Shown here: positions 1 to 64,000 of the stretch, piece by piece
Layout: every line of letters begins with the position of its first letter
How positions within the stretch are numbered: the first letter of the stretch is position 1
Sequence record: MT129652.1
Direction: 5' to 3' (one strand)
Origin: Escherichia phage MN01
Length of the DNA: 64,000 bases
Made by a program: the position numbers and the translations under genes
Notes under the pieces: generated by a model
Database searches by the model: none
Told to the model about the DNA's origin: nothing
Seen by the model: only the letters and a program-made list of their open reading frames with translations

Positions 1-2
1 AT

Positions 3-272
3 AACCATAACCAACCAGATCTTCTGGCCGCAGTAAAAGAAATCCATGAAGCCATTCGCCGTGCTGAGGAAATTGCAGACAAATATGAGACTCATTTTAA
101 TATATACCCTGCTCGCGGTATGGGCGGTGACTATTATTCTCCTGGCGCCTTGAAAGCTGACCTTGCTCATTGGGAAGAAGATGGTCATCCTGAATGGGCC
201 ATTGTTAATACTCATGACTACACAACCGACCTGGAAAATGGCGGTTGGGTGTCCTCTTCTTCTGAATGTTAA
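3..272 (+). CDS. 5'-truncated small acidic protein; member 1 of tandem W-x-x-S-S-x-x-C-stop family
   Basis: Frame open from window edge to TAA 270-272; C-terminus ...LENGGWVSSSSEC; stop fused to next SD (TGTTAAGGA). Confidence 0.6.
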   Translation, partial: NHNQPDLLAAVKEIHEAIRRAEEIADKYETHFNIYPARGMGGDYYSPGALKADLAHWEEDGHPEWAIVNTHDYTTDLENGGWVSSSSEC

Positions 273-280
273 GGAATTAT

Positions 281-478
281 ATGTCTCGTGAATTAGATTG
301 TGCAATCCGTACTGCCGCAGCAGCTATTGAAAACGTTATCCAGATTTGCAAAGAAGAACGCGAAGAAGCTGATATCTATATCGATGGTGTTCGTGACCTA
401 GACCGACATATTACGCTTTATAATGGTTGTATTACTATTAGTGGTACCTCTTGGGTGTCCTCCTCTTACGAATGCTAA
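281..478 (+). CDS. small acidic protein; family member 2
   Basis: ATG 281 behind SD AAGGA (track start 266 lies in upstream gene); ends ...SGTSWVSSSYEC; stop fused to next SD TGCTAAGGA. Confidence 0.65.
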   Translation: MSRELDCAIRTAAAAIENVIQICKEEREEADIYIDGVRDLDRHITLYNGCITISGTSWVSSSYEC

Positions 479-487
479 GGAAATAAA

Positions 488-706
488 ATGACTACTAAAA
501 CTGTTAAAGAAATCGAAGACCAAATCCGTGCACTAATCTGTGAAGGTCTGACTGCGGCGGATGAAACCGGCGAACACTTCCGCGCCGGTGGCGAAGAATA
601 TATTCCAGCTTCTAGCCCGGAATATGACGATTATGAATGGGTTCGTGATGAATATTGTATTCCAGAAGGTGAAGGTTTCTGGTTTAACTCCTCTATGTCT
701 TGCTAA
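488..706 (+). CDS. small acidic protein; family member 3
   Basis: SD AAGGA upstream; ends ...GEGFWFNSSMSC; stop fused to SD TGCTAAGGT. Confidence 0.65.
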   Translation: MTTKTVKEIEDQIRALICEGLTAADETGEHFRAGGEEYIPASSPEYDDYEWVRDEYCIPEGEGFWFNSSMSC

Positions 707-715
707 GGTGATAAA

Positions 716-949
716 ATGACTACTACTGTTGAACATGCTGAATTAGAAAAAGCTGCCCTTGAACTGGCCGCGCTGTATAAGAAAGTAAAAGATATGGCTT
801 TTGCTCAAGATTTCGGTGTCGAGCTTGATGATTATGACGGCGAAGTCCGTCTTGAAGACTGGTTGAACAGCTCTTGTTATGGTGAAGAAGCTGGGCGTAC
901 CTTCGTTGCTCGTGCCGATGGTAAAATCTGGTACCCAAGTTCATGTTAA
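716..949 (+). CDS. small acidic protein; family member 4 (motif twice)
   Basis: Internal EDWLNSSCY and terminal KIWYPSSC-stop. Confidence 0.65.
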   Translation: MTTTVEHAELEKAALELAALYKKVKDMAFAQDFGVELDDYDGEVRLEDWLNSSCYGEEAGRTFVARADGKIWYPSSC

Positions 950-1170
950 AATTAAAGAAAAGATATATTCGTAAAATAAATGGTCTTCGTGATTACGCCA
1001 AAGGTTGGCCGTTAAGTATTATTATGGCTGATAGACATCCACGTTACAATACCGAGTTGACTTATTACAAAAAGTATGATTCGTATTGTCGGTCTAAAGC
1101 GGGTCGTTTAGATGGTTCCTATGAAGAATATTTCGGTAAAAAACCTACTCGTATTTCGTTAGGAAAATAA
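943..1170 (+). CDS. hypothetical basic protein (75 aa)
   Basis: ATG overlaps upstream stop (ATGTTAA); no family recognised. Confidence 0.5.
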   Translation: MLKLKKRYIRKINGLRDYAKGWPLSIIMADRHPRYNTELTYYKKYDSYCRSKAGRLDGSYEEYFGKKPTRISLGK

Positions 1171-1216
1171 TTTAATCACAAGGATGTGATAGGAGGACTT
1201 ATGCGCAGAAATTTAG

Positions 1217-1245
1217 TGTACAAGCTCAAAGAAACGTAGTATCAT
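1217..1245 (+). promoter_or_regulatory. sigma70-type early promoter TGTACA-N17-TATCAT
   Basis: Hexamers and spacing read directly; followed by leader TCAACTAATGAGGA. Confidence 0.55.
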
Positions 1246-1273
1246 TATCTTGTCAACTAATGAGGAAACCATT

Positions 1274-1504
1274 ATGTGGTATTATGCCCCAATGGCTGAT
1301 GAGCCTGTAAAAATTAGCCGTGCTAAGTTTACAAAGATTTACGGTCTCGTTTATAAAAAGTCTGATTACGGTGTGCGTTTTGAAGATGCACACTGTATCA
1401 ACGACCCTTATAATGAAGACCTCTATGGCAAATTGGTTCCTATCGTTAAGGGGTCCGCCTCTGAGATGATAGATGAATCTAATATATCTGCTGCTGAAAT
1501 TTAA
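1274..1504 (+). CDS. hypothetical protein (76 aa)
   Basis: ATG 1274 behind SD GAGGA; the track's TTG 1250 start lies in the leader. Confidence 0.55.
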   Translation: MWYYAPMADEPVKISRAKFTKIYGLVYKKSDYGVRFEDAHCINDPYNEDLYGKLVPIVKGSASEMIDESNISAAEI

Positions 1505-1523
1505 GTTATCTGAGGAAAATATT

Positions 1524-2483
1524 ATGATGTTAGTTATTGGTTCTCGTGCATTACATAACGCTGGCCTGATTGAAAGTCAGAAAATTGAAAACTCTGATTG
1601 GGACTTCATCGCTGACCAAGGTTCCTGGAACCACTTTAAAGCACGTATGTTCGGTGCTCATGTTCCTGTGGATAACCCTGATGTCCAAGCTTTTAAATGT
1701 ATGTACAATGGCAAAGAAACTTATTTTGAAGCTTATATTGTCCGTGCCCTGACCAACGTACGAGAAATTACTGGTGAGCTTCAAGACGAAGATTTCACCT
1801 CAAGTTATCGTCTCTTGAAATACGCTGAAAATCATATTAAGAAAGACCGTCTTACAGGTTTCTATTGGGCAACTCCTGATATTTGTCTGGCAATTAAACT
1901 GTCTCATCGTTACCTGAAGAACAATCCATTCTTCCTGAAGACCATGAGCCATATTAATTACCTTCGTAATAAGGGTGTTGTTCTTAATGATGAACTGCAG
2001 AAAATCATGCTGCAACGGCAGGCAGAAACACTGTCATACAGCCACCCTAAACTAGACGTGGGCAAGAAAACTTTCTTTAATGATACAATCTATACCCTTG
2101 ACCATGACTCCATCCACGAGGCCGTGGCGCTTGCTGATAAGCCTGCATATAAGTTCTATATGAAGGATGATTCAGAAGTCATGACCTCGCGTGAAAAATT
2201 TGAAGCACTCCCTGATGTTATTAAACTGGCAGGTGTTTATGAAGAAGCATGTGTACTTGCTCTGGAGCGTTCGCAGGTTCCCAATGAGTTTAATATCTCT
2301 CCATCCGTGAGCTTCCATATTGCTCTGGAAAAAGTCTGCACCTCCATTACTTCTGGATGGTTCCGTGAGTATGCCTGGGAACATTACCAGGAAGTGGTTA
2401 ATATGTACAACACCCTGGGTCGCGAAGACTATGTTAAACGTTTCAAGGCTAACCAACATTTAATTCGTCCTTTCACAAAATAA
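1524..2483 (+). CDS. hypothetical protein, possible nucleotidyltransferase-fold N-terminus
   Basis: ATG 1524 behind SD GAGGA; N-terminus VIGSRAL..x17..DWDFI loosely fits the GS...DxD NTase pattern. Confidence 0.6.
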   Translation: MMLVIGSRALHNAGLIESQKIENSDWDFIADQGSWNHFKARMFGAHVPVDNPDVQAFKCMYNGKETYFEAYIVRALTNVREITGELQDEDFTSSYRLLKYAENHIKKDRLTGFYWATPDICLAIKLSHRYLKNNPFFLKTMSHINYLRNKGVVLNDELQKIMLQRQAETLSYSHPKLDVGKKTFFNDTIYTLDHDSIHEAVALADKPAYKFYMKDDSEVMTSREKFEALPDVIKLAGVYEEACVLALERSQVPNEFNISPSVSFHIALEKVCTSITSGWFREYAWEHYQEVVNMYNTLGREDYVKRFKANQHLIRPFTK

Positions 2484-2486
2484 GTG

Positions 2487-2515
2487 TGTACATCCAAGTG
2501 GGACTATGACACAAT
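2487..2515 (+). promoter_or_regulatory. early promoter TGTACA-N17-CACAAT; -10 sits in the loop of hairpin 2498-2523
   Basis: GTGGGAC/GTCCCAC 7-bp stem brackets the -10. Confidence 0.5.
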
Positions 2516-2542
2516 GGTCCCACAATCAATGAGGAAAATATT

Positions 2543-3229
2543 ATGAACGGTCCAAAAACTTTTAATTCTCAAGCTCATGCAGTAGGCAGTTTCGCTGGTA
2601 AAATTTCTAATGATAAAATCAAAAACGAAACTATGTTCTTTAACAGCTCATTGGCTTTCGCTTTTGACAATGGTGGCCCTATTACTCGTAGCTTTATCAT
2701 GAGTCTGCCGGATGATTGGAACACTGACCAGGTTGTATTTGATTCTCGGGTTCATATGCTTATGCCTGGTTGGTATCCTGCTATCCCAGGTTATCACCAT
2801 GATGATGTACCACGCCCGGATATTCCGGTTGGTCAACACTTTATTACTGCAGGGCAACCTGATTATGATAATCCTCGTTACCATTCTGAACATATTCTTG
2901 GTCTTGTTAACGCTGATGTGTGTCCTACTTATTTTGCAACCGGAACTGCGCAATTTAGTCAGATTCCTGAAGGCGAACTTATCTATCGCCAGTGGCATAA
3001 AGAAGTTCTGGAAAAAATTGAGTCCAATGAATTAACCAAGTGGGATGCTCCTGACCGCACGTTGCTCCAGTTTGATTGGCAGACATGGCATACAGGTTCT
3101 CGCGCAGTAAGTAATGGTTGGCGCTGGTTTGGTCGTGTGTCTCGTAATACTGACCGTGTTAAAAAGATTACAAATGAAATCCGCGTCAATGCTCAAGTAT
3201 ATCTGGAATTCCCTATGGAGGGCTGGTAA
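2543..3229 (+). CDS. hypothetical protein, possible cupin/2OG-Fe(II)-oxygenase-like
   Basis: SD GAGGA; GYHHDD ... WHTGSRAVSNGWRWFGR resembles HxD...H...R; weak. Confidence 0.6.
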   Translation: MNGPKTFNSQAHAVGSFAGKISNDKIKNETMFFNSSLAFAFDNGGPITRSFIMSLPDDWNTDQVVFDSRVHMLMPGWYPAIPGYHHDDVPRPDIPVGQHFITAGQPDYDNPRYHSEHILGLVNADVCPTYFATGTAQFSQIPEGELIYRQWHKEVLEKIESNELTKWDAPDRTLLQFDWQTWHTGSRAVSNGWRWFGRVSRNTDRVKKITNEIRVNAQVYLEFPMEGW

Positions 3230-3816
3230 TGGCCCTTTATGAACCCGGCTGCATGGGTGTTGATGTAAACTTCATCCGCCGGGCAGAAAATACAGGTATA
3301 ATTGTATCAAGAGACGAATTTATGATTACCAAAAAATATTGGGCGAACCTTGATGATGGTGATGAAGGAATCAAGGTGGAAAATGTTGATTGGTCGCGAT
3401 GCAATCGTCATGTGAAAGAGCTTTTAATTAAGGAATATAAAATGGGATACATCATTAATGGGCATCAACCAGAACCGCTCAAAGAACAGACACCCGACCC
3501 ATTAATTTCTTATAGCAAGAAATATGGATTTCGTACCTGGAGTGATGAATTTGATAAGTTGATTTGTTCCAGGTTTTATGCCTGGGCTGGAATCTTATTT
3601 TTACCATTCCTGTGGTTTTTCTTGACAGGCAAAAATGAAGCACCCGTAGCTGTAATGGGCGCGTGCTTTTCTACTGCTCTTGCTGGGCTTATTGCATCAT
3701 TTTTATGGACTATGGTTATTGAAGTACCTTTTCGTATTTCTAAAGTTAAAAAGGTATATGACGATATCACTAAGAAAAATACATTGAACTCCTTTATTGA
3801 GGAATGCCGTAAATGA
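3229..3816 (+). CDS. membrane protein (two C-terminal TM helices)
   Basis: TAATG start/stop overlap; hydrophobic runs AGILFLPFLWFFL and LAGLIASFLWTMVI. Confidence 0.6.
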   Translation: MALYEPGCMGVDVNFIRRAENTGIIVSRDEFMITKKYWANLDDGDEGIKVENVDWSRCNRHVKELLIKEYKMGYIINGHQPEPLKEQTPDPLISYSKKYGFRTWSDEFDKLICSRFYAWAGILFLPFLWFFLTGKNEAPVAVMGACFSTALAGLIASFLWTMVIEVPFRISKVKKVYDDITKKNTLNSFIEECRK

Positions 3817-4049
3817 GTATTGCAATTTATATTAAATCCGAGTCATGTGATTCTTATCTGTATTCCTATGACACTGGAACACCAGAAGAGAAAATCAAAG
3901 ATGATTTAGAAACTGATTTAGATATGTTCCGCCCGATTTCTGAATACAGAATTCAAACTTCTGATAGTGAATCTCCTTCATTGGAAAACAGACTTGAATT
4001 TTTAATGAGTGATATTTTTAACCAATCATGGAAACGTGACGATGAGTAA
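3813..4049 (+). CDS. hypothetical acidic protein (78 aa)
   Basis: ATGA overlap with upstream stop. Confidence 0.55.
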   Translation: MSIAIYIKSESCDSYLYSYDTGTPEEKIKDDLETDLDMFRPISEYRIQTSDSESPSLENRLEFLMSDIFNQSWKRDDE

Positions 4050-4500
4050 GAAAAACAAGGTGAAAGAATTATCTGCTGGCATTATTTTCATGACTGAAGA
4101 TAAAGAGTTATTCATGGGTCGTGTGACTGGTTCTCGTAAACCAGGTATGCCTGCACACAAATGGGACATCCCTAAAGGTCATGTTGAAGCTGGTGAATCC
4201 CCGATTGAAGCGGCTATCCGTGAAACCGAAGAAGAAACCGGGTTTACTCAATACGACCCGGCATTCTTAAAGGACCTGGGCGAATTCCGTTATTCAGATA
4301 ACAAAAATCTTCACCTGTTTTTGTACACGGTTCCGGTCGAGCATGAGCAGTTCAGACATAGTAAATGCTCTGCCTATCATACCTTCCCGGATGGTAGTTC
4401 GATTCCAGAGTTCGATGCATTTGCTCTGATTAAACCAAGTCAATGGCAGTATGTGATGGGCAAATCGATGTACAAGGTACTGACTCAAATTTTCGGATAA
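4042..4500 (+). CDS. nudE: Nudix hydrolase NudE (e.1)
   Basis: Nudix box GHVEAGESPIEAAIRETEEETGF; 152 aa; immediately upstream of e as in T4. Confidence 0.85.
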   Translation: MSKKNKVKELSAGIIFMTEDKELFMGRVTGSRKPGMPAHKWDIPKGHVEAGESPIEAAIRETEEETGFTQYDPAFLKDLGEFRYSDNKNLHLFLYTVPVEHEQFRHSKCSAYHTFPDGSSIPEFDAFALIKPSQWQYVMGKSMYKVLTQIFG

Positions 4501-4526
4501 TAAATACCCCTATATAAGGGGGTATT
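4499..4526 (+). promoter_or_regulatory. near-consensus late promoter AATAAATA overlapping an SD-sequestering hairpin of gene e
   Basis: AATAAATA 4499-4506; 8-bp stem 4503-4510/4519-4526 (AATACCCC/GGGGTATT) ends at the ATG. Confidence 0.55.
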
Positions 4527-5018
4527 ATGAATATATTCGAAATGTTACGCATAGATGAAGGTTGTAAGTTGGATTTGTATAAAGATACTGAAGGCTATTG
4601 GACCATTGGTATCGGGCAACTGATAACTAAGAACCCATCAAAAGATGTTGCTCGTGCCGAGCTCGACAAACTCATGGGTCGCGTCTGTAATGGTCGCATA
4701 ACCCAGCACGAAGCTGAAACATTGTTTAACCGTTCGGTCGAAAAAGCTAAAGCCGGAATCTTGAGACACCCTGTCTTAAAACCTGTTTATGATGTGCTAG
4801 ATGAAGTTCGTCGTTGTGCACTCATTAATATGGTATTCCAGATGGGTGTTGCTGGTGTTGCTGGTTTTCCTAAGGGTATGCGACTTCTGAAGTCTAAATC
4901 ATGGGAAGCAGCTGCTAAGGAACTGGCGGACTCAAGATGGTATAAAGTCCAGACTCCGAACCGAGCCAAACGAGTTATAGAAACGTTCCGTACTGGAACT
5001 TTTAGCGCATACAAATAA
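4527..5018 (+). CDS. e: T4-type lysozyme (endolysin)
   Basis: [26 protein letters not shown] matches T4 lysozyme along its whole length; 163 aa. Confidence 0.97.
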
Positions 5019-5026
5019 GGTAAAAT

Positions 5027-5329
5027 ATGAAAACGTATAAAGAATTTATCACCGAAGCGCGCGTAAGTGCAGGTAAATTAGAAGCCGCTGTAAATAAAAA
5101 GGCCCATTCATTTCATGATTTACCAGATAAAGACCGTAAGAAACTTGTAAGCCTTTATATTGACAAAGAGCGTATTCTAGCTCTCCCTGGCGCTAACGAA
5201 GGTAAACAGGCCAAGCCTTTGAATTCTGTCGAAAAGAAAATTGATAACTTTGCTTCTAAGTTCGGCATGTCTATGGATGACCTTCAGCAAGCGGCTATCG
5301 AAGCAGCTAAAGCAATTAAAGGTAAATAA
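5027..5329 (+). CDS. capsid internal protein (IPII/IPIII type) with capsid targeting sequence
   Basis: N-terminus [11 protein letters not shown] matches T4 IP targeting sequence MKTYQEFIAEA with the I-x-E cleavage site. Confidence 0.8.
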
Positions 5330-5331
5330 CA

Positions 5332-5360
5332 GTTTACTTCCACGATACGTGTGATATAAT
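5332..5360 (+). promoter_or_regulatory. early promoter GTTTAC-N17-TATAAT
   Basis: Classical T4 early hexamers 29 nt upstream of the denV ATG. Confidence 0.7.
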
Positions 5361-5388
5361 GTTCTCCTACAAACATAGGAGAACAAAC

Positions 5389-5805
5389 ATGACTCGCATT
5401 AATTTGACCCTGGTATCTGAACTTGCTGACCAACATCTTATGGCCGAATATCGTGAACTTCCTCGCGTGTTTGGCGCTGTTCGTAAGCATGTGCAAAATG
5501 GTAAAAAGGTTTCTGACTTTAAAATCCCATCATCTTTTCTTTTAGGGACTGGTCATGTCACCTTCTTTTATGATAAGCTTTTGTTCCTTAAAAACCGACA
5601 TCAAGAACTTATTGCGGAATGTTTAAAGCGAGGGTTTAACATAAAAGATATTTCTACCCAAGACTTAACTGATATTCCTGATGAATGGAAGAATGATTAT
5701 CAACCATCAATCTGGTCAATTGAAATCAGTCAAGCTAGGCTGAATGAGAAAATTTCTCAAAAGCCCGCTTGGTACAAATACTATGGGAAAGCTGTGTACG
5801 CTTAA
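5389..5805 (+). CDS. denV: endonuclease V (pyrimidine-dimer DNA glycosylase/AP lyase)
   Basis: [34 protein letters not shown] near-identical to T4 DenV; 138 aa; the track's 5359 start lies in the promoter. Confidence 0.96.
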
Positions 5806-5823
5806 CTACAAAGGTTGTATAAT
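5795..5823 (+). promoter_or_regulatory. early-type promoter TGTACG-N17-TATAAT
   Basis: Overlaps the denV 3' end; implies the ATG 5854 start for the next gene. Confidence 0.5.
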
Positions 5824-5853
5824 GATTTTATCAACCAAACAATGGAATATAAA

Positions 5854-6153
5854 ATGAAAACTTATCAAGAATTTATTACTGAAGCCAAAGCTCCTAAAGC
5901 ATTTCAAATTGGGGTTCAGGGTAATTTAGACCAACAATATGTTGATGCTATTGTAGCAAGCCTCGGTAAACAGGGTGTACAAGTGGATTTGGTTGATTTT
6001 ACTAAAGGTAATACTTTTAATATTGTTACATCTAAAGGTTCTTTAGCTAAAGTTAAAAAGGCCTTTGGTGTAGCACAAGCATACGAAATCGACCATTCTG
6101 AATTAGAAAATAAAGGTCGCCAGAACACAATTAAAGGTTCTGGTTCTTTCTAA
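5854..6153 (+). CDS. capsid internal protein with capsid targeting sequence
   Basis: MKTYQEFITEA at ATG 5854; the track's 5815 start is inside the -10 element. Confidence 0.75.
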   Translation: MKTYQEFITEAKAPKAFQIGVQGNLDQQYVDAIVASLGKQGVQVDLVDFTKGNTFNIVTSKGSLAKVKKAFGVAQAYEIDHSELENKGRQNTIKGSGSF

Positions 6154-6313
6154 TAAAGGCAAGCCGGCCCTCTCCTCATGAACGTCGCGTCCTCTGAGTG
6201 ATGGACCTTTCCCTACCTGTAATAAGGTCGAGCCCAAGTGCGGTAAAGGGTTTACATACGGATACATGGATGAATTATGTGCCAAGGAACGGCCCCACAA
6301 TTAAGAGACAACT
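6154..6313 (+). other. GC-rich (~50%) 160-nt non-coding spacer lacking the usual promoter cassette
   Basis: Only a 38-codon ORF (6201-6317); hairpins GACCTT/AAGGTC 6204-6229 and 6230-6253. Confidence 0.4.
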
Positions 6314-6841
6314 ATGAAATTTTTAACTCCAATTTATCTAACCTTAATGCACGCCTTCGCTGAACGCGCCATTGAACGCTTAGATTCAGACCAATACGCC
6401 TGGTATGAACCCGCTTCAAGAATGCAAGAGTTTGGTACTCTTAGACTTGATGGTGGAAGACAAACGGGTAAAACAAGTGCCATTGCGCAGTTTGCTGCGG
6501 ATTGGGTTTCTAAGGGTAATGATGTGATTGTTATGTCAAGTTCTTCGCATCGCTCACGAGAAATCTGTGATATAATAAAGCGGGTTTCTAAGGCACAGCC
6601 GCATCTTAATGTTGAACGACCTGGTTTTGTTGTATATGATACTGTTCGTTCATTTTTAGATGAAGATCATTTTCACAAGTATCGTGGACTGTCTGTTACC
6701 CGATTATTGATTATTATTGAAGAGCCTATTCGTCTCCCAGCGATGGATAAGTTCTATGAAGCTTATCAGACAATGATGAATAAATTTATGCGTCAGGGTT
6801 CTAAACCTCTGCCACTGTTCTTTGTGGTAGGAATGCAATGA
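6314..6841 (+). CDS. small P-loop NTPase-like protein
   Basis: Walker A-like GGRQTGKTS and Walker B-like LLIIIEEP. Confidence 0.6.
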   Translation: MKFLTPIYLTLMHAFAERAIERLDSDQYAWYEPASRMQEFGTLRLDGGRQTGKTSAIAQFAADWVSKGNDVIVMSSSSHRSREICDIIKRVSKAQPHLNVERPGFVVYDTVRSFLDEDHFHKYRGLSVTRLLIIIEEPIRLPAMDKFYEAYQTMMNKFMRQGSKPLPLFFVVGMQ

Positions 6842-7137
6842 TGACTGATGAAGAACTTTTTGACAAAATCTACTTTATTCCAAAGGTTAGGTCTGAAGAT
6901 TTCGTAAAGAACTATGAAATCTTTAATAAAGCTAATTTCTTTGAGTATGTGTTTTTGTCTGGGCCTTTTATTGGGTCCAGATTTCGTTGCACTGCTCCGA
7001 GTATTCGCTTGATGAAGTTGGTTCCTTACTTTACTCTGGAATTTATTTCTGGACCGTGTAAGGGTATTATCACTCGTAGCCTCCTGACCTATGACCAGGA
7101 TGTGCGATTAATTAGTGACTGGAAAAAATATGTCTAA
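6838..7137 (+). CDS. hypothetical protein (99 aa)
   Basis: ATGA overlap with upstream stop. Confidence 0.55.
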   Translation: MMTDEELFDKIYFIPKVRSEDFVKNYEIFNKANFFEYVFLSGPFIGSRFRCTAPSIRLMKLVPYFTLEFISGPCKGIITRSLLTYDQDVRLISDWKKYV

Positions 7138-7344
7138 ATTGACTATTGAAGGTTCTGAAGAAGCTCTGAAGATGTTTGTTGACTGGTTCCACGAACAGGG
7201 CGAACAAGGCTTTATGGAATGTTGGGACGGCGGCCAATGGAATGGTAAAGAAATTGTTTACCCAACTACGTATATCTCCGTGCAAGGTTTGACTGAAGGC
7301 CTTCGTTTGGTAGAATACGATATCGCAACTGGCGAGGAAGTGAA

Positions 7345-7348
<4 letters not shown>
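7130..7348 (+). CDS. hypothetical acidic protein (72 aa)
   Basis: ATG 7130 overlaps the upstream 3' end. Confidence 0.5.
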
Positions 7349-7928
<580 letters not shown>

Positions 7929-7957
7929 TGTACAAGCAGATTGAAATGAGTTATGAT
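7929..7957 (+). promoter_or_regulatory. early promoter TGTACA-N17-TATGAT
   Basis: Followed by leader TATCCCATCAAACAAAAGGAG before regB. Confidence 0.55.
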
Positions 7958-7984
7958 TATCCCATCAAACAAAAGGAGATAATC

Positions 7985-8443
7985 ATGACTACTATCGATT
8001 CAAGTGTTTACATTCGCCGCAATAAACTTCGTCGCATTTTTGAAACGGAGTTCCTCAAAATTAATAATGCTATCAACAAGGCTTGTAAAGAAGCAGGCCT
8101 TGAAGCATTCTTCATTAAGTACAGTCCGCACCTGTTGGACCGTGCAATCCAACGTGAAATTGATGAACAATATGTTTTTGACTTGTTTGGAAAAATCACA
8201 CCACATGTAAAAGAAATCGTTGAATTCCTGGAGATGAAACCACTCCCGGAAGTTGAAGCACAAATTGACCCGAATGTGAACTACCGTCCACTTCGTCTGG
8301 AAATCACAGACAAGAACCTGTGGTTAGGAATGACAGTTAACCCGGCTCTTCCTGGGAAGTCTCCAACCATGTGTTGTCGTATGGCGTTTGTTAACTCTAA
8401 TCGTCTGGAAGGAAAAATTAGCACAAAAGTAATTTATATCTAA
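7985..8443 (+). CDS. regB: RegB endoribonuclease
   Basis: VYIRRNKLRR..HLLDRAIQREIDE..YRPLRLEITDKNLWLG matches T4 RegB; 152 aa. Confidence 0.92.
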   Translation: MTTIDSSVYIRRNKLRRIFETEFLKINNAINKACKEAGLEAFFIKYSPHLLDRAIQREIDEQYVFDLFGKITPHVKEIVEFLEMKPLPEVEAQIDPNVNYRPLRLEITDKNLWLGMTVNPALPGKSPTMCCRMAFVNSNRLEGKISTKVIYI

Positions 8444-8453
8444 TGGGGAATTC

Positions 8454-8996
8454 ATGAAAAAAGTAATCGCCACCTTACTATTGACAGTTAGTATGTCTGC
8501 CCATAGCGTAGAGCCTACTTTCAGTAATGAACAAATGGGAAACCTCCAATATGCTTATGCGTTTGGAGAACAGTTCCAGAAAAATGGTAAGTACAAAGAA
8601 AATCCGCACCAACATAATGGTTTGGGATATATCATGGCTGGTTTAGCCTGGCAGGAAAGTTCTGCCGGGATTAATACTGGATTAAATAAAGATAAGCACC
8701 ATGCATATGGTATATTCCAAAATTATCTTCCAACCATTCGCGAACGCGTGAAACAGGTTGGGTGGACAATGACAGATAAAGAAATAATCAAGATGATAAG
8801 CAAGAGAGAGAACAGCGCACGTTGGGCTTACATTGAGCTTTCATACTGGTTGAATATTCATAAGGGGGATATAAGAAAAACACTATCATCATATAACGCA
8901 GGGTGGAATGTGAAAGCTGGTAATACGTATGCTTCGCAGGTCCTAGAAAAAGCTAACTACTTAAAATCACGAGGCCTATTAAAAACGGTGGATTAA
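8454..8996 (+). CDS. secreted lytic-transglycosylase-like protein (vs.1 slot)
   Basis: Signal peptide MKKVIATLLLTVSMSAHS; SLT-like AWQESSAG and YGIFQ. Confidence 0.6.
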   Translation: MKKVIATLLLTVSMSAHSVEPTFSNEQMGNLQYAYAFGEQFQKNGKYKENPHQHNGLGYIMAGLAWQESSAGINTGLNKDKHHAYGIFQNYLPTIRERVKQVGWTMTDKEIIKMISKRENSARWAYIELSYWLNIHKGDIRKTLSSYNAGWNVKAGNTYASQVLEKANYLKSRGLLKTVD

Positions 8997-8998
8997 AA

Positions 8999-9358
8999 AT
9001 GGTAAGAGTTATCACTTTAGCCATAGGGTTAGTATTCAGCATGGGAGGAATAGCTTCAGTACAGAGCGACGACAACAACAGCATCATAGAATATGCAACG
9101 AGGACGGCTAAAGATTATTGCGCAGCAAGCAATGTGGATTGTGTAATCCAGTTCAGCGCCAAGCTCACCGCAGCCTATAAAGACGGCCAAAATGATGTTG
9201 AACACACGCTTTTGAAAAAGAATGTATTGTCCAACAAATATGAAAAGAAATTATTTGAAATGGATTGCATTCTGTCAAGTGCAAAATATAAGGCGGCCTG
9301 CACCAGTATGGTGGACAGGTTAGTGGATTCATATAATAGAGGATTGAACTCTAAATGA
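8999..9358 (+). CDS. secreted hypothetical protein (vs slot)
   Basis: N-terminal signal-like VITLAIGLVFSMGGIASV; identity by position only. Confidence 0.5.
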   Translation: MVRVITLAIGLVFSMGGIASVQSDDNNSIIEYATRTAKDYCAASNVDCVIQFSAKLTAAYKDGQNDVEHTLLKKNVLSNKYEKKLFEMDCILSSAKYKAACTSMVDRLVDSYNRGLNSK

Positions 9359-9828
9359 TTACCCAGTATATTAAGGGCGATATCGTCGCCCTCTTTCTTC
9401 AAGGCAATATTATTGCACATGGTTGCAACTGCTTCCACACAATGGGTTCTGGCGTAGCTGGACAGTTGGCGAAGGCTTATCCAAAAGTTTTAGAAATAGA
9501 TAAAACCACTACTGAATACGGTTCCAGAGAAAAACTCGGTGATATGTCTATTGTTTTTAAACATAAACCTATTGGGTTTGGTATGTGCTATAATTTGTAC
9601 ACCCAATATGAACCGGGCCCTAATCTTGATTATGGTGCTTTAGTAAATTGTATGATAGAATTAAATCTACAGGCAGAAACCCTTTTGTTTAAACCTGTAA
9701 TTTATATTCCTCGTATTGGTTGTGGTATTGCCGGTGGGGATTGGGAAAAGGTCTCTGTATTAATTGACATGTTTACTCCTGACATTGATTTAATAGTGGT
9801 GGATTATGAGCCAAGCTCGAATTCTTAA
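9355..9828 (+). CDS. macro-domain (ADP-ribose binding/hydrolase) protein
   Basis: IAHGCNCFHTMGSGVAGQLAKAYP and IPRIGCGIAGGDW resemble macro-domain signatures. Confidence 0.6.
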   Translation: MITQYIKGDIVALFLQGNIIAHGCNCFHTMGSGVAGQLAKAYPKVLEIDKTTTEYGSREKLGDMSIVFKHKPIGFGMCYNLYTQYEPGPNLDYGALVNCMIELNLQAETLLFKPVIYIPRIGCGIAGGDWEKVSVLIDMFTPDIDLIVVDYEPSSNS

Positions 9829-10012
9829 AACGGCCAAATGTGAAAAATGCGAATGGCCAGTAATCGCAGCTTTATGCAACGATGAAATGAATTGCGAATA
9901 TGATTACTGGTGGTACTGTTCTAATAAAGGATGTTCTAATCATAAGGGTGAAGGTTTTCATTCTGGTTATTGCGAACATCCTAAATTTGTGCGATATGGT
10001 GAACCGAAATGA
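9806..10012 (+). CDS. Cys-rich small protein (probable Zn-binding)
   Basis: CEKCE...C..C...CSNKGCSNH...C pattern. Confidence 0.5.
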   Translation: MSQARILKTAKCEKCEWPVIAALCNDEMNCEYDYWWYCSNKGCSNHKGEGFHSGYCEHPKFVRYGEPK

Positions 10013-10194
10013 GTTTAAGTATTAGTCAGAAAAGTAGATTATTTGAGCTTATTCATGAGCTTTTGGATGAGCATGCAGAAGCAAACGCTTTTTACGATGA
10101 ATATGGCCCGATAGATGCCGAACATCAGGAAGAATTTGCTAATCGATTTGATGAGAAAGAAAACGAATTAATAGCTTATGTGAATACACTTTAA
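10009..10194 (+). CDS. hypothetical acidic protein (61 aa)
   Basis: ATGA overlap. Confidence 0.5.
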   Translation: MSLSISQKSRLFELIHELLDEHAEANAFYDEYGPIDAEHQEEFANRFDEKENELIAYVNTL

Positions 10195-10203
10195 GAAGGT
10201 GAT

Positions 10204-10776
10204 ATGGCGAGTTTAATTTATCATTACGCAGCAATGAATGCAGGCAAAACAGCTTCATTGCTGACTGCAGCTTATTCCTATAAAGAGCGTGGAATGAGTG
10301 TGCTTTTGCTAAAACCTGTTATTGATAATCGGGACTCGGAATCTGAAATTAAATCACGCATCGGTATTAGCCAGGAAGCAAACCTGGTAACGGCCGACAT
10401 GAACCTGTTTGAATTCTATAAATGGGCCGAGTCTCAAAAGGATATCCATTGTGTCCTGGTCGATGAAGCTCAATTTTTGTTACCAGAGCAAATTGACCAG
10501 TTAGCTCAAGTGGTTGATAATTACAATATCCCCGTTATGTGTTACGGGCTAAGAACAGATTTTCGGGGCCAATTATTTCCCGGTTCGGCCAGACTTCTGG
10601 CTATTTCAGATAAACTGGTTGAATTAAAAGGCGTCTGTCATTGCGGCCGGAAAGCAACCATGACCGCTCGAGTAATCGACGGTGCTGCTGTAAAGGACGG
10701 CGAGCAAGTATTGGTCGGTGGGAATGAATCGTACGTATCTTTATGCAGAAAACATTGGCTCGAATTAACAAGCTGA
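10204..10776 (+). CDS. tk: thymidine kinase
   Basis: MASLIYHYAAMNAGKTASLL..VDEAQF..CHCGRKA..SLCRKHW matches T4 Tk. Confidence 0.96.
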   Translation: MASLIYHYAAMNAGKTASLLTAAYSYKERGMSVLLLKPVIDNRDSESEIKSRIGISQEANLVTADMNLFEFYKWAESQKDIHCVLVDEAQFLLPEQIDQLAQVVDNYNIPVMCYGLRTDFRGQLFPGSARLLAISDKLVELKGVCHCGRKATMTARVIDGAAVKDGEQVLVGGNESYVSLCRKHWLELTS

Positions 10777-10783
10777 GGTTCGC

Positions 10784-11059
10784 ATGGTATACAAGGTTTG
10801 GACGTATATCTCTATTTTGATATTTCTGGTTCTGGTTTTTGTTCCTATGCAACAGGACCAGGAAAGGTATGAGCGCGAAGTCGAAATCGTGGCAAGTACC
10901 TATCACTCGTTCAATAAAGAGTGTCCTAATAAAAATGGAATAAGCCTGCAACAAGCATACTATTTGTCAACGGTCACCAGTCCAAAACAACGGGTCTGGG
11001 TCGAACGTAATTTTGCAAGTTTATTTTCAGAGTACTGCTTTAATTTTAAACGTTTATAA
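10784..11059 (+). CDS. membrane protein (91 aa)
   Basis: SD GAGGT; N-terminal TM WTYISILIFLVLVFV. Confidence 0.55.
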   Translation: MVYKVWTYISILIFLVLVFVPMQQDQERYEREVEIVASTYHSFNKECPNKNGISLQQAYYLSTVTSPKQRVWVERNFASLFSEYCFNFKRL

Positions 11060-11062
11060 ATA
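11055..11062 (+). promoter_or_regulatory. late promoter TATAAATA upstream of rI
   Basis: Exact 8-mer. Confidence 0.6.
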
Positions 11063-11131
11063 CAGTTGCTAACTAGTATTCCGCTATGTTAAGGCTGCAA
11101 AGCGTAATCATGACCAACAATAGGAGTCCTT

Positions 11132-11425
11132 ATGGACCTTATTCGAGGACTTTCATTAAGTCTAATAATCCTGGGCTGTTTAGGTCCAAATCTGTCCTCT
11201 GCAGCAGAGGGGAAGTTTACCCAATATGCAGATAGTGCGATGAAGATTTATTCGCAATTCAAAGAACCAAGCGTACATCAATCCGAACAGTTCTGGGCAT
11301 TTATCAAGACTGAATGGAACAACAAAAGCCAATGCGAAACCGAAATCACCTGCAAAAGCGATGGTAAAGCTGCGGCGAGAGAGTATGCTAAATTAATGAA
11401 GGTAAAATTGGAAGATGAAATTTGA
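11132..11425 (+). CDS. rI: RI antiholin (lysis inhibition)
   Basis: 97 aa; N-terminal signal/SAR; SEQFWAFIKTEW..C..C..AREYAKLMKVKLEDE parallels T4 RI. Confidence 0.75.
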   Translation: MDLIRGLSLSLIILGCLGPNLSSAAEGKFTQYADSAMKIYSQFKEPSVHQSEQFWAFIKTEWNNKSQCETEITCKSDGKAAAREYAKLMKVKLEDEI

Positions 11426-11798
11426 TGATTTCGTAACGGGTCGTGGGTCTGAGGTGGATTCATACATTGGGTGGTTGTTAGTCTCTTTGGCTTATTTTAA
11501 GTCTGCCCATCTTGAAACCAAAAGTTACGCCCGCCATAAAGCTTATGATTTCTACTTCACAGAAATCCAAGGTCCACTCGACCAGTTCAGTGAGCAATGG
11601 TTAGGTTACAGCGGGAAACAATACAAAGCTGCATTACCGTCCGCCTCGGACTTGCCGAAAGATACAATTTTGTTTTTAGATGAAATGATTAAAAGCTCGG
11701 AAAGAGTCTATAAAGTTGTACCCAAGGCTATTCAATCGACTCTGGACGATATCGTTGGAGTTTTCTTTCAGACTAAGTATCTGTTAACACTAGAGTAA
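11415..11798 (+). CDS. hypothetical protein (rI.-1 slot)
   Basis: 127 aa, overlaps the rI 3' end; assignment by position. Confidence 0.55.
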   Translation: MKFDDFVTGRGSEVDSYIGWLLVSLAYFKSAHLETKSYARHKAYDFYFTEIQGPLDQFSEQWLGYSGKQYKAALPSASDLPKDTILFLDEMIKSSERVYKVVPKAIQSTLDDIVGVFFQTKYLLTLE

Positions 11799-11801
11799 TT
11801 C

Positions 11802-11831
11802 AAAAGGTCTGCCTTCGGGTGGACCTTTTTT
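11802..11831 (+). terminator. rho-independent terminator
   Basis: GGTCTGCC-TTCG-GGTGGACC followed by T6. Confidence 0.75.
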
Positions 11832-11841
11832 CATTTAGGGG

Positions 11842-11871
11842 GTTTACATCCTCATAAAAAGGGTGTACTAT
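11842..11871 (+). promoter_or_regulatory. early promoter GTTTAC-N18-TACTAT
   Basis: Followed by leader TATCCCATCAACTACTGAGGAG. Confidence 0.5.
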
Positions 11872-11899
11872 TATCCCATCAACTACTGAGGAGAACACA

Positions 11900-12103
11900 A
11901 TGAGAATTAAAAATATTAAGATTGATGCAGTTAATACTGGTGATGAGGTTGTTATCTATCTTAATGATTATGCAATCTTTATGGACAGTGCCACTGATGA
12001 AGAAGTGGTTGAACTCTTACAGAAAGCTCCATTTGAACTGTGTGAAGAAGATGCTACTCATCTTTCATCAGCAATTTTCTCATTATCATATGTGGTGGAA
12101 TAA
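11900..12103 (+). CDS. hypothetical acidic protein (67 aa)
   Basis: SD GAGGAG. Confidence 0.55.
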   Translation: MRIKNIKIDAVNTGDEVVIYLNDYAIFMDSATDEEVVELLQKAPFELCEEDATHLSSAIFSLSYVVE

Positions 12104-12339
12104 TGAAACTTACAAATACCATGGTTTCATTGGAATATGAAACCAATAATCATATTCTTGAAATTAAGATATTTGATGACGGAAGCATATTTGCTGATTA
12201 CCGCGGATATAGAATTCGTCTGGAAAAGGACGAGCTCAAAGAGCCATGGCTCCTTAAAGACACTTTAAAGGGTTGTGGGTGTAAGCTGAAGACCACTCAA
12301 GCCCAAGAATTAATTTCTACCATCAAAAAATACTGGTGA
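12103..12339 (+). CDS. hypothetical protein (78 aa)
   Basis: TAATG coupling. Confidence 0.55.
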   Translation: MKLTNTMVSLEYETNNHILEIKIFDDGSIFADYRGYRIRLEKDELKEPWLLKDTLKGCGCKLKTTQAQELISTIKKYW

Positions 12340-12343
12340 TATT

Positions 12344-12526
12344 ATGTTAACTACTGAACAGATTGAACAAATCCTTAAACTTGCTACTGCTATTGAACGC
12401 GATTCTTATGATAGTGCAGTAGAACATTGTGAAGGCTATTCATATTCCGGAATAGAGCAGTGTAAACGAGATTTAGCGAATTCTAAAGCAGCATTGGTTG
12501 AGTATCTGAATGAGTTGAAAGAATAA
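12344..12526 (+). CDS. hypothetical protein (60 aa)
   Basis: SD GGTGA. Confidence 0.5.
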   Translation: MLTTEQIEQILKLATAIERDSYDSAVEHCEGYSYSGIEQCKRDLANSKAALVEYLNELKE

Positions 12527-12783
12527 TGGCTGTTGGATTTGCAAAAGATGGTGCTGAACAGTTAGAGATGGAAGCGGTTGTACAAGCCGCTATCATCCAT
12601 GCGAGAGCACAGGTTACAGTTGAAAGGGAGTCTGCTGAATTCTGCTTTGACTGCGACGAAAAAATTCCTGAAGCGCGGAGACAAGCGATTAAAGGTGTGA
12701 TATATTGTGTTGGTTGTCAATCAATGCATGATGAAATTTTTAAACGTGAGCCACGTAACTGCTGGCATAGGAGCATGAGATGA
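12526..12783 (+). CDS. DksA/TraR-family C4 zinc-finger protein
   Basis: CFDCDEKIPEARRQAIKGVIYCVGC (CxxC-N17-CxxC). Confidence 0.7.
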   Translation: MAVGFAKDGAEQLEMEAVVQAAIIHARAQVTVERESAEFCFDCDEKIPEARRQAIKGVIYCVGCQSMHDEIFKREPRNCWHRSMR

Positions 12784-12875
12784 TTTACTATCTTGAACCT
12801 TGGGCTTGGCTTACAATGCTTATTGGTCCAGTTTTAATAGGTTTATTCTTTTCATGGTTAGCGAGGAAACTGTAA
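12780..12875 (+). CDS. 31-aa single-TM micro-protein
   Basis: MIYYLEPWAWLTMLIGPVLIGLFFSWLARKL; coupled at both ends (ATGAGATGA, TAATG). Confidence 0.4.
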   Translation: MIYYLEPWAWLTMLIGPVLIGLFFSWLARKL

Positions 12876-13072
12876 TGTTATACGACCCAAGTGGTAATTC
12901 TGAAGACGGTATTATTGTCCTTTTGGCAGATGTTGAAGAGTCTGACGATGACATTTTTGTTAAAGATTGGGAAGAAAAAGGCGGAATAACAATCCAGCAA
13001 GAAAATGATATGATTTGTCTGAATGCGAGCCAAGTCGAAGAACTGTACAGTATTTTAAAACACAACCGTTGA
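12875..13072 (+). CDS. hypothetical acidic protein (65 aa)
   Basis: ATG 12875 behind SD GAGGA. Confidence 0.5.
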   Translation: MLYDPSGNSEDGIIVLLADVEESDDDIFVKDWEEKGGITIQQENDMICLNASQVEELYSILKHNR

Positions 13073-13082
13073 GGAACAGAAA

Positions 13083-13643
13083 ATGATTATTGAAACAACT
13101 GAATTGTTTGGCGAACTGACCGCTGAAGTAGTTAATAATGCAATTGAGCTTTGTCAAGAAGACGATAAAATCGTACTGACTATCCAAGATATTAAACCAC
13201 TTTATGATTTAAAGGTTTTGGATAAAGATGAATATCTTAGCGGTAGTTTTAGTGGTGTATTTGATATTAACGATGATGTATGTGCTCGCATTTATAAGAA
13301 CGATGGCGGGTTTAATATTGAAACAGATGAAAAATGCCTGAGCATTAGTAATTCTGATAAATTCTTTAAATGTATTTTCAAACTGTTCCAGGAAGAATGC
13401 AAGCCAGAAGTCGAATGGAAAGTCCCTGGACAAGATGCACTGATTCGCTCTAGTGAAACCTTTGACGGTGACGAAGAGGAATTGAATTATAATACCGAAC
13501 TGACTGTTGTTCAACATGACGGTCGTGACCAACTATGTATTACCCAAGTACACGATGGTTTTAATGAAGTGGTATTTACTAAAGACGAGCTAAAAGTTTT
13601 AGTCTCTTATCTGAACTCTGTTATCCCAACTATGAACTCTTAA
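13083..13643 (+). CDS. hypothetical acidic protein (186 aa)
   Basis: SD GAGGA. Confidence 0.6.
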   Translation: MIIETTELFGELTAEVVNNAIELCQEDDKIVLTIQDIKPLYDLKVLDKDEYLSGSFSGVFDINDDVCARIYKNDGGFNIETDEKCLSISNSDKFFKCIFKLFQEECKPEVEWKVPGQDALIRSSETFDGDEEELNYNTELTVVQHDGRDQLCITQVHDGFNEVVFTKDELKVLVSYLNSVIPTMNS

Positions 13644-13653
13644 GGAAAATATT

Positions 13654-14106
13654 ATGATTATCAATTCAAACTCTTGGCACGTTAAATTACACGACCGTTT
13701 TTATGACCGTCATTCTCGACCACACTCTTTGTGTGCTTATTTCTGGAAAATGATTTGGGCTTGTTTTGCTTGTGCTATTGTTGCAGGTAGTACGCTTTTT
13801 GGATTAACTGTTGCAGGCGCTGGTGTATTAGAACATTTCTTTGTATTAAGTACTCCTGTTCTGTTGAGTCTAGGGTTTGTTTTAGGGTTGGCTGCAATAG
13901 CTCTTATTATTGCGCTATCCATTGGTTTGGCATTAGGTGCGATGAATTTACACGCATGGTATGATGCACGTATAGAAGAAAAGGAATGGCAACGTATTCA
14001 AGCTGAGCGGGAAGGCCGAGAAATTAAAGAAAATATCGTTATTCAATACATTAAAGCTCGTAAATCTAAGATGTGCCCGGTAATCCATTTTGAGGCGAAG
14101 AAATGA
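13654..14106 (+). CDS. membrane protein (150 aa, 3 TM)
   Basis: SD AAGGA; long hydrophobic core. Confidence 0.6.
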   Translation: MIINSNSWHVKLHDRFYDRHSRPHSLCAYFWKMIWACFACAIVAGSTLFGLTVAGAGVLEHFFVLSTPVLLSLGFVLGLAAIALIIALSIGLALGAMNLHAWYDARIEEKEWQRIQAEREGREIKENIVIQYIKARKSKMCPVIHFEAKK

Positions 14107-15113
14107 GAACAGTTATGAAAGGCTACTTCGGTAGCCATCTTTATGGGACAAGTACTCCGGAATCTGATGTCGATTTTAAAGAAATCTTTGTTCCTCATCC
14201 GCGAGATATCCTGCTCGGAACCGCGATGAACCATACCAACCTGAACACAAATAACACGGCTACCAAAAATACAAAAGATGATGTTGACCATGAACTTTAT
14301 AGCCTGAAATATTTCTTTAAACTGGCAGCCGAAGGTGAAACCGTTGCCCTGGATATGATTCACACACCGGCTGACCTGGTAGTCAAATCCGATTTACCAG
14401 ATGTATGGAAGTTTATTCAAGACAACCGTTCGCGGTTCTATACAACTAACATGAAAGCCTATTTGGGGTATGTCCGTAAGCAAGCTTCCAAATATGGTGT
14501 TAAAGGTTCTCGATTGGCTGCACTGCGTGGTGTACTGGCAATCGTTAACCAGATTCCTGAACAGTGGGTCGACTATCAAGAAGGAATCCCTGATAAACTT
14601 CGTCGTACTAAGGTAGAAGATATCAAACATCGACTTCCTGAAAACGAGTTCTGTGAATGGGTATTCCATAACCATGAGAAAACAGGTCCTCAAACGTTCT
14701 ATACTGTCCTCGGACGTAAGTACCAAACTACTCTGTCATTGGTCGAGCTTAAGCAATCTCTGAATAAACTTGATGCCGAATATGGCGAACGTGCTCGTAA
14801 GGCTGAAGCTAATGAAGGTATTGACTGGAAAGCACTGAGCCATGCATATCGTGCAGGGTATCAATTGATGGAAATCTACCAAACAGGTGACTTGGTATTC
14901 CCATTGCGTGAAGCCTCTATCATTAAGCTGATTAAAGCTGGTGAATTACCATTTAAAGAAGTTCAAGAACTTCTTGAAGATACTGTCGATTTAGTTGAAG
15001 TTCTGGCCATCCAGGCTGCTAAGAATGGTATGCCTGCGAAGGTGGACATGAAGTTCTGGGACAAGTTTGTTGAAGAGGTATACCTTGACAACCACAATTC
15101 CTATTATCGTTAA
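14103..15113 (+). CDS. Pol-beta-superfamily nucleotidyltransferase
   Basis: Canonical FGSHLYGTSTPESDVDF (GS-x11-DxD). Confidence 0.75.
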   Translation: MRTVMKGYFGSHLYGTSTPESDVDFKEIFVPHPRDILLGTAMNHTNLNTNNTATKNTKDDVDHELYSLKYFFKLAAEGETVALDMIHTPADLVVKSDLPDVWKFIQDNRSRFYTTNMKAYLGYVRKQASKYGVKGSRLAALRGVLAIVNQIPEQWVDYQEGIPDKLRRTKVEDIKHRLPENEFCEWVFHNHEKTGPQTFYTVLGRKYQTTLSLVELKQSLNKLDAEYGERARKAEANEGIDWKALSHAYRAGYQLMEIYQTGDLVFPLREASIIKLIKAGELPFKEVQELLEDTVDLVEVLAIQAAKNGMPAKVDMKFWDKFVEEVYLDNHNSYYR

Positions 15114-15307
15114 CAAAGAAATCAAGGTCTTCTTATCATACGGAAGACCTCATAAAGGCCGCCGATGGTATCTCGAAGCAGTCTGTCGAGAAACTGGTCG
15201 TCGAATCAATATCAAGTACACATGCAAACCAACACCCAAGCAAACTCGCAGGTTTGCTAATTGGGCTATCAATAATATCAGATTCCATAATTTTTGGAGT
15301 GCAATCT

Positions 15308-15331
15308 AAGGACCCTTCGGGGTCCTTTTTT
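15308..15331 (+). terminator. rho-independent terminator
   Basis: AAGGACCC-TTCG-GGGTCCTT plus T-run. Confidence 0.8.
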
Positions 15332-15341
15332 ATTTTAAAGG

Positions 15342-15371
15342 TGTACAAACTTGTCTCTGTTGATGCATAAT
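15342..15371 (+). promoter_or_regulatory. early promoter TGTACA-N18-CATAAT
   Basis: Read directly. Confidence 0.5.
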
Positions 15372-15393
15372 GAATTTTTACTAAGGAGCCATT

Positions 15394-15570
15394 ATGAATC
15401 ATATGAGACCTCGCGTATCCAAACAAACGCGAGAAGAAGCGATTGAACATTTTAAACGCCATCATGGAAGTCAATCATGCGAGGTGATTGTTGGTATCGA
15501 CATAGAAAAGATGAAGGAAACTGCCAAGCACTACCAGGGCAGGATTGATATTAAAAATTATATAAAGTAG
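15394..15570 (+). CDS. hypothetical basic protein (58 aa)
   Basis: SD AAGGAG 5 nt upstream; not in the ORF track (<60 aa). Confidence 0.5.
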   Translation: MNHMRPRVSKQTREEAIEHFKRHHGSQSCEVIVGIDIEKMKETAKHYQGRIDIKNYIK

Positions 15571-15642
15571 TGTACATCAGTATGGGGATAGACGTATAAT
15601 GTTCCCATACTGAGTTACCAAATAAAAACGGAGAATAAAATG
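15570..15642 (+). repeat. promoter-leader cassette, direct repeat copy A
   Basis: About 90% identical to 16158-16226; contains TGTACA-N18-TATAAT and hairpin 15579-15611. Confidence 0.85.
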
Positions 15643-15846
15643 TTAGAATTAATCAAAGCTGCTGGTGAAAAAGGTCTGATGGTTAACACTCGTGACCCTG
15701 AACAACGTCAAGCATTTGGTGAGTTAAAAGCTAAAGGTCTGGTTAAAGCATCCCTTGGTATTGGTAATGCTTTGCGTGTGACTTTGACCCCTGCTGGTAA
15801 AGCAATGTTCTTCCCTAAACCATTACCAAAACGTCGTCGCAAGTGA
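15640..15846 (+). CDS. winged-helix-like small protein with basic tail
   Basis: L..I...G..G......F.EL...GLV......V.LT..G pattern; ends KPLPKRRRK. Confidence 0.55.
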   Translation: MLELIKAAGEKGLMVNTRDPEQRQAFGELKAKGLVKASLGIGNALRVTLTPAGKAMFFPKPLPKRRRK

Positions 15847-15852
15847 GGAATT

Positions 15853-16155
15853 ATGAAAAAGTATGAACTTGACATGATTGACGCATGTCTGAAATCTGCT
15901 GACCATTTTAAGTTGAAAATGCACAAGTTAAGAGGAATGGTCAAAACTCCAGAAGAGAAGAAGCGTTATGCTCTGAAGGAGAAATGTAAAGCTCTTATCA
16001 TGATGGATAAGATGCAAATGGTCGCCGCAGAAGCTCACAGAACACGTAAAGCTGAGGCCCTTGGTGTTTATATGGCGGAGCAGCTCCATCGCGCCCAGCA
16101 AGCCGTTAAGAGCGTCTGGTTCAGCGGTGAAAATACTGAAAGAACTTTTAATTAA
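15853..16155 (+). CDS. hypothetical protein (100 aa)
   Basis: SD GAGGA. Confidence 0.55.
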   Translation: MKKYELDMIDACLKSADHFKLKMHKLRGMVKTPEEKKRYALKEKCKALIMMDKMQMVAAEAHRTRKAEALGVYMAEQLHRAQQAVKSVWFSGENTERTFN

Positions 16156-16157
16156 AT

Positions 16158-16226
16158 GTGTACATAGTATGGGGATAGACGTATAATGTTCCCATACTGA
16201 GTTACCAAATACTGGAGAATAAAATG
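16158..16226 (+). repeat. promoter-leader cassette, direct repeat copy B
   Basis: TGTACA 16159-16164, TATAAT 16182-16187, leader CCCATACTGAGTTACCAAAT. Confidence 0.85.
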
Positions 16227-16748
16227 GAAGCCAAATCAATCTTTAATCTGATTAATTACAATAATGGTAATTTTAAATCAGAAGCACAAAGCAAGTTCTT
16301 TAATGATGTTGCTTGTGCAGGTGAGATTACAGTATCAGGTGGCCAAACTTATAAAAACGCCTGGAACTGGATTGTGACTGTTGATTCAGTTGGTATTGTT
16401 GATGTGTATAAAAACACCAATAAAAACCGCTCTTTGTTCTGGTCAAGAGAGACTAATGCTGAGTATCAGGCAACAAGAGCAAAGAAAAATATGCCTACTG
16501 AATCTGATGTACAAAACATCAAATCAGATATCCAGTATTATGATGGTCTGATTGCTGAACAACAAGCGGTGCTTGATAAGTTCAATGAAATCAAAGCATG
16601 CAAAGAAATTCCTGAATTCATGCGGGAATCAGTTAATGAACAATACAATCTCACTTCAGAGCGTATTGAAACCTATACCAAACAAAGAGCAGAGCGCCAG
16701 GTACTCCTTCAGAAGTTTGAAGAGCGTTTAAAGACGGTTCTCGCATAA
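16224..16748 (+). CDS. hypothetical early protein with C-terminal coiled coil
   Basis: Ends ...QRAERQVLLQKFEERLKTVLA. Confidence 0.6.
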   Translation: MEAKSIFNLINYNNGNFKSEAQSKFFNDVACAGEITVSGGQTYKNAWNWIVTVDSVGIVDVYKNTNKNRSLFWSRETNAEYQATRAKKNMPTESDVQNIKSDIQYYDGLIAEQQAVLDKFNEIKACKEIPEFMRESVNEQYNLTSERIETYTKQRAERQVLLQKFEERLKTVLA

Positions 16749-16749
16749 A

Positions 16750-16774
16750 CGCTTTATACCAAGGATGGTATAAT
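16750..16774 (+). promoter_or_regulatory. MotA-box middle promoter CGCTTTA-N12-TATAAT
   Basis: Box and spacing fit the T4 middle-promoter rule. Confidence 0.5.
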
Positions 16775-16811
16775 GGTTCTGACCTTTGATTAATCTATTG
16801 AGGAAATTATT

Positions 16812-17660
16812 ATGTCACAAGCAATTAATGAAATTCGTTCTGAAGTTAAAAAAGCTATTAAATTTGGTCGTATTCCAAGCACCAAAGATGTGGTTTTAAA
16901 TGTTCTATATATGATGTGGAATAAGTTCAATGTTTGTACTAATTCCGCTGAATTCACTAAAATCTTTGAAAAGACCACTGGCCTTCTTACATTAGAAGAC
17001 CGAGTCATGAAAACTCTTCATCGTTCAGGTATGTTGTCTCGTGCTAATGCCAAAATTTTACTTAAAAATTATAACAAAGGCTATGACCTTTATGGTCGTG
17101 CGATTAGCACCATGACGTTTGATGAAGTGGTTAAAGACCTTTGGAAAAACCAGCGTCGTTTACTGGCATTAGGTGCTCGTTTAGCAAGCGGTCAAGATAA
17201 ACAAATGACCTTTAAAACCAATAATTCTTTAGATTATAAACTATTTAATGTTATTAAAGGTCAAAAAGAAGGCGAATACAGTATTTCTTCTTTTAGTGGC
17301 TGCCAATATGATAATTGGAAGTTCCATCTTCGTTTAGCATTGTCTGAACTGGAATGCCAGGGTGTTCTTACCTTTTATGATGTTCAAACTGGAGGTGTCC
17401 AGCGTATTAAATTATGTCAAATTAAAGACCAAGTTGAAGTCGAGAGCCCCATTGAACAAGCTCCTAAAATGGAACCTGTTCCAGTGCGAAGCAATGAAAA
17501 ATATTCAGAGCAAATTGAGCTTTTCACTAAACAGATTGAAGAGCTTAATATCACCATCCAGCAACAAGATGATGAAATTTTCCGTCTGGCGGGACTGAAT
17601 AACGCGGCGAAAGCCGAACGTCAGAAACTGATGAACGTTATTGAATTGCTTAAGGATTAA
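16812..17660 (+). CDS. hypothetical early protein (282 aa) with C-terminal coiled coil
   Basis: Ends ...AKAERQKLMNVIELLKD. Confidence 0.65.
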   Translation: MSQAINEIRSEVKKAIKFGRIPSTKDVVLNVLYMMWNKFNVCTNSAEFTKIFEKTTGLLTLEDRVMKTLHRSGMLSRANAKILLKNYNKGYDLYGRAISTMTFDEVVKDLWKNQRRLLALGARLASGQDKQMTFKTNNSLDYKLFNVIKGQKEGEYSISSFSGCQYDNWKFHLRLALSELECQGVLTFYDVQTGGVQRIKLCQIKDQVEVESPIEQAPKMEPVPVRSNEKYSEQIELFTKQIEELNITIQQQDDEIFRLAGLNNAAKAERQKLMNVIELLKD

Positions 17661-17662
17661 TA

Positions 17663-17743
17663 ATGGAATGGCTTGCTGTTCTTGGTTATGTAATCGTCGC
17701 CACAGGTATTCTGTGGCTTATATTCTCAAATATTGTAGGTTAA
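17663..17743 (+). CDS. 26-aa single-TM micro-protein
   Basis: MEWLAVLGYVIVATGILWLIFSNIVG between TAATAATG and TAATATG junctions. Confidence 0.4.
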   Translation: MEWLAVLGYVIVATGILWLIFSNIVG

Positions 17744-17744
17744 T

Positions 17745-17960
17745 ATGACCATTTTGAGTATCAGTATTATTTTTGGCTATCTTGTGGTAGGATTTATTAC
17801 TACCCTGTTGCTCCACAAGTTTGATAGTCCCTACGAAAGTGGGGACGAGTATGATGCGGCGTTCACAACATTTTGCTGGCCTATATTCTGGGTAGTCGCT
17901 GTTATAATGTGTGTGACCTGGCCTATTGCTAAATTCTATGAAAAATTATTTGGACTATGA
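17745..17960 (+). CDS. small 2-TM membrane protein (FCWP family)
   Basis: TM1-acidic loop-FCWPIFWVVAVIM. Confidence 0.55.
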   Translation: MTILSISIIFGYLVVGFITTLLLHKFDSPYESGDEYDAAFTTFCWPIFWVVAVIMCVTWPIAKFYEKLFGL

Positions 17961-17961
17961 T

Positions 17962-18861
17962 ATGAAAATTAAAACTCGTGCTGAATATGCTAGTAGTTAT
18001 GAACCACATGACGGTCGTGTGACTCGTCTTATCGCAATGAATTCTTTGGTTAACTTTGGCAAAATCAAATCAGGTTCTGCTACCCAGGGGTATGGTCAAC
18101 GTATTGTAAGAATTAACTCTCTGAATGATTACTGCCGCCGCCCAGCGTTTTTGTTTGGTGCCACGGTTCGTAAGAGTATCAAGGAAATTCTGGCCGGCGG
18201 ATTTCGTATTCGCAAAGCTCCGGTTAACATCAAGAACTATAATTTTAACTCTGACAACTTGATTATCAATATCAAGAATGATGGTGTACAGATTAAGTTC
18301 AAACCAACCACCAAGGGCGATGTTGCTCTTTGTCATAACTTTAAAGAGGTTATGGGTATTGCGCTGTTTTATATGCGCCATGCTGTTGAATCGTACACGT
18401 TTGATGAAGATACAAATTATATCCACCAAACGGAAAAATTCCTCAAAACTATAGCTATTGATATTAAATTAACTAAAGAATATCTTTTGTCTTATGCTCC
18501 TTATCAAGAGAAAAATGAACCAGAAGATAAAAAGGAACCAGAAATGGAACGTATCCCTACCGCATCATATGGCCCAGCATTTGCAGGTCAGTTTAAATCT
18601 TACGACCAGACTAAAATTTCACCACTGGAAGTTAAAAATATGTATCAATGGAAAATCCAGCCCGACAGCTCTCTTGAAATCTTTAACCCACCAATGAAGC
18701 CTATTGAGAGCTATCATGCTGATGCTATCCGGGAATCGGTTAACCGCTTAAATGGTCTGATTGAAGATGAGAAAAAGGGTATCCAGGATGTTCTGAATCG
18801 CATCAAGAATATGGAAAAACAACGCAATAAATTGCAAGCTGCAATCAAAGCATTAAAATAA
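17962..18861 (+). CDS. hypothetical early protein (299 aa) with C-terminal coiled coil
   Basis: ATG 17962 just after the upstream stop; ends ...MEKQRNKLQAAIKALK. Confidence 0.65.
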   Translation: MKIKTRAEYASSYEPHDGRVTRLIAMNSLVNFGKIKSGSATQGYGQRIVRINSLNDYCRRPAFLFGATVRKSIKEILAGGFRIRKAPVNIKNYNFNSDNLIINIKNDGVQIKFKPTTKGDVALCHNFKEVMGIALFYMRHAVESYTFDEDTNYIHQTEKFLKTIAIDIKLTKEYLLSYAPYQEKNEPEDKKEPEMERIPTASYGPAFAGQFKSYDQTKISPLEVKNMYQWKIQPDSSLEIFNPPMKPIESYHADAIRESVNRLNGLIEDEKKGIQDVLNRIKNMEKQRNKLQAAIKALK

Positions 18862-18862
18862 T

Positions 18863-18892
18863 GTTTACTTCCAAGGATGGAGGGAGTATAAT
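18863..18892 (+). promoter_or_regulatory. early promoter GTTTAC-N18-TATAAT
   Basis: Read directly. Confidence 0.6.
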
Positions 18893-18919
18893 GAATTCCT
18901 ACTTTATGAGGAGAACACT

Positions 18920-19912
18920 ATGACGCGTAACGAATATATCCAGGCCTTTAATACCACTATTGATGCAAAAGTAAAACCATTAATAGGTGAATCGGCTATC
19001 CTTTTAATTATCAATTACTGGTTAAATCAGATTGACTCGACGATTGTTGCATCCGGTCGCTTCAAGAAAGACATTGCGACTATTGCGAGTCGTGCCGGTA
19101 AAGATGATATCAAGAAAACTTTTAAAGGTTCCCGAGTCCTGGCATACCTAGTTAATAAAGACCTTCTTAATAAGTTTGGTGTTGAATCCAGACGTGGTAA
19201 AGGTACAATTGGATATCATTGGTTTGGTGATGTTGAAAAATACTACCTTGATAATCAAGGCTATACTGTTTCTGAATTCGCAAATTGCTGGGCTCGTGAA
19301 TTCAGAGATAACAAAATGTCTATCATCAAATCAGCGACAAAATTGATGGGTGGCGATTATCGCACTATCTCCCATTTGGCTGAGCACATGATAAAGGTTA
19401 AAGAGTCTGGTGCAAACCAGGTAATTATTACAGCTAAGTATGGATTCTTTACGCCAGTGGCTACCCCAGAAAATGTCAAAAAGTATTTTGATGCTGCAAG
19501 TACGCTTACTTCACAGATGCAGTGTGCCCTTAATTATATGCGTACTGTTGAAAAAATTAAAGTAGACCCTATCACCAGTACTCATGGTTGGAAAGGTTGG
19601 AAAATTGTGGTGACATTACGCGAAGTTAAATGTGCAAAGCAACCAACTGTTGCAGAAATCCATAAAAAGAAAAATGAGGAAATTATGAACGCTCCGCATG
19701 AAGTTACCACCCTTGAAGACCTGATTGATAATCTGAATAATGAGCCAGTGAAACAAAAAGCGCCTGAAATTGTTGCCCTGGAAACAGCGTATAATGAAGC
19801 TCTTGCTGTTAATAAAAAAGCAACTGAAGACTATACAAAAGCCAAGCGACTTTGGGAAGAATCAACCAATCGTCTGGATAAACTGGAACAGGCCCTGGAG
19901 CTGCTGAAATGA
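18920..19912 (+). CDS. hypothetical early protein (330 aa) with C-terminal coiled coil
   Basis: SD GAGGAG; ends ...STNRLDKLEQALELLK. Confidence 0.65.
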   Translation: MTRNEYIQAFNTTIDAKVKPLIGESAILLIINYWLNQIDSTIVASGRFKKDIATIASRAGKDDIKKTFKGSRVLAYLVNKDLLNKFGVESRRGKGTIGYHWFGDVEKYYLDNQGYTVSEFANCWAREFRDNKMSIIKSATKLMGGDYRTISHLAEHMIKVKESGANQVIITAKYGFFTPVATPENVKKYFDAASTLTSQMQCALNYMRTVEKIKVDPITSTHGWKGWKIVVTLREVKCAKQPTVAEIHKKKNEEIMNAPHEVTTLEDLIDNLNNEPVKQKAPEIVALETAYNEALAVNKKATEDYTKAKRLWEESTNRLDKLEQALELLK

Positions 19913-20247
19913 AACAACGTTTAGCTGAAGATATTGCAGAAACTGCATTTCCAGAATGGACCCCCGCTGTGGGGGTTAATAAAGGTCTTTTAAAATTTAT
20001 TGAAAACGCCGAAGGCGAAGACCTTGTACAGTTAGGAAAGATTCATGGCTGTGATGATTATAGTCAGGTTCCCGATTGGGATATGGTAATGGCTATGGTT
20101 CGCCGCCGTGAACGCGCTTCTAAGAGCGTTCCAAACTGTCCAGAATGCGGAACTGAACAGGTCCAGTTGGTCCATTGGCAGACTAGCAATCTTCGTTATA
20201 AATGCAGACATTGTAAACACAAATTTGAGCGAGAAGAAAATGATTAA
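19909..20247 (+). CDS. protein with C-terminal zinc ribbon
   Basis: CPECG-x17-CRHCKHKF. Confidence 0.6.
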   Translation: MKQRLAEDIAETAFPEWTPAVGVNKGLLKFIENAEGEDLVQLGKIHGCDDYSQVPDWDMVMAMVRRRERASKSVPNCPECGTEQVQLVHWQTSNLRYKCRHCKHKFEREEND

Positions 20248-20419
20248 TTTAGACGAATTAAAAAAGCTTAAAGAAAAATGTGCTTTGGATATAAATGACT
20301 TCGCAAAACAAATTTGTGAAGTCCAGCCCATGCCGGATAATTTAGTGTCAGACATCCTGGAAGCACTTGATGGTAAATCACTTGTAATCAGTCCGCGAGA
20401 AGAAAATGGCAAAGCGTAA
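20240..20419 (+). CDS. hypothetical protein (59 aa)
   Basis: ATG 20240 overlaps the upstream 3' end. Confidence 0.45.
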
Positions 20420-20648
20420 AGAATATCTTGAGACTGCTGATAAGGTGGTCCGTGAATTAACTCTGGCCTATTATAAAGAACACGGTAAACTTCCGGATAG
20501 TTATTCAGTATTGAAATCTGCTTTAACTCGTTCATATAATAATATGCGTTCAGAAGTTTATGGTATTATGGTCAAACATAAAGAACAAACCGGTCAATAC
20601 CCCGATTATACTGAGACCTTCAAACAAGTATTAGGAATTAAGGAATAA
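20406..20648 (+). CDS. hypothetical protein (80 aa)
   Basis: Overlaps the upstream 3' end. Confidence 0.5.
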
Positions 20649-20649
20649 T

Positions 20650-20913
20650 ATGTTTAAAGTATATGGTTATGATTCATCTATTCATCGCTGCGTTTTCTGC
20701 GATAATGCAAAACGTCTACTTGACGTTAAAAAACAACCTTACGAATTCATCAATGTTATGCCGGAAAAAGGTGTGTTTGATGATGAGAAGATTGCTCAAC
20801 TCCTGGCTGCACTTGGTCGCGAATCCCAAATTGGTTTGACCATGCCGCAAGTATTTGCCCCTGACGGAAGTCATATTGGTGGCTTCGACCAACTGCGAGC
20901 ATATTTCAAATGA
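20650..20913 (+). CDS. nrdC: T4 thioredoxin/glutaredoxin NrdC
   Basis: MFKVYGYDSSIHRCVFCDNAKRLL...GGFDQLRAYFK near-identical to T4 NrdC, 87 aa. Confidence 0.95.
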   Translation: MFKVYGYDSSIHRCVFCDNAKRLLDVKKQPYEFINVMPEKGVFDDEKIAQLLAALGRESQIGLTMPQVFAPDGSHIGGFDQLRAYFK

Positions 20914-21077
20914 TTGAATTATTGTTGGGTATTTTGTATCTTATCATCGGTATTGGTTATGCTAAGACCCTAGCTAAATTAGATGATTTCGGTGCAGGTG
21001 ACTTTTGCTGGTGGCTAACGTCTATGATTTGTTGGCCTTTATTTCTGGTTGGTGCTTCATTCTGGAACTTTAAATGA
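20910..21077 (+). CDS. small 2-TM membrane protein (55 aa, FCW family)
   Basis: ATGA overlap with nrdC; DFCWWLTSMICWPLFLVG resembles the 17745 ORF. Confidence 0.45.
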   Translation: MIELLLGILYLIIGIGYAKTLAKLDDFGAGDFCWWLTSMICWPLFLVGASFWNFK

Positions 21078-21099
21078 TTGACAAATTTATGGTGGAATT

Positions 21100-21408
21100 A
21101 TGAGTGAATTAGACGGACAAACAATTTATCTGGGTGACGGTAAAGAAGACGACCTGGAATATAAACTATACGAATACATGGTAGCCCTGGCAAAGGAAGA
21201 AGGTATTGACTTTGCTGTGGCTAACCCGTATGGTGAGAACACTGTTGTAATTGGCGGCACTGCTTATGAAGTCCAATGGCAATACGTTGGCCTTGAATCT
21301 GAAGTATATGAAGAAGATAAGCATGGCGATTGGCATCCCATGGGCCCTTGGTACTGGGACGACGGCGAGCCTGATTTTGAAGTATCAAGCTATTGGAGTG
21401 ACCAATGA
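21100..21408 (+). CDS. hypothetical acidic protein (102 aa)
   Basis: SD GGTGG. Confidence 0.55.
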   Translation: MSELDGQTIYLGDGKEDDLEYKLYEYMVALAKEEGIDFAVANPYGENTVVIGGTAYEVQWQYVGLESEVYEEDKHGDWHPMGPWYWDDGEPDFEVSSYWSDQ

Positions 21409-21725
21409 CTATTGAAAATGAATTAGATGTTGATGCTGTTTTAAGCGAAATCATTGAAGACCATGATGCGTTTACTGAATCATACGAGTTTGAATTTTCG
21501 GACTACCTGGTTCCGGTTGAATTAGGCGAATGGACACAAACCGGCAAATACCAATATCGCCAAGCAATTTATTTCAGCAAGAAACATAACGTGCATGTGG
21601 CCGTAAACGAAACTCGTACTGGTTCTTATCATACTGACTGGGACCATATGGTCCCGACTGTTGAACTGGTCAAGCTCCAAGAACGTGTCGTAACCCAAAC
21701 TATCAGAGAATGGATTACGCTATAA
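21405..21725 (+). CDS. hypothetical acidic protein (106 aa)
   Basis: ATGA overlap. Confidence 0.55.
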   Translation: MTIENELDVDAVLSEIIEDHDAFTESYEFEFSDYLVPVELGEWTQTGKYQYRQAIYFSKKHNVHVAVNETRTGSYHTDWDHMVPTVELVKLQERVVTQTIREWITL

Positions 21726-21859
21726 AACCATGGTATACCGCTCGATGGGAAACCGTCGAGCCAGAGGAACCTGTTTACAACGATTCCGAAATAGATTATA
21801 ATGAACCTTCAAACAATGATTTAATCGATATGGAGTTTGGATATGAGTACCAAAATTGA
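21710..21859 (+). CDS. hypothetical acidic protein (49 aa)
   Basis: Fills a gap; overlaps neighbours at both ends. Confidence 0.35.
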   Translation: MDYAIKPWYTARWETVEPEEPVYNDSEIDYNEPSNNDLIDMEFGYEYQN

Positions 21860-22016
21860 AATCGGCCGTCATAAAGGCCGTCTGATTGAACATTCGCTTT
21901 ATGAATTGTCGGATTCTCGTAAGTTACCCGATGAAGAATCTGCTTTGATTTTTGCCGCAGCTGACTACATTCATTGGCTTGAAGCCCAACTCCGCTTTTC
22001 TGATGAGGCCTTCTGA
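21843..22016 (+). CDS. hypothetical protein (57 aa)
   Basis: Ends in a TGATG junction with the next gene. Confidence 0.4.
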   Translation: MSTKIEIGRHKGRLIEHSLYELSDSRKLPDEESALIFAAADYIHWLEAQLRFSDEAF

Positions 22017-22318
22017 TGAATTTATTTGAATTTGAAGGTAAAACTATTCGTATTACTGAAGAAGATGTCGACCATTATGTTGACTGGCCTGAATTAAACG
22101 GCAATCGCGGTTTTGAGTCAGGCGAGCTCTGTGAAGGTGCTGAAGTTAAAATCTTGAAGGTGGAGATTTCTCCATGGGGCAATCCTGAAATCATTGGCGT
22201 AACTGCTATCGAATTCAATGGTAAGGTATACGAATACACTAAAGAAATGTTTGAAGATACTAAAGCTTCATTCTGGTGTTTTTGGACTAACGATGATAAT
22301 GAATTTGAGGTCGCATGA
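22016..22318 (+). CDS. hypothetical acidic protein (100 aa)
   Basis: TGATG coupling. Confidence 0.55.
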   Translation: MNLFEFEGKTIRITEEDVDHYVDWPELNGNRGFESGELCEGAEVKILKVEISPWGNPEIIGVTAIEFNGKVYEYTKEMFEDTKASFWCFWTNDDNEFEVA

Positions 22319-22491
22319 AAACTGCATTAGTCTATACCGAAAAGTTAAACGGTGACAAGGTCTGGAAACTTCTTATCAAAGGAAGCCCTACTGACCAGTT
22401 TATGGCCACCTGTGTGGGATTGTATACTCGTCCTACCAAAAAGATGATTCGTCAATTTAAACGGTTGCACCGTTCGTTCTACGGGGTCTGA
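22315..22491 (+). CDS. hypothetical basic protein (58 aa)
   Basis: ATGA overlap; replaces the spurious antisense ORF 22345-22563. Confidence 0.45.
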   Translation: MKTALVYTEKLNGDKVWKLLIKGSPTDQFMATCVGLYTRPTKKMIRQFKRLHRSFYGV

Positions 22492-22492
22492 T

Positions 22493-22585
22493 ATGGATGC
22501 TCTTATTACGGTATTTTGGGTCGGAGTTGTTTTATTCGGATTGTTGTTAGTGCTAAGTTGCACTGCTAAACTATTAGGATATTAA
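22493..22585 (+). CDS. 30-aa single-TM micro-protein
   Basis: MDALITVFWVGVVLFGLLLVLSCTAKLLGY. Confidence 0.35.
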   Translation: MDALITVFWVGVVLFGLLLVLSCTAKLLGY

Positions 22586-22615
22586 TAAATACCCTTATCT
22601 AATAATGGTAAGGGT
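22584..22615 (+). promoter_or_regulatory. near-consensus late promoter AATAAATA plus SD-sequestering hairpin of gene 49
   Basis: AATAAATA 22584-22591; stem 22591-22597/22609-22615 covers TAAGGG. Confidence 0.5.
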
Positions 22616-22620
22616 TTATT

Positions 22621-23094
22621 ATGTTGTTGACTGGCAAATTATACAAAGAAGAAAAACAAAAACTTTATGATGCACAAGCTGGTAAGTGTCCAATTTGCCA
22701 CCGTGATTTGGACTCTGATGTTCAGGCCAACCATCTTGACCATGACCACGAATTGAACGGGCCAAAAGCCGGTAAGGTTCGCGGGTTACTATGCAATCTG
22801 TGCAATGGAACAGAAGGGCAAATGAAGCATAAGTTCAGCCGTTCGGGTCTGAAAGGTCGTGATGTTGACTACCTGGAATGGTTAGAGAGTTTGCTTGTCT
22901 ATCTGAAATCTGATTATACCGAAAACAATATTCACCCTAATTTTGTGACAGACAAAGCTAAAGAGTTCGGTCGCCTGGGGAAAGAAGAAATGATTCAGGA
23001 AATGCTTTTGAACGGCATGACTTATAATGAATCTGATACGAAGCCTAAACTACAAGCTTCATTTAAAAAACAACTGAGGAAATCGCTTAAATGA
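22621..23094 (+). CDS. 49: endonuclease VII (Holliday junction resolvase)
   Basis: MLLTGKLYKEEKQK..HLDHDHELNGPKAGKVRGLLCNLCN matches T4 gp49; 157 aa. Confidence 0.96.
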   Translation: MLLTGKLYKEEKQKLYDAQAGKCPICHRDLDSDVQANHLDHDHELNGPKAGKVRGLLCNLCNGTEGQMKHKFSRSGLKGRDVDYLEWLESLLVYLKSDYTENNIHPNFVTDKAKEFGRLGKEEMIQEMLLNGMTYNESDTKPKLQASFKKQLRKSLK

Positions 23095-23216
23095 TTAATT
23101 TTTATGGAATTATTGTATATTGTATTGGCGAAGCTATAAACAATTTAATACGATTGATGGGTGAGGAGTATCCTTCTCAATGGCTATTCCTCGTAACCAA
23201 TACAGGACCTTTCTAA
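23091..23216 (+). CDS. possible 41-aa ORF
   Basis: ATGA overlap with 49 and TAATG junction to the next ORF; uncertain. Confidence 0.3.
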   Translation: MINFYGIIVYCIGEAINNLIRLMGEEYPSQWLFLVTNTGPF

Positions 23217-23431
23217 TGAACAAATTTCGTAATGCTGTTTCTGATATCCTGGCCAATATTACATTTGTCTTGTTTATTGTGTGCCTTTTAATTCTGGTCG
23301 TCCCATTTGGATTGCTGTTTGTGATGATTGGCGCCCTGAGTACTGAAAAGGGCCTTGAAGGGTCTGAGTTCGACAAACGAATCCAGGCTGTCCATAGTGT
23401 TATTGCTAAAATGATGAAGGTGAAAGAATGA
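23216..23431 (+). CDS. membrane protein (71 aa; alternative start 23180)
   Basis: TM ITFVLFIVCLLILVVPFGLLFVMIGAL. Confidence 0.5.
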   Translation: MNKFRNAVSDILANITFVLFIVCLLILVVPFGLLFVMIGALSTEKGLEGSEFDKRIQAVHSVIAKMMKVKE

Positions 23432-23727
23432 AACGTTTTGAAGAATATGTAGCTACTAATTGGACTGCATGGGACAAGTTCGGTGATGAATGGTACTTCC
23501 ACGACTGTGACCTGGACCCGAAATTCTTTGCTGATAAAGAAGAAGACCTTAAAGATATCTATGCTCTATCTGAGATTCATGGAATCAAACCGACGGTTTA
23601 TTTCTCTTTCGATGACACAGGTTTCCTTATTCAGATTTATGTCCCGTACGCAACTTCCAGCGATGAAGAAGTTATTAAAACCTGGAACTACCAAGGAGTG
23701 ATTTCCTGTGGGCCAAAACTCGACTAA
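23428..23727 (+). CDS. hypothetical acidic protein (99 aa)
   Basis: ATGA overlap. Confidence 0.55.
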   Translation: MKRFEEYVATNWTAWDKFGDEWYFHDCDLDPKFFADKEEDLKDIYALSEIHGIKPTVYFSFDDTGFLIQIYVPYATSSDEEVIKTWNYQGVISCGPKLD

Positions 23728-24025
23728 GATTGAAATCTATGGTATTCCCGAAGAAGTCGGTCGATGCCCAGGTTGTATGCACGTCAGGAGCCTTCTGGGC
23801 TCCTTAAACCTTCCTTATACATTCTATTCAGTCCTTAACAAACAAGGCTCTGAAATCGCTTATGACAGGCCTTTAATCGTGTCTCTGGCCAAGCGTGCTG
23901 GATATCCTACCCTTAACATTCGTTACCCGGTGATTTTTGTCAATGATGAAAAAATGACCAATATTCCTGCCTTTAAAACAAAACTGATATCCCTGGGGTA
24001 TGACCAGGACTTAATTGAAGATTAA
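23708..24025 (+). CDS. thioredoxin-fold (glutaredoxin/NrdH-like) protein
   Basis: GTG start 9 nt after SD AAGGAG; KIEIYG...CPGC active-site-like motif. Confidence 0.6.
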   Translation: MGQNSTKIEIYGIPEEVGRCPGCMHVRSLLGSLNLPYTFYSVLNKQGSEIAYDRPLIVSLAKRAGYPTLNIRYPVIFVNDEKMTNIPAFKTKLISLGYDQDLIED

Positions 24026-24061
24026 AAAGGGGTGTACAAGCCCCTTTGAATGATGTATCAT
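24026..24061 (+). promoter_or_regulatory. hairpin-promoter cassette: -35 TGTACA forms the loop of AAAGGGG/CCCCTTT; -10 TATCAT
   Basis: Stem 24026-24032/24041-24047; TGTACA 24033-24038; TATCAT 24056-24061. Confidence 0.6.
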
Positions 24062-24092
24062 TATCCCATCAACTACTGATGAGGAAAACATA

Positions 24093-24269
24093 ATGACTAT
24101 CCAAGATAAAGAAATTAAAGTCAACCAGTATTATTCAATCAACGGCAAAGCTGTTCTAGTAACTGAAATATCTAGCCTGGATGTGTGGTATACCATAATT
24201 GACCTTAATATTAAAATGATTTGTGACCGTGGTGTATTTTGTTCGATAGCTAAGGAAATTAAATTATGA
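24093..24269 (+). CDS. hypothetical protein (58 aa)
   Basis: SD GAGGA in the conserved leader; ATGA junction to the next gene. Confidence 0.5.
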   Translation: MTIQDKEIKVNQYYSINGKAVLVTEISSLDVWYTIIDLNIKMICDRGVFCSIAKEIKL

Positions 24270-24520
24270 GCCTGAAATTACACTCAATGAAAAATATCAT
24301 TACCCTTAATCTGGATGATGAGCGCCTAATTTTTCTCACCGTCACTGATAAGAATATTGAAATTGCAAATGGTCCTAAGACTTATTGCTGCCCAGTGAAG
24401 AATTGGAAGCATGTAACCTTTTTGACCCTGTGTGACCGTCTGAAAGACCTTAAGTTGGATTTGGATGTCAAAGATATCCAGTACATTAAAAATCTTATTG
24501 GATACAAACTGTTGAGGTAA
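24266..24520 (+). CDS. hypothetical protein (84 aa)
   Basis: ATGA overlap. Confidence 0.55.
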   Translation: MSLKLHSMKNIITLNLDDERLIFLTVTDKNIEIANGPKTYCCPVKNWKHVTFLTLCDRLKDLKLDLDVKDIQYIKNLIGYKLLR

Positions 24521-24522
24521 CT

Positions 24523-24816
24523 ATGGGTAAAACTATTCGTCGTAAAGATTTGTCTTCTAAAGATTTTAATTGCATAGCTAGACGTAAAGCGCCTGATGGT
24601 GTATCAGAAGAAACTTTAAACGAAAATATCTTCCGTTCAGACAAATGGAAGCGCATGAGCGGTGTTGATTCTGAAGTTAAGAATGAAATGAATCGTCAAC
24701 TGCGTAAAGAAGTTCGTCAGTTGAAAAAAGATGTATACGTTGAGGATGATTTGGATTATAATACTTCTCACCGTGTTGCAAAGCGTAAATCAAACGAATG
24801 CTATCGTTACAGCTGA
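24523..24816 (+). CDS. hypothetical basic protein (97 aa)
   Basis: SD GAGGT. Confidence 0.55.
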   Translation: MGKTIRRKDLSSKDFNCIARRKAPDGVSEETLNENIFRSDKWKRMSGVDSEVKNEMNRQLRKEVRQLKKDVYVEDDLDYNTSHRVAKRKSNECYRYS

Positions 24817-24823
24817 GGAAAAT

Positions 24824-24955
24824 ATGAATATCAAACGTATGCTTTTTAAACAAGGGTTATACACTTTAAATTCTGCTCCAAAAGGCGATACAACCAAGTG
24901 GTCAGTAAATGACTGGATTGAATTTATTGATGAAAACGGTAACTGGAAAATTTAA
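24824..24955 (+). CDS. hypothetical protein (43 aa)
   Basis: ATG 24824 behind SD GAGGA. Confidence 0.4.
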   Translation: MNIKRMLFKQGLYTLNSAPKGDTTKWSVNDWIEFIDENGNWKI

Positions 24956-24956
24956 A

Positions 24957-25154
24957 ATGAATCCACAATCTAAATTGTCACAACGTATTGCAGAAGAACG
25001 TGCCAAATTTTTCCAGAACATGAAACACTCTGGCATTGAGGATGAAGTTTTTCTGAACTGGTTTTGGAATAATAAGTATGCAGCATGTGAAGGCGCACTG
25101 CTTTTGTCCGTTGCAATGATGTATGAAGGCTGGAAAGCGGCTAAAGCGCAATAA
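24957..25154 (+). CDS. hypothetical protein (65 aa)
   Basis: ATG 24957 follows the upstream TAA. Confidence 0.45.
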   Translation: MNPQSKLSQRIAEERAKFFQNMKHSGIEDEVFLNWFWNNKYAACEGALLLSVAMMYEGWKAAKAQ

Positions 25155-25162
25155 AAACCAAC

Positions 25163-25184
25163 GGGGTCATGGTATAATGACCCC
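25163..25184 (+). promoter_or_regulatory. extended -10 promoter TGGTATAAT embedded in hairpin GGGGTCAT/ATGACCCC
   Basis: TATAAT 25173-25178; 8-bp stem. Confidence 0.45.
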
Positions 25185-25226
25185 AGGATAATAAAATTTT
25201 AATTTAATGAGACTGAGGAATATATC

Positions 25227-25553
25227 ATGACTGCATCTATCACTAACATCATCGCTAATTTCGCATTTGCTAAAGTTAACACTCTGATGAAATCTGGTTT
25301 TGTTACCCCTGAGATTCTGGACCAGTGGGAAGGCGATGTACAGAAACTGATTATTGCGGAAGGTCAGACAATGGGTAAAGCGCGTATTCGTGAAAGCCTT
25401 GTCCAGTATATCCTGAATGAATTTGATGTAGTAGCGTTTGGTTTACCGCTTCTGCGTGAAAACAAAGAAGTTTCTGATAAAGCTATCAAGCGTATGAAGT
25501 CCCAACGCAAGAAGGGGTTTGTTGACCTGAAAATTGTTAAGGGTGCAAAATGA
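25227..25553 (+). CDS. hypothetical protein (108 aa)
   Basis: SD GAGGA. Confidence 0.55.
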   Translation: MTASITNIIANFAFAKVNTLMKSGFVTPEILDQWEGDVQKLIIAEGQTMGKARIRESLVQYILNEFDVVAFGLPLLRENKEVSDKAIKRMKSQRKKGFVDLKIVKGAK

Positions 25554-25813
25554 TGTGCCCTGCTATTGAATTACCTGAAGGTGTTGCGGTAATAGTATCT
25601 TACAAACATACGTATGCTAATGGAATTCGCCGAGCTCATAAAATTAGTCACGGTTACTATTTACAAAGGACTTTAAATTATTTCATTTCAATGGGATATG
25701 AATTCAGAATCTATCCTATGTGTACTAAAACCAAGTACACTAAAATCGATGCTTGGGAAGCTTGGGCGGAAGGCATGACATTAGACGAATTCCTGGACTA
25801 CTTAAATGATTAA
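25550..25813 (+). CDS. hypothetical protein (87 aa)
   Basis: ATGA overlap. Confidence 0.55.
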   Translation: MMCPAIELPEGVAVIVSYKHTYANGIRRAHKISHGYYLQRTLNYFISMGYEFRIYPMCTKTKYTKIDAWEAWAEGMTLDEFLDYLND

Positions 25814-26072
25814 AATAAAACTCTCTAATTACGATAAAAACCTGGAAATGATTACTATGAAAGAAGAACTCCTGAATGATGTCCGCTTTACGGGTTATGC
25901 AGTTCAATTTAATAATGCTGGTGTTCTCCAGATTGAAGGTGACCACTTTATTATCGAATATGAATTTAAACAGTATTGGTTGTATGCCAAAGATGAAGTA
26001 GGTGGGATTGATTATGTTGACCAGTTTGATAAGCTTGACGATGTTTTAGAAGCTGCTCAGATGGTGTACTGA
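25806..26072 (+). CDS. hypothetical acidic protein (88 aa)
   Basis: Overlaps the upstream stop. Confidence 0.5.
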   Translation: MIKIKLSNYDKNLEMITMKEELLNDVRFTGYAVQFNNAGVLQIEGDHFIIEYEFKQYWLYAKDEVGGIDYVDQFDKLDDVLEAAQMVY

Positions 26073-26338
26073 TGCACATCAATCATACAATGATATCCAT
26101 CCAGGACCTGGGAACGTTTTGTGTGGATGAATTCATGAAAATAACATTCTTCCCGCATGCAGAAGGATATGGCTCTTGGGAGTCTCATATCGGCATGTTG
26201 AATGAAGGACAATACCGCAACGAGCATGACCGTCTGATGGAATTCATTAGTGATGCCGAGGTTATTCCTTATATTGACATTCATGAATTTAAGGCAATTA
26301 TGGAGAAGGTCTTTCAGGCTTACTGTTTACTTCGCTAA
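26072..26338 (+). CDS. hypothetical protein (88 aa)
   Basis: TGATG coupling. Confidence 0.5.
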   Translation: MHINHTMISIQDLGTFCVDEFMKITFFPHAEGYGSWESHIGMLNEGQYRNEHDRLMEFISDAEVIPYIDIHEFKAIMEKVFQAYCLLR

Positions 26339-26363
26339 TGCTTTGTATCAAGGATGATATAAT
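26339..26363 (+). promoter_or_regulatory. MotA-box middle promoter TGCTTTG-N12-TATAAT (gene 55)
   Basis: Read directly. Confidence 0.55.
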
Positions 26364-26386
26364 ATTCATATACTAAGTGAGGCGAT

Positions 26387-26944
26387 ATGAACGAAATTAA
26401 ATTAACTAAGAATAACTATGTAAATAATAAAGAGCTTTTGAAAGCTATTTCGGAGTGGAAACAGAAGCTGAATGCGAACACCGACCCGAATAAAATTATT
26501 CGCCAGAACGATGTTATTGGTCTGGCAATTATGCTTATAGCCGAAGGTCTTAGCAAACGTTTCAACTTCTCCGGATATACCCAATCTTGGAAGCAAGAAA
26601 TGATTGCAGACGGAATTGAGGCCGCAATAAAAGGTCTTCACAACTTCGACGAAACAAAATACGATAATCCACATGCTTACATAACAATGGCTTGCTTCAA
26701 TGCTTTCGTTCAGCGTATCAAAAAAGAACGTAAAGAAATGGCAAAGAAATATAGCTACTTCGTCCATAACGTGTATGATTCACGTGACGACGATATGGTG
26801 GCTCTGGCTGATGAAACATTTATCCAGGACATCTATGACAAAATGACACAGTACGAATCCTCTTTAGTTAAAGCGCCAGGGTCTGATAAGAGCGCCAAAG
26901 ATAAAGAAGGTGATTTGGATTTTTTATATGGAACATCAATTTGA
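26387..26944 (+). CDS. 55: late-transcription sigma factor gp55
   Basis: [45 protein letters not shown] matches T4 gp55. Confidence 0.96.
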
Positions 26945-27161
26945 TATTACCGATTTTTTAGATAAAATCGAGGAAGACTTTACTGCGCTCCCATATTTCA
27001 TTAAACTTTATCTGCGAGACATAAAAGGTCTTCCAATTGATATCGACCCTTTAAACGTCCGGAATCTGGAATTTACTTCACCGGATAATAACGTTGATTA
27101 CCGTTATCATGTGGATAATGCTAATCTATATTTTACAATTGAGTTAACTCCCAAGGATTAA
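26928..27161 (+). CDS. hypothetical protein (77 aa)
   Basis: ATG 26928 overlaps the gene 55 3' end. Confidence 0.5.
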
Positions 27162-27162
27162 T

Positions 27163-27474
27163 ATGCAAGCTCCAGATATTTCTCAACTGACCGATAAGCA
27201 GATTGAAGAAGCACAGGAACGTCTCGAAGAAGCGAACGCGCTCGAAGCACAGAGTCAAGCAGCAAAGATTCTGAAAAAGAATGCTCGTGAAATTGCACGA
27301 CTGAATAAGCATGCTCAAGGGGCAGTGCTGGAAAACAATTTTGAAGCATACAAATACGCTTTAGCTAAACTGCGTGGGATTTACCGCCAACCCGTTACGG
27401 AAGACCTGATTAAGTTGATGTGGGATTCTACTCGCAAACAAATTTGGGAAATCGTAAATGGCATTAGTAAATAA
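27163..27474 (+). CDS. hypothetical helical protein (103 aa)
   Basis: SD AAGGA. Confidence 0.55.
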   Translation: MQAPDISQLTDKQIEEAQERLEEANALEAQSQAAKILKKNAREIARLNKHAQGAVLENNFEAYKYALAKLRGIYRQPVTEDLIKLMWDSTRKQIWEIVNGISK

Positions 27475-27658
27475 ACCCTTTAAACGGCTTCTTATTGGAG
27501 CCGCTTTCAGACTTCGCTCATATGGTAATATCTGTATCAAGCAGACTGAAACCGAATATAAAATGGTTGGGCAGTATTCCGATGAAATTTTTCGGATTGA
27601 ACCTGTGGCCAAGGTTTGGGTGGATTCACATCAACTTAAGAAGTGGTGGCAACGATGA
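27458..27658 (+). CDS. hypothetical basic protein (66 aa)
   Basis: Overlaps the upstream 3' end. Confidence 0.45.
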   Translation: MALVNKPFKRLLIGAAFRLRSYGNICIKQTETEYKMVGQYSDEIFRIEPVAKVWVDSHQLKKWWQR

Positions 27659-27676
27659 TAACGTGGACAGGTGGCT

Positions 27677-27771
27677 AATGAAAGACGAACATCCGGATTT
27701 TTAAGCTTATGAATGACGAATACGAAAAAGTTTAAGAGGTCATATGAATGACGAATTCGACGGATTTTGAT
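27677..27771 (+). repeat. three degenerate ~31-35-nt tandem repeats, each opening an 8-codon mini-ORF
   Basis: ATGAAAGACGAACAT.., ATGAATGACGAATAC.., ATGAATGACGAATTC.. at 27678, 27709, 27744. Confidence 0.8.
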
Positions 27772-27921
27772 AAGATTAAATCTGACAAAAATGAGATGAT
27801 ACTTCAATTTGAAGCCGCTCGCATTAAAGCAGAAAATGAAGGTACTATTACCTATAAGCCTATCAAGTTCAGGTCTTCTCATGAACCTCTGTATGGTGTA
27901 TTAATTGGAAAGGAAGCCTAG
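27748..27921 (+). CDS. hypothetical protein (57 aa)
   Basis: ATG 27748, 8 nt after SD AAGAGG; starts inside repeat 3; followed by a terminator. Confidence 0.45.
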   Translation: MTNSTDFDKIKSDKNEMILQFEAARIKAENEGTITYKPIKFRSSHEPLYGVLIGKEA

Positions 27922-27935
27922 TGCTTCCTTTTTTG
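27909..27935 (+). terminator. rho-independent terminator
   Basis: AAAGGAAGC-CTAGT-GCTTCCTTT plus T-run. Confidence 0.75.
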
Positions 27936-27958
27936 CTTTATATTCGGGATGATAAAAT
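27934..27958 (+). promoter_or_regulatory. MotA-box middle promoter TGCTTTA-N12-TAAAAT (genes 47/46)
   Basis: Box begins in the terminator T-run. Confidence 0.5.
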
Positions 27959-27978
27959 GAACCAACTGAGGAGATTAT

Positions 27979-28122
27979 ATGGAATTATTTTTAGGATATG
28001 TTGTGTTATTCATGGCATTCTACACATTCACACGAGCTTGTTGGATAGGATTCTTTTCTACTCCTGACGGGTTCATTTCAATAATTTTATTTTGCACTGC
28101 GATAACGGCGCTTGGCTTATGA
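27979..28122 (+). CDS. 47-aa 2-TM micro-protein
   Basis: SD GAGGAG; ATGA junction with gene 47. Confidence 0.45.
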   Translation: MELFLGYVVLFMAFYTFTRACWIGFFSTPDGFISIILFCTAITALGL

Positions 28123-29138
28123 AAATTTTAAATTTAGGTGATTGGCACTTGGGTGTCAAAGCTGACGACCCATGGGCTCAAAACATTCAACGTGATGGTA
28201 TTTTACAGGCGATTGCATATTCCAAAGCGAATGGAATTAAAGTCTGGATTCAATATGGTGATATTTTTGACGTCCGTAAGGCCGTAACGCATAAGACGAT
28301 GGAATTCAGCCGTGAGATTATGGAACTCCTTCGTGAAGCAGGAATTACTATGCACACGATAGTCGGGAACCATGACATGAATCTGAAGAATAAGATTCAT
28401 CCTAATGCTATCACTGAACTCCTGAATAAGTATGACCATGTTAAAATCTACGACAAGCCAACGACTGTTGATTTTGACGGTTGTCAGATTGATATGATTC
28501 CATGGATGTGTGACGAGAACGCGACTGACATTCATCAACACATCAAAACTTCTGGTGCCGAATATTGCATCGGTCACTGGGAATTAACCGGGTTTTATTT
28601 CTATAAAGGATTGAAATCCCACGGGCTTGAGCCTGATTTCCTTAAGAAGTACAAGCAGGTTTGGTCTGGACACTTCCATACCATTTCAGAAGCTGCAAAC
28701 GTTAAGTACATCGGGACACCATGGACATTAACGGCAGGTGATGAGAACGACCCGCGCGGGTTCTGGGAATTTGATACCAAAACCGAAGAGATGAAATTTA
28801 TTCCGAATGAAACCACCTGGCATCGGAAGATTTTCTATCCAAACGAAACTATTAACTACGACGACTTCAAAGACTTATCAGTCCGTGTTATTGTAGAAAA
28901 AGTCGATAAAGACCTGACCAAGTTCGAATCCGAATTAGAAAAGCGTGTGCATGAATTGCGTGTTGTCAATAAGGTTGATAACAGTGTTGATACGACTGAC
29001 TCCGAAGAAGAGTTAGATATAAAACGCTTAACTGATATGATGGCAGAATATATCGATGCATTACCTGACGCCAATGAGAAAGAATCAAAAGCTCTCAAAG
29101 CATTGGCCAACAAATTATACCTTGAGGTGCAACCATGA
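28119..29138 (+). CDS. 47: recombination nuclease subunit gp47 (Mre11-like)
   Basis: MKILNLGDWHLG..GDIFD..GNHD phosphoesterase motifs; 339 aa as in T4. Confidence 0.95.
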   Translation: MKILNLGDWHLGVKADDPWAQNIQRDGILQAIAYSKANGIKVWIQYGDIFDVRKAVTHKTMEFSREIMELLREAGITMHTIVGNHDMNLKNKIHPNAITELLNKYDHVKIYDKPTTVDFDGCQIDMIPWMCDENATDIHQHIKTSGAEYCIGHWELTGFYFYKGLKSHGLEPDFLKKYKQVWSGHFHTISEAANVKYIGTPWTLTAGDENDPRGFWEFDTKTEEMKFIPNETTWHRKIFYPNETINYDDFKDLSVRVIVEKVDKDLTKFESELEKRVHELRVVNKVDNSVDTTDSEEELDIKRLTDMMAEYIDALPDANEKESKALKALANKLYLEVQP

Positions 29139-29398
29139 GACTTTATGATTTTAATGAAGCGGGGCTTGAGCATATCCGCGAATGTGATGTGGTTGACGAC
29201 GATAATCAACCGAATACTATTAAGTATTGGTTTGAAGCTATCACTGACCGGGAAACCGGTCAACTTATCAAAGTCTATGTAGTCACCGATTGGGCCGTGG
29301 AATTTAGCTTTAATGTAATGGAAGATGATACTCCAGAGACATTAATTCATATGGCTGAATCATGCATCAAGGATGCTTATTATGATGAAGACTTTTGA
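29135..29398 (+). CDS. hypothetical acidic protein (87 aa)
   Basis: ATGA overlap with 47. Confidence 0.55.
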   Translation: MRLYDFNEAGLEHIRECDVVDDDNQPNTIKYWFEAITDRETGQLIKVYVVTDWAVEFSFNVMEDDTPETLIHMAESCIKDAYYDEDF

Positions 29399-29591
29399 AT
29401 TTAATCTTGACGATGAATTTGTAGCAAATATTGATTATACCGAAGAAGATTCTAGATATATCGGAATAATTTATATCACATCAAAAACGGCGCAGGGAGT
29501 GGTTTGCATGGCTGAATTTGATGAATGCTTTTTAGATTATGATGATATGATAGAATGGTCTAAAAGATACATTAAAAGGAATCTTTTGTGA
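29382..29591 (+). CDS. hypothetical acidic protein (69 aa)
   Basis: ATG 29382, 9 nt after SD AAGGA. Confidence 0.5.
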   Translation: MMKTFEFNLDDEFVANIDYTEEDSRYIGIIYITSKTAQGVVCMAEFDECFLDYDDMIEWSKRYIKRNLL

Positions 29592-31270
29592 AGACTTTTA
29601 AGCTTAAGAAAGTTATCTATAAAAATATTATGTCGGTTGGTGCTCAACCGATTACTGTTGAACTGGATAAAGTCCAGAAAACTCTGGTCACCGGCAAGAA
29701 TGGTGCGGGTAAATCTACGTTCCTTGAAGCGGTTACTTTTGCTATGTTCGGTAAGCCTTTCCGTGATGTAAAGAAAGGCCAGTTGATTAACTCGAGCAAC
29801 AAAAAAGATATGCTCGTTGAATTGTGGATGGAATATGATGGAAAAGAATACTATATCAAACGCGGGCAAAAACCCAATGTTTTTGAAATCTCTTGTGGCG
29901 GTAAACGTCTTGATGAATCTGCCAGCAGTAAAGACTTCCAAGCGGAATTTGAACAGCTTATCGGAATGTCATACGCCAGTTTCAAACAAATCGTCGTACT
30001 CGGCACAGCTGGATATACCCCTTTTATGGGCCTATCCACTCCTGCAAGAAGAAAACTCGTCGAAGACCTGTTAGAGGTTTCTGTACTGGCCGATATGGAT
30101 AAGCTGAACAAATCTCTTATCCGCGAAGTCAATAGCCAAATCCAGGTTATGGATGTACAGCATGACGGTATCGTTCAACAGATTAAAATCTATCAGGACA
30201 ATGAAGACCGTCAAAGAAAATTGTCAGGTGATAATCTGTTGCGACTGCAAACGATGTATGATGAACTTGCCACAGAAGCACGTGGAATCAAGGCAACTAT
30301 CGAAGAAGCAACGACAAGACTGACTGAAATAATCTTGGGAGAAGACCCCGAGCATGAACTCACGAAGTTAAAGCAGGAATCATTCCTGATTAAATCGAAG
30401 ATTGACGATTATCGAAAGGTTGTCAGCCTGTACGAGAAAGGTGGTTGTTGTCAGACTTGTGCTAGTCAGTTGCATCCAGGAGACCCTATTGTCGCCAGGA
30501 TTGAGTCAAAGATTGAAGAATGTAATGCATCGGCTGATAAGCATAAAGCTCGTCAGAATGCTGTTCAGGAGCAATTTGATACGTATTCTGCTGCAAGACA
30601 AAACCAGCGTACAATAGCACAAGACATTCAAACTAAGAAACAAACCTTAGTCCAGACTGTCGAAAAGGCTAAAAAGGTTAAAGCATTAATCGAGCAAGCC
30701 AAGTCAGAATTCATTGACCACGCAGCAGACATTAAAATGCTTCAAGACCAGCTTGATAAAATAGTCAAACAGAAATCTGACCTTGTGATGGAAAAATATC
30801 AACGTGGTATCCTAACGGATATGTTGAAAGATTCTGGTATTAAGGGCGCGATTATTAAGAAATATATTCCTATCTTTAATAAGCAGATAAACGCTTATCT
30901 TAAAGTTATGGAAGCTGATTATAGCTTTACGTTAGATGAAGAGTTCAACGAAACGATTAAATCTCGTGGTCGTGAAGACTTCAGCTATGCATCATTTAGC
31001 CAGGGTGAAAAAGCTCGTATCGATATTGCATTGCTGTTTACATGGCGCGATATTGCTGCAAAAGTATCTGGTGTGCAAATTAGTACGTTGATTCTGGATG
31101 AGGTCATGGATTCAGCCACTGACGCCGAAGGCATCAAAGCTATCCAGGCAATTATCAATAAATTGGAAGGTCAAAACGTGTTTATCATCAGTCACCGAGA
31201 CCATGACCCAGAAGCATATGGACAGCATCTTCAAATGAAAAAAGTCGGTCGATTTACTGTTCTGGAATGA
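29588..31270 (+). CDS. 46: recombination ATPase gp46 (Rad50/SbcC-like)
   Basis: GTG start; KKVIYKNIMSVG..GKNGAGKST Walker A, coiled coil, LSQGEK-type signature SFSQGEKARI, LILDE. Confidence 0.96.
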   Translation: MKTFKLKKVIYKNIMSVGAQPITVELDKVQKTLVTGKNGAGKSTFLEAVTFAMFGKPFRDVKKGQLINSSNKKDMLVELWMEYDGKEYYIKRGQKPNVFEISCGGKRLDESASSKDFQAEFEQLIGMSYASFKQIVVLGTAGYTPFMGLSTPARRKLVEDLLEVSVLADMDKLNKSLIREVNSQIQVMDVQHDGIVQQIKIYQDNEDRQRKLSGDNLLRLQTMYDELATEARGIKATIEEATTRLTEIILGEDPEHELTKLKQESFLIKSKIDDYRKVVSLYEKGGCCQTCASQLHPGDPIVARIESKIEECNASADKHKARQNAVQEQFDTYSAARQNQRTIAQDIQTKKQTLVQTVEKAKKVKALIEQAKSEFIDHAADIKMLQDQLDKIVKQKSDLVMEKYQRGILTDMLKDSGIKGAIIKKYIPIFNKQINAYLKVMEADYSFTLDEEFNETIKSRGREDFSYASFSQGEKARIDIALLFTWRDIAAKVSGVQISTLILDEVMDSATDAEGIKAIQAIINKLEGQNVFIISHRDHDPEAYGQHLQMKKVGRFTVLE

Positions 31271-31286
31271 GCCTCTTATTGAGGCT
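31270..31286. terminator. hairpin between convergent genes 46 and the HNH gene
   Basis: AGCCTC-TTATT-GAGGCT overlapping both stop codons. Confidence 0.5.
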
Positions 31287-31992
31287 TCATTTTGCAGTTA
31301 TCAAAATGCCAACGTTTCATATTAGCTGGCATACCGACTACATTACAGTGTGGACACTGAATTTTGGGGTCCACCTTTTTCTTCCGGTTTGGATTGGATT
31401 TGCAGAATTGTTGGTGAGTGGATATAACACACTTTTTACCTTCAAGCCCGCAAAATTCACAATTTAAAATTTCATGTTTAGCTTGTTTTAAACCTACTGA
31501 AATTTTTTGCTTTTGCTTTTCCGGAATAGTATGAACAACCTTGTTTGGACCTTTGGAACAGTTATCAAAATGCCAACGATTCATATTGCCAGCGAGACCG
31601 GTTTTTCCACAGTGTGGACATTCGACTCTCGGTTTTAATTTGGCGGATTCTGACATTTTCTTTCTGGTTTCATCGGAGAAAATTTTATTTTGTTGAGCTT
31701 CCAAGTTTTTACGACGAAGCCATCCAAATAATTTGTTTTTGCTTCTGTCGGCATTTGGTGCAGAAACTGTCATCATGCGCGCGGCATAGACCAAAGAAGC
31801 GTTATTTGGATGCATTTTGACCAACAGTTGATGGCAAACGAAATGTTCCTCGGGAGTTAAATCAACAAGATTTGAAGCGTCGTCAGCCCCACCCATACAA
31901 CGGGGTATAATGTGATGGCTTTCAGAGTATGTGGTTAATTTGCGATTCAATGCTCTGCTAATAAGCTTTTGGTAAATGATGTTATAATTCAT
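31276..31992 (-). mobile_element. free-standing HNH homing endonuclease (T4 Mob-like), antisense to flanking genes
   Basis: SESHHIIPRCMGGADDASNLVDLTPEEHFVCH HNH core; three C..C-x12-15-(H)..C repeats (CPHCGKTGLAGNMNRWHFDNC); start trimmed to MNYNIIYQ. Confidence 0.8.
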
Positions 31993-32032
31993 ATCAGACC
32001 CTTGTTTGATACTGCAACGGATAATATTATTT

Positions 32033-32224
32033 ATGAGCAATTTTTTAACCGGGCAGCATTTACTGGCTGTCCCTGAAATTAAACGGTATGTGTTAGTTAA
32101 TACCTTTTCGAAAGATGAACACCTTGTCACTGAACGTGACTTGCAAAACGCTTTCGGTGAAGAATATGTTAAAATAATCGCGAACAGACACAATGCCTGG
32201 TTCGCATATGAATACTTTGATTAA
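32033..32224 (+). CDS. hypothetical protein (63 aa, 45.2 slot)
   Basis: Position upstream of rpbA; size like T4 gp45.2. Confidence 0.45.
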   Translation: MSNFLTGQHLLAVPEIKRYVLVNTFSKDEHLVTERDLQNAFGEEYVKIIANRHNAWFAYEYFD

Positions 32225-32248
32225 TTGATAATGAATAGAGAGAATATT

Positions 32249-32656
32249 ATGAACAACGTAACTGCTAAAGATATCCAAGTTAAAACCATCCGCACTGACG
32301 CTAACCCGCATAACCAAAACCGTGTGCGCAAATCCTGGGTTCTGGCCTGTGATGAAGCATCTGCTACCCGTCTGCAGTCTCTGCCGCAAGAAATTAAATT
32401 CATGCTGTACGGTGTGATTGATACTGATGTATCTGATAAGTGGATTGAACTGATGCGTAATCACTACAACGATTCACTGGCTGCTGGTGCTAAACTGGTT
32501 ATCGACCGTGACGGTTCCGAACGTCTTGAAGATGATTATTGCGTTAACTCTGACGACCATCTGGTGCAAGCTGGTTCTATTATTGCTGCACAACTTCCAG
32601 AGTATATTGAATCTCTTCCGGAAGCTATCCGCAAACAAATGGCAGTTGTTGCTTAA
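32249..32656 (+). CDS. rpbA: RNA polymerase-binding protein RpbA (positional)
   Basis: 135 aa immediately upstream of 45, as in T4. Confidence 0.6.
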   Translation: MNNVTAKDIQVKTIRTDANPHNQNRVRKSWVLACDEASATRLQSLPQEIKFMLYGVIDTDVSDKWIELMRNHYNDSLAAGAKLVIDRDGSERLEDDYCVNSDDHLVQAGSIIAAQLPEYIESLPEAIRKQMAVVA

Positions 32657-32686
32657 TTAATTTTGATTTGAATAAAAGGTAATTAA

Positions 32687-33382
32687 ATGAAATTCTCTAA
32701 AGACACTATCGCAGTTCTGAAAAACTTCACTTCCATTTACTCTGGCATTATGCTTAAGCCAGGTAATACCATCCTGACTCGTTCCGTAACTGGAGCGTCA
32801 TATGGCGAATCTGAAATCAATGATACAATTGACTTTGAAGCTGCGATTTATGACCTGAACGGCTTCTTAAGTATCCTGGGCCTGGTAACTGACCAAGCTG
32901 AAGTATCTCTGGCTGAAGACGCATCAAACATCATTATCAAAGACCAACGTTCAACGATTCACTGGCCTGCAGCAGACCCGAGCACTATCGTGTTCCCTGC
33001 TAAGAAGATTCCTTTCCCGGTAGCTAAGGTTATCTTCGACCTGAAAGGTAGTGACCTGCAGCAGCTTCTGCGCGTGGCTGGTGGTTTGTCTCTGGATACT
33101 TTTGCAATCACCAACAAAGACGGTAAGATTGTTATCCATGGTTATAATCAGCTCGAAGATAAAGAGTTGGCGCGTCCATTGTATTCCCTGGTGTGTGGCG
33201 ACTACGAAGGCGATGCAGCGTTTAAATTTATCATTAACAAACTGAACATGAAAATGATTCCGGCTGATTACCGTGTTATGCTTTGGGCGAAAGATGATAA
33301 ATTTGCTACGAAGTTTGAAGGCACACAAGCAAGCTATGTGATTGCAATGGAACAAGGCTCTAGCCACGAATTCCAAGATTAA
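32687..33382 (+). CDS. 45: sliding clamp gp45
   Basis: MKFSKDTIAVLKNFTSIYSGIMLK..AIYDLNGFL..WPAADPSTIV matches T4 gp45. Confidence 0.97.
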   Translation: MKFSKDTIAVLKNFTSIYSGIMLKPGNTILTRSVTGASYGESEINDTIDFEAAIYDLNGFLSILGLVTDQAEVSLAEDASNIIIKDQRSTIHWPAADPSTIVFPAKKIPFPVAKVIFDLKGSDLQQLLRVAGGLSLDTFAITNKDGKIVIHGYNQLEDKELARPLYSLVCGDYEGDAAFKFIINKLNMKMIPADYRVMLWAKDDKFATKFEGTQASYVIAMEQGSSHEFQD

Positions 33383-33385
33383 TAA

Positions 33386-33403
33386 ATGGGGCTTCGGCCC
33401 CAT
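33386..33403 (+). terminator. GC hairpin without a T-run
   Basis: ATGGGGC-TTCG-GCCCCAT. Confidence 0.45.
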
Positions 33404-33438
33404 GGAGTACAAAGTAGAAACTAATATGAGGAAAATAT

Positions 33439-34398
33439 ATGTTAACGGTTAATGACAAAGAATTCATGTGGGAACAAAAATACCGCCCAGGTACATTATC
33501 AGAGTGTATTCTTCCTGCTCATGATAAAGAAACATTAGAGGCGATTGTTAAAAAAGGTTTGATTCCTAACTTGATTCTGGTCAGTAGTTCCCCTGGTACT
33601 GGTAAGACAACAGTTGCGAAAGCTATGTGCGCGGATACAAATTCTGATATGCTGTTTGTTAACGGCTCCGATTGCCGAATTGACTTTGTGCGTAATGAAT
33701 TGACTCGCTTTGCATCGTCCAAATCAATCGAAGGACGCCGCAAGGTAATCGTTATCGATGAGTTTGACCGTGCAGGTCTGGCTGAATCACAACGACACCT
33801 TCGCAGCTTTATGGAAGCTTATTCAAGCAACTGTTCAATCATTATGACCGCGAACAATATCGATGGCATCATCACTCCGTTGCAGTCTCGTTGTCGCGTA
33901 ATTAAGTTTGGTGAAGCAACTCCGGCTGACCAGACTACTATGATGAAAGAGATGATTCATCGCGCAGTCGCGGTATGTAAAAATGAAGGCGTTGAAATCG
34001 AAGACCTGAAAGTTGTTGCTGCTCTGGTTAAGCATAACTTCCCGGACCTGCGTAAGACAATTAACGAACTTGACCGTTACTCTGCAAAGGGTGTTATCGA
34101 TTCCGGTATTCTGAGTATCGTGACAAACAATCGCACGCCAATTGATGATGTGATTGATGCCCTTAAGGACCGCAACTTTAAAGTTCTCCGTGGTCTGGCT
34201 CCTAAGCATGCAAATGATTATTCAAACTTCATTGCAAAGCTGGCTGATGAAATGTACGGCAAACTGACTGGTGCAAGCATTATCCGTATGTATGAGATTG
34301 TGGGTGAGAATAATCAGTACCATGGCATTGCAGCCAATACCGAAGTTCACTTGACTTATCTGTTTGCTCAACTGGCTGGGGAAATGAAATGGCTGTAA
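33439..34398 (+). CDS. 44: clamp loader large subunit gp44
   Basis: EQKYRP..SSPGTGKTT..VIDEFD..SRC matches T4 gp44; 319 aa. Confidence 0.97.
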   Translation: MLTVNDKEFMWEQKYRPGTLSECILPAHDKETLEAIVKKGLIPNLILVSSSPGTGKTTVAKAMCADTNSDMLFVNGSDCRIDFVRNELTRFASSKSIEGRRKVIVIDEFDRAGLAESQRHLRSFMEAYSSNCSIIMTANNIDGIITPLQSRCRVIKFGEATPADQTTMMKEMIHRAVAVCKNEGVEIEDLKVVAALVKHNFPDLRKTINELDRYSAKGVIDSGILSIVTNNRTPIDDVIDALKDRNFKVLRGLAPKHANDYSNFIAKLADEMYGKLTGASIIRMYEIVGENNQYHGIAANTEVHLTYLFAQLAGEMKWL

Positions 34399-34967
34399 GT
34401 CTCTTTGATGATGACGTTCAATTAAACGAACATGAGGTTGCGTGGAAATCACGCGACTTTAACAAAATTCAGGAATTGTCCGATTCATACAAAGAGAAAG
34501 CAGAAAATGAATTGTTCGCGATTCTTAATGACATAACCGTTAGCAAAAAACCACGGAACCTGATTCAATCGGAAAACTACAATAAATTCTGGTTGGAAAA
34601 CGCATTGAGTCAACATGTCGATTGCATTATGCAGGTGAATGTGATGAACTTAATCGGTTCCGGGTTAACAGACCAACAGCATTATAATTATTTGCTGCAT
34701 GCAGTTCCACAAGGCAAGCGTTATGGCAAATGGGCAAAGGCTGAGCCGGATGTGGTCAACGTCCAGCTTGTGTTAAAGCTTTTAATGAAATATTATACAA
34801 TTAATGCAGATGATGCTTTGATGTATATGGAAACATTGAAAGTCAAAGGTAGTCTTAAAGATGTTTTGAAAAAGACAAAAGGTCTGGTAACGGATGAATT
34901 CTTAAAGACCGTTACCAGTAATGTGAAAGAACAAAAAGAAATTAAAAAACAAATATTGGAATGGTAA
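34389..34967 (+). CDS. 62: clamp loader small subunit gp62
   Basis: SLFDDDVQLNEHEVAW..GKRYGKWAK..KGLVTDEFLK matches T4 gp62. Confidence 0.93.
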   Translation: MAVSLFDDDVQLNEHEVAWKSRDFNKIQELSDSYKEKAENELFAILNDITVSKKPRNLIQSENYNKFWLENALSQHVDCIMQVNVMNLIGSGLTDQQHYNYLLHAVPQGKRYGKWAKAEPDVVNVQLVLKLLMKYYTINADDALMYMETLKVKGSLKDVLKKTKGLVTDEFLKTVTSNVKEQKEIKKQILEW

Positions 34968-34968
34968 A

Positions 34969-35337
34969 ATGATTGAAATTACATTAAAGCAACCTGAAGA
35001 CTTCCTGAAAGTTAAAGAAACTCTGACCCGTATGGGCATCGCAAATAATAAAGACCGTGTACTGTACCAGAGCTGCCACATCCTCCAGAAGCAAGGTCGT
35101 TACTATATTGTTCACTTCAAAGAAATGCTGCGTATGGATGGTCGTCAGGTGGATATTGATGGCGAAGACTATCAGCGCCGTGATTCCATCGCTCAACTGC
35201 TCGAAGACTGGGGCTTAATCGCTATCAAAGAAGAAGAGCATAATGAATTGTTCGCAGTAACAAACAACTTCCGTGTTATCTCCTTTAAACAAAAAGACGA
35301 CTGGAAGCTCGTAGCCAAATATACAATTGGTAATTAA
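34969..35337 (+). CDS. regA: translational repressor RegA
   Basis: MIEITLKQPEDFLKVKETLTRMGIANNKD..FKEMLRMDGRQV matches T4 RegA; 122 aa. Confidence 0.96.
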   Translation: MIEITLKQPEDFLKVKETLTRMGIANNKDRVLYQSCHILQKQGRYYIVHFKEMLRMDGRQVDIDGEDYQRRDSIAQLLEDWGLIAIKEEEHNELFAVTNNFRVISFKQKDDWKLVAKYTIGN

Positions 35338-35345
35338 TTTAAAGC

Positions 35346-35366
35346 AAAGGGACTTCGGTCCCTTTT
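35346..35366 (+). terminator. rho-independent terminator
   Basis: AAGGGAC-TTCG-GTCCCTT plus T4. Confidence 0.65.
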
Positions 35367-35397
35367 GTAGTATAATAGCGTCAAGTCATAAAACAAA

Positions 35398-35427
35398 AGT
35401 CAATCACTCGACTATAAAGGAAACCAA
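35398..35427 (+). promoter_or_regulatory. gp43 translational-operator-like hairpin plus RBS
   Basis: AGTC-AATCACTC-GACT (8-nt loop) then ATAAAGGAA..ATG, parallel to the T4 gene 43 operator layout. Confidence 0.45.
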
Positions 35428-38142
35428 ATGCAAGAATTTTATTTAACTATCGAACAAATCGGTGACAATCTGCTCGAACGATATATTGACAAGAACGGTC
35501 ATGAACGTGTTCGTGAAATCCCTTATGCTCCATGCTTGTTTATGCACGCCCGCGAAGACCAGGCTGCAAAGTATACAGACATCTATAATAAAGGTTGTGT
35601 GAAAAAAGAATTCGATTCCATGCGTGATGCATCCCAGTGGATGAAGCGAATGAATGAAATGGGTCTCGAAGCTATGGGTATGGATGACTTTAAACTCGCA
35701 TACTTGTCCGACCGTTACCCGCACGAAATCAAATACGATTCAAGTAAAATCCGTGTGGCTAACTTCGATATCGAGGTGACATCTCCTGATGGGTTCCCTG
35801 AGCCGTCTGAAGCACGTCACCCTATTGATGCCCTGACACACTATGATTCGGTAGACGATAAATTCTATGTCTTTGACCTTTTGAGCTCACCATACGCCAC
35901 TGTGGAGCAATGGTCTATCGATATTGCTGCCAAGCTGCAAGAAGATGGCGGCGATGAAGTCCCTGAAGAAATCCTGGAAAAAATTGTTTATATGGCTTTC
36001 GATTCAGAAGAAGAAATGCTCCAGCAGTATTTGGTATTCTGGAACGAGAAAACTCCGGTTATGTTAACTGGTTGGAACATCGAGAAGTTTGATATTCCAT
36101 ATATCTACAACCGCCTTAAAAATGTATTTGGTGAAGCTACGGCAAAACGTCTGAGTCCACATCGTCGTACAAAAGTTAAGGTCATTAACAACGGTTTCGG
36201 TGAAGAACAAGAAATCATTCAGATTCTGGGTATCTCTGTTCTGGATTATCTGGACCTGTATAAAAAGTTCAGCTTCACAAACCAACCGTCTTATTCGTTG
36301 GATTATGTTGCGGAATCTGAACTGGGTGTTGGTAAACTCCCGTATGATGGTCCGATTTCTAAACTGCGTGAATCAAATCACCAGCGGTATATTTCTTATA
36401 ACATCATTGACGTTTATCGTGTTGTGCAGATTGACCGTAAGCGGCAGTTTATTAACCTGAGTCAGTCAATGGGTTATTACGCAAAAATGCAGATTCAGTC
36501 TGTATTCAGCCCAATCAAAACTTGGGATGCGATTATCTTTAACAGCCTGAAGACTCAAAACAAAGTCATTCCGGAAACCAAATCGCATGTTCGTCAATCG
36601 TTCCCTGGTGCATTTGTTAAGGAACCGATTCCGAACGCATACAAATATGTAATGAGCTGTGACTTAACATCTCTGTATCCGAGCATCATCCGACAGATTA
36701 ACATCAGTCCAGAAACGATTGCCGGGTCATTTACACCAGCGCCGATGTATGAATACATTGCAGGAACTGCTGACCGCCCATCTGATACATTTAGTTGTGC
36801 TCCAAACGGTATGATGTATTTTAAAGATGTTGCGGGTATTATTCCGACAGAAGTCACCAAGGTGTTTAATCAGCGTAAAGAGCACAAAGGTTATATGCTT
36901 GCGGCTCAACGTAATGGTGAACTGATTAAGGAAGCCCTGCGTAATCCAGGAACTGGTACAACCGAGCCTGAAGTTGATTATCGTTATGACTTCGATGACA
37001 ATATGAAAACAACCTTGCACGGTCTGAATCAAACAGTTCTGAATGGTATGTTGTACAAAGCGCAGATGGAAGAAGTTGCAGGCATGACCGCACAGATTAA
37101 CCGTAAACTGCTTATCAACAGTTGTTATGGCGCTCTGGGTAATATCTGGTTCCGTTACTTTGACCTGCGAAATGCAACCGCGATTACATCTTTCGGACAA
37201 CTTGCATTGCAGTGGATTGAGCGTAAAGTTAACGAATATTTTGATAGTGTTTGCGGTACAAGTGGTGAAACATATGTATTCTATGGTGATACTGACTCCA
37301 TTTATATCCAGTGCGATAACCTGATTAAAAAGGTTGGTGGTGAATCTAAATTCCGCGATACAAACCACCTGGTTGACTTCATGGACAAGTTTGCGAAAGA
37401 CCGTTTGGAACCGGCAATCGATAAAGCTTTCCGTGAGCTGGCTGAATACATGAACAACAAACAGCACCTTATGTTTATGGACCGTGAAGCGATTGCATGT
37501 CCTCCGCTTGGTTCTAAAGGTGTTGGTGGATTCTGGACAGCGAAGAAGCGTTATGCTCTGAACGTGTACGATATGGAAGGCACACGATATGCTGTTCCGA
37601 AACTGAAAATCATGGGTCTGGAAACTCAAAAGTCGAGCACACCAAAAGCATGTCAGAAAGCTCTGAAAGAATGTATCCGCCGTATGTTGCAAGAAGGTGA
37701 AGAATCTCTGCAGACATACTTCAAGGAATTCAATAAGGAATTTAATGAGCTTAACTACATGACCATTGCAGGTGTATCATCGGTTAACAACATCCAGAAA
37801 TATAATGAAGGTGGTTTCCCTGGATTTAAGTGTCCGGCTCATATCAAAGGCGTGCTCGCTTACATGCGTGCAACCAAAGGGTTGAAGACTGTTCCACAAA
37901 TCATGGAAGGGGAAAAGGTGTATGTGCTTCCTCTTAAAGTTGGTAACCCGTTTGGCGAAACCGTGATTGCATGGCCATCAGGGATTGAACTCCCGATTGA
38001 AATTCGTGACCAAGTCTTGCAATGGATGGACTACAACACACTGTTCCAGAAGACTTTTGTTAAGCCATTGACAGGGTTCTCTGAAGCAGCTAAGGTTGAT
38101 TACGAGAAAAAAGCATCTCTTTTTGATATGTTTGACTTTTAA
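35428..38142 (+). CDS. 43: DNA polymerase gp43 (family B)
   Basis: 904 aa; FDIE exo motif, DLTSLYPS, KLLINSCYG, YGDTDS; collinear with T4 gp43. Confidence 0.98.
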   Translation: MQEFYLTIEQIGDNLLERYIDKNGHERVREIPYAPCLFMHAREDQAAKYTDIYNKGCVKKEFDSMRDASQWMKRMNEMGLEAMGMDDFKLAYLSDRYPHEIKYDSSKIRVANFDIEVTSPDGFPEPSEARHPIDALTHYDSVDDKFYVFDLLSSPYATVEQWSIDIAAKLQEDGGDEVPEEILEKIVYMAFDSEEEMLQQYLVFWNEKTPVMLTGWNIEKFDIPYIYNRLKNVFGEATAKRLSPHRRTKVKVINNGFGEEQEIIQILGISVLDYLDLYKKFSFTNQPSYSLDYVAESELGVGKLPYDGPISKLRESNHQRYISYNIIDVYRVVQIDRKRQFINLSQSMGYYAKMQIQSVFSPIKTWDAIIFNSLKTQNKVIPETKSHVRQSFPGAFVKEPIPNAYKYVMSCDLTSLYPSIIRQINISPETIAGSFTPAPMYEYIAGTADRPSDTFSCAPNGMMYFKDVAGIIPTEVTKVFNQRKEHKGYMLAAQRNGELIKEALRNPGTGTTEPEVDYRYDFDDNMKTTLHGLNQTVLNGMLYKAQMEEVAGMTAQINRKLLINSCYGALGNIWFRYFDLRNATAITSFGQLALQWIERKVNEYFDSVCGTSGETYVFYGDTDSIYIQCDNLIKKVGGESKFRDTNHLVDFMDKFAKDRLEPAIDKAFRELAEYMNNKQHLMFMDREAIACPPLGSKGVGGFWTAKKRYALNVYDMEGTRYAVPKLKIMGLETQKSSTPKACQKALKECIRRMLQEGEESLQTYFKEFNKEFNELNYMTIAGVSSVNNIQKYNEGGFPGFKCPAHIKGVLAYMRATKGLKTVPQIMEGEKVYVLPLKVGNPFGETVIAWPSGIELPIEIRDQVLQWMDYNTLFQKTFVKPLTGFSEAAKVDYEKKASLFDMFDF

Positions 38143-38144
38143 GT

Positions 38145-38174
38145 GTTTACAACGGCAAAGGACTGCCGTATGAT
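38145..38174 (+). promoter_or_regulatory. early promoter GTTTAC-N18-TATGAT
   Basis: Followed by leader CTCCATCAACTGATGA. Confidence 0.5.
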
Positions 38175-38211
38175 TACTCCATCAACTGATGATTAAATTA
38201 AGGATATTAAA

Positions 38212-38454
38212 ATGGAAACATTAATTGCAGGTACTGTTGTTCTTGGCGCTGGTTCTTTCTTCCTGGCTGCACTGGCATATTTTCTGCCGTGGATTATCGC
38301 ACTACTGCGAGGAACCAAAAGTAATTGCGGAATCTTCTTTGTTAACCTCCTGTTAGGTTGGACAATGGTCGGATGGTTTATTGCATTTATCTGGGCACTC
38401 GTTGCTGAGCGTAAATCAAACGCACAAGTAATTATCATCAAGGAAACCAAATGA
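38212..38454 (+). CDS. imm: superinfection immunity protein (Imm family)
   Basis: YFLPWIIALLRG..NLLLGWTMVGWFIAFIWA signature; two TM; T4 imm position after 43. Confidence 0.7.
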   Translation: METLIAGTVVLGAGSFFLAALAYFLPWIIALLRGTKSNCGIFFVNLLLGWTMVGWFIAFIWALVAERKSNAQVIIIKETK

Positions 38455-38594
38455 AGATAATTACAATTATTGTACTGACTGCATTTTTTAGTATGTCAAT
38501 CTATTGGGCAATAATGACTCCGCATATGATTCCAACTTTAATTTTGGGTTGGGTATTTTTGGGACTCCAAGCTCGCTATGAATGTTTTAATTGA
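38451..38594 (+). CDS. 47-aa 2-TM micro-protein
   Basis: ATGA overlap with imm. Confidence 0.4.
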   Translation: MKIITIIVLTAFFSMSIYWAIMTPHMIPTLILGWVFLGLQARYECFN

Positions 38595-38604
38595 GGAAAA
38601 TACA

Positions 38605-39108
38605 ATGAAAAAGTTAGCTATCGCAGCTGTTATGCTGCTATCTGGTTGTGCTTACCAGGGTGATGTTGTTAATGCCAACGAGATTGGTAAAGCGCGAATT
38701 GCTGCAGACCGTCAGGTGCATAATGGTTCCTTTGATTTCAAAGGTGGTACTGGACTTATCTACAAACGCGACAACAATCAATGTGGAAATAACTGCGCGA
38801 AATATGCTCAACGTGAAGTTGAATATCAGCGTGAACAAGCCGCGAAGCATGATGAAGTAATCGCTAAATTGGAAGCAGAAACCAAGCGACAAAATGACCT
38901 GGATACTGTTAACCAGATTTCACAGGTCTGCATGTCATATATCAATATGCAGATAAACATCATGCGTGCAGAAGCTTATCAGGCAGCGGAGACGGGTTCT
39001 CCAAAAGCCAATGAGTATCGCGATATGTATCAGCGTTCTGCTCAAAACCGTCTGAGCTATATTAATAAATGTGTAGCTAAAGAGAAAGCACGCCAAGGTA
39101 TTAACTGA
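38605..39108 (+). CDS. lipoprotein (167 aa)
   Basis: ATG 38605 behind SD GAGGA; lipobox LLSGC. Confidence 0.65.
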   Translation: MKKLAIAAVMLLSGCAYQGDVVNANEIGKARIAADRQVHNGSFDFKGGTGLIYKRDNNQCGNNCAKYAQREVEYQREQAAKHDEVIAKLEAETKRQNDLDTVNQISQVCMSYINMQINIMRAEAYQAAETGSPKANEYRDMYQRSAQNRLSYINKCVAKEKARQGIN

Positions 39109-39215
39109 TGCTATTATTACTTCTGATTGTTGGAACAGTAATTGGTTTGCTGCTATTAGAAAAGCGTAATAAGCATTTGGCTGAAGAAAACTGGAAACGT
39201 GGAAACGTTTACTAA
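39108..39215 (+). CDS. 35-aa single-TM micro-protein
   Basis: TGATG coupling; MLLLLLIVGTVIGLLLL. Confidence 0.4.
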   Translation: MLLLLLIVGTVIGLLLLEKRNKHLAEENWKRGNVY

Positions 39216-39242
39216 ATTACTCTGAACTGCGAGAAAAATATT

Positions 39243-39371
39243 ATGATTGGTACGCTATTGATTAGTCTGTGGCTGTTGTCTGCATTTGGTATTGGTTTTA
39301 TGTACTGGTGGGACAAACGTCAGACCCGGAAGATTGTTGAACGTGCAATTAATCGTGGATTCAATCGTTAA
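39243..39371 (+). CDS. 42-aa single-TM micro-protein
   Basis: MIGTLLISLWLLSAFGIGFMYWW then a basic tail. Confidence 0.4.
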   Translation: MIGTLLISLWLLSAFGIGFMYWWDKRQTRKIVERAINRGFNR

Positions 39372-39372
39372 T

Positions 39373-39397
39373 TGCTCTAAAAATACAGTGATATAAT
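39373..39397 (+). promoter_or_regulatory. MotA-box middle promoter TGCTCTA-N12-TATAAT (uvsX)
   Basis: Read directly. Confidence 0.55.
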
Positions 39398-39450
39398 TAT
39401 CCTATCTTAAACCTGTGAGAAAAATATAATGGTGCCTATGGAAAAAATGA

Positions 39451-40629
39451 ATGTCTATTGCAGATTTGAAATCCCGTTTGATTAAAGCTTCTACATCTAA
39501 AATGACTGCGACTCTTACCAAGTCCAAGTTTTTTAATGATAAAGATGTAGTTCGTACAAAAATCCCGATGCTGAACATTGCAATCAGCGGTGCACTAGAT
39601 GGTGGTATGCAGTCAGGTTTGACTATTTTTGCTGGTCCGTCAAAACACTTTAAATCCAATATGGGTTTAACGATGGTCTCTGCATATATGAACAAATACC
39701 CCGATGCAATCTGTTTGTTCTATGATTCAGAATTTGGTATCACAGAAGCATATCTTCGTGCAATGAAAGTAGACCCGGAACGTGTTATCCATACACCAAT
39801 CCAGTCGGTTGAACAATTGAAAGTTGATATGGTTAACCAGCTTGAAGCAATTGAGCGTGGTGAAAAAGTCATTATCTTTATTGACTCAATCGGTAACATG
39901 GCGTCGAAAAAAGAAACAGAAGATGCGATGAACGAAAAAGTCGTTGGCGATATGACTCGTGCTAAATCCCTGAAATCTCTGTTCCGTATTGTTACCCCAT
40001 ATTTTAGTATCAAGGATATTCCTTGTGTCGCGGTTAACCATACAATCGAGACGATTGAGATGTACAGCAAAACCGTTATGACCGGTGGTACAGGTGTTAT
40101 GTATTCTGCGGACACAGTATTCATTATCGGCAAACGCCAGATTAAAGAAACTGGTAAAGAACTTGAAGGTTTCCAATTTGTTCTGAACGCCGAAAAATCT
40201 CGTATGGTCAAAGAGAAAAGTAAATTCTTCATTGATGTAAAATTCGATGGTGGTATTGACCCGTATTCTGGTCTGCTTGATATGGCAATGGAAATCGGAT
40301 TTGTGGTGAAACCGAAAGTTGGTTGGTATAACCGTGAATATCTTGATGTTGAGACCGGTGAAATGGTCCGCGAAGAAAAATCATGGCGTGCAAAAGATAC
40401 TAACTGCACCGAATTCTGGGGTCCGTTGTTCAAGCACGAACCTTTCCGCGATGCAATCAAACGCCATTACCAACTGGGTGCAATCGATAGCAATGCTGTT
40501 GTTGATGCCGAAGTTGATGCGCTTATTGCCTCCAAGGTTGAAAAATACTCTGCTCCTGAAGGTAAGACAAAACCGTCTGCTGCAGATATCGAAAACGATT
40601 TAGATATGATGGAAGACCTTGATGAATGA
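39451..40629 (+). CDS. uvsX: RecA-like recombinase UvsX
   Basis: MSIADLKSRLIKASTSK..GPSKHFKSN..collinear with T4 UvsX; 392 aa. Confidence 0.97.
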   Translation: MSIADLKSRLIKASTSKMTATLTKSKFFNDKDVVRTKIPMLNIAISGALDGGMQSGLTIFAGPSKHFKSNMGLTMVSAYMNKYPDAICLFYDSEFGITEAYLRAMKVDPERVIHTPIQSVEQLKVDMVNQLEAIERGEKVIIFIDSIGNMASKKETEDAMNEKVVGDMTRAKSLKSLFRIVTPYFSIKDIPCVAVNHTIETIEMYSKTVMTGGTGVMYSADTVFIIGKRQIKETGKELEGFQFVLNAEKSRMVKEKSKFFIDVKFDGGIDPYSGLLDMAMEIGFVVKPKVGWYNREYLDVETGEMVREEKSWRAKDTNCTEFWGPLFKHEPFRDAIKRHYQLGAIDSNAVVDAEVDALIASKVEKYSAPEGKTKPSAADIENDLDMMEDLDE

Positions 40630-40963
40630 TATCGATTTATCTGATTTAGATAATTTCGAGAAAGATGCGGAGGGAGCTAAGGCTCCTTCTGTACCTTACT
40701 ACGAAAAAAGTTTGGAGATTATCCGGCAATCCATGGGAACTGTACGACAGGAAATTCTGTTATCACTCCCTGATGGGTCCAGTCACATCGTGTACGTAAC
40801 CGGAATTAAAATTGAACCATCTGGAAAAGTTTCAGTTGATTTCGGCACCCCTTCTGAAGACCGCAAAGCGGAGCTTGCAGTGCATGTAGAAAAGTGTGTT
40901 ACAATGCAAATACAAGATGAAATTGATAAGATTAAAATGAAAAAGAGGTGGTGGAAGTGGTAG
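40622..40963 (+). CDS. 40: gp40 (head vertex assembly chaperone, positional)
   Basis: 113 aa between uvsX and 41; ATG 40622 overlaps the uvsX stop. Confidence 0.6.
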   Translation: MNDIDLSDLDNFEKDAEGAKAPSVPYYEKSLEIIRQSMGTVRQEILLSLPDGSSHIVYVTGIKIEPSGKVSVDFGTPSEDRKAELAVHVEKCVTMQIQDEIDKIKMKKRWWKW

Positions 40964-42387
40964 AAACTATTTTATCCCAGCTACTCTTTAACAAGGAATA
41001 TTTTGTTAAAGTCTGGCCATATCTGAATAACACATATTTTGAAAAGGGTCCAGCGAAGACCCTTTTCAATACGATTAACGAACACGTAAAAGAATATCAA
41101 GCGGTACCAACTAAGACTGCACTTGATATCGCGCTCGACAGCTCTGACCTTTCTGAAGTCGAATATGAAGGCACAAAGAAACTCTTAGGAGTCCTGGCCG
41201 ATACTCCAGAAGACCAGGAATGGTTGGTTAAAGAAACCGAGAAGTATGTACAGAAGTCTGCGATGTTCAATGCCACATCCAGGATTATCGAAATTCAGAG
41301 CAATGCCGAACTTCCGAAAGATAAACGTGATAAACGAATCCCGGATATTGGTGCTATCCCTGATATCATGCGGGATGCATTATCTATCTGTTTTGACTCT
41401 GCCCTGGGCCATGACTGGTTAAACGATTACGAAGCTCGATTCCAGACTTATCTGAACAAATCGAAAAAGGTTCCGTTTCGCATTAACATCCTGAATAAAA
41501 TCACGAAGGGTGGAGTTGAGTATGGTACAGAGAACGTTTTACTGGCCGGGACAAACGTCGGGAAATCTCTAGGACTTTGTTCATTAGCCGCTGACTATCT
41601 TCAGACTGGTCATAATGTGCTTTATATAAGCATGGAAATGGCTGAAGAAGTATGTGCCAAACGTATTGATGCCAACTTGCTGGATGTGTCTCTGGATGAT
41701 ATTGATGAAGGTCATATATCATGGGCGGAATATAAAGCTAAGATGGAAAAATGGCGTGCTTCCGGGACTCTTGGGACTCTGAAGATAAAACAATATCCAA
41801 CTGGTGGTGCTCATGCGGATACCTTCCGCGCATTGCTGAATGAATACAAACTGAAGCAGGGGTTTGTACCGGATGTGATTATTGTTGACTACCTGGCAAT
41901 CTGCGCAAGCTCAAGACTGAAAACGTTTACCGAAAATAGTTACGGTCTGATTAAGATGGTTGCAGAAGAACTTCGTGGTCTGGCAGTCGAGAAAAATGTG
42001 GTTCTATGGACCGCGGCGCAGACAACCAGGGGCGCGAACGTTGCAGCTGAGATTGATATGGCTGATATCGCAGAATCCTTTGGTATTGCTCACACGGCTG
42101 ACTTTATGTTGGGTGTTGTTGAGACCGAAGAATTCGCTCAAATGGGGCTGCAGTTAATCAAACAGCTTAAGTCTCGTTATGGCGATAAGAACTACTATAA
42201 TAAATTCAAGATGGGCGTTAAGAAAGGCAATCAGCGCTGGTATGAGGTTGATGATGATTCGGCTCCTAAACAAGGCCCTACGGTTAAAGAAGCCACCGGT
42301 GAGATGAATCGCCAGGCTGAAATGAATAGACAAACCAGGGTCAACAGGAGCGACCTGGACGACCTCGCTGCTCAAATGAAATTTTAA
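40957..42387 (+). CDS. 41: replicative DNA helicase gp41
   Basis: GTG 40957 gives MVETILSQLLFNKEYF aligned to T4 MVEIILSHLIF; GTNVGKS Walker A; 476 aa. Confidence 0.96.
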   Translation: MVETILSQLLFNKEYFVKVWPYLNNTYFEKGPAKTLFNTINEHVKEYQAVPTKTALDIALDSSDLSEVEYEGTKKLLGVLADTPEDQEWLVKETEKYVQKSAMFNATSRIIEIQSNAELPKDKRDKRIPDIGAIPDIMRDALSICFDSALGHDWLNDYEARFQTYLNKSKKVPFRINILNKITKGGVEYGTENVLLAGTNVGKSLGLCSLAADYLQTGHNVLYISMEMAEEVCAKRIDANLLDVSLDDIDEGHISWAEYKAKMEKWRASGTLGTLKIKQYPTGGAHADTFRALLNEYKLKQGFVPDVIIVDYLAICASSRLKTFTENSYGLIKMVAEELRGLAVEKNVVLWTAAQTTRGANVAAEIDMADIAESFGIAHTADFMLGVVETEEFAQMGLQLIKQLKSRYGDKNYYNKFKMGVKKGNQRWYEVDDDSAPKQGPTVKEATGEMNRQAEMNRQTRVNRSDLDDLAAQMKF

Positions 42388-42400
42388 AATATTTTTAAAA

Positions 42401-42435
42401 AAGGGGTGTACAAGCCCCTTGTCTTAGGACATAAT
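42401..42435 (+). promoter_or_regulatory. hairpin-promoter cassette: TGTACA in the loop of AAGGGG/CCCCTT; -10 CATAAT
   Basis: TGTACA 42407-42412, CATAAT 42430-42435; leader GTACTGAGTTACAC. Confidence 0.55.
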
Positions 42436-42485
42436 GATTCCGTACTGAGTTACACAATAAACCAACTGTTAAAAAGGAAAACCAT

Positions 42486-42788
42486 ATGTTTAATCAAACC
42501 GATATGAACCGTTACTATTTTGGTCAGTTCGCTCGCCGTGATGAAAACTGTGCTGCTCTTATCGCATCAGGCATTCAAACTGGTAAATTAATAAAGCTCA
42601 AAAGCGATGTTCAACCTTCATCTGTTCGCAGCTCTCTTCGTGAGTATCTGCTTGCAGGCGGTGAAGTATATGTTATCGCTGAACCTTTTGTTAACGTGTG
42701 TGATGATTACACAATTAGTGTGACTGTTATGCACCCAACTACTGGGAAAATTCGTTGTCTGACTATGCACAACTATGAGTTGGCGTAA
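42486..42788 (+). CDS. hypothetical protein (100 aa)
   Basis: SD AAGGAAA. Confidence 0.55.
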   Translation: MFNQTDMNRYYFGQFARRDENCAALIASGIQTGKLIKLKSDVQPSSVRSSLREYLLAGGEVYVIAEPFVNVCDDYTISVTVMHPTTGKIRCLTMHNYELA

Positions 42789-42795
42789 GTGAACA

Positions 42796-42830
42796 AAGGG
42801 GCTTACAGCCCCTTTTTCTTATGTTATAAT
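42796..42830 (+). promoter_or_regulatory. terminator-promoter fusion: AAGGGGC-TTACA-GCCCCTT plus T-run, loop gives -35 CTTACA, -10 TATAAT
   Basis: Stem 42796-42802/42808-42814; TATAAT 42825-42830. Confidence 0.6.
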
Positions 42831-42856
42831 GACTCTATCAACTACTGGAGAATAAA

Positions 42857-43174
42857 ATGAAAACCATTGATTGCAAGGCAGAATACAAAGTTTATTATCA
42901 TGGGTCAAGCTCTAATGCTGGAATCCAAAATATGCTTTGTCCTCCTGATGCAACTGGTGTTCTGTCAGAAGTTGGACGTAAGAAAAATTTAGGGCGTGTG
43001 TTTTTTACTGAAGATATTGGTTTGGCGCGTATCTATGCAGGAAGAGCAGCTCGCTCATATGGAGGAGAACCCCGTCTTTATCGTGTGATTGCACCGGTTG
43101 ACGTGGTTTGTTTAAATGATACTAAAGGCGCAACAGTTTATCACGCTGCCTGGGCCTTTTGTGAGGAAATCTAA
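42857..43174 (+). CDS. candidate minimal ADP-ribosyltransferase-fold protein (PARP/Arr-like H-[YF]-[ED])
   Basis: YYHGSS, GRVFFTED, EPRLYRVIAP resemble HG[ST] / G[IV]YF[ST] / acidic-strand motifs; 105 aa; not verified. Confidence 0.55.
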   Translation: MKTIDCKAEYKVYYHGSSSNAGIQNMLCPPDATGVLSEVGRKKNLGRVFFTEDIGLARIYAGRAARSYGGEPRLYRVIAPVDVVCLNDTKGATVYHAAWAFCEEI

Positions 43175-43378
43175 ATGTATAAATTAGAGAACGTAGTGTT
43201 TATTGGTTGGTTTGAAAATGGTAATATGTTTACCAAAGAAACCGCCCTGGATGTCAGTGACAAAAATATGATTGAATGGGTTACAGTGCAGTATGCAGAA
43301 GTGAATAATGCGCTGGTTAAAGCCTTTGTTAATGACAATAAAGTTTTTGAATATGATGCCCGCATTGAGGAAATTTAA
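43175..43378 (+). CDS. dmd: Dmd antitoxin (inhibitor of RnlA/LsoA)
   Basis: VVFIGWFENGNMFTKE...QYAEVNNALVKAFVNDNKV matches T4 Dmd. Confidence 0.8.
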   Translation: MYKLENVVFIGWFENGNMFTKETALDVSDKNMIEWVTVQYAEVNNALVKAFVNDNKVFEYDARIEEI

Positions 43379-43618
43379 ATGAATATCGCATTAATGAAAC
43401 CTACCCCTAGTTCTTTTTGGAATAAATCTTTTGGTAAGCATAATATGTTTATCCAACGCACCGTAAGCAGCTGGGAACTAGTTCTTTCAGTCGGCCACAA
43501 TGATTATGAACAAGAATACGTAGAGTTCTTCGATTTTCCTGTGAAACCTACCAAGCGTCAGATTCGTCAGACAAAACGCAAATTCCGCAAAATTTATCTG
43601 GAAGATGCATTAAAATAG
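43379..43618 (+). CDS. hypothetical basic protein (61.4 slot)
   Basis: 79 aa between dmd and sp. Confidence 0.5.
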   Translation: MNIALMKPTPSSFWNKSFGKHNMFIQRTVSSWELVLSVGHNDYEQEYVEFFDFPVKPTKRQIRQTKRKFRKIYLEDALK

Positions 43619-43647
43619 TGTACAACAAAGGGATAATGCTGTATATT
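43619..43647 (+). promoter_or_regulatory. early promoter TGTACA-N17-TATATT
   Basis: Followed by leader CCCTATCAACTACTGAGGAG. Confidence 0.55.
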
Positions 43648-43675
43648 ATCCCTATCAACTACTGAGGAGATTGAA

Positions 43676-43969
43676 ATGAAAAAGTTATTAATCGCGGCAA
43701 TTCTTACCGTAGCATCATGTGGTACAGCTCCAGTTACTGCTGGACTTGATAAAGACCTTTGTGAGTGGTCTATGACTGCCGACCAGACTGATGTTGAACA
43801 TCAGATTTATGCTGATATCATGAACATAACTAAACGTGACCGCCCTGATATGGTTAAAGAAGTATCTGACCAATTGACTTCTGGTGACGTTATGCAGTAT
43901 AACTATGTTCTGTATTGCGATGCTTCATTTGACAATAGCAAAATTGTTCAATGGGTTACAGGTGAATAA
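43676..43969 (+). CDS. sp: Spackle (periplasmic lysozyme inhibitor, superinfection exclusion)
   Basis: 97 aa; signal peptide ending VASC; DKDLCEWSMTADQT..VMQYNYVLYCD as I recall for T4 Sp. Confidence 0.7.
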   Translation: MKKLLIAAILTVASCGTAPVTAGLDKDLCEWSMTADQTDVEHQIYADIMNITKRDRPDMVKEVSDQLTSGDVMQYNYVLYCDASFDNSKIVQWVTGE

Positions 43970-43970
43970 A

Positions 43971-44408
43971 ATGATTAACAGAAATTTAGTTATCAAAAAA
44001 CTTCGCTGTAAAAATCCAAATGCACAGGCATACCGGGTGTTTTGGAGCGATGAAATTCAATACCTGGGTTATTTTCTTGTTGATAGTGATGACAGAATTA
44101 CGTTTGCTCATAAGCTTCTTAACAAAGAATTAAACCATTGGCAAGAACTTATTGCAGTCAAGTCTAAATTATTTTCGCGCAATACAATGCACCAATTGGT
44201 TTATTTTTTCGCTGATGGTATTCCTGACAAGGTTGAATTTGATGGGTTTGAATTTAAAGACATCAACCCTGACAATGAATTGAATGACAGTATTGTTAAT
44301 ATGGGTATCCCAGGTAAGTACATTAAAAACAGTCTTTTGAAACTTCTGGAAACCCCTGTATATTCAGTAGACGACCAAATTTTTAATGCCTTTATGAAGC
44401 GAGATTAA
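43971..44408 (+). CDS. hypothetical protein (145 aa) with DDQIFNAFMKR tail
   Basis: ATG 43971 after the sp stop; ends VDDQIFNAFMKRD. Confidence 0.55.
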   Translation: MINRNLVIKKLRCKNPNAQAYRVFWSDEIQYLGYFLVDSDDRITFAHKLLNKELNHWQELIAVKSKLFSRNTMHQLVYFFADGIPDKVEFDGFEFKDINPDNELNDSIVNMGIPGKYIKNSLLKLLETPVYSVDDQIFNAFMKRD

Positions 44409-44409
44409 T

Positions 44410-44778
44410 ATGTATATTCAAAGCGATTTATCTTATCTGAATTTTGAATTAGTTAAAAATAATGATGGTAATGCTCATTATGAATTCCGTGAACCCAGGT
44501 TTAATCAGGCGATTGGTTATATCATCGTTAAAGATGATGTTATCATAAAGGCTCGCTCATTTATGGTAATGAATGGGCCTTATGAAGATACTCGTGGCTA
44601 TCCATTTGATAAAAAGAATGTACGCGATTGTGCAGCATGGATAACCGGAAACCCTGAAATTGGGGTCATGTTATCTACTGAAGCAAATGACATTCTGGAT
44701 GCTGGCTGGGTTAAAGCTCAAGAACCGCCTACTGATATTGATGACCAGATTTTTAATGCTTTCATGAAGCGAGGTTAA
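44410..44778 (+). CDS. hypothetical protein (122 aa) with DDQIFNAFMKR tail
   Basis: Ends IDDQIFNAFMKRG. Confidence 0.55.
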   Translation: MYIQSDLSYLNFELVKNNDGNAHYEFREPRFNQAIGYIIVKDDVIIKARSFMVMNGPYEDTRGYPFDKKNVRDCAAWITGNPEIGVMLSTEANDILDAGWVKAQEPPTDIDDQIFNAFMKRG

Positions 44779-44779
44779 T

Positions 44780-44971
44780 ATGACTGCAATGTGTACGGGC
44801 TCTAAGATTTCGGTCTTCCAGATTTTTGAAGAATATGAAATCGTGTCGCAAGACCAAGAAGCAATCCATGTTATTGCTGATGATGGGGTTACCTGGATTA
44901 TTCCGTTGTATCATGAAGACACTTATGAAGTGACTGATGCAAATGGTGATAAAGCTATCTTCGTTGTATAA
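44780..44971 (+). CDS. hypothetical acidic protein (63 aa)
   Basis: SD GAGGT. Confidence 0.5.
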   Translation: MTAMCTGSKISVFQIFEEYEIVSQDQEAIHVIADDGVTWIIPLYHEDTYEVTDANGDKAIFVV

Positions 44972-44974
44972 ATA
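44967..44974 (+). promoter_or_regulatory. late promoter TATAAATA
   Basis: Exact 8-mer 17 nt upstream of ATG 44991. Confidence 0.6.
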
Positions 44975-44990
44975 GCGGAAAGGGGGTGTT

Positions 44991-45158
44991 ATGAAAACAT
45001 TCAAAGATTTTATCAACGAAGATATGGTTGCCGGTGATGCAGGCGGAAACCCAACTAATATCGCAACAGGTACCACTTCCGGGGCAGTTGTCAATAAAGG
45101 CCCTGAACAAATCCCATCAAAAAAGCGTAAGAACAAAGACGATAAACCTACAGTATAA
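44991..45158 (+). CDS. 55-aa protein with capsid-targeting-like N-terminus
   Basis: SD AAGGGGG; MKTFKDFINED resembles the IP targeting sequences MKTY[KQ]EFITEA in this window; basic tail KKRKNK. Confidence 0.5.
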   Translation: MKTFKDFINEDMVAGDAGGNPTNIATGTTSGAVVNKGPEQIPSKKRKNKDDKPTV

Positions 45159-45175
45159 TGGTCCTTCGGGGCCAT
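45158..45175 (+). terminator. GC hairpin (no T-run)
   Basis: ATGGTCC-TTCG-GGGCCAT. Confidence 0.4.
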
Positions 45176-45190
45176 TGAAATGAGGAAACT

Positions 45191-46219
45191 ATGTCATATA
45201 TTGATAAAGAATTTGCAGTCAGAGCTTTATCGTATCAACCACGTTATAGAGAAGTCACCGGGAGCACATTTAAGGCAAACTGTCGTTGCAAGGTTTGCGG
45301 TGACTCTCAGAAAGATTCACACAAGGCCCGATTCTGGGCGTATACCAATCCGGCTGACGGTGCGGTTTACGTGAAATGTTTTAACTGTGACTACTCCACG
45401 CATATAAGCAAATACATAAAAGAGTTTGAGCCTGATTTACATCGGGAATATATGGTTGAGAAGTATAAGGAGAATGCCTTTGGCAGACAACGTAATGAAG
45501 TTGCAGAAACTCCGAAAGAACCAGAAAAAACTCCGGTTATTGAGCAACTTGCTTTTTGCGAAAGAATCGATACTTTACCAGAAGCGCATCCGATAGTTAA
45601 GTATGTAAAAAGTCGGTGTATTCCGAGCAATGTTTGGAACCGGTTATGGTTTACAAACAAATGGCCTGCATTAGTTAACTCCGTTAATCCTGGGACGTAT
45701 AAGAATGAAACGAATGAACCACGCTTGGTTATTCCTATCTTCAACGGCAAAAAAGAAATCGAATCTTTCCAAGGACGAGCTCTTCGCAAAGATGCACCAC
45801 AAAAATATATCACAATCAAAGCCCACCCAGAAGCTTCCAAAGTCTATGGTGTAGACAAGATTGACGAACGCAAGCGCGTGTGGGTAATGGAAGGTCCGAT
45901 TGATAGTTTGTTTATCCCTAACAGCATTGCGATAACCGGTGGAACATTAGCATTGGAAGCCGTTCCTTATGCAGAAACCCGAGTATGGGTAATGGACAAC
46001 GAGCCAAGACATCCTGATACGATTAAACGTATGAAGAAACTTGTTGAAGCCGGTGAAGCCGTTATGTTCTGGGACAATGCACCATGGCATACGAAAGACA
46101 TAAATGAGATGGTTAAATCAGAGGGTGCAACCCCTGAACAAATCGAATCATATATGGCCGATAACGTTACTCAAGGGCTGCTGGCGAGAATGCGACTTTC
46201 GAAGTACGCAAAAGTTTAG
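45191..46219 (+). CDS. 61: DNA primase gp61
   Basis: 342 aa; zinc motif CRCKVCGDS..H..; Toprim region; collinear with T4 gp61. Confidence 0.95.
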   Translation: MSYIDKEFAVRALSYQPRYREVTGSTFKANCRCKVCGDSQKDSHKARFWAYTNPADGAVYVKCFNCDYSTHISKYIKEFEPDLHREYMVEKYKENAFGRQRNEVAETPKEPEKTPVIEQLAFCERIDTLPEAHPIVKYVKSRCIPSNVWNRLWFTNKWPALVNSVNPGTYKNETNEPRLVIPIFNGKKEIESFQGRALRKDAPQKYITIKAHPEASKVYGVDKIDERKRVWVMEGPIDSLFIPNSIAITGGTLALEAVPYAETRVWVMDNEPRHPDTIKRMKKLVEAGEAVMFWDNAPWHTKDINEMVKSEGATPEQIESYMADNVTQGLLARMRLSKYAKV

Positions 46220-46416
46220 GAAGGGATTCCGGTAAAGTAACCGATGATGGAATGGATATGTTCCATTGTGACCTGGGGTAAGTGTACCCCTTGTGATGCA
46301 GCGATAGGCACAACCAGTAAGTTCCACAGAAAAACATCAAGAGCTAAAAAGCCCATGATTAGTTTTTTGTCTTTCTTACTGGTTAATTTCCAAATCTGAT
46401 AGAATAATGTTCCCAT
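46216..46416 (-). CDS. small 2-TM membrane protein, paralog B
   Basis: SD GGTGG 4 nt upstream on the minus strand; LWNLLVVPIAASQGVHLPQV. Confidence 0.6.
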   Translation of the reverse strand: MGTLFYQIWKLTSKKDKKLIMGFLALDVFLWNLLVVPIAASQGVHLPQVTMEHIHSIIGYFTGIPS

Positions 46417-46424
46417 AGTTCCAC

Positions 46425-46622
46425 CTATACAAGGCCGATTAATGCCAGTGAAACATCTACAACCGATTCGAGCGCGACGACTGGTAATATAATACCATAT
46501 GTCAATGCAACAGGAGCAACAATGAAGTTCCAGAGTAGAACTGAACAGAGCACCGAAAGGACCAGAATCGTTCGCTTACGACTGCCTTTGATGGCTTGAA
46601 TTAGACTAGATAGTTTTAGCAT
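46425..46622 (-). CDS. small 2-TM membrane protein, paralog A
   Basis: ATG at 46622 behind a strong SD AAGGAGG; LLWNFIVAPVALTYGIILPVV. Confidence 0.65.
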   Translation of the reverse strand: MLKLSSLIQAIKGSRKRTILVLSVLCSVLLWNFIVAPVALTYGIILPVVALESVVDVSLALIGLV

Positions 46623-46638
46623 ATATCCTCCTTTCTTG

Positions 46639-46646
46639 TATTTATG
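46639..46646 (-). promoter_or_regulatory. near-consensus late promoter CATAAATA (minus strand)
   Basis: Reverse complement of TATTTATG; 17 nt upstream of the minus-strand ATG. Confidence 0.4.
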
Positions 46647-46668
46647 CTTCAAACCAATACGATATAAT
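46645..46668 (+). promoter_or_regulatory. MotA-box middle promoter TGCTTCA-N11-TATAAT (gene 56)
   Basis: Read directly. Confidence 0.5.
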
Positions 46669-46706
46669 TAACATACAAATAACATGAATTGATAAGGAAA
46701 AATATA

Positions 46707-47225
46707 ATGGCTCATTTTAACGAGTGTTCTCAACTGATTGCGGGTGTTGATAAAGCTGAAGAAGCTTATGACAATGCAATTATCGAAGGTACTGACCCGC
46801 TGCAGATTATGCTTGATATGCAGAAATCTTTGCAGGTCCGGTTGGCTACTGAAAAACCAGAATATAACTCACATCCAGATGAATTGGCTACTGCAGGTGA
46901 TGTTGTTACCTGGCTCCGCAACCAGAAAGATTATATTGATGATGAATTCCGCGAACTGATTACTGCATTAGGTGGCATGTCCAATGGCGAGAAAGCTGCC
47001 TCGGCCGTATGGAAACCATGGAAAGCACAACATGGTGAAATGCAGCAAACCCTGATTAACGATTTGTCTCCTGAAGACCAGCTCGAAATTAAATTCGAAA
47101 TGATTGATATCCTGCACTTTGTTCTGAACATGTTCCATGGTCTTGGTCTATCTGCAGAAGAAATCTTTAAACTGTATTACCTGAAAAACGCTGAGAACTT
47201 TGCTCGTCAGGACCGAGGTTATTAA
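46707..47225 (+). CDS. 56: dCTPase/dUTPase gp56
   Basis: MAHFNEC..DPLQIMLDMQ..ETAGDVV..IDDEFRELI..EIFKLYYLKNAENFARQDRGY matches T4 gp56. Confidence 0.95.
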   Translation: MAHFNECSQLIAGVDKAEEAYDNAIIEGTDPLQIMLDMQKSLQVRLATEKPEYNSHPDELATAGDVVTWLRNQKDYIDDEFRELITALGGMSNGEKAASAVWKPWKAQHGEMQQTLINDLSPEDQLEIKFEMIDILHFVLNMFHGLGLSAEEIFKLYYLKNAENFARQDRGY

Positions 47226-47506
47226 TGGCTCGTTTAAATAAACGTCAGCTTAAGAAAGCTCGTAAGAAGCATATTAATGATATAATTGAAAACGCTAATG
47301 TTGAAATCTTTGTAGAACTTTTAGCCAATCAACTAAAAAATTTATCTAAACAAGAAATTGCTATGAATACTGAAAATGCTAAAAATGTAATCGAAACTCA
47401 TAATGTTTTTGCCCAAGCTACTGCTGAATACATTGCTAATCCTACTGCTGAAAATCTAGCTAAAATGACCGAAGCCAATAAAGCAGTCCAAGCCGCCAAA
47501 TTGTAA
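47225..47506 (+). CDS. hypothetical helical protein (93 aa)
   Basis: TAATG coupling. Confidence 0.55.
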   Translation: MARLNKRQLKKARKKHINDIIENANVEIFVELLANQLKNLSKQEIAMNTENAKNVIETHNVFAQATAEYIANPTAENLAKMTEANKAVQAAKL

Positions 47507-47508
47507 GT

Positions 47509-47516
47509 TATAAATA
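47509..47516 (+). promoter_or_regulatory. late promoter TATAAATA (soc)
   Basis: Exact 8-mer 32 nt upstream of the soc ATG. Confidence 0.7.
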
Positions 47517-47547
47517 CACCTGTAATTAAACATCAAAGGAGATAATT

Positions 47548-47781
47548 ATGGGTGGTTTCGTTAATATCAAAACCTTTACGCATGCAGCTGGTGAAGGTAA
47601 AGAAGTTAAAGGTACTGAGGTTTCAGTTCCATTTGAAATCTATTCTGATGCGCATCGTATTGCTAATGCTCATTATCAGACTTTCCCTTCGGCCGTTGCA
47701 GCCTATTCTACTGTAGTGACTGATGCTGCTGACTGGAAGACCAAGAATGAGGCAATGTTTACGCCGACCGATATTGTTTAA
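47548..47781 (+). CDS. soc: small outer capsid protein Soc
   Basis: GFVNIKTF..VPFEIYSD.H.I..AHYQTFPS..AAYSTV matches T4 Soc. Confidence 0.9.
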   Translation: MGGFVNIKTFTHAAGEGKEVKGTEVSVPFEIYSDAHRIANAHYQTFPSAVAAYSTVVTDAADWKTKNEAMFTPTDIV

Positions 47782-47785
47782 TTAT

Positions 47786-47809
47786 AGGGACTCTTCGGAG
47801 TCCCTTTTT
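47786..47809 (+). terminator. rho-independent terminator
   Basis: GGGACTC-TTCG-GAGTCCC plus T5. Confidence 0.8.
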
Positions 47810-47832
47810 GCTTTTAATAGAAGCGGTATAAT
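47809..47832 (+). promoter_or_regulatory. MotA-box middle promoter TGCTTTT-N11-TATAAT
   Basis: Box starts in the terminator T-run. Confidence 0.5.
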
Positions 47833-47857
47833 TATTTCAATTACAGAGGAGAATACT

Positions 47858-48055
47858 ATGTTAAACCGTTGGATTAAACCAAATAAAGCTTTAGATGAAA
47901 TTATTGCTCATGATGTCCATTTTAAGTATGGATTGGGTGTGTTTGATGAGGTTATCGTACATTCATTCATGATGCATGACGATGACTCTTTAGAATTCAA
48001 TATTGAAATCCGATGTGATGATGGTAAAGTTGAATTTAAACGAGGTTTCCTATGA
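47858..48055 (+). CDS. hypothetical protein (65 aa)
   Basis: ATG 47858 behind SD GAGGAG. Confidence 0.5.
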   Translation: MLNRWIKPNKALDEIIAHDVHFKYGLGVFDEVIVHSFMMHDDDSLEFNIEIRCDDGKVEFKRGFL

Positions 48056-48393
48056 TTAGTTGGCTCAAGAATTTATTCAAGACTAAACCTGGTGAGGGTG
48101 TGGTTCCAGTTAACGTGCCAGATGTTAAGCTAAGAGAATATGTTTACATGGGCGACGGCATGATGGAAGAAGTGGTCAAATCGAAATCAAAAGACCTATA
48201 TTCTACAATGTCAGAAGAAGACTTACAAAAACGTTTAACTCGACTGCAAGAACAAAGAGCTCAAGCGCAAAGCAGTATCGATACTACTTCGATTGTGGTC
48301 ACCGCTGCTGCAGTCAGTTCGTGGACCGGTGATTCGTCTTATTCCTCCTATGATTCGGGAAGCTGTGATTCGTCTTCCAGCTCGTGTGATTAA
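48052..48393 (+). CDS. hypothetical protein with Ser/Cys-rich tail
   Basis: Ends SSWTGDSSYSSYDSGSCDSSSSSCD. Confidence 0.55.
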   Translation: MISWLKNLFKTKPGEGVVPVNVPDVKLREYVYMGDGMMEEVVKSKSKDLYSTMSEEDLQKRLTRLQEQRAQAQSSIDTTSIVVTAAAVSSWTGDSSYSSYDSGSCDSSSSSCD

Positions 48394-48588
48394 ATGAGAA
48401 TTACAAGTTGGCTTAAAGATTGGTTGGTTACTCCAGGGATTGATGATTCCTGGGTGGCCAGAGCCGAGGAAGAAATGCAGCGCGAAGCCGAAGAATGGGC
48501 CGTTAACGGGCTTAAAGCCATGCAGGAAAAGAAGACCGAACGAGCAGCGCTTAAACTGATGCGTGATATCTACGGAGATAAATCATGA
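48394..48588 (+). CDS. hypothetical protein (64 aa)
   Basis: Starts right after the upstream TAA. Confidence 0.5.
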
Positions 48589-48734
48589 CACAAGAAGACG
48601 CTGAACGCCGGGCAAAAGAAGCGCTGGATTTGCTTTTGAAAATTGGCAGTAAAATGATGGAAGAAAACGAAAAGTACATCAAGGAAAATAAAGTTCCTGA
48701 TGGTCCATTAGTTGGTAAGAGGAAATCATTATGA
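48585..48734 (+). CDS. hypothetical protein (49 aa)
   Basis: ATGA overlaps at both ends. Confidence 0.4.
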
Positions 48735-49219
48735 AAGTATATGAATTAGAATTCTATGTCCGTGATTCCGCTGGACAGACACGACCTTACGATGCTACCG
48801 CATGCCTTATCATGGTTTACAATGGCATGGATTCGGTCACTGCATTGGAAACAAAATTAATGAACCTGACGATGCCAGAAAACGTTATGCTGAAAGTATT
48901 TCATAGAAAAAACGTTAATGTGGCCGAAGGGTGCCCGTTTACTGTTTCCGAAGCTCTGCACATCAAAGGCTATCGTTATCCGGACCATTATGCAGAAGGA
49001 ACCGCGGATATTTTCTATAAAGATACTGATAAAAATTCCAATGAACGTCTTCAGGGTCGCACTTATCTGATTTCTGCACCTGAAGACCTTACTGAAGTCG
49101 AACGTCAGATTTGGAAACACTTTGATATCGGCTTGCGCTTTACTTTAACAGAAGAAGCTCTGCGCGATACTAAAATGCGTGCTCGTATGTATGGTTACGG
49201 TCCTATCGGTGGTTACTAA
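48731..49219 (+). CDS. hypothetical protein (162 aa; T4 mrh slot)
   Basis: Assignment by position and size only. Confidence 0.55.
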
Positions 49220-49398
49220 TGGATTTATTTGAACTTTTTGAAGAGCCTAAAGCTCCTACGGAAGCCCGTGTTGACCTAGTTGACGAACTTGATGCGATTA
49301 TACAGAAGCACGGTTTTAGCCTCCCAATGGAAGTTCTACGCGACCTGGCCTCATATTATGACGACCCACCTCCATGGGCACCATGGGTGAAACAATGA
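49219..49398 (+). CDS. hypothetical acidic protein (59 aa)
   Basis: TAATG and ATGA junctions. Confidence 0.45.
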   Translation: MDLFELFEEPKAPTEARVDLVDELDAIIQKHGFSLPMEVLRDLASYYDDPPPWAPWVKQ

Positions 49399-49649
49399 AC
49401 TGGTTAACAAATATTCCCACATCGGCGCTGGATATCGACCGTAAACATGCTCATAAGGAAATCGAGCAACAAAAAATTAATCGGTTACAAAGGCTTAAGA
49501 CTGAATCCGAGACAATTAAAGCCGAACGACCGACAGAATCGAAAAGTTCTTACTCATCATATCAATCTCCTAACTCATCATATCAATCTCCTATTGGCAT
49601 GGCCGTAGACATTGCAGTCTTTGGCGTTCCACTTGGAGTGTTTAAGTAG
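49395..49649 (+). CDS. protein with SSYQSP repeats and a C-terminal hydrophobic segment
   Basis: ATG 49395; KSSYSSYQSPNSSYQSPIGMAVDIAVFGVPLGVFK. Confidence 0.5.
   Translation: MNWLTNIPTSALDIDRKHAHKEIEQQKINRLQRLKTESETIKAERPTESKSSYSSYQSPNSSYQSPIGMAVDIAVFGVPLGVFK
49552..49593 (+). repeat. perfect 2 x 21-nt tandem repeat ACTCATCATATCAATCTCCTA
   Basis: Read directly; in-frame (SSYQSPN x2). Confidence 0.95.
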
Positions 49650-49678
49650 TTTACTTACTCCCCTCCTAATGACATAAT
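49649..49678 (+). promoter_or_regulatory. early promoter GTTTAC-N18-CATAAT
   Basis: Read directly. Confidence 0.5.
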
Positions 49679-49705
49679 GGTCTTTCTTACAACAGAGAGA
49701 CCATT

Positions 49706-50266
49706 ATGAACATCATCAAATCTGATACCGAACCCAACCAGTTAAAATTTAGTGAAATGGAGATAGCTTCATTATTTGAATGCCGCACATCAAAGGTTGA
49801 TAAGACCTTGCATTCAAATGTCAACTCAATCATCAAGTCAAGGTTGTCTATACCCGATACAGTCTTGTGGCGCGGAGTAACCCAGCAAGAGATTGATTTG
49901 TTAGATGAAGCAAAAGAATCAATGCAACCTTTTGAATTTGGACGGGTAACCTCCTTTACAGAAGACTATGGTATTGCCAGGGATTTTGCTGCAATGGAAT
50001 ATGTGACTAGGACTATCGTCAGATTGAATCAGACCAAAGCTTTTTGTTACCATGATGCGATGCGCAAAATCGCGCTTGACGTTCCACTGGAATTCTTCAA
50101 TACAGCTTCTGGTTCCGCCCGGGCAGCTACATTAAGGCGCGAAGAATACATGGACATGATTGATTCTGAGCTTGAATGGTTTGTTCCAGTTGACCAGAAA
50201 TTCGTGGTAGTTGACGCTGGATTTGTTGGTGATTATTATGTTCTTGACTGTGTACAAGAGCAATAA
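49706..50266 (+). CDS. ModA/ModB-family ADP-ribosyltransferase (modB position)
   Basis: R-S-E triad: VLWRGV, TSFTED, SELEWFVP. Confidence 0.75.
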   Translation: MNIIKSDTEPNQLKFSEMEIASLFECRTSKVDKTLHSNVNSIIKSRLSIPDTVLWRGVTQQEIDLLDEAKESMQPFEFGRVTSFTEDYGIARDFAAMEYVTRTIVRLNQTKAFCYHDAMRKIALDVPLEFFNTASGSARAATLRREEYMDMIDSELEWFVPVDQKFVVVDAGFVGDYYVLDCVQEQ

Positions 50267-50279
50267 GACACGTTAAGAT
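50251..50279 (+). promoter_or_regulatory. early promoter TGTACA-N17-TAAGAT
   Basis: -35 lies within the upstream gene's 3' end; leader CCTATCAACTACTGATGAGGA. Confidence 0.5.
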
Positions 50280-50310
50280 GTTCCTATCAACTACTGATGA
50301 GGATAATAAA

Positions 50311-50925
50311 ATGCTGTACACTGATGACGTTTTGAATGGAATTATTGACACTGCCGCTTCTAGCGAGTCTTTTCGTGACCAATGTCAAGCTGAGATTGAT
50401 GCTCTTTATACAGATAATGAGCAATCAGTACTCTGGCAGTGTATGGAAAATAAACCCGACCTGATTCAAGAAGACTTGTCCAGGATTATCCGCAACAATC
50501 TGAATACTGCACCGCCGGCAGCATTGTTCCGTGGTATATCAAAGAAAACCATGGAATACCTGGAAGATTTAAGATATGTTGGTGCAATAATTGAGTTCAA
50601 CCGTGTGATGAGTTTTTCCAGAGACTGGCAGGTTGCAAGAAATTTTGCATCATACAGTTTCTATGGCACAAGGAACATTTTCTGTATAAACAATGCACCA
50701 TATGCGTATAACTATCAGGAAGCAATCTTCAAAATGATTTGCGGTGCTCCTCCCGAAGAGTTCAATGGTGCATATCCAGAAGCAACCAGGAAGTCAAACC
50801 TACACCTGGTTAATGATGAGGATGAGTTTATGTTTCCCGCTGGGACTACGCTTCGCGTAGACTTGATTGAAACTCACCCATTGAATAACCTTTATACTGT
50901 TTGGCATTTGACTGTTTTGAACTAA
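50311..50925 (+). CDS. ModA/ModB-family ADP-ribosyltransferase (modA position)
   Basis: ATG 50311 behind SD GAGGA; ALFRGIS, MSFSRD, NDEDEFMFP. Confidence 0.75.
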   Translation: MLYTDDVLNGIIDTAASSESFRDQCQAEIDALYTDNEQSVLWQCMENKPDLIQEDLSRIIRNNLNTAPPAALFRGISKKTMEYLEDLRYVGAIIEFNRVMSFSRDWQVARNFASYSFYGTRNIFCINNAPYAYNYQEAIFKMICGAPPEEFNGAYPEATRKSNLHLVNDEDEFMFPAGTTLRVDLIETHPLNNLYTVWHLTVLN

Positions 50926-50985
50926 CCAAAGACCTTAGAACCATTATACGCAGTAAAAATAAAAGCGTTAAAGGTGAAAAAGTAG

Positions 50986-51013
50986 TGTACATGAAAGATG
51001 AACAGTGTATAAT
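50986..51013 (+). promoter_or_regulatory. early promoter TGTACA-N16-TATAAT
   Basis: Leader CATACTGAGTTACCAAAT. Confidence 0.5.
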
Positions 51014-51060
51014 AATTTCATACTGAGTTACCAAATCGTCCGTAAGATGAGAAAAATAAC

Positions 51061-51804
51061 ATGAATATGTCAAAAGAAGAGTTTGAATTAAAAGTTTACA
51101 AACGTCGCGAGCATACCAAAACGTCTGCAAAACGTCGTAACAAGGATTTCAATCTGTCTAGTAAGTATATTGCTAATCTTTTGAAACAAGAATTCTGTGC
51201 GTATTCTGGTGAACGTTTTGATGAAAATTCAACTCAAGATAAAGTTTCCTTTGAACGCTTTAACAATGATATAGGTTATATTGAAGGCAATGTTATCCCT
51301 GTCAAAACTAAGTACAACGGTTTACGTGCTGATTTATCTCTTGATGAACTTAAACGTGCACAGACTCGTTTGGCGGTGCGTATTAATGGCGGTTCTAAGA
51401 TGCCCAATAGTTTTAAAGTAACTCCTGATGGCTATTATAAAATTCGCAAAATTGTTAAAAATATTAAAGATACTGAACGTGGAATCAAGAAGCGTCAAAA
51501 ACATTTAAAAGAGCTTTATAAAAGTGGCGCTAAAGATACCACCCCTTCTGTGATTGCAGTCAAGGCTCGTATACATGGACAAATGGCTTCCATTGGAACT
51601 AGTCAACGTGGACTGAAAATGGTTATGGGTGGTCCTGACTGGCGTCTGAAAATGAAATCATCTGACGCTGAAACGCGTTACGATATGTATGATAAAATTA
51701 TTCAAGGTCTGGAGCGTTTAGATAAGTTGTCATTCATTGACCGTCTTAAACTGAAACGTGGCCTGCCTTTGAACGCGTCAATTTTTAAACTGATTAGAGG
51801 TTAA
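51061..51804 (+). CDS. hypothetical protein in the T4 srd slot with a degenerate HNH-like segment
   Basis: 247 aa; SFERFNNDIGYIEGNVIPV..N resembles ..R.DN..GY..GNV..; identity by position. Confidence 0.55.
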   Translation: MNMSKEEFELKVYKRREHTKTSAKRRNKDFNLSSKYIANLLKQEFCAYSGERFDENSTQDKVSFERFNNDIGYIEGNVIPVKTKYNGLRADLSLDELKRAQTRLAVRINGGSKMPNSFKVTPDGYYKIRKIVKNIKDTERGIKKRQKHLKELYKSGAKDTTPSVIAVKARIHGQMASIGTSQRGLKMVMGGPDWRLKMKSSDAETRYDMYDKIIQGLERLDKLSFIDRLKLKRGLPLNASIFKLIRG

Positions 51805-51808
51805 TGTG

Positions 51809-52105
51809 ATGTACTACGCATATGTGCTGGTCCACAAAGATAAAGATGGTTTTGAACACCCATTGGAGTATAATGGAAAGGTTACCTTATACACCACAAA
51901 AGCGGGCGCAGAATATGAACTTGCCAACTATTCATATACTACAAACCGATATTTAAGTATGGGACGTATTGAAACCAGTTACATTCCCAGGAAGTGGTGG
52001 TTTGATAAACGGGAAACAAAAACAGTTTTTCCTACTGAAGAACACGCACGAGAATTGAAACAGGTTTTATATACTTTATATGTTAAGCGAGTAAAATTGG
52101 CATGA
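51809..52105 (+). CDS. hypothetical protein (dda.1 slot)
   Basis: ATG 51809, 8 nt after GAGG (GTG 51806 also possible). Confidence 0.55.
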   Translation: MYYAYVLVHKDKDGFEHPLEYNGKVTLYTTKAGAEYELANYSYTTNRYLSMGRIETSYIPRKWWFDKRETKTVFPTEEHARELKQVLYTLYVKRVKLA

Positions 52106-53430
52106 TTAAATTTGAAGACTTGAACACAGGACAAAAAGAAGCTTTTGATTATATCACTGAAGCTATTCAGCGACGTTCAGGGGAATGTATCACTCTGAAT
52201 GGTCCAGCTGGCACAGGTAAGACCACTCTGACAAAATTTGTCATTGACCACTTAGTGCGTAATGGAGTTATGGGAATTGTGCTCGCTGCACCAACTCACC
52301 AGGCGAAAAAAGTTTTATCTAAATTGTCTGGTCAAACAGCGAATACAATCCATAGTATCTTGAAGATTAACCCGACCACATATGAAGACCAAAACGTTTT
52401 TGAACAGCGCGAAATGCCTGACATGTCAAAATGTAATGTTCTGGTTTGCGATGAAGCAAGTATGTATGACGGGTCTCTGTTTAAGATTATTCTTAACTCT
52501 GTTCCTGAATGGTGTACTATTCTTGGGATTGGTGATATGCACCAGCTGCAGCCGGTTGACCCAGGAAGTACACAACAAAAGATAAGTCCATTCTTTACGC
52601 ATCCTAAGTTCAAACAGATTCATTTGACTGAGGTCATGCGAAGCAATGCTCCTATCATTGAAGTGGCGACAGAAATTCGCAATGGTGGTTGGTTCCGCGA
52701 CTGTATGTATGAAGGTCATGGCGTGCAAGGTTTCACCTCACAAACTGCTTTAAAGGATTTCATGGTAAACTATTTCAGTATTGTAAAAGATGCTGATATG
52801 TTGATGGAAAACAGGATGTATGCATACACGAATAAATCAGTTGAAAAACTGAACAATATTATTCGTCGCAAGCTATATGAAACGGATAAAGCATTTTTAC
52901 CGTATGAAGTCCTGGTTATGCAAGAGCCGCACATGAAAGAGCTGGAATTTGAAGGTAAGAAATTCAGCGAAACCATTTTTAATAATGGTCAGTTGGTTCG
53001 CATCAAGGATTGCAAATACACTTCCACCATTCTCCGTTGTAAAGGCGAATCGCACCAGTTAGTGATTAATTACTGGGACCTGGAAGTTGAGTCAATTGAT
53101 GAAGATGAAGAATATCAGGTTGACCGCATTAAAGTTTTACCAGAAGACCAGCAACCAAAATTCCAGGCATATCTGGCGAAAGTTGCTGACACATACAAAC
53201 AGATGAAAGCCGCTGGTAAACGTCCAGAGTGGAAAGACTTCTGGAAAGCGCGCAGGACCTTTTTGAAAGTTCGTGCTCTTCCGGTCAGTACAATCCACAA
53301 GGCCCAGGGCGTTTCAGTGGACAAAGCATTCATCTATACTCCATGCATCCATATGGCCGAAGCTTCATTAGCGAGCCAGTTGGCTTATGTTGGAATCACA
53401 CGAGCGAGGTACGACGCATATTATGTATAA
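52102..53430 (+). CDS. dda: Dda DNA helicase (SF1B)
   Basis: GPAGTGKTTLTKF..APTHQAKKVL..ICDEASM..STIHKAQG collinear with T4 Dda. Confidence 0.96.
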   Translation: MIKFEDLNTGQKEAFDYITEAIQRRSGECITLNGPAGTGKTTLTKFVIDHLVRNGVMGIVLAAPTHQAKKVLSKLSGQTANTIHSILKINPTTYEDQNVFEQREMPDMSKCNVLVCDEASMYDGSLFKIILNSVPEWCTILGIGDMHQLQPVDPGSTQQKISPFFTHPKFKQIHLTEVMRSNAPIIEVATEIRNGGWFRDCMYEGHGVQGFTSQTALKDFMVNYFSIVKDADMLMENRMYAYTNKSVEKLNNIIRRKLYETDKAFLPYEVLVMQEPHMKELEFEGKKFSETIFNNGQLVRIKDCKYTSTILRCKGESHQLVINYWDLEVESIDEDEEYQVDRIKVLPEDQQPKFQAYLAKVADTYKQMKAAGKRPEWKDFWKARRTFLKVRALPVSTIHKAQGVSVDKAFIYTPCIHMAEASLASQLAYVGITRARYDAYYV

Positions 53431-53668
53431 AGTACATAAAGAAGATTTAGATAATCTTATCTATGGTATTCAGGACGCGGTTGAATTTTTCGAAGATAAT
53501 CCGACTATCGTCGTGCAGGGTAATTACGTTTTGCTGGAACTGAATCTTATTCGGAAACGTATGGCCGCGATTGAATATTTTAACAATGAAGAGCCAGGGA
53601 TTTTTATCTCCGACTATGTTGCTGGTGAAATTCAGAAATTAAAAGAGATGTGCGATGGTTGCTGGTGA
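53423..53668 (+). CDS. hypothetical protein (81 aa); C-terminus altered by the 40-bp duplication
   Basis: ATG 53423 overlaps the dda stop; ends ..VAGEIQKLKEMCDGCW. Confidence 0.5.
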   Translation: MYKVHKEDLDNLIYGIQDAVEFFEDNPTIVVQGNYVLLELNLIRKRMAAIEYFNNEEPGIFISDYVAGEIQKLKEMCDGCW

Positions 53669-53697
53669 AATTCAAAAATTAAAAGAGATGTGCGATG
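53618..53697 (+). repeat. 2 x 40-nt tandem duplication (1 mismatch) at the junction with dexA
   Basis: GTTGCTGGTGAAATTCA[G/A]AAATTAAAAGAGATGTGCGATG twice: 53618-53657 and 53658-53697. Confidence 0.95.
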
Positions 53698-54378
53698 ATT
53701 GATGCTATTATTGACTTTGAAACTCTGGGAAACGGCTCGAAGGGAGCCGTTATTGACCTGGCTCTGATTACATTCGAATCTGACCCTGCTATTGTGGAAT
53801 CATTCGAAACCCTGGTTAATCGCGGCAAACGTATTAAGTTCAGTCTCGAATACCAAAAAGGTAAGCGGTTGTTCGACACAACAACCATGGGTTGGTGGAA
53901 AAAGCAATCAGCGGAAGCCCGTGTTAACTTGGCTCCTTCTGCACAAGATGTTGATACTCTGACCGGTATCCAACAAGCAATTGATTATCTGAATGGTAAT
54001 GGAATTAACAAATACGAAAGCCTTATGTGGTGTCGTGGAATGTCTTTTGACTTCCCGTTGTTTGTTGACCTTATCCGCGACCTGCAACGCAATGAGGGGA
54101 TTCCTGAGCGCGAATTGAATACCTATGACCTGGAGCCGGTTGTATTCTGGAACCAGCGAGATATCAGGACAGCCATCGAAGCCCTATCACTCGTCCGTAA
54201 GATGTGTGAAACTCCATTACCGAAGGGGACTTTAGATGGATTTGTGGCGCATGATTCGGTGCATGACTGCGCGAAAGATATTTTGATGTTGAAGTATGCC
54301 CAGCGCTATGCTCTTGGTTTAGATGAAGTTCCTTCCGAAGAAGATGCAGACCCATTATCTTTACCGAAAAAACGATAA
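53695..54378 (+). CDS. dexA: exonuclease A (DexA)
   Basis: MIDAIIDFETLGNGSKGAVIDLALI.. DEDDh N-terminus; 227 aa as in T4. Confidence 0.9.
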   Translation: MIDAIIDFETLGNGSKGAVIDLALITFESDPAIVESFETLVNRGKRIKFSLEYQKGKRLFDTTTMGWWKKQSAEARVNLAPSAQDVDTLTGIQQAIDYLNGNGINKYESLMWCRGMSFDFPLFVDLIRDLQRNEGIPERELNTYDLEPVVFWNQRDIRTAIEALSLVRKMCETPLPKGTLDGFVAHDSVHDCAKDILMLKYAQRYALGLDEVPSEEDADPLSLPKKR

Positions 54379-54385
54379 AAAGTAG

Positions 54386-54414
54386 TGTACAAGGCCAATG
54401 GAAAGAGACATAAT
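54386..54414 (+). promoter_or_regulatory. early promoter TGTACA-N17-CATAAT
   Basis: Leader TCTCATCAACTACTGATGAGGA. Confidence 0.55.
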
Positions 54415-54445
54415 TATCTCATCAACTACTGATGAGGATAACAAA

Positions 54446-54703
54446 ATGATTACTTCTTTTGAAATTGGCCAACAATATGAAATGTCTGCTCTTCAAGCTG
54501 CTGAAGCAGGTCTGACTAAAGCGTTTGAATGTGCATTTACAAATATTCGTGGTAAAATCTTTACTGTCAATAAAATTGCGGTATATGATAAAGAAACAGA
54601 CATGAACAAAGGCATCTACTTGAACGTGTCAAACGCAAAAGGTCGTCGTGAAATTATGGTTGTACAACCTAACCAACTGGCGATGTTCAATAAGGTTGCA
54701 TAA
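54446..54703 (+). CDS. single-module protein (85 aa) of the local ~80-aa module family
   Basis: ATG 54446 behind SD GAGGA; FEIGQQYEM...GKIFTVNKI... Confidence 0.55.
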   Translation: MITSFEIGQQYEMSALQAAEAGLTKAFECAFTNIRGKIFTVNKIAVYDKETDMNKGIYLNVSNAKGRREIMVVQPNQLAMFNKVA

Positions 54704-55458
54704 TGAAACCAGAATTTATTGACTTTGATGTTGTAAGCATGTATGTTCGCCCAATTAAACCATTAAAACTTGAGAAACAAAATATGACTATTGAAATTAA
54801 CAAAACTTATCAACTGATTGAACCTATTATTCAAAACGCAGCTATGGTTTCTGGGTATAATACTCTGACTGATGCTTTAGGCGAAGGTGAATTTATTGTT
54901 GAAACTTTTGTAAAAAGTAACTGGTTTGATAAAGCATATATTCTACATGCACGTCGCCTTGATACAAATGAAGTAGAAAAAATTACGGTTTATGAAGCTG
55001 AGATTGAACTCTTCAAAGAAGTTGAAGAAACTCCTATCAAAGTTGGTAAAACCTATCAGCTTATTGAAGATGCTAGTCAGTTTGGAAAGACCGTTGCAAT
55101 GCATGCTGGTTGGCGCGTACTGAAAGGTATTTTTGGATTTGCTCCATTTACCGTTAAAACAGTTAAGTACCACAATCACCAAAGCATCTTTGAATTTACT
55201 GCGGTCAATGAATCAGGTGACAATCTTGAAGCTATCCTTTATCCGCGTGAATCTGTACTGCTGGAAGAAGTTAGCGAACTGGGTGACCCTATTGACTTGC
55301 TGTGTAAACCAGTTCAAATCAAACGCCCATTTAACAGTTCCATTTGTGGTTGGGTAACAGACCAGTGGATTGAAGAGGGTGTTGAACTCCTGAACGTTGT
55401 TCATGCTGGTGAATTTACTGTTGTACCACGTTCCATGGTTGTTGAAATTTTTAATTAA
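54703..55458 (+). CDS. three-domain protein: two ~80-aa modules plus a shared C-terminal domain
   Basis: INKTYQLIE.. and VGKTYQLIED.. internal repeat; C-terminus GWVTDQWIEEGVELLNVV..FTVVP. Confidence 0.6.
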   Translation: MKPEFIDFDVVSMYVRPIKPLKLEKQNMTIEINKTYQLIEPIIQNAAMVSGYNTLTDALGEGEFIVETFVKSNWFDKAYILHARRLDTNEVEKITVYEAEIELFKEVEETPIKVGKTYQLIEDASQFGKTVAMHAGWRVLKGIFGFAPFTVKTVKYHNHQSIFEFTAVNESGDNLEAILYPRESVLLEEVSELGDPIDLLCKPVQIKRPFNSSICGWVTDQWIEEGVELLNVVHAGEFTVVPRSMVVEIFN

Positions 55459-55466
55459 ATTTAAAG

Positions 55467-55495
55467 TGTACAAACTCTTGGGGTCGGAGTATAAT
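55467..55495 (+). promoter_or_regulatory. early promoter TGTACA-N17-TATAAT; -10 in the loop of hairpin 55480-55501
   Basis: GGGGTC/GACCCC stem. Confidence 0.55.
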
Positions 55496-55537
55496 GACCC
55501 CACTGGAGAATAAACTTATTAACCAAGAGAGAAAATT

Positions 55538-56098
55538 ATGAAAGTTGAAGCTGGCGAAATCGTTCGCGTATCCAAAAAATCTCGTTCAAGAGCTGCTGGA
55601 CGTTTTGTTGAGGTTGTCAGTATTCGTGCTGATATTTTTGTTGACCATCCTGATAATGAAGTAAAGGTGCGTATCATTCCCAAAAATGGTCAGACTGAAA
55701 CTCAATTCGCTTATGTACGTGCTAAATTCCTGGAATCAACTGCTATCACTGCCACCAACCTCCCTGTGGTTGAAGAAGTTGAATCCCATGATGGATATGT
55801 GTGCGAAAGCAATGATATTCGTGGCGTAATTGCTCAAGACGTTGAAACCATTGACCAGTCTCATGTTGGGGTTGATTTTAAATGGAAATTGGGCAAAGGT
55901 GTCTTTTTTGTTTCACCTAAACCGTTTGAATATGTTGACGAACCTTTTGGTACTTATGAAACCACTAGCATGTCTGGTTACATCACAGACCAGTGGGTTG
56001 AAGAAGGCGTTAAGCTCTATAACATCGTGTTCCTTGGAACCTTTAAGGTGGTTCCTGAAAGCTTTATCGTTGAGTATGCTGATATTCATCGTGCCTAA
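55538..56098 (+). CDS. KOW-like N-terminus plus shared C-terminal domain (possible MotB-slot protein)
   Basis: MKVEAGEIVRVSKKSRSRAAGRFVEVV; C-terminus GYITDQWVEEGVKLYNIV..FKVVP. Confidence 0.55.
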   Translation: MKVEAGEIVRVSKKSRSRAAGRFVEVVSIRADIFVDHPDNEVKVRIIPKNGQTETQFAYVRAKFLESTAITATNLPVVEEVESHDGYVCESNDIRGVIAQDVETIDQSHVGVDFKWKLGKGVFFVSPKPFEYVDEPFGTYETTSMSGYITDQWVEEGVKLYNIVFLGTFKVVPESFIVEYADIHRA

Positions 56099-56146
56099 AT
56101 TATAAAAATGATAGGGTAATTTTGCCCTATCAATGAGGAGAATATT

Positions 56147-56371
56147 ATGTTTAATGAAGATTGTGTAACCACTTCCCTGACCGCTGAAGAGTTTTGGGAT
56201 ACTGCTGAAAGTGATAAAGTGATTGTGAAGAAAAACATCAATGAATTTCTTTGCACCACTGATATCATTTATGTGTATGCAGACAAAGACGCAGAACTAC
56301 CTAGCTATGCACTGTTCCGCGAAGAATCAGAAAATGGTACAGATTTTTGGAAGGAGATTTATAATGTCTAA
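56147..56371 (+). CDS. hypothetical acidic protein (74 aa)
   Basis: SD GAGGAG. Confidence 0.55.
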   Translation: MFNEDCVTTSLTAEEFWDTAESDKVIVKKNINEFLCTTDIIYVYADKDAELPSYALFREESENGTDFWKEIYNV

Positions 56372-56735
56372 ATTTGAAACTGATAAGTGGTATTATTTTA
56401 AAGATAATGTTGCTGAAAGCAGATTCCGTTTGTTATGCTCTGATAATGATAATATAGCCAATGCTATAATCAATGGCGAGGGATTTAGACCAGTCAGAAT
56501 TGAAGATGGTGATGTGTATAAAATGGAATTATCAACTGGTGAATTTGTGAGCCTATTCATAAAGGAAGATGAATTCCGTTTCTTTGAAGAAGAAAAAGAT
56601 GACGATACTGAAGATGAATGCGAAGACGCAGCTCCATCTGAGCCAAGCGAATTCCCTTTGACTAAAATCACCATCTCTAATAACTCCGAAGCCTGGACCG
56701 TTTACCAGATGTTGAAAGCACACTTTAAGGAATAA
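56364..56735 (+). CDS. module-family protein with acidic tail (123 aa)
   Basis: ATG 56364 behind SD AAGGAG; ..GEGFRPVRIE..EDEFRFFEEE. Confidence 0.55.
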   Translation: MSKFETDKWYYFKDNVAESRFRLLCSDNDNIANAIINGEGFRPVRIEDGDVYKMELSTGEFVSLFIKEDEFRFFEEEKDDDTEDECEDAAPSEPSEFPLTKITISNNSEAWTVYQMLKAHFKE

Positions 56736-56736
56736 C

Positions 56737-56913
56737 ATGCCACTTTATGATTACAAATGTCAATCTGATGACTGCGCGAAAGAATACGAAAAAATCAAGA
56801 AAATCTCTGAAAGAGATAATGATGTTTGTCCTGATTGCCATCGGCTGGCTGTTCGGTTAGTCTCGGCTCCTAAACATGTTAATGGCGGTTTTTACGACCT
56901 GCTGACTAAGTGA
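56737..56913 (+). CDS. FmdB-type zinc-ribbon protein (58 aa)
   Basis: MPLYDYKCQSDDC...CPDC pattern. Confidence 0.55.
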   Translation: MPLYDYKCQSDDCAKEYEKIKKISERDNDVCPDCHRLAVRLVSAPKHVNGGFYDLLTK

Positions 56914-56919
56914 GAAATT

Positions 56920-57180
56920 ATGAAATACATTAATCGTTCTATTGCCGCGCTGGTGCTGGCGGTTTCATTGGCTGGTTGTACTGATGCAGATAACGCCATT
57001 CGTGTATTAGATGCAAACGGCTATGAGCAAATCCAAATCACCGGTTATAACTGGTTGGGTTGCTCTGAAGATGATTTTCAGCATACTGGTTTTACAGCCG
57101 TAGGCCCAACTGGTAAGAAAGTTAAAGGAACTGTTTGTTCTGGTTTGCTGTTTAAGAATTCAACCATCCGATTTGAATGA
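56920..57180 (+). CDS. lipoprotein (86 aa)
   Basis: Lipobox SLAGC. Confidence 0.6.
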   Translation: MKYINRSIAALVLAVSLAGCTDADNAIRVLDANGYEQIQITGYNWLGCSEDDFQHTGFTAVGPTGKKVKGTVCSGLLFKNSTIRFE

Positions 57181-57187
57181 GGCTATT

Positions 57188-57592
57188 ATGTTTAAAATTG
57201 GAAAGAGTTATTGCATTAAAGATTTAGATGGCTTCCTTAAACATGTCGGTATGCCCGGTAGCATTTTGAACCAACAAGGAACCTCTATTATTGATTTGGT
57301 TACTACCAAAGAGTTTTCAGTCACTAAGATGGAAGCAAATGTTGTTACGGAATTTAGTACTATCGATGGAACTGGATTTTCTTTCCATAGTCGTAATGGA
57401 ACCGGTCTTATTTTTGGTGATGAATTTAAATATTTTGAAGAAACCCCGATAAAGGAATGTGATTCTGAAATAACCGAACAGGAATCAAAAGAGGATATCG
57501 TTGTTACCGGTGGCGATGTTATTATTACGGTTAAAACTGAAGTCGGACGCCTACAAGCTATTAAAATGTTAGAGCAGCTTCGATTCAAATAA
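57188..57592 (+). CDS. module-family protein (134 aa)
   Basis: ATG 57188 after SD GAGG; FKIGKSYCIKD...EFSVTKM...DEFKYFEE. Confidence 0.55.
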   Translation: MFKIGKSYCIKDLDGFLKHVGMPGSILNQQGTSIIDLVTTKEFSVTKMEANVVTEFSTIDGTGFSFHSRNGTGLIFGDEFKYFEETPIKECDSEITEQESKEDIVVTGGDVIITVKTEVGRLQAIKMLEQLRFK

Positions 57593-57610
57593 AAGGCCTT
57601 CGGGCCTTTT
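57591..57610 (+). terminator. rho-independent terminator
   Basis: AAAAGGCC-TTCG-GGCCTTTT. Confidence 0.8.
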
Positions 57611-57635
57611 TGCTTTAAAATATGTGACTTATAAT
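57611..57635 (+). promoter_or_regulatory. MotA-box middle promoter TGCTTTA-N12-TATAAT (gene 39)
   Basis: Consensus box abutting the terminator. Confidence 0.6.
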
Positions 57636-57660
57636 ACCTCCATACACAAGAGGAAAGATG

Positions 57661-59490
57661 ATGATTAATAATGAAATTAAAGTACTCTCGGACGTTGAGC
57701 ATATCAAAAAACGTTCCGGGATGTATATTGGTTCCAGTTCAAATGAAGCGCATGAGCGATTCTTGTTTGGTGAATATAAGTCCGTAAGCTATGTTCCTGG
57801 TATTGTAAAACTGATTGATGAAATTATCGATAACTCTGTTGATGAAGCAATTCGCACCAGTTTTAAATTTGCCAATAAAATTGATGTCCAAATTAAAGAT
57901 AATCAGATTTCGGTTTCCGATAATGGCCGTGGTATTCCACAGGCAATGGTTACAGACCAAAACGGTGAACAAATCCCTGGCCCTGTTGCAGCATGGACTA
58001 TTCCAAAAGCTGGTGGTAACTTCGGCGATGATGCTGAACGTAAAACTGGCGGGATGAACGGCGTCGGGTCTTCTCTGACCAATATTTTCTCTGTATTGTT
58101 TACCGGGATTACCGCTGATGGTGCAAATGAAATCACCGTTAACTGCTCCAATGGTATGGAAAACAAATGTTGGTCGACTAAGAAATCAAAAGGTAAAGGT
58201 ACGACTGTTATATTTATTCCAGACTTTAGTCACTTTGAAGAAAATAGTCTGTCCCAGATTTATCTGGATATTACATTGGACCGTCTGCAGACTCTTGCGG
58301 TTGTTTATCCGGATATTCAGTTTACCTTTAATGGTAAAAAGGTTGATGGTAATTTCAAAAAGTTTGCCAAGCAATTCGGAACCGAAGTTGTTATCCAGGA
58401 AACTGATACAGTATCGATGGCCTTTACGACTAGTCCGGATGGTTTCCGTCAGTTGACTTATGTCAACAACATTCATACAAAGAATGGTGGGCACCACGTT
58501 GAATGTGTTATGGATGATATCTGTGAACATCTTCAACCAGCCATTAAACGCAAATATAAAGGCATTGAGGTGACCAAGGCACGAGTTAAAGAATGTCTCA
58601 CCATGCTTATGTTCATCCGCGATATGAGCAACATGCGATTTGATTCCCAGACTAAGGAGCGATTGACTTCTCCGGCTGGTGAAATTCGAAATCACATTAA
58701 GATTGATGCCAAGAAAATCGCGCAAGCTATTCTGAAAAATGAACCGCTGATTATGCCGATTGTTGAAGCTGCATTAGCCCGTAAATTGGCAGCAGAGAAA
58801 GCAGCAGAGACAAAGGCGAATAAGAAAGCTTCGAAGGCCAAGGTGCAGAAACATATCAAGGCAAACGAATGGGGTAATGATAAACTGGAAACGACTCTGT
58901 TCCTGACCGAAGGTGATTCCGCAACCGGTCCATTTATCAAGGTTCGCGACCGTGAATTGCAAGGTGCTTATCCGTTACGCGGTAAGTTCAAAAACACATG
59001 GGGTCTGAAAGCTGTTGACGTTATGAAGAACGCCGAAGCCTTTGATGTGTGTGCGATTACTGGTTTAACGATTGGACAACCGGCCGAGAATATGAATTAC
59101 CGAAACATTGCTATCATGACAGATGCGGATGTGGATGGTGTCGGTAGTATCTATCCATCGTTATTGGCGTTTTTCAGTAACTGGCCAGAGTTGTTCCATG
59201 AAGGACGAATTCGCTTTGTGAAAACTCCTGTTATTATTGCGCAGCTCAAAGATAAACAAGAATGGTTCTATTCTCTTCCTGACTATGAAGAAGCTAAGGA
59301 TAAACTTCCGAAGCACACCATCCGATATATCAAGGGGCTTGGTTCTCTGGAAGATGCCGAGTACAAACGCGTATTGCTCGAACCGGTATTCGAAGTTGTT
59401 GAATTACCTGACAACTGGAAAGAACTGTTCGAAATGCTCTTCGGTAAAGATTCCCAGCAGCGTAAAGATTGGATGAATGCGACACTATAA
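57661..59490 (+). CDS. 39: DNA topoisomerase II large (ATPase) subunit, gp39 and gp60 fused
   Basis: INNEIKVLSDVEHIKKRSGMYIGS..; C-terminus MTDADVDGVGSIYPSLL..GRIRFVKTPVII corresponds to T4 gp60; ATG 57658 also possible. Confidence 0.96.
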   Translation: MINNEIKVLSDVEHIKKRSGMYIGSSSNEAHERFLFGEYKSVSYVPGIVKLIDEIIDNSVDEAIRTSFKFANKIDVQIKDNQISVSDNGRGIPQAMVTDQNGEQIPGPVAAWTIPKAGGNFGDDAERKTGGMNGVGSSLTNIFSVLFTGITADGANEITVNCSNGMENKCWSTKKSKGKGTTVIFIPDFSHFEENSLSQIYLDITLDRLQTLAVVYPDIQFTFNGKKVDGNFKKFAKQFGTEVVIQETDTVSMAFTTSPDGFRQLTYVNNIHTKNGGHHVECVMDDICEHLQPAIKRKYKGIEVTKARVKECLTMLMFIRDMSNMRFDSQTKERLTSPAGEIRNHIKIDAKKIAQAILKNEPLIMPIVEAALARKLAAEKAAETKANKKASKAKVQKHIKANEWGNDKLETTLFLTEGDSATGPFIKVRDRELQGAYPLRGKFKNTWGLKAVDVMKNAEAFDVCAITGLTIGQPAENMNYRNIAIMTDADVDGVGSIYPSLLAFFSNWPELFHEGRIRFVKTPVIIAQLKDKQEWFYSLPDYEEAKDKLPKHTIRYIKGLGSLEDAEYKRVLLEPVFEVVELPDNWKELFEMLFGKDSQQRKDWMNATL

Positions 59491-59493
59491 ATA
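59486..59493 (+). promoter_or_regulatory. late promoter TATAAATA overlapping the gene 39 stop
   Basis: Exact 8-mer. Confidence 0.5.
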
Positions 59494-59496
59494 GAT

Positions 59497-59516
59497 ACGG
59501 GAGAATATTCTCCCGT
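59497..59516 (+). repeat. perfect 20-nt palindrome ACGGGAGAATATTCTCCCGT
   Basis: Read directly. Confidence 0.9.
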
Positions 59517-59532
59517 CTTATAGGAGAAGTCC

Positions 59533-59685
59533 ATGAAAAAGTGGTGGGTTACGTTGTCAAATGGCGAATACGGTTATCTGTGGGCCGATACTAAACCTCT
59601 GTTTGCATCCTTTGTCACCATTATGTGCGAGACTTGGGATGGCGAATACTATACCGCATATGGGCAAGTCTATAAAGTTGAGTAG
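59533..59685 (+). CDS. hypothetical Trp/Tyr-rich protein (50 aa)
   Basis: SD TAGGAG 6 nt upstream; followed by a terminator. Confidence 0.5.
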   Translation: MKKWWVTLSNGEYGYLWADTKPLFASFVTIMCETWDGEYYTAYGQVYKVE

Positions 59686-59687
59686 CC

Positions 59688-59711
59688 AAAAGGACCTTCG
59701 GGTCCTTTTTT
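59688..59711 (+). terminator. rho-independent terminator
   Basis: AAAAGGACC-TTCG-GGTCCTTTT plus T-run. Confidence 0.85.
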
Positions 59712-59715
59712 ATTA

Positions 59716-59744
59716 TGTACAAGCCACAAAAATTACGTTAAGAT
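59716..59744 (+). promoter_or_regulatory. early promoter TGTACA-N17-TAAGAT
   Basis: Read directly. Confidence 0.5.
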
Positions 59745-59761
59745 ATCCTTGAGGTGAACAT

Positions 59762-60061
59762 ATGATTATGTCTGACGGAAGTTTAGTTAATCTGCAGAAT
59801 GTTGCACGTTGTATTATGGAAGCTGGTCTGAGGAAGGTACAGGAGCTCCCAGATAGCGACAGGAAGCGAAGTTACTTGTTGGCTGTAAGAGCATCAGCCA
59901 TGAGCATTAAGGCTGGCCAGAAGGTTCCTGAGGAGCGAATTGAAGCACTCCTTGCATTGATATACCATGGCCAAGAACATAAAGCTACCATGCGTAGTAT
60001 GAGAAAAATATTGCAGGAGATTGGAAATGACAAACTTCAAAGTGAATATGGAACTGTTTGA
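59762..60061 (+). CDS. hypothetical protein (99 aa)
   Basis: SD GAGGTG. Confidence 0.55.
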   Translation: MIMSDGSLVNLQNVARCIMEAGLRKVQELPDSDRKRSYLLAVRASAMSIKAGQKVPEERIEALLALIYHGQEHKATMRSMRKILQEIGNDKLQSEYGTV

Positions 60062-60230
60062 TAAGGCTATCCATAAAGAATACCGTGTTATCCAACGATT
60101 TTTTGATATAAGAGAAGCTGAAGAGTTTAAAGAACGCTTCAAAGAAATCCGTATTAAAATAGCTTCAGACACCGCAACAAAGGATGAACTTCTTGAAGTT
60201 GCAGAATTAATCAAACGTAACATAAAGTGA
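60027..60230 (+). CDS. hypothetical helical protein (67 aa)
   Basis: ATG 60027, 7 nt after SD AGGAG; overlaps the upstream 3' end. Confidence 0.5.
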   Translation: MTNFKVNMELFDKAIHKEYRVIQRFFDIREAEEFKERFKEIRIKIASDTATKDELLEVAELIKRNIK

Positions 60231-60237
60231 GAAAAAC

Positions 60238-62472
60238 ATGATTTTAGAAACTGAAAAGGAAACAATCCTTGGTAATGGTGCCAAGGCATCAGCATTCACA
60301 ATCCAGGCATCTCCAAAGGTGTTTAAGATTCTGACCAGCGACCTTTACACAAATAAGGTGCGTGCAGTTGTTCGTGAGCTGATTACCAATATGATTGATG
60401 CTCATATGCTCAATGGCTGTCAGGATAAATTCATTGTCCAAGCTCCTGGTGAACTGGACCCACGTTTTGTGTGTCGTGACTTTGGTCCGGGTATGAGTGA
60501 TTTCCAGATTCGTGGTGATGAAAATACTCCAGGTCTGTATAACAGTTTCTTTGCATCATCCAAGGCTGAATCCAATGATTTTATTGGTGGCTTTGGTCTG
60601 GGTTCTAAATCTCCGTTCAGTTATACAGAGACGTTTAGCCTGATTTCGTATCATGATGGCCAAGTTAATGGTTATGTCGCTTATATGGATGGCGATGGTC
60701 CACAGATTAAGCCGACCTTTAGCGAACCAATGAAACCCGGTGACCGTACGGGGATTGAAGTTGTTGTCCCGGTTGATAGTAATGATTTTGGTAAGTTCCG
60801 CCACGAGATTTCATATATCATGCGCCCATTTGCTGGACTGGCTGAAGTACAAGGCGTAGGCGAAATTAATTACTTCCCGGAATTTGATGATTATTATGCT
60901 CCAGAGCGTATTGATTATAGCAGCCCAGAACGTTATGGTCTTTATGCAATTTACGGTGGAATTGTTTATCCAATTGCCGACGGTTATACAAAGAAAACCT
61001 GGATGACCGCCAAAAATGATGTTGTCTTTATTAAGTTCCCGATGGGTTCGTTGGATATTGCACCTTCTCGCGAAGCATTATCACTGGATAAACGTACGGT
61101 CGCAAATATCGTTGAACGTATTGAATCCCTTGATAAGAAAGTCATGGAAGATGATTGTAAGAAATGGCAGGAATCAGAATGTATCCGCCACACGTATCGC
61201 GAATTACAGAGTCTGAGTTATGAAGCTCGTAATTTTCTGAAAGCTCGTAATGCTGAAACGAAATTTACGAAATCGCAATTGACCTTTAACCAGATGTATG
61301 AAATGTTCGAGCTGGACAAAGACCTTATTAATGCCGGGGTTGTCTATGATATCTATAGCACTACCCGTCTGAAACGTCTGCGTAACTCAAGCTCGAACAC
61401 GAATACTGCAAGCCTGACGAGCATGTTTGGTATTCAGAATAATACCTTGAACATTGTTATTGACGATGCTAAAGGGCGAATTGCGATGATTCGGGGCATC
61501 AGTTCAATGCTGTATGACACCAGCGCGAAAGCCAAAAAGCTCAAAGCATCTGGTAAAGTCCCGACTGTACAAGGTAGTAGTCTATTGTTCGTTGACCCAA
61601 CCAGCGAAATTCAAACACGTCTGATGGTTCAACTTCAAGAACGATTTAAAGGCGATACAGTTAATATCTATCGTACGTCTGAACTGACCGCCCTTGTAAA
61701 AGACTGGATTCCGGTTGCTGACCCGAAAGCGCGCGTTAAGTCAAAGACTCCATCATTGATTCGTTGGACTAAAACTAATGGCAAATGGCAGTCTGTTGAA
61801 GAATTTACATGTGCAGCTGATGCAGAGGAAATCGATGGTTATGCTGTATTCATTAACCGCAGTAGCATTTCCCCGTTGAATCAAGAATATGGCACCACGA
61901 CCTTCGGGACCCAGACATTGTGTAAACTGGCAAACCTGTTGGAAATCAATGAATTCTGTGTTATTCGTCCACAGCTTCAGAAAAAGGTTACCAAGCTGGC
62001 GCAGTGTGATTGTTTGATTGAAGCTGCAGTCAATCGTTATGTGGAATTGATTGATTCAGTTGATGCGGACCAGTACATTGCCGCTTCAAGCCGTTCGCGT
62101 TATTATATTCCTATCCTGTCTGAATATGCGGAACTGAATTTTATGTTCAAGTATTTTTATGCAAAAGATGTTCAGAAAGATGTGAATACTGACTATGCCG
62201 AACTAATGCAGTTCAATAAGTTCTTTGCTTATAACGCATATAACAGTGGAACGGTTGATAAGACCATGCAGGAAACTCTGGTCCTTTGTAATAAGATTTA
62301 TGACGACCTGACCAAAAACGCTTCGGTAACAAGTGATAAAATGGTTTTTGAATTTGAAAAGAATCACCCGATTGTTTCACACTTTTTATATAACCGTAAC
62401 GCCATGTCAACTGAACAAGTACAGAACGTTGCTCAAATCATGAAGGCCGTGGAAGCGGCCAATAAGGAATAA
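60238..62472 (+). CDS. rIIA: RIIA (membrane-associated, GHKL-ATPase-like N-terminus)
   Basis: ETEKETILGNG..SPKVFKILTSDLYTNKVRAVVRELITNMIDAH collinear with T4 RIIA; 744 aa. Confidence 0.96.
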   Translation: MILETEKETILGNGAKASAFTIQASPKVFKILTSDLYTNKVRAVVRELITNMIDAHMLNGCQDKFIVQAPGELDPRFVCRDFGPGMSDFQIRGDENTPGLYNSFFASSKAESNDFIGGFGLGSKSPFSYTETFSLISYHDGQVNGYVAYMDGDGPQIKPTFSEPMKPGDRTGIEVVVPVDSNDFGKFRHEISYIMRPFAGLAEVQGVGEINYFPEFDDYYAPERIDYSSPERYGLYAIYGGIVYPIADGYTKKTWMTAKNDVVFIKFPMGSLDIAPSREALSLDKRTVANIVERIESLDKKVMEDDCKKWQESECIRHTYRELQSLSYEARNFLKARNAETKFTKSQLTFNQMYEMFELDKDLINAGVVYDIYSTTRLKRLRNSSSNTNTASLTSMFGIQNNTLNIVIDDAKGRIAMIRGISSMLYDTSAKAKKLKASGKVPTVQGSSLLFVDPTSEIQTRLMVQLQERFKGDTVNIYRTSELTALVKDWIPVADPKARVKSKTPSLIRWTKTNGKWQSVEEFTCAADAEEIDGYAVFINRSSISPLNQEYGTTTFGTQTLCKLANLLEINEFCVIRPQLQKKVTKLAQCDCLIEAAVNRYVELIDSVDADQYIAASSRSRYYIPILSEYAELNFMFKYFYAKDVQKDVNTDYAELMQFNKFFAYNAYNSGTVDKTMQETLVLCNKIYDDLTKNASVTSDKMVFEFEKNHPIVSHFLYNRNAMSTEQVQNVAQIMKAVEAANKE

Positions 62473-62473
62473 T

Positions 62474-63451
62474 ATGTTTAATATCAAATGTATGTCTAAA
62501 GCCGAACAAGCTGATGTGGTCCAGATGTATTCAACGGGCAATTATACCCAGCCTGAATTGGCAGAATATTTTGCTGTGTCCGTTGACACCATTCGCCGCG
62601 TTTTGAAAAATGATAAAGAATCAAAATTAGCTAGAACCATTTCCGCATCACTGAAAGCAGCTGTTGGTGTGGCGATTAATGCTCCGGTGACAGTAACGGT
62701 TGAAGTCCCGGTTGCTGATACAATCGGCGGTAGCCGCCCGGAAATCGTATGGAACGCATCAAGCAAATTCGTTTCCATCACCGAAGGCCGCACGGTCTGG
62801 AACGCAACAAAAGACCATAAACACTTTGATGATATTATTCAGGCATTGATTGAATTCCGGTATGAAGATGCTATCGAGTTTATCTCTATCAAAGCTGCAG
62901 TGCAAAAATATGTGAAAGGTGATGTGCGTATTGAAGGTGGTAGCCTGTTCTATCAGGGAATTGAACTGCGCTCTGGTTTGGTTACTCGTATCATCGATTC
63001 AATGCAAAATGGCGAAGACTTTGAATTCTATCTGCCATTCCTTGAAAATCTCCTTGAGAACCCGAGTGAGAAAGCTGTACAGCGTTTGTTTGACTTCTTG
63101 GTTGCTAACGATATCGAAATCACCGAAGATGGCCATTTCATCGCCTGGAAAATGGTTCGTTCAACCTACAAAGATTGCCACTCAAATACATTCGACAACA
63201 GCCCTGGTCAATATGTTAAAATGCCGCGCTCTCGTGTGAATGACAATGACGAACAGACCTGTTCAACTGGGCTGCACGTTTGTTCTAAAGGTTATATCGG
63301 AAGTGGCTTTGGTCATGGTGATGGGCGCATCGTATCCTGTAAAGTTCACCCGCGCGATGTTGTAAGCATCCCGGTGGATTATTCCGATAGTAAGATGAGG
63401 GTTTGCGGTTACCTGGTTCTTGAAGATGTGACCGAACGTTTCAATGATTAA
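62474..63451 (+). CDS. rIIB: RIIB
   Basis: MFNIKCMSKAEQA..YSTGNYTQ.ELA..VSVDTIRRVLKN..GLHVCSK matches T4 RIIB. Confidence 0.95.
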   Translation: MFNIKCMSKAEQADVVQMYSTGNYTQPELAEYFAVSVDTIRRVLKNDKESKLARTISASLKAAVGVAINAPVTVTVEVPVADTIGGSRPEIVWNASSKFVSITEGRTVWNATKDHKHFDDIIQALIEFRYEDAIEFISIKAAVQKYVKGDVRIEGGSLFYQGIELRSGLVTRIIDSMQNGEDFEFYLPFLENLLENPSEKAVQRLFDFLVANDIEITEDGHFIAWKMVRSTYKDCHSNTFDNSPGQYVKMPRSRVNDNDEQTCSTGLHVCSKGYIGSGFGHGDGRIVSCKVHPRDVVSIPVDYSDSKMRVCGYLVLEDVTERFND

Positions 63452-63935
63452 ACAAACAATTGCTAAAGATGGCTCGGCTCGTGGTATTGTCCACGGGCTA
63501 GGTCACACGCCTGAATACATTGTATGGATTGGCATGAAAGCTCGGTGTTGCAATCCAACACATATTAGTTATTCTCGATATGGCGGTCGGGGTATCACTG
63601 TTTGCGATGAATGGCTGCATGATTTTGAAAGATTTTATACAGATATGGGGCCACGACCCACTGACAAACATCAACTTGACCGAACAGATAACGATAAAGG
63701 GTACTCTCCCGATAACTGCAGATGGGTTAGTCCAGGCGAGAATGCTTTAAATAAGCGCCCGTATAATAACAACAAGTCTGGATTTAAAGGAGTCTCGTTT
63801 GATAAACGAGCTTTGAATAAACCATGGCGAGCCACTATTATGCGAAATAAAAAACAAATTCAAGTCGGAGCTTTTGCAACTCCAGAAGAAGCAAATGAAG
63901 CTCGATTAAAATATATGGAAGAACACAATGTCTAA
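63444..63935 (+). mobile_element. AP2-domain HNH-like homing endonuclease
   Basis: EYIVWIGMKARC..YGGRGITVCDEW..LDRTDNDKGYSPDNCRW plus C-terminal AP2-like GFKGVS..W.A.I...K....G.F.T.EEA. Confidence 0.7.
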
Positions 63936-64000
63936 AGAAATGTTAGGTTTCCAAGCACGTGTAGTTGAAGAATATGACCAGCTGGTTTTGAAAATCAATG
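63928..64000 (+). CDS. 3'-truncated hypothetical protein
   Basis: ATG 63928 overlaps the upstream stop; runs off the window. Confidence 0.4.
   Translation, partial: MSKEMLGFQARVVEEYDQLVLKIN

Follow-up and report, generated by a model that had tools for sequence, protein, structure and literature searches.

The 55-codon open reading frame that precedes the primase gene of Escherichia phage MN01 is the orthologue of T4 gene 61.1 and encodes the short form of T4-superfamily gp61.1. It is a real gene under strong purifying selection, and its product is probably an overlooked head-associated peptide that is cut by the head protease. Judged by its sequence, the protein consists of a leader that resembles a capsid-targeting sequence (CTS), a copy of the beginning of the mature major capsid protein gp23* and a short cluster of Lys and Arg residues. 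A published function for 61.1 was not found in the searchable literature, where the gene appears in genome tables only.

Gene 61.1 and its surroundings

In the stretch of DNA analysed here (64,000 nucleotides of record MT129652.1, referred to as the window), gene 61.1 occupies positions 44991-45158 on the plus strand (55 codons and a stop, from the list of open reading frames) and specifies the 55-amino-acid product MKTFKDFINEDMVAGDAGGNPTNIATGTTSGAVVNKGPEQIPSKKRKNKDDKPTV. A Shine-Dalgarno (SD) element, read from the sequence as AAGGGGG, is found at 44980-44986 (+) with the ATG 4 nt further on; AGGAG or GAGGT takes the same place in other lineages. An exact match to the T4-type late-promoter motif, TATAAATA, lies upstream at 44967-44974 (+) and overlaps the TAA stop codon (44969-44971) of a 63-amino-acid open reading frame. 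The motif, the SD and the frame are all where a preliminary description of this DNA had placed them. The frame is no unannotated novelty; the gene is already annotated as 61.1 in SP18, VR7 and T4. In tblastn comparisons the MN01 product shows 100% identity to gp61.1 of VR7 and, over residues 1-42, 86% identity to that of T4, and its residues 1-52 match phrog_1823 with an E value of 1e-32. The family comprises PHROG 1823 (short form) and PHROG 2086 (long form), and databases label its members 'hypothetical', 'major capsid protein' or 'major capsid domain-containing protein'. The 'major capsid' label is a misnomer because 61.1, unlike gp23, has no HK97-fold body; the similarity between the two is confined to residues 53-103 of gp23, and neither the short nor the long form of 61.1 found a match in Pfam and NCBIfam scans. 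A widespread mislabelling, in which a protein of 55-160 amino acids passes for the major capsid protein, is thereby corrected.

In SP18, T4, RB69, Konradin, phiR1-RT and KVP40, as in MN01, gene 61.1 lies immediately upstream of gene 61 (primase) in the same orientation. From T4 to KVP40 it always occupies the slot that has gene 41 (or neighbours of gene 41) on one side and gene 61 on the other; in KVP40 it stands directly between the helicase and primase genes. The number of phage records with 61.1 at this locus runs from 619 to more than 1,500, and the hosts of these phages include Enterobacteria, Vibrio, Acinetobacter, Sinorhizobium and Methylophilales. The constancy of the locus across such a wide host range suggests that the role of 61.1 is intrinsic to the phage and not specific to the host. 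The reading frame is conserved in relatives, a point that the preliminary description had raised, with pN/pS values of 0.04-0.19 between lineages whose synonymous sites are near saturation, and variable columns number 7, 6 and 27 of 33 at the three codon positions in turn.

Between 61.1 and its downstream neighbour, DNA primase gene 61 (45191-46219, +), folding predicts a hairpin, UAAUGGUCC-UUCG-GGGCCAUUG (45156-45177, +), that runs from the stop codon to a point before the primase SD. Its energy of -13 kcal/mol (z -1.6) is unremarkable by itself, and an Rfam search returned no credible match. Other lineages have different, complementary stems at the 3' end of 61.1, after a conserved TATAATGG, with a T-run behind some of them. 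The hairpin may terminate or stabilise the 61.1 transcript at its 3' side, or it may regulate gene 61. The MN01 gene is the same in kind as the T4 member of the family; its lineage adds TATAAATA and the 3' hairpin, and T4 61.1 lacks both. Just upstream of 61.1 lie dmd, sp and a pair of adfA-like open reading frames. The location of 61.1 in this replication/anti-toxin-antitoxin (anti-TA) region, outside the head-gene cluster, counts against a head role.

The number of copies of TATAAATA in the window (4, with 4.3 expected from shuffles) shows no over-representation. Unlike the count, the placement is non-random: each of the four copies is on the coding strand at the border of a gene, 16-47 nt before an SD and ATG, none is inside a gene, and one precedes the gene for a Soc-like virion protein. 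T4 late promoters have the motif at -13 to -6, a rule that puts the implied start of the 61.1 transcript near 44980 and implies a 5' leader of only about 8-11 nt (about 11 nt here) in the MN01 lineage and two others. The motif is kept 13-27 nt before the 61.1 ATG in Gaprivervirus, L008-13, L018-21, phiR1-RT and L024, and in Acinetobacter phages it reads CATAAATA; about half of the sampled lineages have a late-promoter motif in this position, and none was found upstream of 61.1 in T4, RB69, Roth22, KVP40 and phiM12. In T4 the 61.1 transcript belongs to the early class and is co-transcribed with early replication genes. On the evidence of the motif, the late promoter that the preliminary description proposed is a reasonable reading for the MN01 lineage, and it does not carry over to T4, RB69, KVP40 and others: the putative promoter is lineage-specific. 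Its absence from about half of the lineages sampled and the shortness of the implied leader count against the proposed head role.

The leader and the gp23-like segment

Residues 1-10 of MN01 61.1, MKTFKDFINE (44991-45020, +), form a leader that ends in a predicted prohead-protease site, I-N-E|D, and its closest matches are the internal proteins encoded in the same window. Two open reading frames that begin MKTY (5027-5329 and 5854-6153) specify internal virion/head proteins, as indicated by their matches to phrog_7857 (E 1e-54) and phrog_2667 (E 8e-43). The 61.1 leader has 7 of its 10 residues in common with a window internal-protein leader; the second of these leaders, for comparison, reads MKTYQEFITE. 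At the DNA level the first 33 nt of 61.1 are identical to the internal-protein leaders at 26/33 and 23/33 positions (70-79%), and to the gp23 segment at 17/33. In a CTS, positions 4 and 7 matter for targeting and positions 8 and 10 for processing (PMC9026906), and all four critical residues are present in 61.1 as F4, F7, I8 and E10. When the whole window was searched in six frames with a loose CTS pattern, three open reading frames were recovered, namely the two internal proteins and 61.1. By its sequence, then, the leader is CTS-like. It is also like that of the T-even internal head proteins (IPI, IPII, IPIII, Alt and the polymorphic internal proteins), with the 10-residue form MKT[FY]K[DE]FIxE. 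Unlike those proteins, 61.1 carries a 45-residue gp23-like peptide as its cargo in place of a globular protein, with disorder predicted for this part in the long form; it lies at the 41-61 locus and not at a locus of internal proteins, and most members of its family begin with a helical domain of 105 residues and not with a CTS.

BLASTP, shuffle tests and hhalign all indicate that residues 11-38, DMVAGDAGGNPTNIATGTTSGAVVNKGP (45021-45104, +), are a copy of the first 28 or so residues of mature gp23* and paralogous to that segment. This is the N-fist at the start of mature gp23* (PMC7136217, PMC9958956); the copied residues correspond to T4 66-93, of which 66-91 make up the N-fist before the N-arm starts. 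Residues 2-46 of 61.1 align without gaps to residues 55-99 of VR7 gp23 (42% identity, BLASTP E 1e-9), and the T4 pair gives a BLASTP E value of 6e-9. Profile comparison with hhalign assigns a probability of 97.7% (E 2e-12), confined to gp23 53-103, and shuffle tests give p values of about 1e-9 to 2e-11 in three lineages; the Melnitz pair is not significant (p 0.08). No match to gp23 with a database-wide E value of 1e-3 or lower came out of an exhaustive phmmer search, so the case for homology rests on the pairwise, shuffle and profile tests. One phmmer match, P0156, is a cadherin-repeat protein of 2,982 amino acids and was set aside as a compositional false positive.

The alignment places E10 of 61.1 on E65 of gp23 (T4 numbering), the Glu of the prohead-protease site LTE|AE, and the resemblance takes in the end of the gp23 delta-piece, the E65|A66 junction, the N-fist and the start of the N-arm, with the Glu in register. 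A Lys/Arg cluster, KKRKNK (residues 44-49; 45120-45137, +), comes next, ahead of a C-terminal end that varies. The profile comparison pairs this cluster with gp23 M98-VRRA, and the family members inspected have such a cluster too. In two respects 61.1 departs from gp23 here: the residue after the predicted cut (P1') is Asp or Glu and not Ala, and the Lys/Arg cluster replaces the MVRRAIP... N-arm and Gol region. The protein analysis of the preliminary description can be judged against these results. Its CTS-like leader is borne out by the four critical positions and by the 70-79% DNA identity, and the I-x-E that it took for a prohead-protease-type site aligns exactly with the L-T-E|A of gp23 and belongs to a motif kept across 155 family members. 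What it called a Gly/Thr-rich peptide is instead a copy, by paralogy, of the cleavage site and N-fist of gp23. The basic tail survives as a short Lys/Arg cluster, and it is not strongly basic, with a net charge by hand count of about +2 (about -2 in T4).

The identity between 61.1 and gene 23 at the DNA level is 52-57%, and residues that are identical in the two proteins are mostly specified by different codons. A recent gene conversion is ruled out by this low identity and by synonymous sites that have been randomised; the likeness of 61.1 to gp23 is therefore kept by selection. In the distant phage phiM12 the N-terminus of mature gp23 is another one, AAPTTNTGNIATYDPVL; the family protein there ends AVPSTNTGNI...SPVL, and this tail resembles the phage's own gp23 N-terminus, with the match where it would be expected (p about 3e-3). 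Among seven T4-type lineages, 61.1 and the cognate gp23 showed no significant co-variation on a fine scale (p 0.067), and a result of p 0.008 was driven by phiM12 alone.

Long forms and particle data

In most relatives the protein is a long form in which a helical domain of about 105 amino acids is followed by ITE and LxE motifs, the gp23-like core and a Lys/Arg run, and the 55-residue form looks to be derived from this widespread form of about 155 residues with its folded N-domain. The pattern [LIVM]-x-E is present at ITE95 in 98% and at LxE109 in 94% of long forms (background 0.022 per residue), and a hydrophobic-x-Glu motif directly precedes the core in almost all 155 family members. The sites on record for the T4 prohead protease, gp21, include LTE and ITE (PMC5694885), and INE10 of MN01 61.1 is a motif of the same hydrophobic-x-Glu type. 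P1' is usually Asp or Glu in the 61.1 family, it is Ala in gp23, and the gp23 substitution A66D gives a head-length mutant (PMC9546572), so the efficiency of the predicted cleavage is uncertain. Conservation within 61.1 is highest in the core; in an AF2 model of the long form this segment is predicted to be disordered on its own, with pLDDT below 50. Fold searches with this model returned nothing from the PDB (best E 2.2) and only family members and some larger proteins from BFVD. No relationship of the long-form N-domain to the gp23 delta-piece, gp68 or gp22 was detected by hhalign.

Published LC-MS/MS of purified phiR1-RT particles includes Gp036, a long form of gp61.1, with a score of 44.1, 62% coverage and 9 unique peptides. 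This score is comparable to that of the gp21 homologue and above those of gp22, gp67, gp68 and Inh; the same preparation also contained clear carry-over, for example gp32, DNA polymerase and thymidylate synthase. Coverage of 62% implies that the N-domain is in the particles too, so it is not simply an expelled propeptide. In T4, published whole-cell proteomics did not detect the 61.1 protein. That result and the early transcript class are weak evidence, since ipII and ipIII are also classed as 'early' and the cleaved product of 61.1 would be semi-tryptic. Sites for gp21 have been mapped in 9 T4 head proteins; 61.1 is not one of them, nor is it mentioned in the supplements of the T4 head mass spectrometry paper.

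Certain core proteins, the internal-peptide precursor gp67, gp68 and the scaffold protein gp22, are likewise small, have hydrophobic-x-Glu motifs and are represented in the phiR1-RT particle data. An invariant LFESM.GG in gp22 resembles LFEDMVAG of long-form 61.1; hhalign found no detectable homology of 61.1 to gp68 (0.3% probability) or to gp22 (0.8%). The genes for these core proteins belong to the 20-67-68-21-22-23 head cluster, and in T4 and VR7 some 85 kb separate that cluster from 61.1. In the giant phages SPN3US and phiKZ, head-protein propeptides of more than 100 residues are removed at x-x-Glu motifs (PMC5694885). Long-form 61.1, with an N-region of about 105 residues and motifs that end in Glu, is similar by analogy only, and it differs from the giant-phage proteins in that the N-domain of phiR1-RT appears, by coverage, to stay with the particles.

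A proposed role in the head and its alternatives

These observations support in part the preliminary interpretation of a packaged peptide. We rate as about even the chance that 61.1 is a prohead-associated substrate of gp21 and a variant of the CTS-bearing head proteins. The design of the family would then be a targeting or N-terminal module (the 10-residue CTS-like leader here, the helical domain of about 105 residues in most members), a hydrophobic-x-Glu motif homologous to the gp21 cut site of gp23, L-T-E|A, and about 28 gp23*-like residues with a Lys/Arg cluster. In gp23, residues 66-105 are inside the prohead, where they are thought to contact the scaffold, and the gp23* N-terminus is disordered in the prohead (PMC9546572); after expansion this gp23* segment forms the N-fist. 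We infer the docking, the cleavage, the retention of the short-form peptide and the later action of that peptide as follows. The protein would be made by read-through of the early 41-61 unit and, in the MN01 lineage, also from its own late promoter. By means of its leader and gp23-like segment it would then attach, in the assembling prohead, to the inner shell or the scaffolding core through the same contacts that serve the internal proteins and the gp23 N-terminus. A cut by gp21 after Glu10 would leave a 45-residue peptide, DMVAGD...KKRKNK..., that remains associated with the head, where it may compete with or complement gp23 N-termini in maturation, bind DNA or be ejected.

A wider and more tentative proposal, to which we give somewhat less than an even chance, is that gp61.1 is an ancient, near-universal component of T4-type heads, a copy of the gp23 maturation site and N-terminal arm that is processed by gp21. 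The short form would enter the head by means of a borrowed internal-protein leader and the long form by means of its helical domain, and the N-fist-like peptide would act in trans during maturation, where it could occupy, or compete for, the contacts of gp23 N-termini or tether DNA through the Lys/Arg cluster. T4 head assembly is among the most studied of morphogenetic pathways, and its inventory of core proteins and protease substrates has been deemed complete at 9 proteins and 13 sites. If the head role is correct, 61.1 is an overlooked player in this pathway and the tenth substrate of the T4 protease, its leader is a natural graft of a CTS onto a different cargo, and a single family brings together the CTS, the region of gp23 cleavage and the long giant-phage propeptides. 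It might also explain one of the unassigned densities in T4 head reconstructions; such densities are seen, for instance, beneath gp24* (PMC9546572).

An alternative that shares most of the gp21-substrate proposal, and parts from it chiefly over what becomes of the peptide, is a modulator of assembly or maturation. Here 61.1 would rival gp23 N-termini at the scaffolding core or in the gp21 active site and so tune head length or the timing of cleavage and expansion, with no need to persist in the virion. The protease site falls within the copied stretch, gp23 53-103, and so do the head-length mutations A66D, A94V and G97S, in a region proposed to contact gp22 (PMC9546572). Most 61.1 members have Asp at the position equivalent to A66D, the core is predicted to be disordered, as is the gp23* N-terminus in the prohead, and many lineages have late promoters. 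Detection in phiR1-RT particles suggests, however, that the protein does persist, and no phenotype is known; to our knowledge, 61.1 has never surfaced in the extensive genetics of T4 head morphogenesis. We think such a role unlikely. Slightly less likely still, in our estimation, is a cytoplasmic decoy, in which 61.1 would be neither structural nor packaged and its mimicry of the gp23 N-terminus would saturate or mislead a capsid-sensing host defence or protease. In T4 the anti-toxins Dmd, TifA (61.4) and AdfA (61.2) are products of the 61.x block, and 61.1 shares with them its neighbourhood, small size and early T4 transcript class; the authors of PMC9391042 regard other genes of the block as attractive candidates. 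The dmd, sp and adfA-like frames just upstream in the window fit this reading, as does selection for likeness to the phage's own gp23. Unlike the 61.x anti-toxins, 61.1 has a far broader and more stable distribution and head-related sequence features; anti-defence genes are typically patchy, whereas this family is near-universal at a fixed locus in phages of very different hosts. The retrieved literature reports no relationship of 61.1 to Dmd, TifA or AdfA, and a purely cytoplasmic role leaves the CTS-like leader, the protease-type motifs and the particle signal unexplained. Among systems triggered by the capsid the best known is Lit, which recognises the Gol segment, where gp23 is most conserved. 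This segment covers residues of about 93-122; the similarity of 61.1 stops at G92-P93 and the Gol core is absent, which excludes a Lit/Gol decoy.

The invariant position between genes 41 and 61 from T4 to KVP40 could instead reflect a replication-linked accessory to the flanking helicase and primase, with the capsid-like segment as a leftover. The Lys/Arg cluster could bind nucleic acid, and co-transcription of T4 61.1 with early replication genes is in keeping with such a function. It is nevertheless very improbable: the leader, the protease motifs, the late promoters and the particle data point to the head, the N-domain matched no replication family in Pfam, NCBIfam or PDB fold searches, and the gp23-like core, better conserved than the rest of the protein and held by purifying selection, is not a leftover. 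Most improbable of all is that 61.1 is a functionless chance frame or the decaying fragment of a gp23 duplication, as its length of 55 amino acids and the failure of proteomics to detect the T4 protein might suggest. This explanation is effectively refuted by a frame that is kept in more than 1,500 phage records, by the pN/pS values and the 7/6/27 codon-position pattern and, beside a strong SD, by a long form that was detected with 9 peptides.

Gene 61.1 and its leader

The 55-codon open reading frame at 44991-45158 is the orthologue of T4 gene 61.1, whose product in that phage is MKTFKEFIKEDMVAGDSGGNPENISIGTTSGAVVNKGPEQIPKKKKEESKEKEE, and lies in a T4-like genome segment of the genus Gaprivervirus that shares about 95% identity with SP18, VR7 and VR20. 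Its product is 100% identical to VR7 gp61.1, and an orthologue is annotated as gp61.1 at the same locus in SP18 and T4. The promoter motif, SD sequence and 55-aa frame reported in the preliminary description are all present: TATAAATA (44967-44974) shares bases with the TAA that ends a conserved 63-aa ORF (phrog_3249), AAGGGGG (44980-44986) precedes the ATG at 44991, and the frame ends at 45158. Next come a hairpin of 9 bp with UUCG as its loop (45156-45177) and the primase gene 61 (start at 45191). Directly upstream, two adjacent ORFs (43884-44408 and 44410-44778) both end in DDQIFNAFMKR[D/G], which resembles the C-terminus of the anti-DarT factor AdfA, T4 61.2 (...DDQIFNAFMNRG); they are apparently adfA-like paralogues arranged in tandem.

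The frame is conserved in relatives, with tblastn matches in 1,518 phage records. Between lineages pN/pS is 0.04-0.19 in the conserved core, synonymous differences are near saturation, and the variable columns number 7, 6 and 27 of 33 by codon position; this is the signature of a real protein-coding gene. The ORF matches phrog_1823 (E 1e-32), a family with no assigned function; Pfam and NCBIfam gave no match, and a full-text literature search on 61.1 returned genome tables only.

The first ten residues, MKTFKDFINE, had been likened to a capsid targeting sequence (CTS), and the likeness holds. They are closer to the leaders of internal head proteins (IPs) than to the equivalent residues (EAFGSFLTE) of gp23, which is the major capsid protein. 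The first 33 nt of 61.1 are identical to those of the two IP genes at 26/33 and 23/33 positions, as against 17/33 for gp23, while the IP genes agree with each other at 28/33. Both MKTY ORFs used in this comparison encode genuine internal virion/head proteins (5027-5329, phrog_7857, E 1e-54; 5854-6153, phrog_2667, E 8e-43), and in six frames of the window a loose CTS pattern fits only three ORFs, namely these two and 61.1. CTS mutagenesis (PMC9026906, citing Mullaney and Black 1996) assigns targeting to residues 4 and 7 and processing to residues 8 and 10; the 61.1 leader carries F4, F7, I8 and E10.

A gp23-like segment in two protein architectures

Most phage records contain two tblastn places for 61.1, and some matches fall under 'major capsid protein' annotations, because 61.1 resembles a segment of gp23. 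On direct comparison, the alignment of residues 2-46 with VR7 gp23 55-99 is ungapped (42% identity, E 1e-9), and T4 61.1 aligns to T4 gp23 57-93 (46% identity, E 6e-9). Shuffle tests gave p values of about 1e-9 in MN01, 2e-11 in the Slopekvirus Roth22 and 3e-9 in KVP40, and a profile-profile comparison of 51 members of the long-form family with seven gp23 N-termini gave 97.7% probability (E 2e-12), the match being confined to gp23 53-103. The first 65 residues of gp23 are removed by the prohead protease gp21 (PMC9546572), and at the start of mature gp23* is the unusual N-fist (residues 66-91), which contacts four neighbouring subunits and helps to form the Soc site (PMC9958956, PMC7136217). 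In the unexpanded prohead, gp23 66-105 is disordered, lies inside the shell and is thought to touch the scaffolding core; three mutations that affect head length (A66D, A94V and G97S) map within this region (PMC9546572).

The alignment places I-N-E10/D11 of 61.1 in register with L-T-E65/A66 of gp23, and therefore the I-x-E site proposed in the preliminary description, a predicted cleavage site, is homologous to a real prohead-protease site. The remaining peptide had been described as Gly/Thr-rich; that region exists, and the description missed that, by its alignment, it is a copy of the gp23 N-fist. The two DNA segments are only 52-57% identical and encode identical residues mostly by different codons. 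Therefore the duplication is old and has escaped homogenisation by gene conversion, and the resemblance is maintained at the protein level in both genes.

Does each 61.1 match its own capsid protein? Roth22 61.1 and gp23 have KIASG and TNIGP in common, and those of KVP40 have VV and TTGAVT. In the Sinorhizobium phage phiM12, gp23 is without a T4-type N-fist (...LLQE followed by AAPTTNTGNIATYDPVL...), and the family protein ends in ...VEVE followed by GSAVPSTNTGNIPDTVAKKSPVLKRKEK; the two share 12 identities at exactly the expected positions, a score equalled in 7 of 2,000 shuffles. When cognate pairs were tested against non-cognate ones by permutation, p was 0.008 for eight lineages and only 0.067 without phiM12, so the match in overall type has the support of a single distant example, and co-variation at a finer scale is not established.

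In many relatives, among them RB69-type, S16-type, Karamvirus, Tegunavirus, Slopekvirus, Acinetobacter, Aeromonas and KVP40-type phages, the locus codes for a longer product of 150-165 aa. This long form occurs in 619 phage records and 111 protein clusters, and more divergent homologues of its N-domain are present in phiM12 (141 aa) and Melnitz (203 aa). That domain, of about 100 well-conserved residues, is predicted by AlphaFold2 to form a helical bundle (pLDDT 84-92 for residues 10-70); it has no Pfam family or solved fold and no match to the gp23 delta-piece, gp22 or gp68. After it, [LIVM]-x-E is kept at two positions, I-T-E95 (98%) and L-x-E109 (94%), against a background of 0.022 per residue; gp21 is known to cut Alt at ITE and LTE (PMC5694885). 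An MVAGD...GP core, which AlphaFold2 predicts to be disordered by itself, and a Lys/Arg run complete the protein. The 155 collected family members comprise 114 with the long N-domain, 32 with a short leader and 9 intermediates, and in almost every one hydrophobic-x-Glu-[D/E/A/S] immediately precedes the core. The long form extends across the most divergent phages and is therefore probably the ancestral one; the 55-aa form looks like a truncated derivative, and in some Tevenvirinae an IP-type CTS appears to have replaced the N-domain.

Several variants were also seen. In the RB69 reference (L027, NC_004928.1 17317-17783) a frameshift splits the long form into RB69ORF032c and gp61.1; close relatives have an intact 155-aa protein, and the frameshift is either a sequencing error or a laboratory-strain mutation. 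A third architecture (L024 1210-1947; proteins P0160, P0158 and P0131) adds about 100 C-terminal residues (MNEV...FKSxGxNxVVVEA...LVWK) to the core, with or without the N-domain, and may be a fusion with a downstream gene. A BFVD fold search with the long-form model retrieved unnamed viral proteins 387-913 aa in length (A0A411BBR2 and A0A1B1IT15 among them; 20-35% identity), which may be fusions with the neighbouring helicase or primase, or mis-called ORFs. The invariant LFESM.GG of scaffold gp22 (T4 residues 113-120; gene at L003 6118-6924) resembles the long-form junction LFEDMVAG; this may reflect a shared gp21 recognition context, the match covering only 8 columns (E 0.07).

Expression signals

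A late promoter is plausible in this lineage. Each of the four window copies of TATAAATA sits at a gene boundary on the coding strand, with an SD and ATG 16-47 nt further on, and none is within a gene; this placement is non-random, and one copy precedes a Soc-type virion protein gene. Gaprivervirus has the motif upstream of 61.1, and so do phiR1-RT, L024 and two further short-form lineages whose flanks differ; Acinetobacter phages have it as CATAAATA. Against this, four copies are no excess over the 4.3 expected by chance in the window, and the motif is absent upstream of 61.1 in T4 (whose 61.1 ATG overlaps the stop of 61.2), RB69, Roth22, KVP40 and phiM12. It overlaps an xTA-TAA codon pair in three lineages, so upstream coding sequence could explain part of its conservation. 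T4 late promoters carry the motif at -13 to -6, a rule that implies a 5' leader of only about 11 nt for 61.1 in the window. The T4 61.1 transcript is classed as early, as are those of ipII and ipIII, and its protein was not detected (PMC9697503, Table S2).

Downstream of the stop lies a conserved TATAATGG, then hairpins, some with a T-run, whose complementary stems are lineage-specific (GGTCC/GGGCC, GGCTCTA/TAGAGCC, GGCTCTC/GAGAGCC, GGAACC/GGTTCC and GGCCTTA/TAAGGCC; window 45150-45190, L008, L018, L022 and L025). The element, absent in T4, may serve 61.1 as terminator or stabiliser, or primase gene 61 as promoter or regulator. In lineages that bear motif and hairpin, 61.1 therefore looks like a compact promoter-SD-ORF-hairpin unit inside an early operon. 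The other two copies of TATAAATA, at 11055-11062 and 59486-59493, likewise adjoin or overlap an upstream ORF at its end, and the second has a hairpin (gggagaatattctccc) after it. They precede small ORFs, with ATGs at 11086/11132 and 59533, that are candidates for unannotated late genes.

A putative role in head assembly

Purified phiR1-RT particles analysed by LC-MS/MS contained Gp036, annotated as gp61.1 and a 160-aa long form (score 44.1, 61.9% coverage, 9 unique peptides), which the authors re-annotated as particle-associated (PMC6893735, Tables S3 and S4). The coverage implies that the N-domain was also in the preparation. Scores and peptide numbers in the same study were 61.5/11 for the gp21 homologue, 16.3/5 for gp22, 19.9/5 for Inh, 7.5/3 for gp68 and 3.4/1 for gp67, and DNA polymerase (9.7/3), thymidylate synthase (17.6/4) and gp32 (28.2/8) were found too, likely as carry-over (PMC6893735). 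The Gp036 signal is within the range of true head-core proteins, and contamination is possible.

The best-supported model, to which we give an even chance, is that 61.1 is a prohead-associated gp21 substrate. The protein would reach the core-shell interface by means of its gp23-like segment and its leader or N-domain, gp21 would cut after the conserved Glu, and an N-fist-like peptide with a K/R tail would stay with the head. The protein would thus be akin to the CTS-bearing, gp21-processed head proteins, processing of 61.1 being predicted. A modulator of maturation or length, which need not persist in the virion, seems unlikely. Next in probability comes a cytoplasmic decoy of the capsid N-terminus: 61.1 is located in an anti-TA island (PMC9391042), but its near-universal, fixed distribution and head-type features speak against such a role. 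A replication accessory is a distinctly improbable reading, and a non-functional ORF is effectively excluded by selection and the mass spectrometry. A decoy for Lit/Gol in particular is unlikely, since the similarity runs out at G92-P93, immediately ahead of the invariant stretch corresponding to Gol.

Neither the 61.1 gene nor its conservation is new, and the capsid similarity has been picked up by automated pipelines, which mislabel the protein. As far as the searchable literature shows, what is new is its anatomy (CTS or N-domain, gp23 maturation site, N-fist copy, K/R cluster), together with how the long and short forms are related, the conservation of the protease motifs and the connection to particle proteomics already available.

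Cryo-EM of the T4 head revealed unassigned helical densities under the gp24* vertex subunits, which its authors suggest are left over from a digested core protein (PMC9546572); they are a candidate place for a 61.1-derived peptide. VR7, the closest annotated relative, has two tandem paralogues of the gp24 vertex protein, 24(1) and 24(2) (L004 5503-8067, outside the window).

Follow-up and report, generated by a model that had tools for sequence, protein, structure and literature searches.

The window, that is, the whole 64,000-nucleotide stretch of Escherichia phage MN01 (MT129652.1), belongs to a Gaprivervirus, a VR7-like T-even phage. Between genes 61 and 56 it carries two small genes on the minus strand. 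The promoter-proximal one, orfA (46425..46622, ATG at 46622), encodes a 65-aa membrane miniprotein and is the T4-type (A) allele of its family; orfB (46216..46416) encodes a 66-aa paralog of the JS98/Dhakavirus type (B) and is intact in the window. The flanks, both on the plus strand, are the primase gene 61 (45191..46219), assigned by its ORF and by the annotation of UPEC01 and VR7, and the dCTPase gene 56 (46707..47225), assigned by the Pfam families dUTPase_2 and PRA-PH and by the annotation of relatives. The original prediction, made from the letters alone, had placed two minus-strand genes of 65 and 66 aa in this interval; the coordinates were confirmed and both are genuine coding genes, the possibility of spurious ORFs being excluded by dN/dS and conservation. 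It was equally right about the convergent overlap with the primase, since the stop codons of orfB and gene 61 share 4 nt (46216-46219), and about T4, where dam lies in the same interval. The longest frame of orfA (46425..46652, minus strand, 75 aa) begins at a TTG at 46652; this start was rejected because it overlaps the Shine-Dalgarno sequence and the extra N-terminus is not conserved. No Rfam RNA family was detected within the interval, and the terminator scan gave a weak 5-bp stem inside orfB alone, with no convincing terminator after this gene.

Strong ribosome-binding signals had been claimed for the two genes and both were located, each 4 nt before its ATG: AAGGAGG for orfA (46627..46633, minus strand), of which GGAGG is kept in the orthologs, and the Shine-Dalgarno-like GGTGG for orfB (46421..46425, minus strand), which overlaps the orfA stop. 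Upstream of orfA lies a predicted gp55-type late box, CATAAATA, at 46639..46646 on the minus strand (positions -13 to -6), with a predicted transcript start near 46633. It is a 7/8 match to the TATAAATA consensus, deviating at -13 alone. The late box is placed back-to-back, with a 2-nt overlap, against a plus-strand middle-promoter-like element of gene 56 (46645..46668), composed of the MotA box TGCTTCA (46645-46651), 11 nt, and TATAAT (46663-46668), so that the interleaving described in the original prediction was also confirmed. The assignment of this element follows the consensus of T4 middle promoters; the element is kept across the Gaprivervirus alignment.

A NATAAATA or ATTAAATA box is found 13-21 nt before the ATG of every ortholog, the orthologs covering at least 8 genera. 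The NATAAATA box and the Shine-Dalgarno are the sole conserved upstream elements, the flanking sequence being divergent. The variation of the box among orthologs is confined to the -13 position, where variability is tolerated in the described T4 late-promoter consensus (PMC2988020, PMC1524935), and the box is perfect in Marfa, Q7622, L021/22, and L033/34. The ATAAATA heptamer is depleted in the window, with 9 copies against 21 ± 5 expected; only three are on the minus strand, and two of these precede the sole credible minus-strand genes. Since no genus examined lacks the conserved upstream NATAAATA, it is very likely that the predicted late promoter drives orfA and orfB, in line with the late expression proposed originally. 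The predicted leader of about 11 nt, with the Shine-Dalgarno at its extreme 5′ end, counts against the model of late expression and function that we propose below. The orfB of the window has no promoter of its own; the B-type gene of single-copy relatives has its own NATAAATA box and an AGGAGG. With 8 nt between orfA and orfB, cotranscription and translational coupling are plausible.

The paralogy of the two products, which had been deduced from a shared motif, was sustained by BLASTP (E 9e-10, 38% identity over 42 residues), types A and B of the window being 25% identical overall. W31, N32, P37, and P47 are invariant in the 20 family members aligned, and at the DNA level a trace of paralogy remains as a 35-nt direct repeat, 71% identical, whose copies are 206 nt apart. 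The original prediction did not recognize the family; it is in fact already catalogued, though uncharacterized, as phrog_2024 (PHROGs v4, unknown function), and appears as "hypothetical protein" in hundreds of genomes, its T4 member being absent from the reference annotation. The phrog_2024 profile matches orfA with E 2.3e-26 (residues 1-65 of 65) and orfB with E 1.1e-27 (residues 1-64 of 65), and it is matched by all 20 aligned relatives; among its members are RB69 ORF029w, RB32 ORF030w, VR7 ORF033w, and an unannotated ORF of T4. A word-index search with orfA returned close relatives only, and an exhaustive profile search over 1.84 billion representatives returned 19 clusters, none with known function. 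In the literature search, no description of the T4 ORF or of any ortholog of it was found.

In at least 8 genera of Tevenvirinae (Tequatro-, Mosig-, Dhaka-, Gapriver-, Marfa-, Kanagawa-, Mosuguk-, and Gelderlandvirus), as well as metagenomic contigs, the gene runs convergently toward the 3′ end of the primase gene; the loci checked for this synteny were those of T4, T2, JS10, Marfa, Q7622, PM2, CGG4-1, phiC120, and PhAPEC2, together with metagenomic loci. Phage records with the A type number 694 and those with the B type 115. Judging from these genomes, the family is near-universal among enterobacterial T-even phages. orfA shares 48-51% identity with its homologs in T4 and Mosigvirus, and orfB 74-79% with the single-copy genes of Dhakavirus and Klebsiella phages. 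Across genera the slot is filled by one of three types, A, B, or C (CGG4-1 has a B-like type and S16/STML-198 type C), and the type differs even within Gelderlandvirus. The locus of the window is like the other phrog_2024 loci in gene size, primase-convergent position, upstream NATAAATA box, and strong Shine-Dalgarno, but it holds two diverged tandem members, whereas a single copy was found in every other genus examined.

Both genes are under purifying selection, with dN/dS of 0.02-0.56 across them; orfA gave 0.30-0.56 within the genus and orfB 0.019 versus UPEC01, and synonymous sites are saturated between genera. orfA is intact in the 33 Gaprivervirus records examined (33/33), while orfB has suffered at least 5 independent lesions in relatives of this genus (VR20, RZ, the EAWsc9 class, the P896 class, and VR7). 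orfA and orfB are not a conserved unit. It is possible that orfB represents the allele normally abutting the primase in the Dhakavirus/Gaprivervirus lineage and that orfA, the T4-type allele, arrived along with its promoter; the two copies would be functionally redundant, and for this reason orfB would be undergoing loss in most relatives.

The AF2 models of orfA (pLDDT 81.7) and orfB (pLDDT 78.4) have three helices, at residues 2-11, 15-41, and 51-61 in the former and, over the two models together, at 2-11, 14/15-41, and 51-61/62. The N-terminal helix 1 is amphipathic; after it come 4-5 clustered Lys/Arg, for which a cytoplasmic location is predicted. The long transmembrane helix carries the invariant W-N...P, and a Gly...Pro turn follows. 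Both proteins lack the charged hydrophilic C-terminal tail typical of holins: no K/R occurs beyond residue 20, the charged cluster lies at the N-terminus, and the chain ends in the short C-terminal helix. Two transmembrane segments had been proposed for each protein. The first was robust in both (KD 2.1-2.4), and the second hydrophobic segment is of transmembrane grade in orfA (KD 2.27), but in orfB it is doubtful, with KD 0.60; helix 3 has about 11 residues in both models, its character being hydrophobic in orfA but amphipathic in orfB. By hydropathy, charge, and these models, orfA and orfB are predicted to be small inner-membrane proteins. Foldseek gave no match against PDB, and against BFVD its matches were confined to the family itself, one of them bearing the automatic name "Holin."

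The original prediction had considered a holin-like function. HMM searches of Pfam, PHROGs, NCBIfam, and PADLOC gave no match of orfA or orfB to a holin family; against Pfam as a whole they had no match at E ≤ 1, and the short forms of the family had no holin match in PHROGs. A more remote connection was found through a 96-aa prophage protein of Enterobacterales (e.g., P0131), present in E. coli, Klebsiella, Serratia, Pectobacterium, and Pantoea. The short T-even family matches the C-terminal module of this long form in hhalign (96%, E 1.5e-9), and the long forms all match phrog_2024. Like the T-even form, the prophage protein has a transmembrane helix with W/Y-N...P, a G..LP turn, and a C-terminal helix, and, by eye, the N-terminal helix M(I/L)xx(I/L)(I/L)xxIK(T)G. 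It differs in a polar Q/E-rich linker of about 30 residues, NQITLEETRxGFTWRQ, between helix 1 and the transmembrane helix, a position where the T-even form has only the K/R cluster, and in its location in a tail/lysis region with no primase adjacent. On the other strand, at a distance of about 1.4 kb from the long form, is a signal-less Phage_lysozyme gene, and the only membrane proteins near the prophage lysozyme are the long form itself and an 88-aa transmembrane/coiled-coil protein.

It is through these long forms that holin profiles are approached. PF11351 (GTA_holin_3TM, DUF3154) was matched by 22 of 24 (best E 6.6e-4, 20.6 bits, the gathering threshold being 24.8 bits) and phrog_3427, annotated as holin, by 21 of 24 (best E 4.7e-4); none of these matches reaches the curated cutoff. 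Of the 15 forms that are short or intermediate, three reached PF11351, with E ≥ 0.03 and below threshold. Proteins of the PF11351 type have been reported as holins for RcGTA and for ICP1 TeaA (PMC10132091, PMC7182436), the latter assigned to this type by remote homology; ICP1 ORF137 (TeaA) gave no direct Pfam match and no hhalign similarity to either of the families compared. The PD0307-type protein encoded 3′ of the M15 peptidase, which may differ from the paper's ORF 26, and its Vibrio-phage relatives also had no hmmscan match to PF11351 and no hhalign similarity; these comparisons carry no weight as evidence against the link. Proteins of PF11351 and phrog_3427 are small, with an N-terminal helix and two C-terminal hydrophobic helices, a layout that the T-even form may share. 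PF11351 has three membrane-associated helices; of the three in the AF2 models, the first is amphipathic and charged and the third has about 11 residues, and in orfB one segment alone is clearly of transmembrane grade. Taken together, the transitive link via the prophage long form argues weakly for a holin-like kinship of the family, while the direct comparison of orfA and orfB with holin families speaks against it.

The two proteins share with the holin class a small size, at least one transmembrane domain (TM1, KD 2.1-2.4), and a late timing as suggested by the box. With class II holins and pinholins (e.g., phage 21 S21-68), they have in common a similar size of 65-71 aa, a shape resembling a helical hairpin, predicted late expression, and polar residues inside membrane helices. 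They are unlike them in having the charged region at the N-terminus, with no charged C-terminal tail, and in a second helix that, above all in orfB, lacks the length or strength for crossing the membrane. Unlike pinholins they have no known SAR endolysin partner, and the holin already in use in T-even phages, T, is unrelated. No endolysin gene is adjacent to orfA and orfB, their neighbors being the genes for primase and dCTPase.

We consider that orfA and orfB are two diverged copies of a conserved late T-even gene whose product may act as an accessory, holin-like modulator of permeability or lysis timing, a reading to which we give a little less than even confidence. Transcription of the genes from the gp55-type late promoter CATAAATA would run opposite to that of the early and middle genes around them; they would be cotranscribed, with orfB probably coupled in translation to orfA. 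The products, compact relatives of the putative three-helix holin-like protein of prophages, would probably be inserted late in infection into the inner membrane and could oligomerize through the Asn that is polar within the membrane, plus an Asp in type B. There they would modulate permeability or the timing of lysis together with the T holin. Lysis fails in t-null mutants of T4; therefore, the family protein cannot be a sufficient holin, and the role would be accessory rather than that of a primary holin.

The swapping of alleles between and within genera fits an arms-race function, for example, exclusion, at least as well. The genes could then encode a late membrane device of conflict, for superinfection exclusion or immunity or for neutralizing a host membrane-associated defense, with a specificity given by the allele type. 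The exchange of types A, B, and C at a fixed locus, even inside Gelderlandvirus, and the presence of two types at once in the window would be typical of diversifying, conflict-driven selection; within each type, however, selection is strongly purifying and not diversifying, and no match was obtained in PADLOC at E ≤ 10 nor in other defense-related families. Moreover, the exclusion proteins known from T4, Imm and Sp, are encoded by early genes, whereas the gene described here has, by prediction, a late promoter only. We regard this explanation as unlikely on balance. The original prediction had named, among other options, a functional couple, holin/antiholin or pinholin, and its stronger version, an obligatory two-component system, would agree with the adjacency of two paralogous membrane proteins that are presumably cotranscribed and with the purifying selection on the intact orfB (dN/dS 0.019). 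It is contradicted by the single copy of all other genera and by the repeated inactivation of orfB in the same genus next to an intact orfA; in addition, no SAR-endolysin partner is known in T-even phages. We regard an obligatory pair as very improbable.

Other roles may be conceived from the timing and the position of the genes. A helper of late morphogenesis or membrane assembly, such as an inner-membrane tether or chaperone for the head or the tail fibers, would suit the predicted late promoter, the predicted inner-membrane location, and the near-universal presence in enterobacterial T-even phages. The genes are nonetheless unlinked to structural genes, no similarity to any assembly factor was found, and the prophage homolog is near a lysozyme gene and not among head genes, all of which make this role improbable. 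A regulatory antisense effect, where the late transcript enters gene 61 and shuts off primase expression with the peptide being secondary, takes its appeal from the convergent arrangement with overlapping stops and no convincing terminator, from the constant attachment of the gene to the primase 3′ end, and from the precedent of T4 sites where one strand and the other are transcribed at different times (PMC2988020). Against it, selection on the protein is strongly purifying with synonymous sites at saturation, the strong Shine-Dalgarno sequences are conserved, and the family exists in prophages with no primase nearby. As the main function it is quite improbable; as an added consequence of late transcription, antisense could occur.

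The T4 homolog is located at 17738..17938 on the plus strand and has 66 codons, a strong ribosome-binding site, and the late box GATAAATA, with a 5′ end predicted about 6 nt downstream of the box. It is unannotated in both T4 records, and annotation-based transcriptomics and proteomics are therefore blind to it; the published T4 omics study counted annotated features only. T4 is among the best-studied genomes, and yet a conserved 66-codon gene with a late box is missing from both reference records. The T4 annotation should gain this gene. If the product works at the membrane late in infection, it is relevant to lysis timing and lysis inhibition of T-even phages, a classic problem with unexplained steps. 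A bolder version of the accessory holin-like reading, which at present we think doubtful, is that this overlooked late gene is a miniaturized lysis or lysis-inhibition component of the holin superfamily, for example, a coholin or membrane sensor working with T, RI, and RIII, and that the window captures an allelic replacement underway. The tandem copies of the window and the series of decayed orfB in its relatives provide a natural test case for redundancy and the replacement of alleles. A dual start like that of lambda S was considered and rejected, Met1/Met6 being confined to Tequatrovirus alleles. In public records, members of the family are misnamed as "DNA packaging ATPase," "thymidylate synthase," "dCTP pyrophosphatase," and "holin family protein."

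We conclude with high confidence that orfA (46425..46622, minus strand, 65 aa counted from the ATG) and orfB (46216..46416, minus strand, 66 aa) are real, paralogous genes of a conserved, late-promoter-driven family that is unannotated in T4, and that orfB is redundant and decaying. Both lie between primase gene 61 (45191..46219, plus strand) and dCTPase gene 56 (46707..47225, plus strand), in the plus-strand order sp, 61.2, 61.4, 61.1, primase 61, dCTPase 56, and soc. They are spaced by 8 nt, and the TAA of orfB overlaps the TAG of the primase by 4 nt. The Shine-Dalgarno sequence AAGGAGG is located 4 nt upstream of the orfA ATG, and a GGTGG, 4 nt upstream of the orfB ATG, overlaps the orfA stop. 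The late box CATAAATA (46646..46639, minus strand) shares 2 nt with a TGCTTCA-N11-TATAAT element upstream of gene 56 on the plus strand. Every feature described in the original prediction was present, the one weak point being its two transmembrane segments, and its location of dam between 56 and 61 in T4 was confirmed in the T4 record. The surrounding 3 kb showed 92-96% identity to Gaprivervirus genomes (VR7/VR20/UPEC01-type T-even coliphages), and the orfA protein has an exact database match, recorded for Escherichia phage MN01 as a hypothetical protein. The ORF content of the window is almost all on the plus strand, where 120 greedy ORFs cover 56 kb; on the minus strand, orfA and orfB are joined as credible genes only by a 238-aa ORF (31276..31992) with the HNH-like motif HHIIPRCMGG...NLVDLTPEEH, probably a homing endonuclease.

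The paralogy postulated for the two genes was upheld by BLASTP (E 9e-10, 38% identity over 42 residues) and by a direct repeat of 35 nt in their DNA, 71% identical and 206 nt apart. Both proteins matched full-length the PHROGs family of unknown function phrog_2024 (E 1e-27 and 2e-26), while scans of Pfam, NCBIfam, and PADLOC gave no match for either. Because this family is already catalogued (hundreds of genomes list it as "hypothetical protein"), orfA and orfB are not a new class. By tblastn, its allele type A was present in 694 phage records and type B in 115; when 1.84 billion representative proteins were searched exhaustively with a profile, only 19 clusters were detected, and the family is therefore small and narrow. 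Pairwise dN/dS was 0.02-0.56, and between genera the proteins are still about 75% identical with synonymous sites saturated. Some members have been named automatically in conflicting ways ("DNA packaging ATPase", "thymidylate synthase", "dCTP pyrophosphatase", "holin family protein", and "Holin", in UPEC01, Klebsiella phages EI/MY02/SAKp28, Salmonella SHP1, phage 04086, CGG4-1, EAWsc9, and OE5505), none of which was backed by a family-model match in these scans.

In all the genomes inspected (T4, T2, Mosigvirus phiC120 and PhAPEC2, Dhakavirus JS10, Marfavirus, Kanagawavirus, Mosugukvirus PM2, Gelderlandvirus, and metagenomic T4-like contigs), the miniprotein gene converges on the 3′ end of the primase gene, the stops usually overlapping. 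The T4 homolog, of 66 aa (17738..17938, plus strand; 2492-2692 of the compared locus L003), occupies a "gap" of ~310 bp between dam and gene 61, whose stop it overlaps by 4 nt; it begins MVQKLMALVNAIKGNKKR and is preceded by GATAAATA and AAAGGAGG. Neither AF158101.6 nor NC_000866.4 annotates this ORF, and the literature search found no paper describing it; in T2 and many relatives the equivalent ORF is annotated as a hypothetical protein. The main T4 transcriptome/proteome study counted annotated features only and was therefore blind to it. It is mainly this annotation gap, together with a possible link to lysis control, that gives the locus its interest.

Between genera, the sequence upstream of the gene is otherwise unalignable, and all the orthologs compared present a NATAAATA box 13-21 nt ahead of the ATG followed by GGAGG. 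The box matches TATAAATA perfectly in Marfa, Q7622, and several metagenomic loci, and reads ATTAAATA in S16-like phages; in T4, the late promoter has the sequence TATAAATA at -13 to -6, with -13 as the variable position (PMC2988020, PMC1524935). The heptamer ATAAATA is strongly depleted in the window (9 copies against 21 +/- 5 expected from shuffles, every shuffle having at least 9), which fits the idea that stray late promoters are selected against in this mostly early region. Two of its three minus-strand copies are immediately upstream of the only minus-strand genes; one, at 32028-32034, precedes the 238-aa HNH-like ORF. The predicted late expression of orfA and orfB is well supported by these sequence features, with the caveat that the predicted leader in the window is only about 11 nt. 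Since orfB lacks a separate box, it must be co-transcribed. The terminator scan 3′ of orfB gave nothing convincing, so a late transcript would run antisense into the primase gene, and this predicted read-through might be incidental or might serve an additional function. A weak terminator-like stem is seen at 46354-46341 on the minus strand, and an inverted repeat of 22 nt (46312-46333/46363-46384, 77% complementary, 29 nt between arms) lies within the orfB coding sequence.

The family comprises several allele types, all at one slot: type A in T4, T2, Mosigvirus, and orfA; type B in Dhakavirus, Marfavirus, Kanagawavirus, PM2, CGG4-1, and orfB; and further types in S16-like and other phages. Within Gelderlandvirus, CGG4-1 (type B-like) and STML-198 with the S16-like records (MSEKIKTPENKNL type) have very different alleles at the same locus, which indicates exchange by recombination. 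The two-copy state is confined to Gapriverviruses, and only about nine phages, among 33 Gaprivervirus records, keep the full arrangement. While orfA is intact everywhere, orfB was destroyed independently in several relatives: by a nonsense at codon 2 and a 2-nt deletion in VR20, by the same nonsense and a 26-nt deletion in RZ, by loss of the start codon and an 86-bp deletion in the EAWsc9 class, by a 97-bp deletion in the P896 class that removed the Shine-Dalgarno together with the start and about 30 codons, and by a 1-nt insertion in VR7. The surviving orfB is still constrained (dN/dS 0.019 versus UPEC01). We read this pattern as redundancy of the two genes. On this reading, either a T4-type allele came to lie, with its promoter, upstream of the B-type allele already present, or an old duplicate persisted, and the resident copy, orfB, is now in the process of loss.

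AlphaFold2 models (pLDDT 81.7 for orfA and 78.4 for orfB) presented three helices: an amphipathic one (2-11), a long membrane helix (14/15-41), and a short one (51-61), the last two separated by a Gly43...Pro47 turn. Of the two transmembrane segments originally proposed, the first is unambiguous in both proteins (Kyte-Doolittle 2.1-2.4), whereas the second reached 2.27 in orfA and only 0.60 in orfB, and was modeled in both as a helix of about 11 residues. Four to five Lys/Arg follow helix 2-11 and basic residues are nearly absent thereafter, a distribution for which the positive-inside rule predicts a cytoplasmic N-terminus. In the membrane helix, Trp31-Asn32 and Pro37 are invariant and type B has an additional Asp; the polar residues within this helix suggest self-association or binding of a partner membrane protein.

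Distant homologs form the C-terminal portion of proteins of 91-99 aa encoded on viral contigs, which belong to a prophage family frequent in the chromosomes of E. coli, Klebsiella, Serratia, Pectobacterium, and Pantoea. When the profile of the T-even family was compared with that of this long form, the match had a probability of 96% (E 1.5e-9) from TM1 to the C-terminus, and phrog_2024 was matched by 24 of 24 long forms. The long form is found widely among prophages of Enterobacterales (E. coli chromosomes, 9001-9291 of loci L042-L044; further loci L017/L023/L025/L036/L040), located at the prophage end adjoining mipA/gapA, as the last, 96-aa member of a four-gene block with a GIY-YIG-like gene, a 186-aa gene, and a 103-aa gene. 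The block adjoins a signal-less Phage_lysozyme gene, near which the only membrane proteins are the long form and an 88-aa TM/coiled-coil protein with weak Rz-like spanin matches. PF11351 (GTA_holin_3TM) was matched by 22 of the 24 long forms, always below the 24.8-bit cutoff (best E 6.6e-4, 20.6 bits), and phrog_3427 "holin" by 21, also sub-threshold (best E 4.7e-4); of 15 forms of short or intermediate length, only 3 touched PF11351 (E at least 0.03). The search of holin families proposed with the original prediction returned nothing for orfA and orfB themselves in the Pfam and PHROGs scans. The RcGTA holin has been described as PF11351-type, and remote homology placed the ICP1 holin TeaA in the family (PMC10132091, PMC7182436); published assignments of this kind carry no more weight than the present link, one example being an HHpred E of 0.03 (PMC10589892). 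As bridges, TeaA and a PD0307-type protein were uninformative, since neither matches PF11351 by hmmscan. For ICP1 ORF 137 of NC_015157 (12725-13273 of locus L046, minus strand), presumably TeaA, direct hmmscan gave no PF11351 match, so its published assignment depends on more sensitive remote-homology tools.

Taking these identities together with function, the best available inference is a holin-like accessory modulating membrane permeability or lysis timing, a combined reading we hold tentatively, at somewhat under even chances. Against a holin role, orfA and orfB have no charged C-terminal tail and no adjoining endolysin gene, and T-even phages already possess the T holin, whose loss blocks lysis. 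The main rival, a role in conflict or exclusion, is suggested by the allele swapping and seems rather unlikely. Smaller probabilities are given to an assembly helper, to an antisense regulator of the primase, and to the obligatory holin/antiholin or pinholin pair originally envisaged; the pair is not a conserved unit, being two-copy only in Gapriverviruses with orfB repeatedly destroyed, which with the redundancy of the genes argues against it.

Two observations concern the neighboring plus strand. A perfect TATAAATA at 44967-44974, 16 nt upstream of a 61.1-like ORF (44991..45158), suggests late transcription of 61.1, and perhaps of the primase too, which would converge with the predicted late transcript of orfA and orfB. 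In the interval from gene 56 to soc, the window carries a 93-aa ORF (47225-47506) at the place taken in VR7, VR26, and T4 by segF, a homing endonuclease; here a mobile gene adjoining the orfA/orfB region shows presence/absence polymorphism.

What the first reader, a model, noticed from the sequence alone, without database searches (positions are those of the whole stretch)
46707..47225. gp56 dCTPase retained although hydroxymethylase and glucosyltransferase slots are empty
Gene 56 is well conserved relative to T4. Genes 42, beta-gt and alpha-gt are missing from their syntenic positions in this window. If the phage uses unmodified cytosine, a dCTP-destroying enzyme would be counter-productive. 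The enzyme may therefore have shifted specificity (for example dUTPase only), or the modification genes are elsewhere or of a different type.
Basis: inference. Interest (0 to 1): 0.4.

Follow-up and report, generated by a model that had tools for sequence, protein, structure and literature searches.

The report
dCTPase kept for a 5-methylcytosine genome
This T4-like phage keeps an enzyme that destroys the normal cytosine building block although it lacks T4's cytosine-modifying genes, most likely because its relatives' 'thymidylate synthase' carries the one amino-acid change known to make that enzyme methylate cytosine nucleotides, so the DNA would contain 5-methylcytosine instead of cytosine.

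Summary
Window 46707-47225(+) encodes a full-length gp56 dCTPase/dUTPase, 67% identical to T4's. Genes 42, beta-gt and alpha-gt are absent from their slots, from the whole window, and from the complete genome of the relative VR20. The window is a Gaprivervirus.

Two papers (2021, 2025) already describe this paradox as unsolved. A third shows that VR7 virion DNA has modified, unglycosylated cytosines, so the "unmodified cytosine" premise is unlikely.

gp56 shows no sign of changed specificity. It differs at 1 of 85 positions conserved in other T-even gp56 proteins.

The likely missing piece lies outside the window. Every Gaprivervirus "td" has Asp at the position of E. coli ThyA Asn177. All 116 other T-even td clusters have Asn. 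Leu143, Asp169 and the other catalytic residues are unchanged. N177D is the documented dUMP-to-dCMP switch, giving 5-methyl-dCMP.

Acinetobacter phages 133 and ZZ1 are reported with the same gene deficit and also carry Asp.

Best reading: gp56 feeds dCMP to a converted td, giving 5-methylcytosine DNA as in phage Xp12. This is inferred, not demonstrated.

The parts
46707..47225 (+). Gene 56: dCTPase/dUTPase (all-alpha NTP pyrophosphohydrolase), 172 aa
   Evidence: 67% identity to T4 gp56 over its full length. Pfam dUTPase_2 and PRA-PH both score above their cut-offs. PHROG 173, nucleoside triphosphate pyrophosphohydrolase. 84 of 85 family-conserved positions are kept. The AF2 model (pLDDT 87, six helices) has DCTPP1 and MazG-like DR2231 as its best PDB fold matches, though these are weak.
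46645..46668 (+). MotA-box-like middle promoter (TGCTT, 13 nt, TATAAT) upstream of gene 56. An AAGGA ribosome-binding site lies at 46695-46699.
   Evidence: Read directly from the sequence. Assigning it as a middle promoter is an inference from the T4 consensus; it was not tested.
38455..39450 (+). Empty gene 42 / beta-gt slot between imm and uvsX. It holds only one 176-aa ORF (38578-39108), a predicted lipoprotein.
   Evidence: ORF list. The N-terminus KLAIAAVMLLSGC matches the lipoprotein signal of T4 imm.1. PHROG 1754, no Pfam enzyme domain. No gp42 or beta-gt hit.
26945..28091 (+). Empty alpha-gt slot between gene 55 and gene 47. Only small ORFs of 103 aa or less.
   Evidence: ORF list. 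The VR20 annotation of the equivalent interval lists a-gt.5, a-gt.4, a-gt.3, a-gt.2 and 47.1 only. No alpha-gt hit.
45191..46219 (+). Gene 61 primase, the upstream synteny anchor
   Evidence: 59% identity to T4 gp61.
47548..47781 (+). soc, the downstream synteny anchor
   Evidence: Pfam Soc, E 1.9e-20.
46425..46652 (-). 75-aa reverse-strand ORF occupying the position where T4 has dam
   Evidence: PHROG 2024, unknown function. No T4 Dam homologue in the window or in VR20.

Best explanation
Gene 56 here is an ordinary, functionally conserved T4-type dCTPase/dUTPase. It is retained because this phage lineage (Gaprivervirus) still keeps unmodified cytosine out of its own DNA.

Proposed pathway:
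1. gp56 hydrolyses dCTP/dCDP (and dUTP/dUDP) to the monophosphates.
2. T4 gene 42 is absent. The phage's single thymidylate-synthase homologue ('td', outside this window, next to frd) carries Asp in place of Asn177. It methylates dCMP to 5-methyl-dCMP using methylene-tetrahydrofolate.
3. The gene 1 dNMP kinase and host NDP kinase make 5-methyl-dCTP, and the phage polymerase incorporates it.
4. Virion DNA then has 5-methylcytosine in place of cytosine and carries no sugar. That makes the glucosyltransferases unnecessary.
5. Alc, DenA and DenB can still attack host cytosine DNA.
6. dTMP would come from deamination of 5-methyl-dC nucleotides by Cd, from host ThyA, and from host DNA breakdown.

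Shown here: the presence and conservation of gp56; the absence of 42, alpha-gt and beta-gt; and N177D in td of all relatives examined, with the rest of the active site unchanged.
Shown by others: VR7 DNA has modified, unglycosylated cytosines, and N177D switches thymidylate synthase to dCMP.
Inferred: that the product is 5mC, that gp56 spares 5-methyl-dCTP, and the route to dTMP.
For: (1) gp56 is full length. It is 67% identical to T4 gp56, within the range of the replication proteins of this window (gp43 60%, gp41 65%, gp61 59%, uvsX 79%). It keeps 84 of 85 family-conserved positions.

(2) No gp42, beta-gt or alpha-gt in the window or in the complete VR20 genome. VR20 has exactly one TS homologue.

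(3) VR20 is annotated with alc, denA, denB, cd, td, frd, gene 1 and ndd. Two papers state that the genus has dCTPase, DenA, DenB and Alc but no hmC synthase, and they postulate an unknown base (PMC8056088; PMC12115623).

(4) Experiment: VR7 DNA 'has modified cytosines' and is unglycosylated. The panel included EcoRII, SalI and Csp6I, with and without T4 beta-glucosyltransferase (PMC6326788).

(5) The 120 closest td clusters were aligned together with VR20 td and E. coli ThyA. Asp at the ThyA-177 position occurs only in the five Gaprivervirus sequences: VR20 itself and four clusters, namely the SP18 cluster (73 members), P0002, P0003 and vB_YenM_P8. All 116 other T-even td clusters have Asn.

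(6) R21, E58, W80, Y94, R126, R127, L143, C146, H147, R166, S167, D169, H207 and Y209 are all unchanged.

(7) Named members with Asp include UPEC01 (a top match to this window), VR25, VR26, DK-13, P479, MN01 and CJ20. A contig of 170,988 bp, the length of TH54 (the best match to the window), also has Asp.

(8) Published rules: N177D gives a preference for dCMP and yields 5mdCMP. A hydrophobic residue at 143 gives a methyl rather than a hydroxymethyl product. D169N marks 5-hydroxy-dCMP synthases (PMC8670742 sec. 11; PMC13326640).

(9) In bioRxiv 10.1101/2024.12.05.627091, five of seven Asp-177 TS homologues made 5mdC in vivo together with T4 gp1. That preprint also describes 5mC phages making dTTP by deamination, and finds PRA-PH-type pyrophosphatase genes co-localised with the deaminases.

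(10) Gaprivervirus td is 63-70% identical to other T-even td proteins, which are 71-100% identical to each other (median 85%). By contrast gp56 and Cd are about 85% identical to their nearest outside relatives.

(11) Second lineage: Acinetobacter phages 133 and ZZ1 are listed in PMC8056088 as lacking the synthase but having DenB, Alc and dCTPase. Both also have Asp at this position. The controls Acj9 and DLP3 have Asn.
Against: The td gene is not in this window, so for this particular phage the switch is inferred from relatives at 92-96% nucleotide identity.

No base-composition chemistry exists for any Gaprivervirus. The restriction data say 'modified', not '5mC', and I could read only the figure legend, not the gel.

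I could not confirm that T4-type gp56 spares 5-methyl-dCTP, that DenB or DenA ignore 5mC DNA, or that T4-type Cd deaminates 5-methyl-dCMP. The Endo IV paper I checked has no 5-methyl-dC data.

Cd shows no clade-specific change that would suggest co-adaptation.

Two of the seven Asp-177 enzymes in the cited screen gave no 5mdC.

Fully 5mC DNA should be a target of McrBC, McrA and Mrr. Yet VR7 was grown on BL21(DE3) and relative RZ on K-12 MG1655. That requires an unidentified anti-restriction function. The Mcr status of these strains is from my own knowledge.

That 133 and ZZ1 lack a second TS homologue rests on the paper's statement, not on my own search.
Confidence: 0.6

Rival explanations
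1. The phage replaces cytosine with a still unknown base made by an unrecognised, non-thymidylate-synthase enzyme. This is what the 2021 and 2025 papers propose. gp56 again supplies dCMP and removes dCTP.
For: PMC8056088 and PMC12115623 reach this conclusion from gene content. VR20 has many orphan ORFs, including a 22-gene block with no T4 counterpart. The VR7 restriction data do not name the base.
Against: None of the larger orphan proteins has an enzyme domain in Pfam. The two largest candidates are window 1473-2483 and 2543-3229. The second is widespread in phages with gene 42 and in phages of Aeromonas, Mycobacterium and Gordonia. The ORF in the 42/beta-gt slot is a lipoprotein. The N177D change in td explains the data without needing a new enzyme.
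Confidence: 0.15
2. The Asp-177 td makes 5-hydroxymethyl-dCMP, or another C5 product, so the DNA carries bare hmC without sugars.
For: T4 gp42 also has Asp at the equivalent position (PMC13326640). VR7 DNA is modified and unglycosylated.
Against: Position 143 stays Leu, as in methyl-transferring enzymes. Hydroxymethylases have Asp or Glu there. Position 169 stays Asp, so the 5-hydroxy signature D169N is absent. The legend of the BREX supplement calls the T4 gt- control 'hydroxymethylated' but VR7 only 'modified', after a test with T4 beta-glucosyltransferase. frd is retained next to td, consistent with a reductive methyl transfer that produces dihydrofolate (this last point is inference).
Confidence: 0.08
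3. The phage uses ordinary cytosine. gp56 serves only as a dUTPase and pool balancer, as in T4-related phages that keep gp56 and DenA without modifying cytosine (RB43 and RB49 types).
For: PMC8056088 notes that RB43 and RB49 have dCTPase-dUTPase and DenA homologues yet carry out general transduction of canonical-base DNA. PMC12115623 Table 4 lists Krischvirus and Pseudotevenvirus with dCTPase but without the hmC synthase.
Against: VR7 DNA is experimentally modified at cytosines. Unlike those genera, Gaprivervirus also keeps denB and alc. gp56 is 85-86% identical to that of gene-42-carrying Dhakavirus phages and keeps all but one conserved position. td carries N177D.
Confidence: 0.07
4. gp56 has changed substrate specificity in this lineage, for example to dUTP only.
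For: Nothing specific. 32% of residues differ from T4 gp56.
Against: That divergence equals the genome-wide level. Only one conservative change (D->E at residue 49) falls on the 85 positions conserved in other T-even gp56 proteins.
Confidence: 0.05

Closest known systems
Bacteriophage T4 gp56 dCTPase-dUTPase
   Same: Orthologue by sequence (67% identity over the full length), by position (between 61 and soc) and by conserved residues. Presumed to have the same role: removing dCTP and dUTP and supplying dCMP and dUMP.
   Different: In T4 the dCMP goes to gp42 hydroxymethylase and the DNA is then glucosylated. Here genes 42, alpha-gt, beta-gt and dam are all absent.
Xanthomonas phage Xp12-type 5-methylcytosine replacement (also PaMx74 and metagenomic relatives)
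   Same: A single TS homologue with Asp at the Asn177 position makes 5-methyl-dCMP. A MazG/PRA-PH-type dCTP pyrophosphatase and a dCMP-deaminase-family enzyme accompany it. dT nucleotides can arise by deamination, so no separate thymidylate synthase is needed.
   Different: Unrelated phage lineage and host. Here the enzyme looks like the resident T-even td orthologue, in its usual frd-td-nrdA position, rather than a distinct gene. The deaminase is an unremarkable T4-type Cd. The phage also carries the T-even host-shutoff set (alc, denA, denB). 5mC has not been demonstrated chemically.
Dhakavirus, Mosigvirus and RB69-type T-even phages
   Same: Closest genera. gp56 is 78-87% identical and the early-gene synteny is the same.
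   Different: They keep a second TS homologue in the gene 42 position, together with glycosyltransferases (hmC or 5-hydroxy-C plus sugars). Their td has Asn177.
Mammalian DCTPP1 (RS21-C6) and MazG-like DR2231
   Same: Best structural matches to the gp56 model. All are all-alpha NTP pyrophosphohydrolases acting on dCTP or dUTP.
   Different: Similarity is weak (E about 0.2, TM 0.4-0.6, 11-18% identity). From my own knowledge, DCTPP1 prefers 5-modified dCTP, the opposite of what the phage enzyme must do.

Membership tests
T4 gp56 dCTPase/dUTPase family (Pfam dUTPase_2 / PRA-PH, PHROG 173) | Full-length sequence homology to T4 gp56 | tested here: met
   67.4% identity over 172 columns, E 1.5e-77.
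T4 gp56 dCTPase/dUTPase family (Pfam dUTPase_2 / PRA-PH, PHROG 173) | Profile match above the curated threshold | tested here: met
   dUTPase_2 scores 29.5 against 22.9, and PRA-PH scores 22.3 against 21.3. PHROG 173, E 2.7e-46.
T4 gp56 dCTPase/dUTPase family (Pfam dUTPase_2 / PRA-PH, PHROG 173) | Family-conserved residues retained, including the acidic DDEFRE and EIKFExxD motifs | tested here: met
   84 of 85 positions that are at least 95% conserved are retained. D79, E80, E83, E127, E131 and D134 are invariant in alignment A3. Their role as metal ligands is inferred from the MazG-like fold.
T4 gp56 dCTPase/dUTPase family (Pfam dUTPase_2 / PRA-PH, PHROG 173) | Hydrolyses dCTP and dUTP but not 5-substituted pyrimidine dNTPs | not testable with these tools
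   Needs recombinant enzyme assays.
T-even glucosyl-hydroxymethylcytosine system | dCMP hydroxymethylase (gene 42) | tested here: not met
   No hit in the window or in the VR20 genome. PMC12115623 Table 4 lists the genus as hmC-negative.
T-even glucosyl-hydroxymethylcytosine system | DNA alpha- and beta-glucosyltransferases | tested here: not met
   No hits and the slots are empty. VR7 DNA is unglycosylated.
5-methylcytosine replacement system (Xp12 type) | TS homologue with Asp at the ThyA Asn177 position | tested here: met
   Met in all Gaprivervirus td sequences examined. The gene lies outside this window, so for this phage it is inferred from relatives.
5-methylcytosine replacement system (Xp12 type) | Methyl-type active site: hydrophobic residue at 143, Asp169 kept, Cys146 nucleophile | tested here: met
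   L143, D169 and C146 are unchanged. The rules are taken from PMC13326640.
5-methylcytosine replacement system (Xp12 type) | dCTP pyrophosphatase that removes dCTP | tested here: met
   gp56 in this window. Its activity was not assayed.
5-methylcytosine replacement system (Xp12 type) | dNMP kinase and cytosine-nucleotide deaminase | tested here: met
   Gene 1 and cd are annotated in VR20. Cd is an ordinary T4-type protein. T4 gp1 supported incorporation of 5mdC in the in vivo assay of the cited preprint.
5-methylcytosine replacement system (Xp12 type) | 5-methyl-dC replaces dC in virion DNA | not testable with these tools
   The only evidence is restriction analysis of VR7 showing 'modified cytosines', unglycosylated.

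The most novel reading that the evidence does not exclude
Gapriverviruses, including the phage in this window, and independently Acinetobacter phages 133 and ZZ1, are T4-type phages whose genomes carry 5-methylcytosine in place of cytosine. They would have reached this state by converting their resident thymidylate synthase through a single N177D change and then losing gene 42 and the glycosyltransferases. That leaves them with no dedicated dUMP-methylating enzyme, so dTMP would come from deamination of 5-methyl-dC nucleotides or from the host. They would also need a still unidentified way to evade McrBC, McrA and Mrr in E. coli.
Probability: 0.55. Interest if true: 0.7.

Novelty: new member of a known kind. 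Interest (0 to 1): 0.6.

Why it matters
Two published comparative studies leave open how Gapriverviruses can carry dCTPase, Alc, DenA and DenB without a hydroxymethylase. They therefore withhold a recommendation on the therapeutic use of these phages.

A one-residue switch in td turns that puzzle into a direct test: one LC-MS run, or one co-expression assay. If it is confirmed:
- It adds 5mC genomes to the T-even repertoire.
- It shows how a phage can exchange one cytosine modification for another by retuning an existing enzyme.
- It predicts how these phages fare against defence systems. They would be sensitive to BREX, as observed for VR7, and exposed to type IV restriction systems.
- It offers an E. 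coli phage as a source of fully 5mC DNA.

It also shows that annotation pipelines naming this protein 'thymidylate synthase' may be misleading.

Tried and rejected
- The ORF in the 42/beta-gt slot (38578-39108) as a replacement enzyme. Rejected: it has a lipoprotein signal like T4 imm.1 and no enzyme domain.
- The two largest non-T4 ORFs of the window as modification enzymes. 1473-2483 has only DUF7277 and DUF7275. 2543-3229 is PHROG 1843 and occurs in 472 phage records, including Dhakavirus, Mosigvirus, Aeromonas, Mycobacterium and Gordonia phages, so it does not track the loss of gene 42.
- A second, divergent TS homologue. None was found in VR20 or in the window by tblastn with td.
- Dam or another T4-type DNA methyltransferase. 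There is no Dam hit. I did not run an HMM screen of the whole proteome for C5-methyltransferases and rely on PMC8056088 for that.
- Ten further orphan proteins of VR20. No informative Pfam domain.
- Clade-specific changes in gp56 and Cd that might signal co-adaptation. gp56 has one conservative change and Cd has none.
- Reading the original VR7/VR20 papers (Kaliniene 2010, 2011) and Hardy & Nalivaika 1992. They are not held.
- Data on whether T4 Endo IV cuts 5-methyl-dC. None in PMC1635256.
- A sequence search of the PDB for gp56. Only a marginal hit to a dimeric dUTPase. The fold search gave weak but coherent hits to DCTPP1 and MazG-like proteins.

Full report
WHAT IS IN THE WINDOW

The window is the early-gene region of a T4-like phage, read in the direction rIIA <- ... 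<- e.2. A 6 kb stretch around the finding matches members of the genus Gaprivervirus at 92-96% nucleotide identity. The best matches are TH54, TH41, UPEC01 and VR20 (taxonomy).

An ORF runs 46689..47225(+), and its ATG at 46707 gives a 172-aa protein. That protein is 67.4% identical to T4 gp56 over its whole length (E 1.5e-77). It passes the Pfam thresholds for dUTPase_2 and PRA-PH and matches PHROG 173. It lies between gene 61 and soc, as in T4.

A TGCTT-N13-TATAAT element at 46645-46668 and an AAGGA site precede the gene. This resembles a T4 middle promoter. That reading is an inference.

An AlphaFold model (pLDDT 87, six helices) has mammalian DCTPP1 and the MazG-like dUTPase DR2231 as its best PDB matches. 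The scores are weak: E about 0.2, probability 0.9-0.99. The same top hit, 7mu5, is reported for the RB69 orthologue in PMC13326640.

THE MISSING GENES

T4 gp42, beta-gt and alpha-gt have no tblastn hit better than E 0.1 in the 64 kb.

The interval between imm and uvsX holds a single 176-aa ORF. Its N-terminus is a lipoprotein signal like that of T4 imm.1.

The interval between gene 55 and gene 47 holds only ORFs of 103 aa or less. These correspond to a-gt.2 to a-gt.5 and 47.1 of VR20.

T4 dam and segF are also absent.

I fetched the whole VR20 genome. It has no gp42, beta-gt or alpha-gt hit at E<=1.

THE PARADOX IS ALREADY IN THE LITERATURE

VR20 is annotated with alc, denA, denB, ndd, cd, td, frd and gene 1.

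PMC8056088 (2021) states that Gapriverviruses lack any known enzyme for non-canonical bases yet have DenA, DenB, Alc and dCTPase-dUTPase. It suggests an unknown protein.

The BREX study PMC6326788 analysed VR7 DNA with restriction enzymes, with and without T4 beta-glucosyltransferase. It concluded that VR7 has modified cytosines in unglycosylated DNA. The premise that the phage may use plain cytosine is therefore unlikely for this genus.

HAS gp56 CHANGED?

I aligned the window protein with 120 homologue clusters. The Gaprivervirus clade differs at only one of the 85 positions that are at least 95% conserved in the other 116 clusters. That one change is a conservative D->E at residue 49.

The protein is 85-86% identical to gp56 of Dhakavirus phages, which carry gene 42. 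Its 67-68% identity to T4 is typical of this window: gp43 60%, gp41 65%, gp61 59%, uvsX 79%.

Nothing in the sequence suggests a shift to 'dUTPase only'.

THE SEARCH FOR THE MISSING SYNTHASE

The slot ORF is a lipoprotein. The two largest non-T4 ORFs of the window are a DUF7277/DUF7275 protein and a PHROG 1843 protein. The second is widespread in phages with and without gene 42. Ten other VR20 orphan proteins have no informative Pfam domain.

The lead came from reading VR20 'td'. It has ...VDVFLGLPFDIGSY where E. coli ThyA has ...CDVFLGLPFNIASY. That puts Asp at the position of Asn177.

I retrieved the 120 closest td clusters and aligned them with VR20 td and ThyA.
- Asp occurs only in the five Gaprivervirus sequences: VR20 itself and four clusters (the SP18 cluster of 73 members, P0002, P0003 and vB_YenM_P8).
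- All 116 other T-even clusters have Asn, including T4-type, RB33, HY01 and Dhakavirus Bp7.
- R21, E58, W80, Y94, R126, R127, L143, C146, H147, R166, S167, D169, H207 and Y209 are unchanged.
- Named members with Asp include UPEC01, VR25, VR26, DK-13, P479, MN01 and CJ20. A 170,988-bp contig, the length of TH54, also has Asp.
- VR20 has only this one TS homologue.

WHAT THE SUBSTITUTION MEANS

According to PMC8670742 (sec. 11) and PMC13326640 (sec. 24, 28), which cite Hardy & Nalivaika 1992, Liu & Santi 1992 and Graves et al. 1992:
- A hydrophobic residue at position 143 goes with methyl products, and an acidic residue with hydroxymethyl products.
- D169N marks 5-hydroxy-dCMP synthases.

The Gaprivervirus enzyme has D177, L143 and D169. 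That is the methyl-dCMP signature.

In bioRxiv 10.1101/2024.12.05.627091:
- Five of seven Asp-177 homologues made 5mdC in vivo when co-expressed with T4 gp1.
- The authors describe 5mC phages such as Xp12 that make dTTP by deaminating 5-methyl-dC nucleotides, which bypasses the need for a second thymidylate synthase.
- PRA-PH-type pyrophosphatase genes co-localise with the deaminases of modified contigs.

All of these components are present in the Gaprivervirus gene set. The dCTPase is the gene in this window.

SUPPORTING PATTERNS

Gaprivervirus td is 63-70% identical to other T-even td proteins, while those are 71-100% identical to each other (median 85%). gp56 and Cd are about 85% identical to their nearest outside relatives. 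td therefore stands out in this lineage.

It still sits in the usual frd-td-nrdA position.

As a second, unrelated lineage I read td of Acinetobacter phages 133 and ZZ1. PMC8056088 lists both as lacking the synthase while having DenB, Alc and dCTPase. Both have Asp at this position. Acj9 has Asn, and so does DLP3, which has a separate dCMP-modifying TS homologue.

The same paper notes that Kashlev et al. 1993 found Alc to be inhibited by CpG methylation. That fits a 5mC genome being immune to its own Alc.

CAVEATS

- td lies outside the window.
- The base has not been identified chemically.
- I could read only the legend of the VR7 gel.
- I found no data on gp56 with 5-methyl-dCTP, on DenB or DenA with 5mC DNA, or on T4-type Cd with 5-methyl-dCMP. 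Cd shows no clade-specific change.
- A fully 5mC genome should be attacked by McrBC, McrA and Mrr, yet these phages grow on BL21(DE3) and MG1655. An anti-restriction function must then exist. The Mcr status of those strains is from my own knowledge.
- That T4 gp56 spares dTTP and hm-dCTP, and so probably any 5-substituted pyrimidine, is also from my own knowledge.

VERDICT

- The gene is an ordinary gp56 orthologue.
- The paradox is real but already published.
- The interpretation 'shifted specificity' is not supported.
- The alternative 'modification genes of a different type' is supported.
- The specific proposal is a converted td making 5-methyl-dCMP. I did not find it in the literature I could search.
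- I rate it about 0.6 likely.
- If true, it makes the genus a new member of the known class of 5mC-substituting phages.

Noticed in passing
window 46425-46652 (-): A 75-aa reverse-strand ORF (PHROG 2024, unknown function) occupies the place where T4 has dam. No Dam homologue exists in the window or in VR20.
   Followed up: partly
window 47225-47506 (+): A 93-aa ORF starts on the stop codon of gene 56, where T4 has the homing endonuclease segF. VR20 has no ORF here (180-bp gap). Its first 48 residues match PHROG 5782. In UPEC01 the region under the match carries an annotation 'molybdenum ABC transporter, periplasmic molybdenum-binding protein'; I did not establish that this label belongs to the equivalent ORF.
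   Followed up: no
window 38578-39108 (+): A 176-aa predicted lipoprotein (LSGC lipobox) has an N-terminus like T4 imm.1 but a different, longer C-terminal part. It is the only gene in the former 42/beta-gt slot.
   Followed up: partly
window 1473-2483 (+) and 2543-3229 (+): Two conserved proteins of unknown function. The first has DUF7277 plus DUF7275 and a G-S...D-W-D motif reminiscent of nucleotidyltransferases. The second (PHROG 1843) is 75-100% identical in T4-like phages of Escherichia, Klebsiella and Aeromonas, and about 30% identical in Mycobacterium, Gordonia and Bacillus phages.
   Followed up: partly
L005:10422-10655 (VR20, outside the window): VR20 has a 77-aa paralogue of the N-terminal part of Alc directly beside the full-length alc gene.
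   Followed up: no
proteins P0256 (183 aa), P0251 and P0252 (104 aa): In some Gaprivervirus contigs the Asp-177 td is called as two pieces split after residue 183. Phage-record matches to T4-type td also stop at residue 183, and from my own knowledge that is the T4 td intron site. This suggests an intron or insertion in some members.
   Followed up: no
L007 (phage 133 td) and L008 (phage ZZ1 td): Besides Asp at the 177 position, both Acinetobacter enzymes have Met where ThyA has Gln165, another residue within 6 A of C5. Gaprivervirus td keeps Gln there.
   Followed up: no
window 46645-46668 (+): A TGCTT-N13-TATAAT element upstream of gene 56 resembles a MotA-dependent middle promoter. In T4 the corresponding region is the replication origin oriA.
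   Followed up: no
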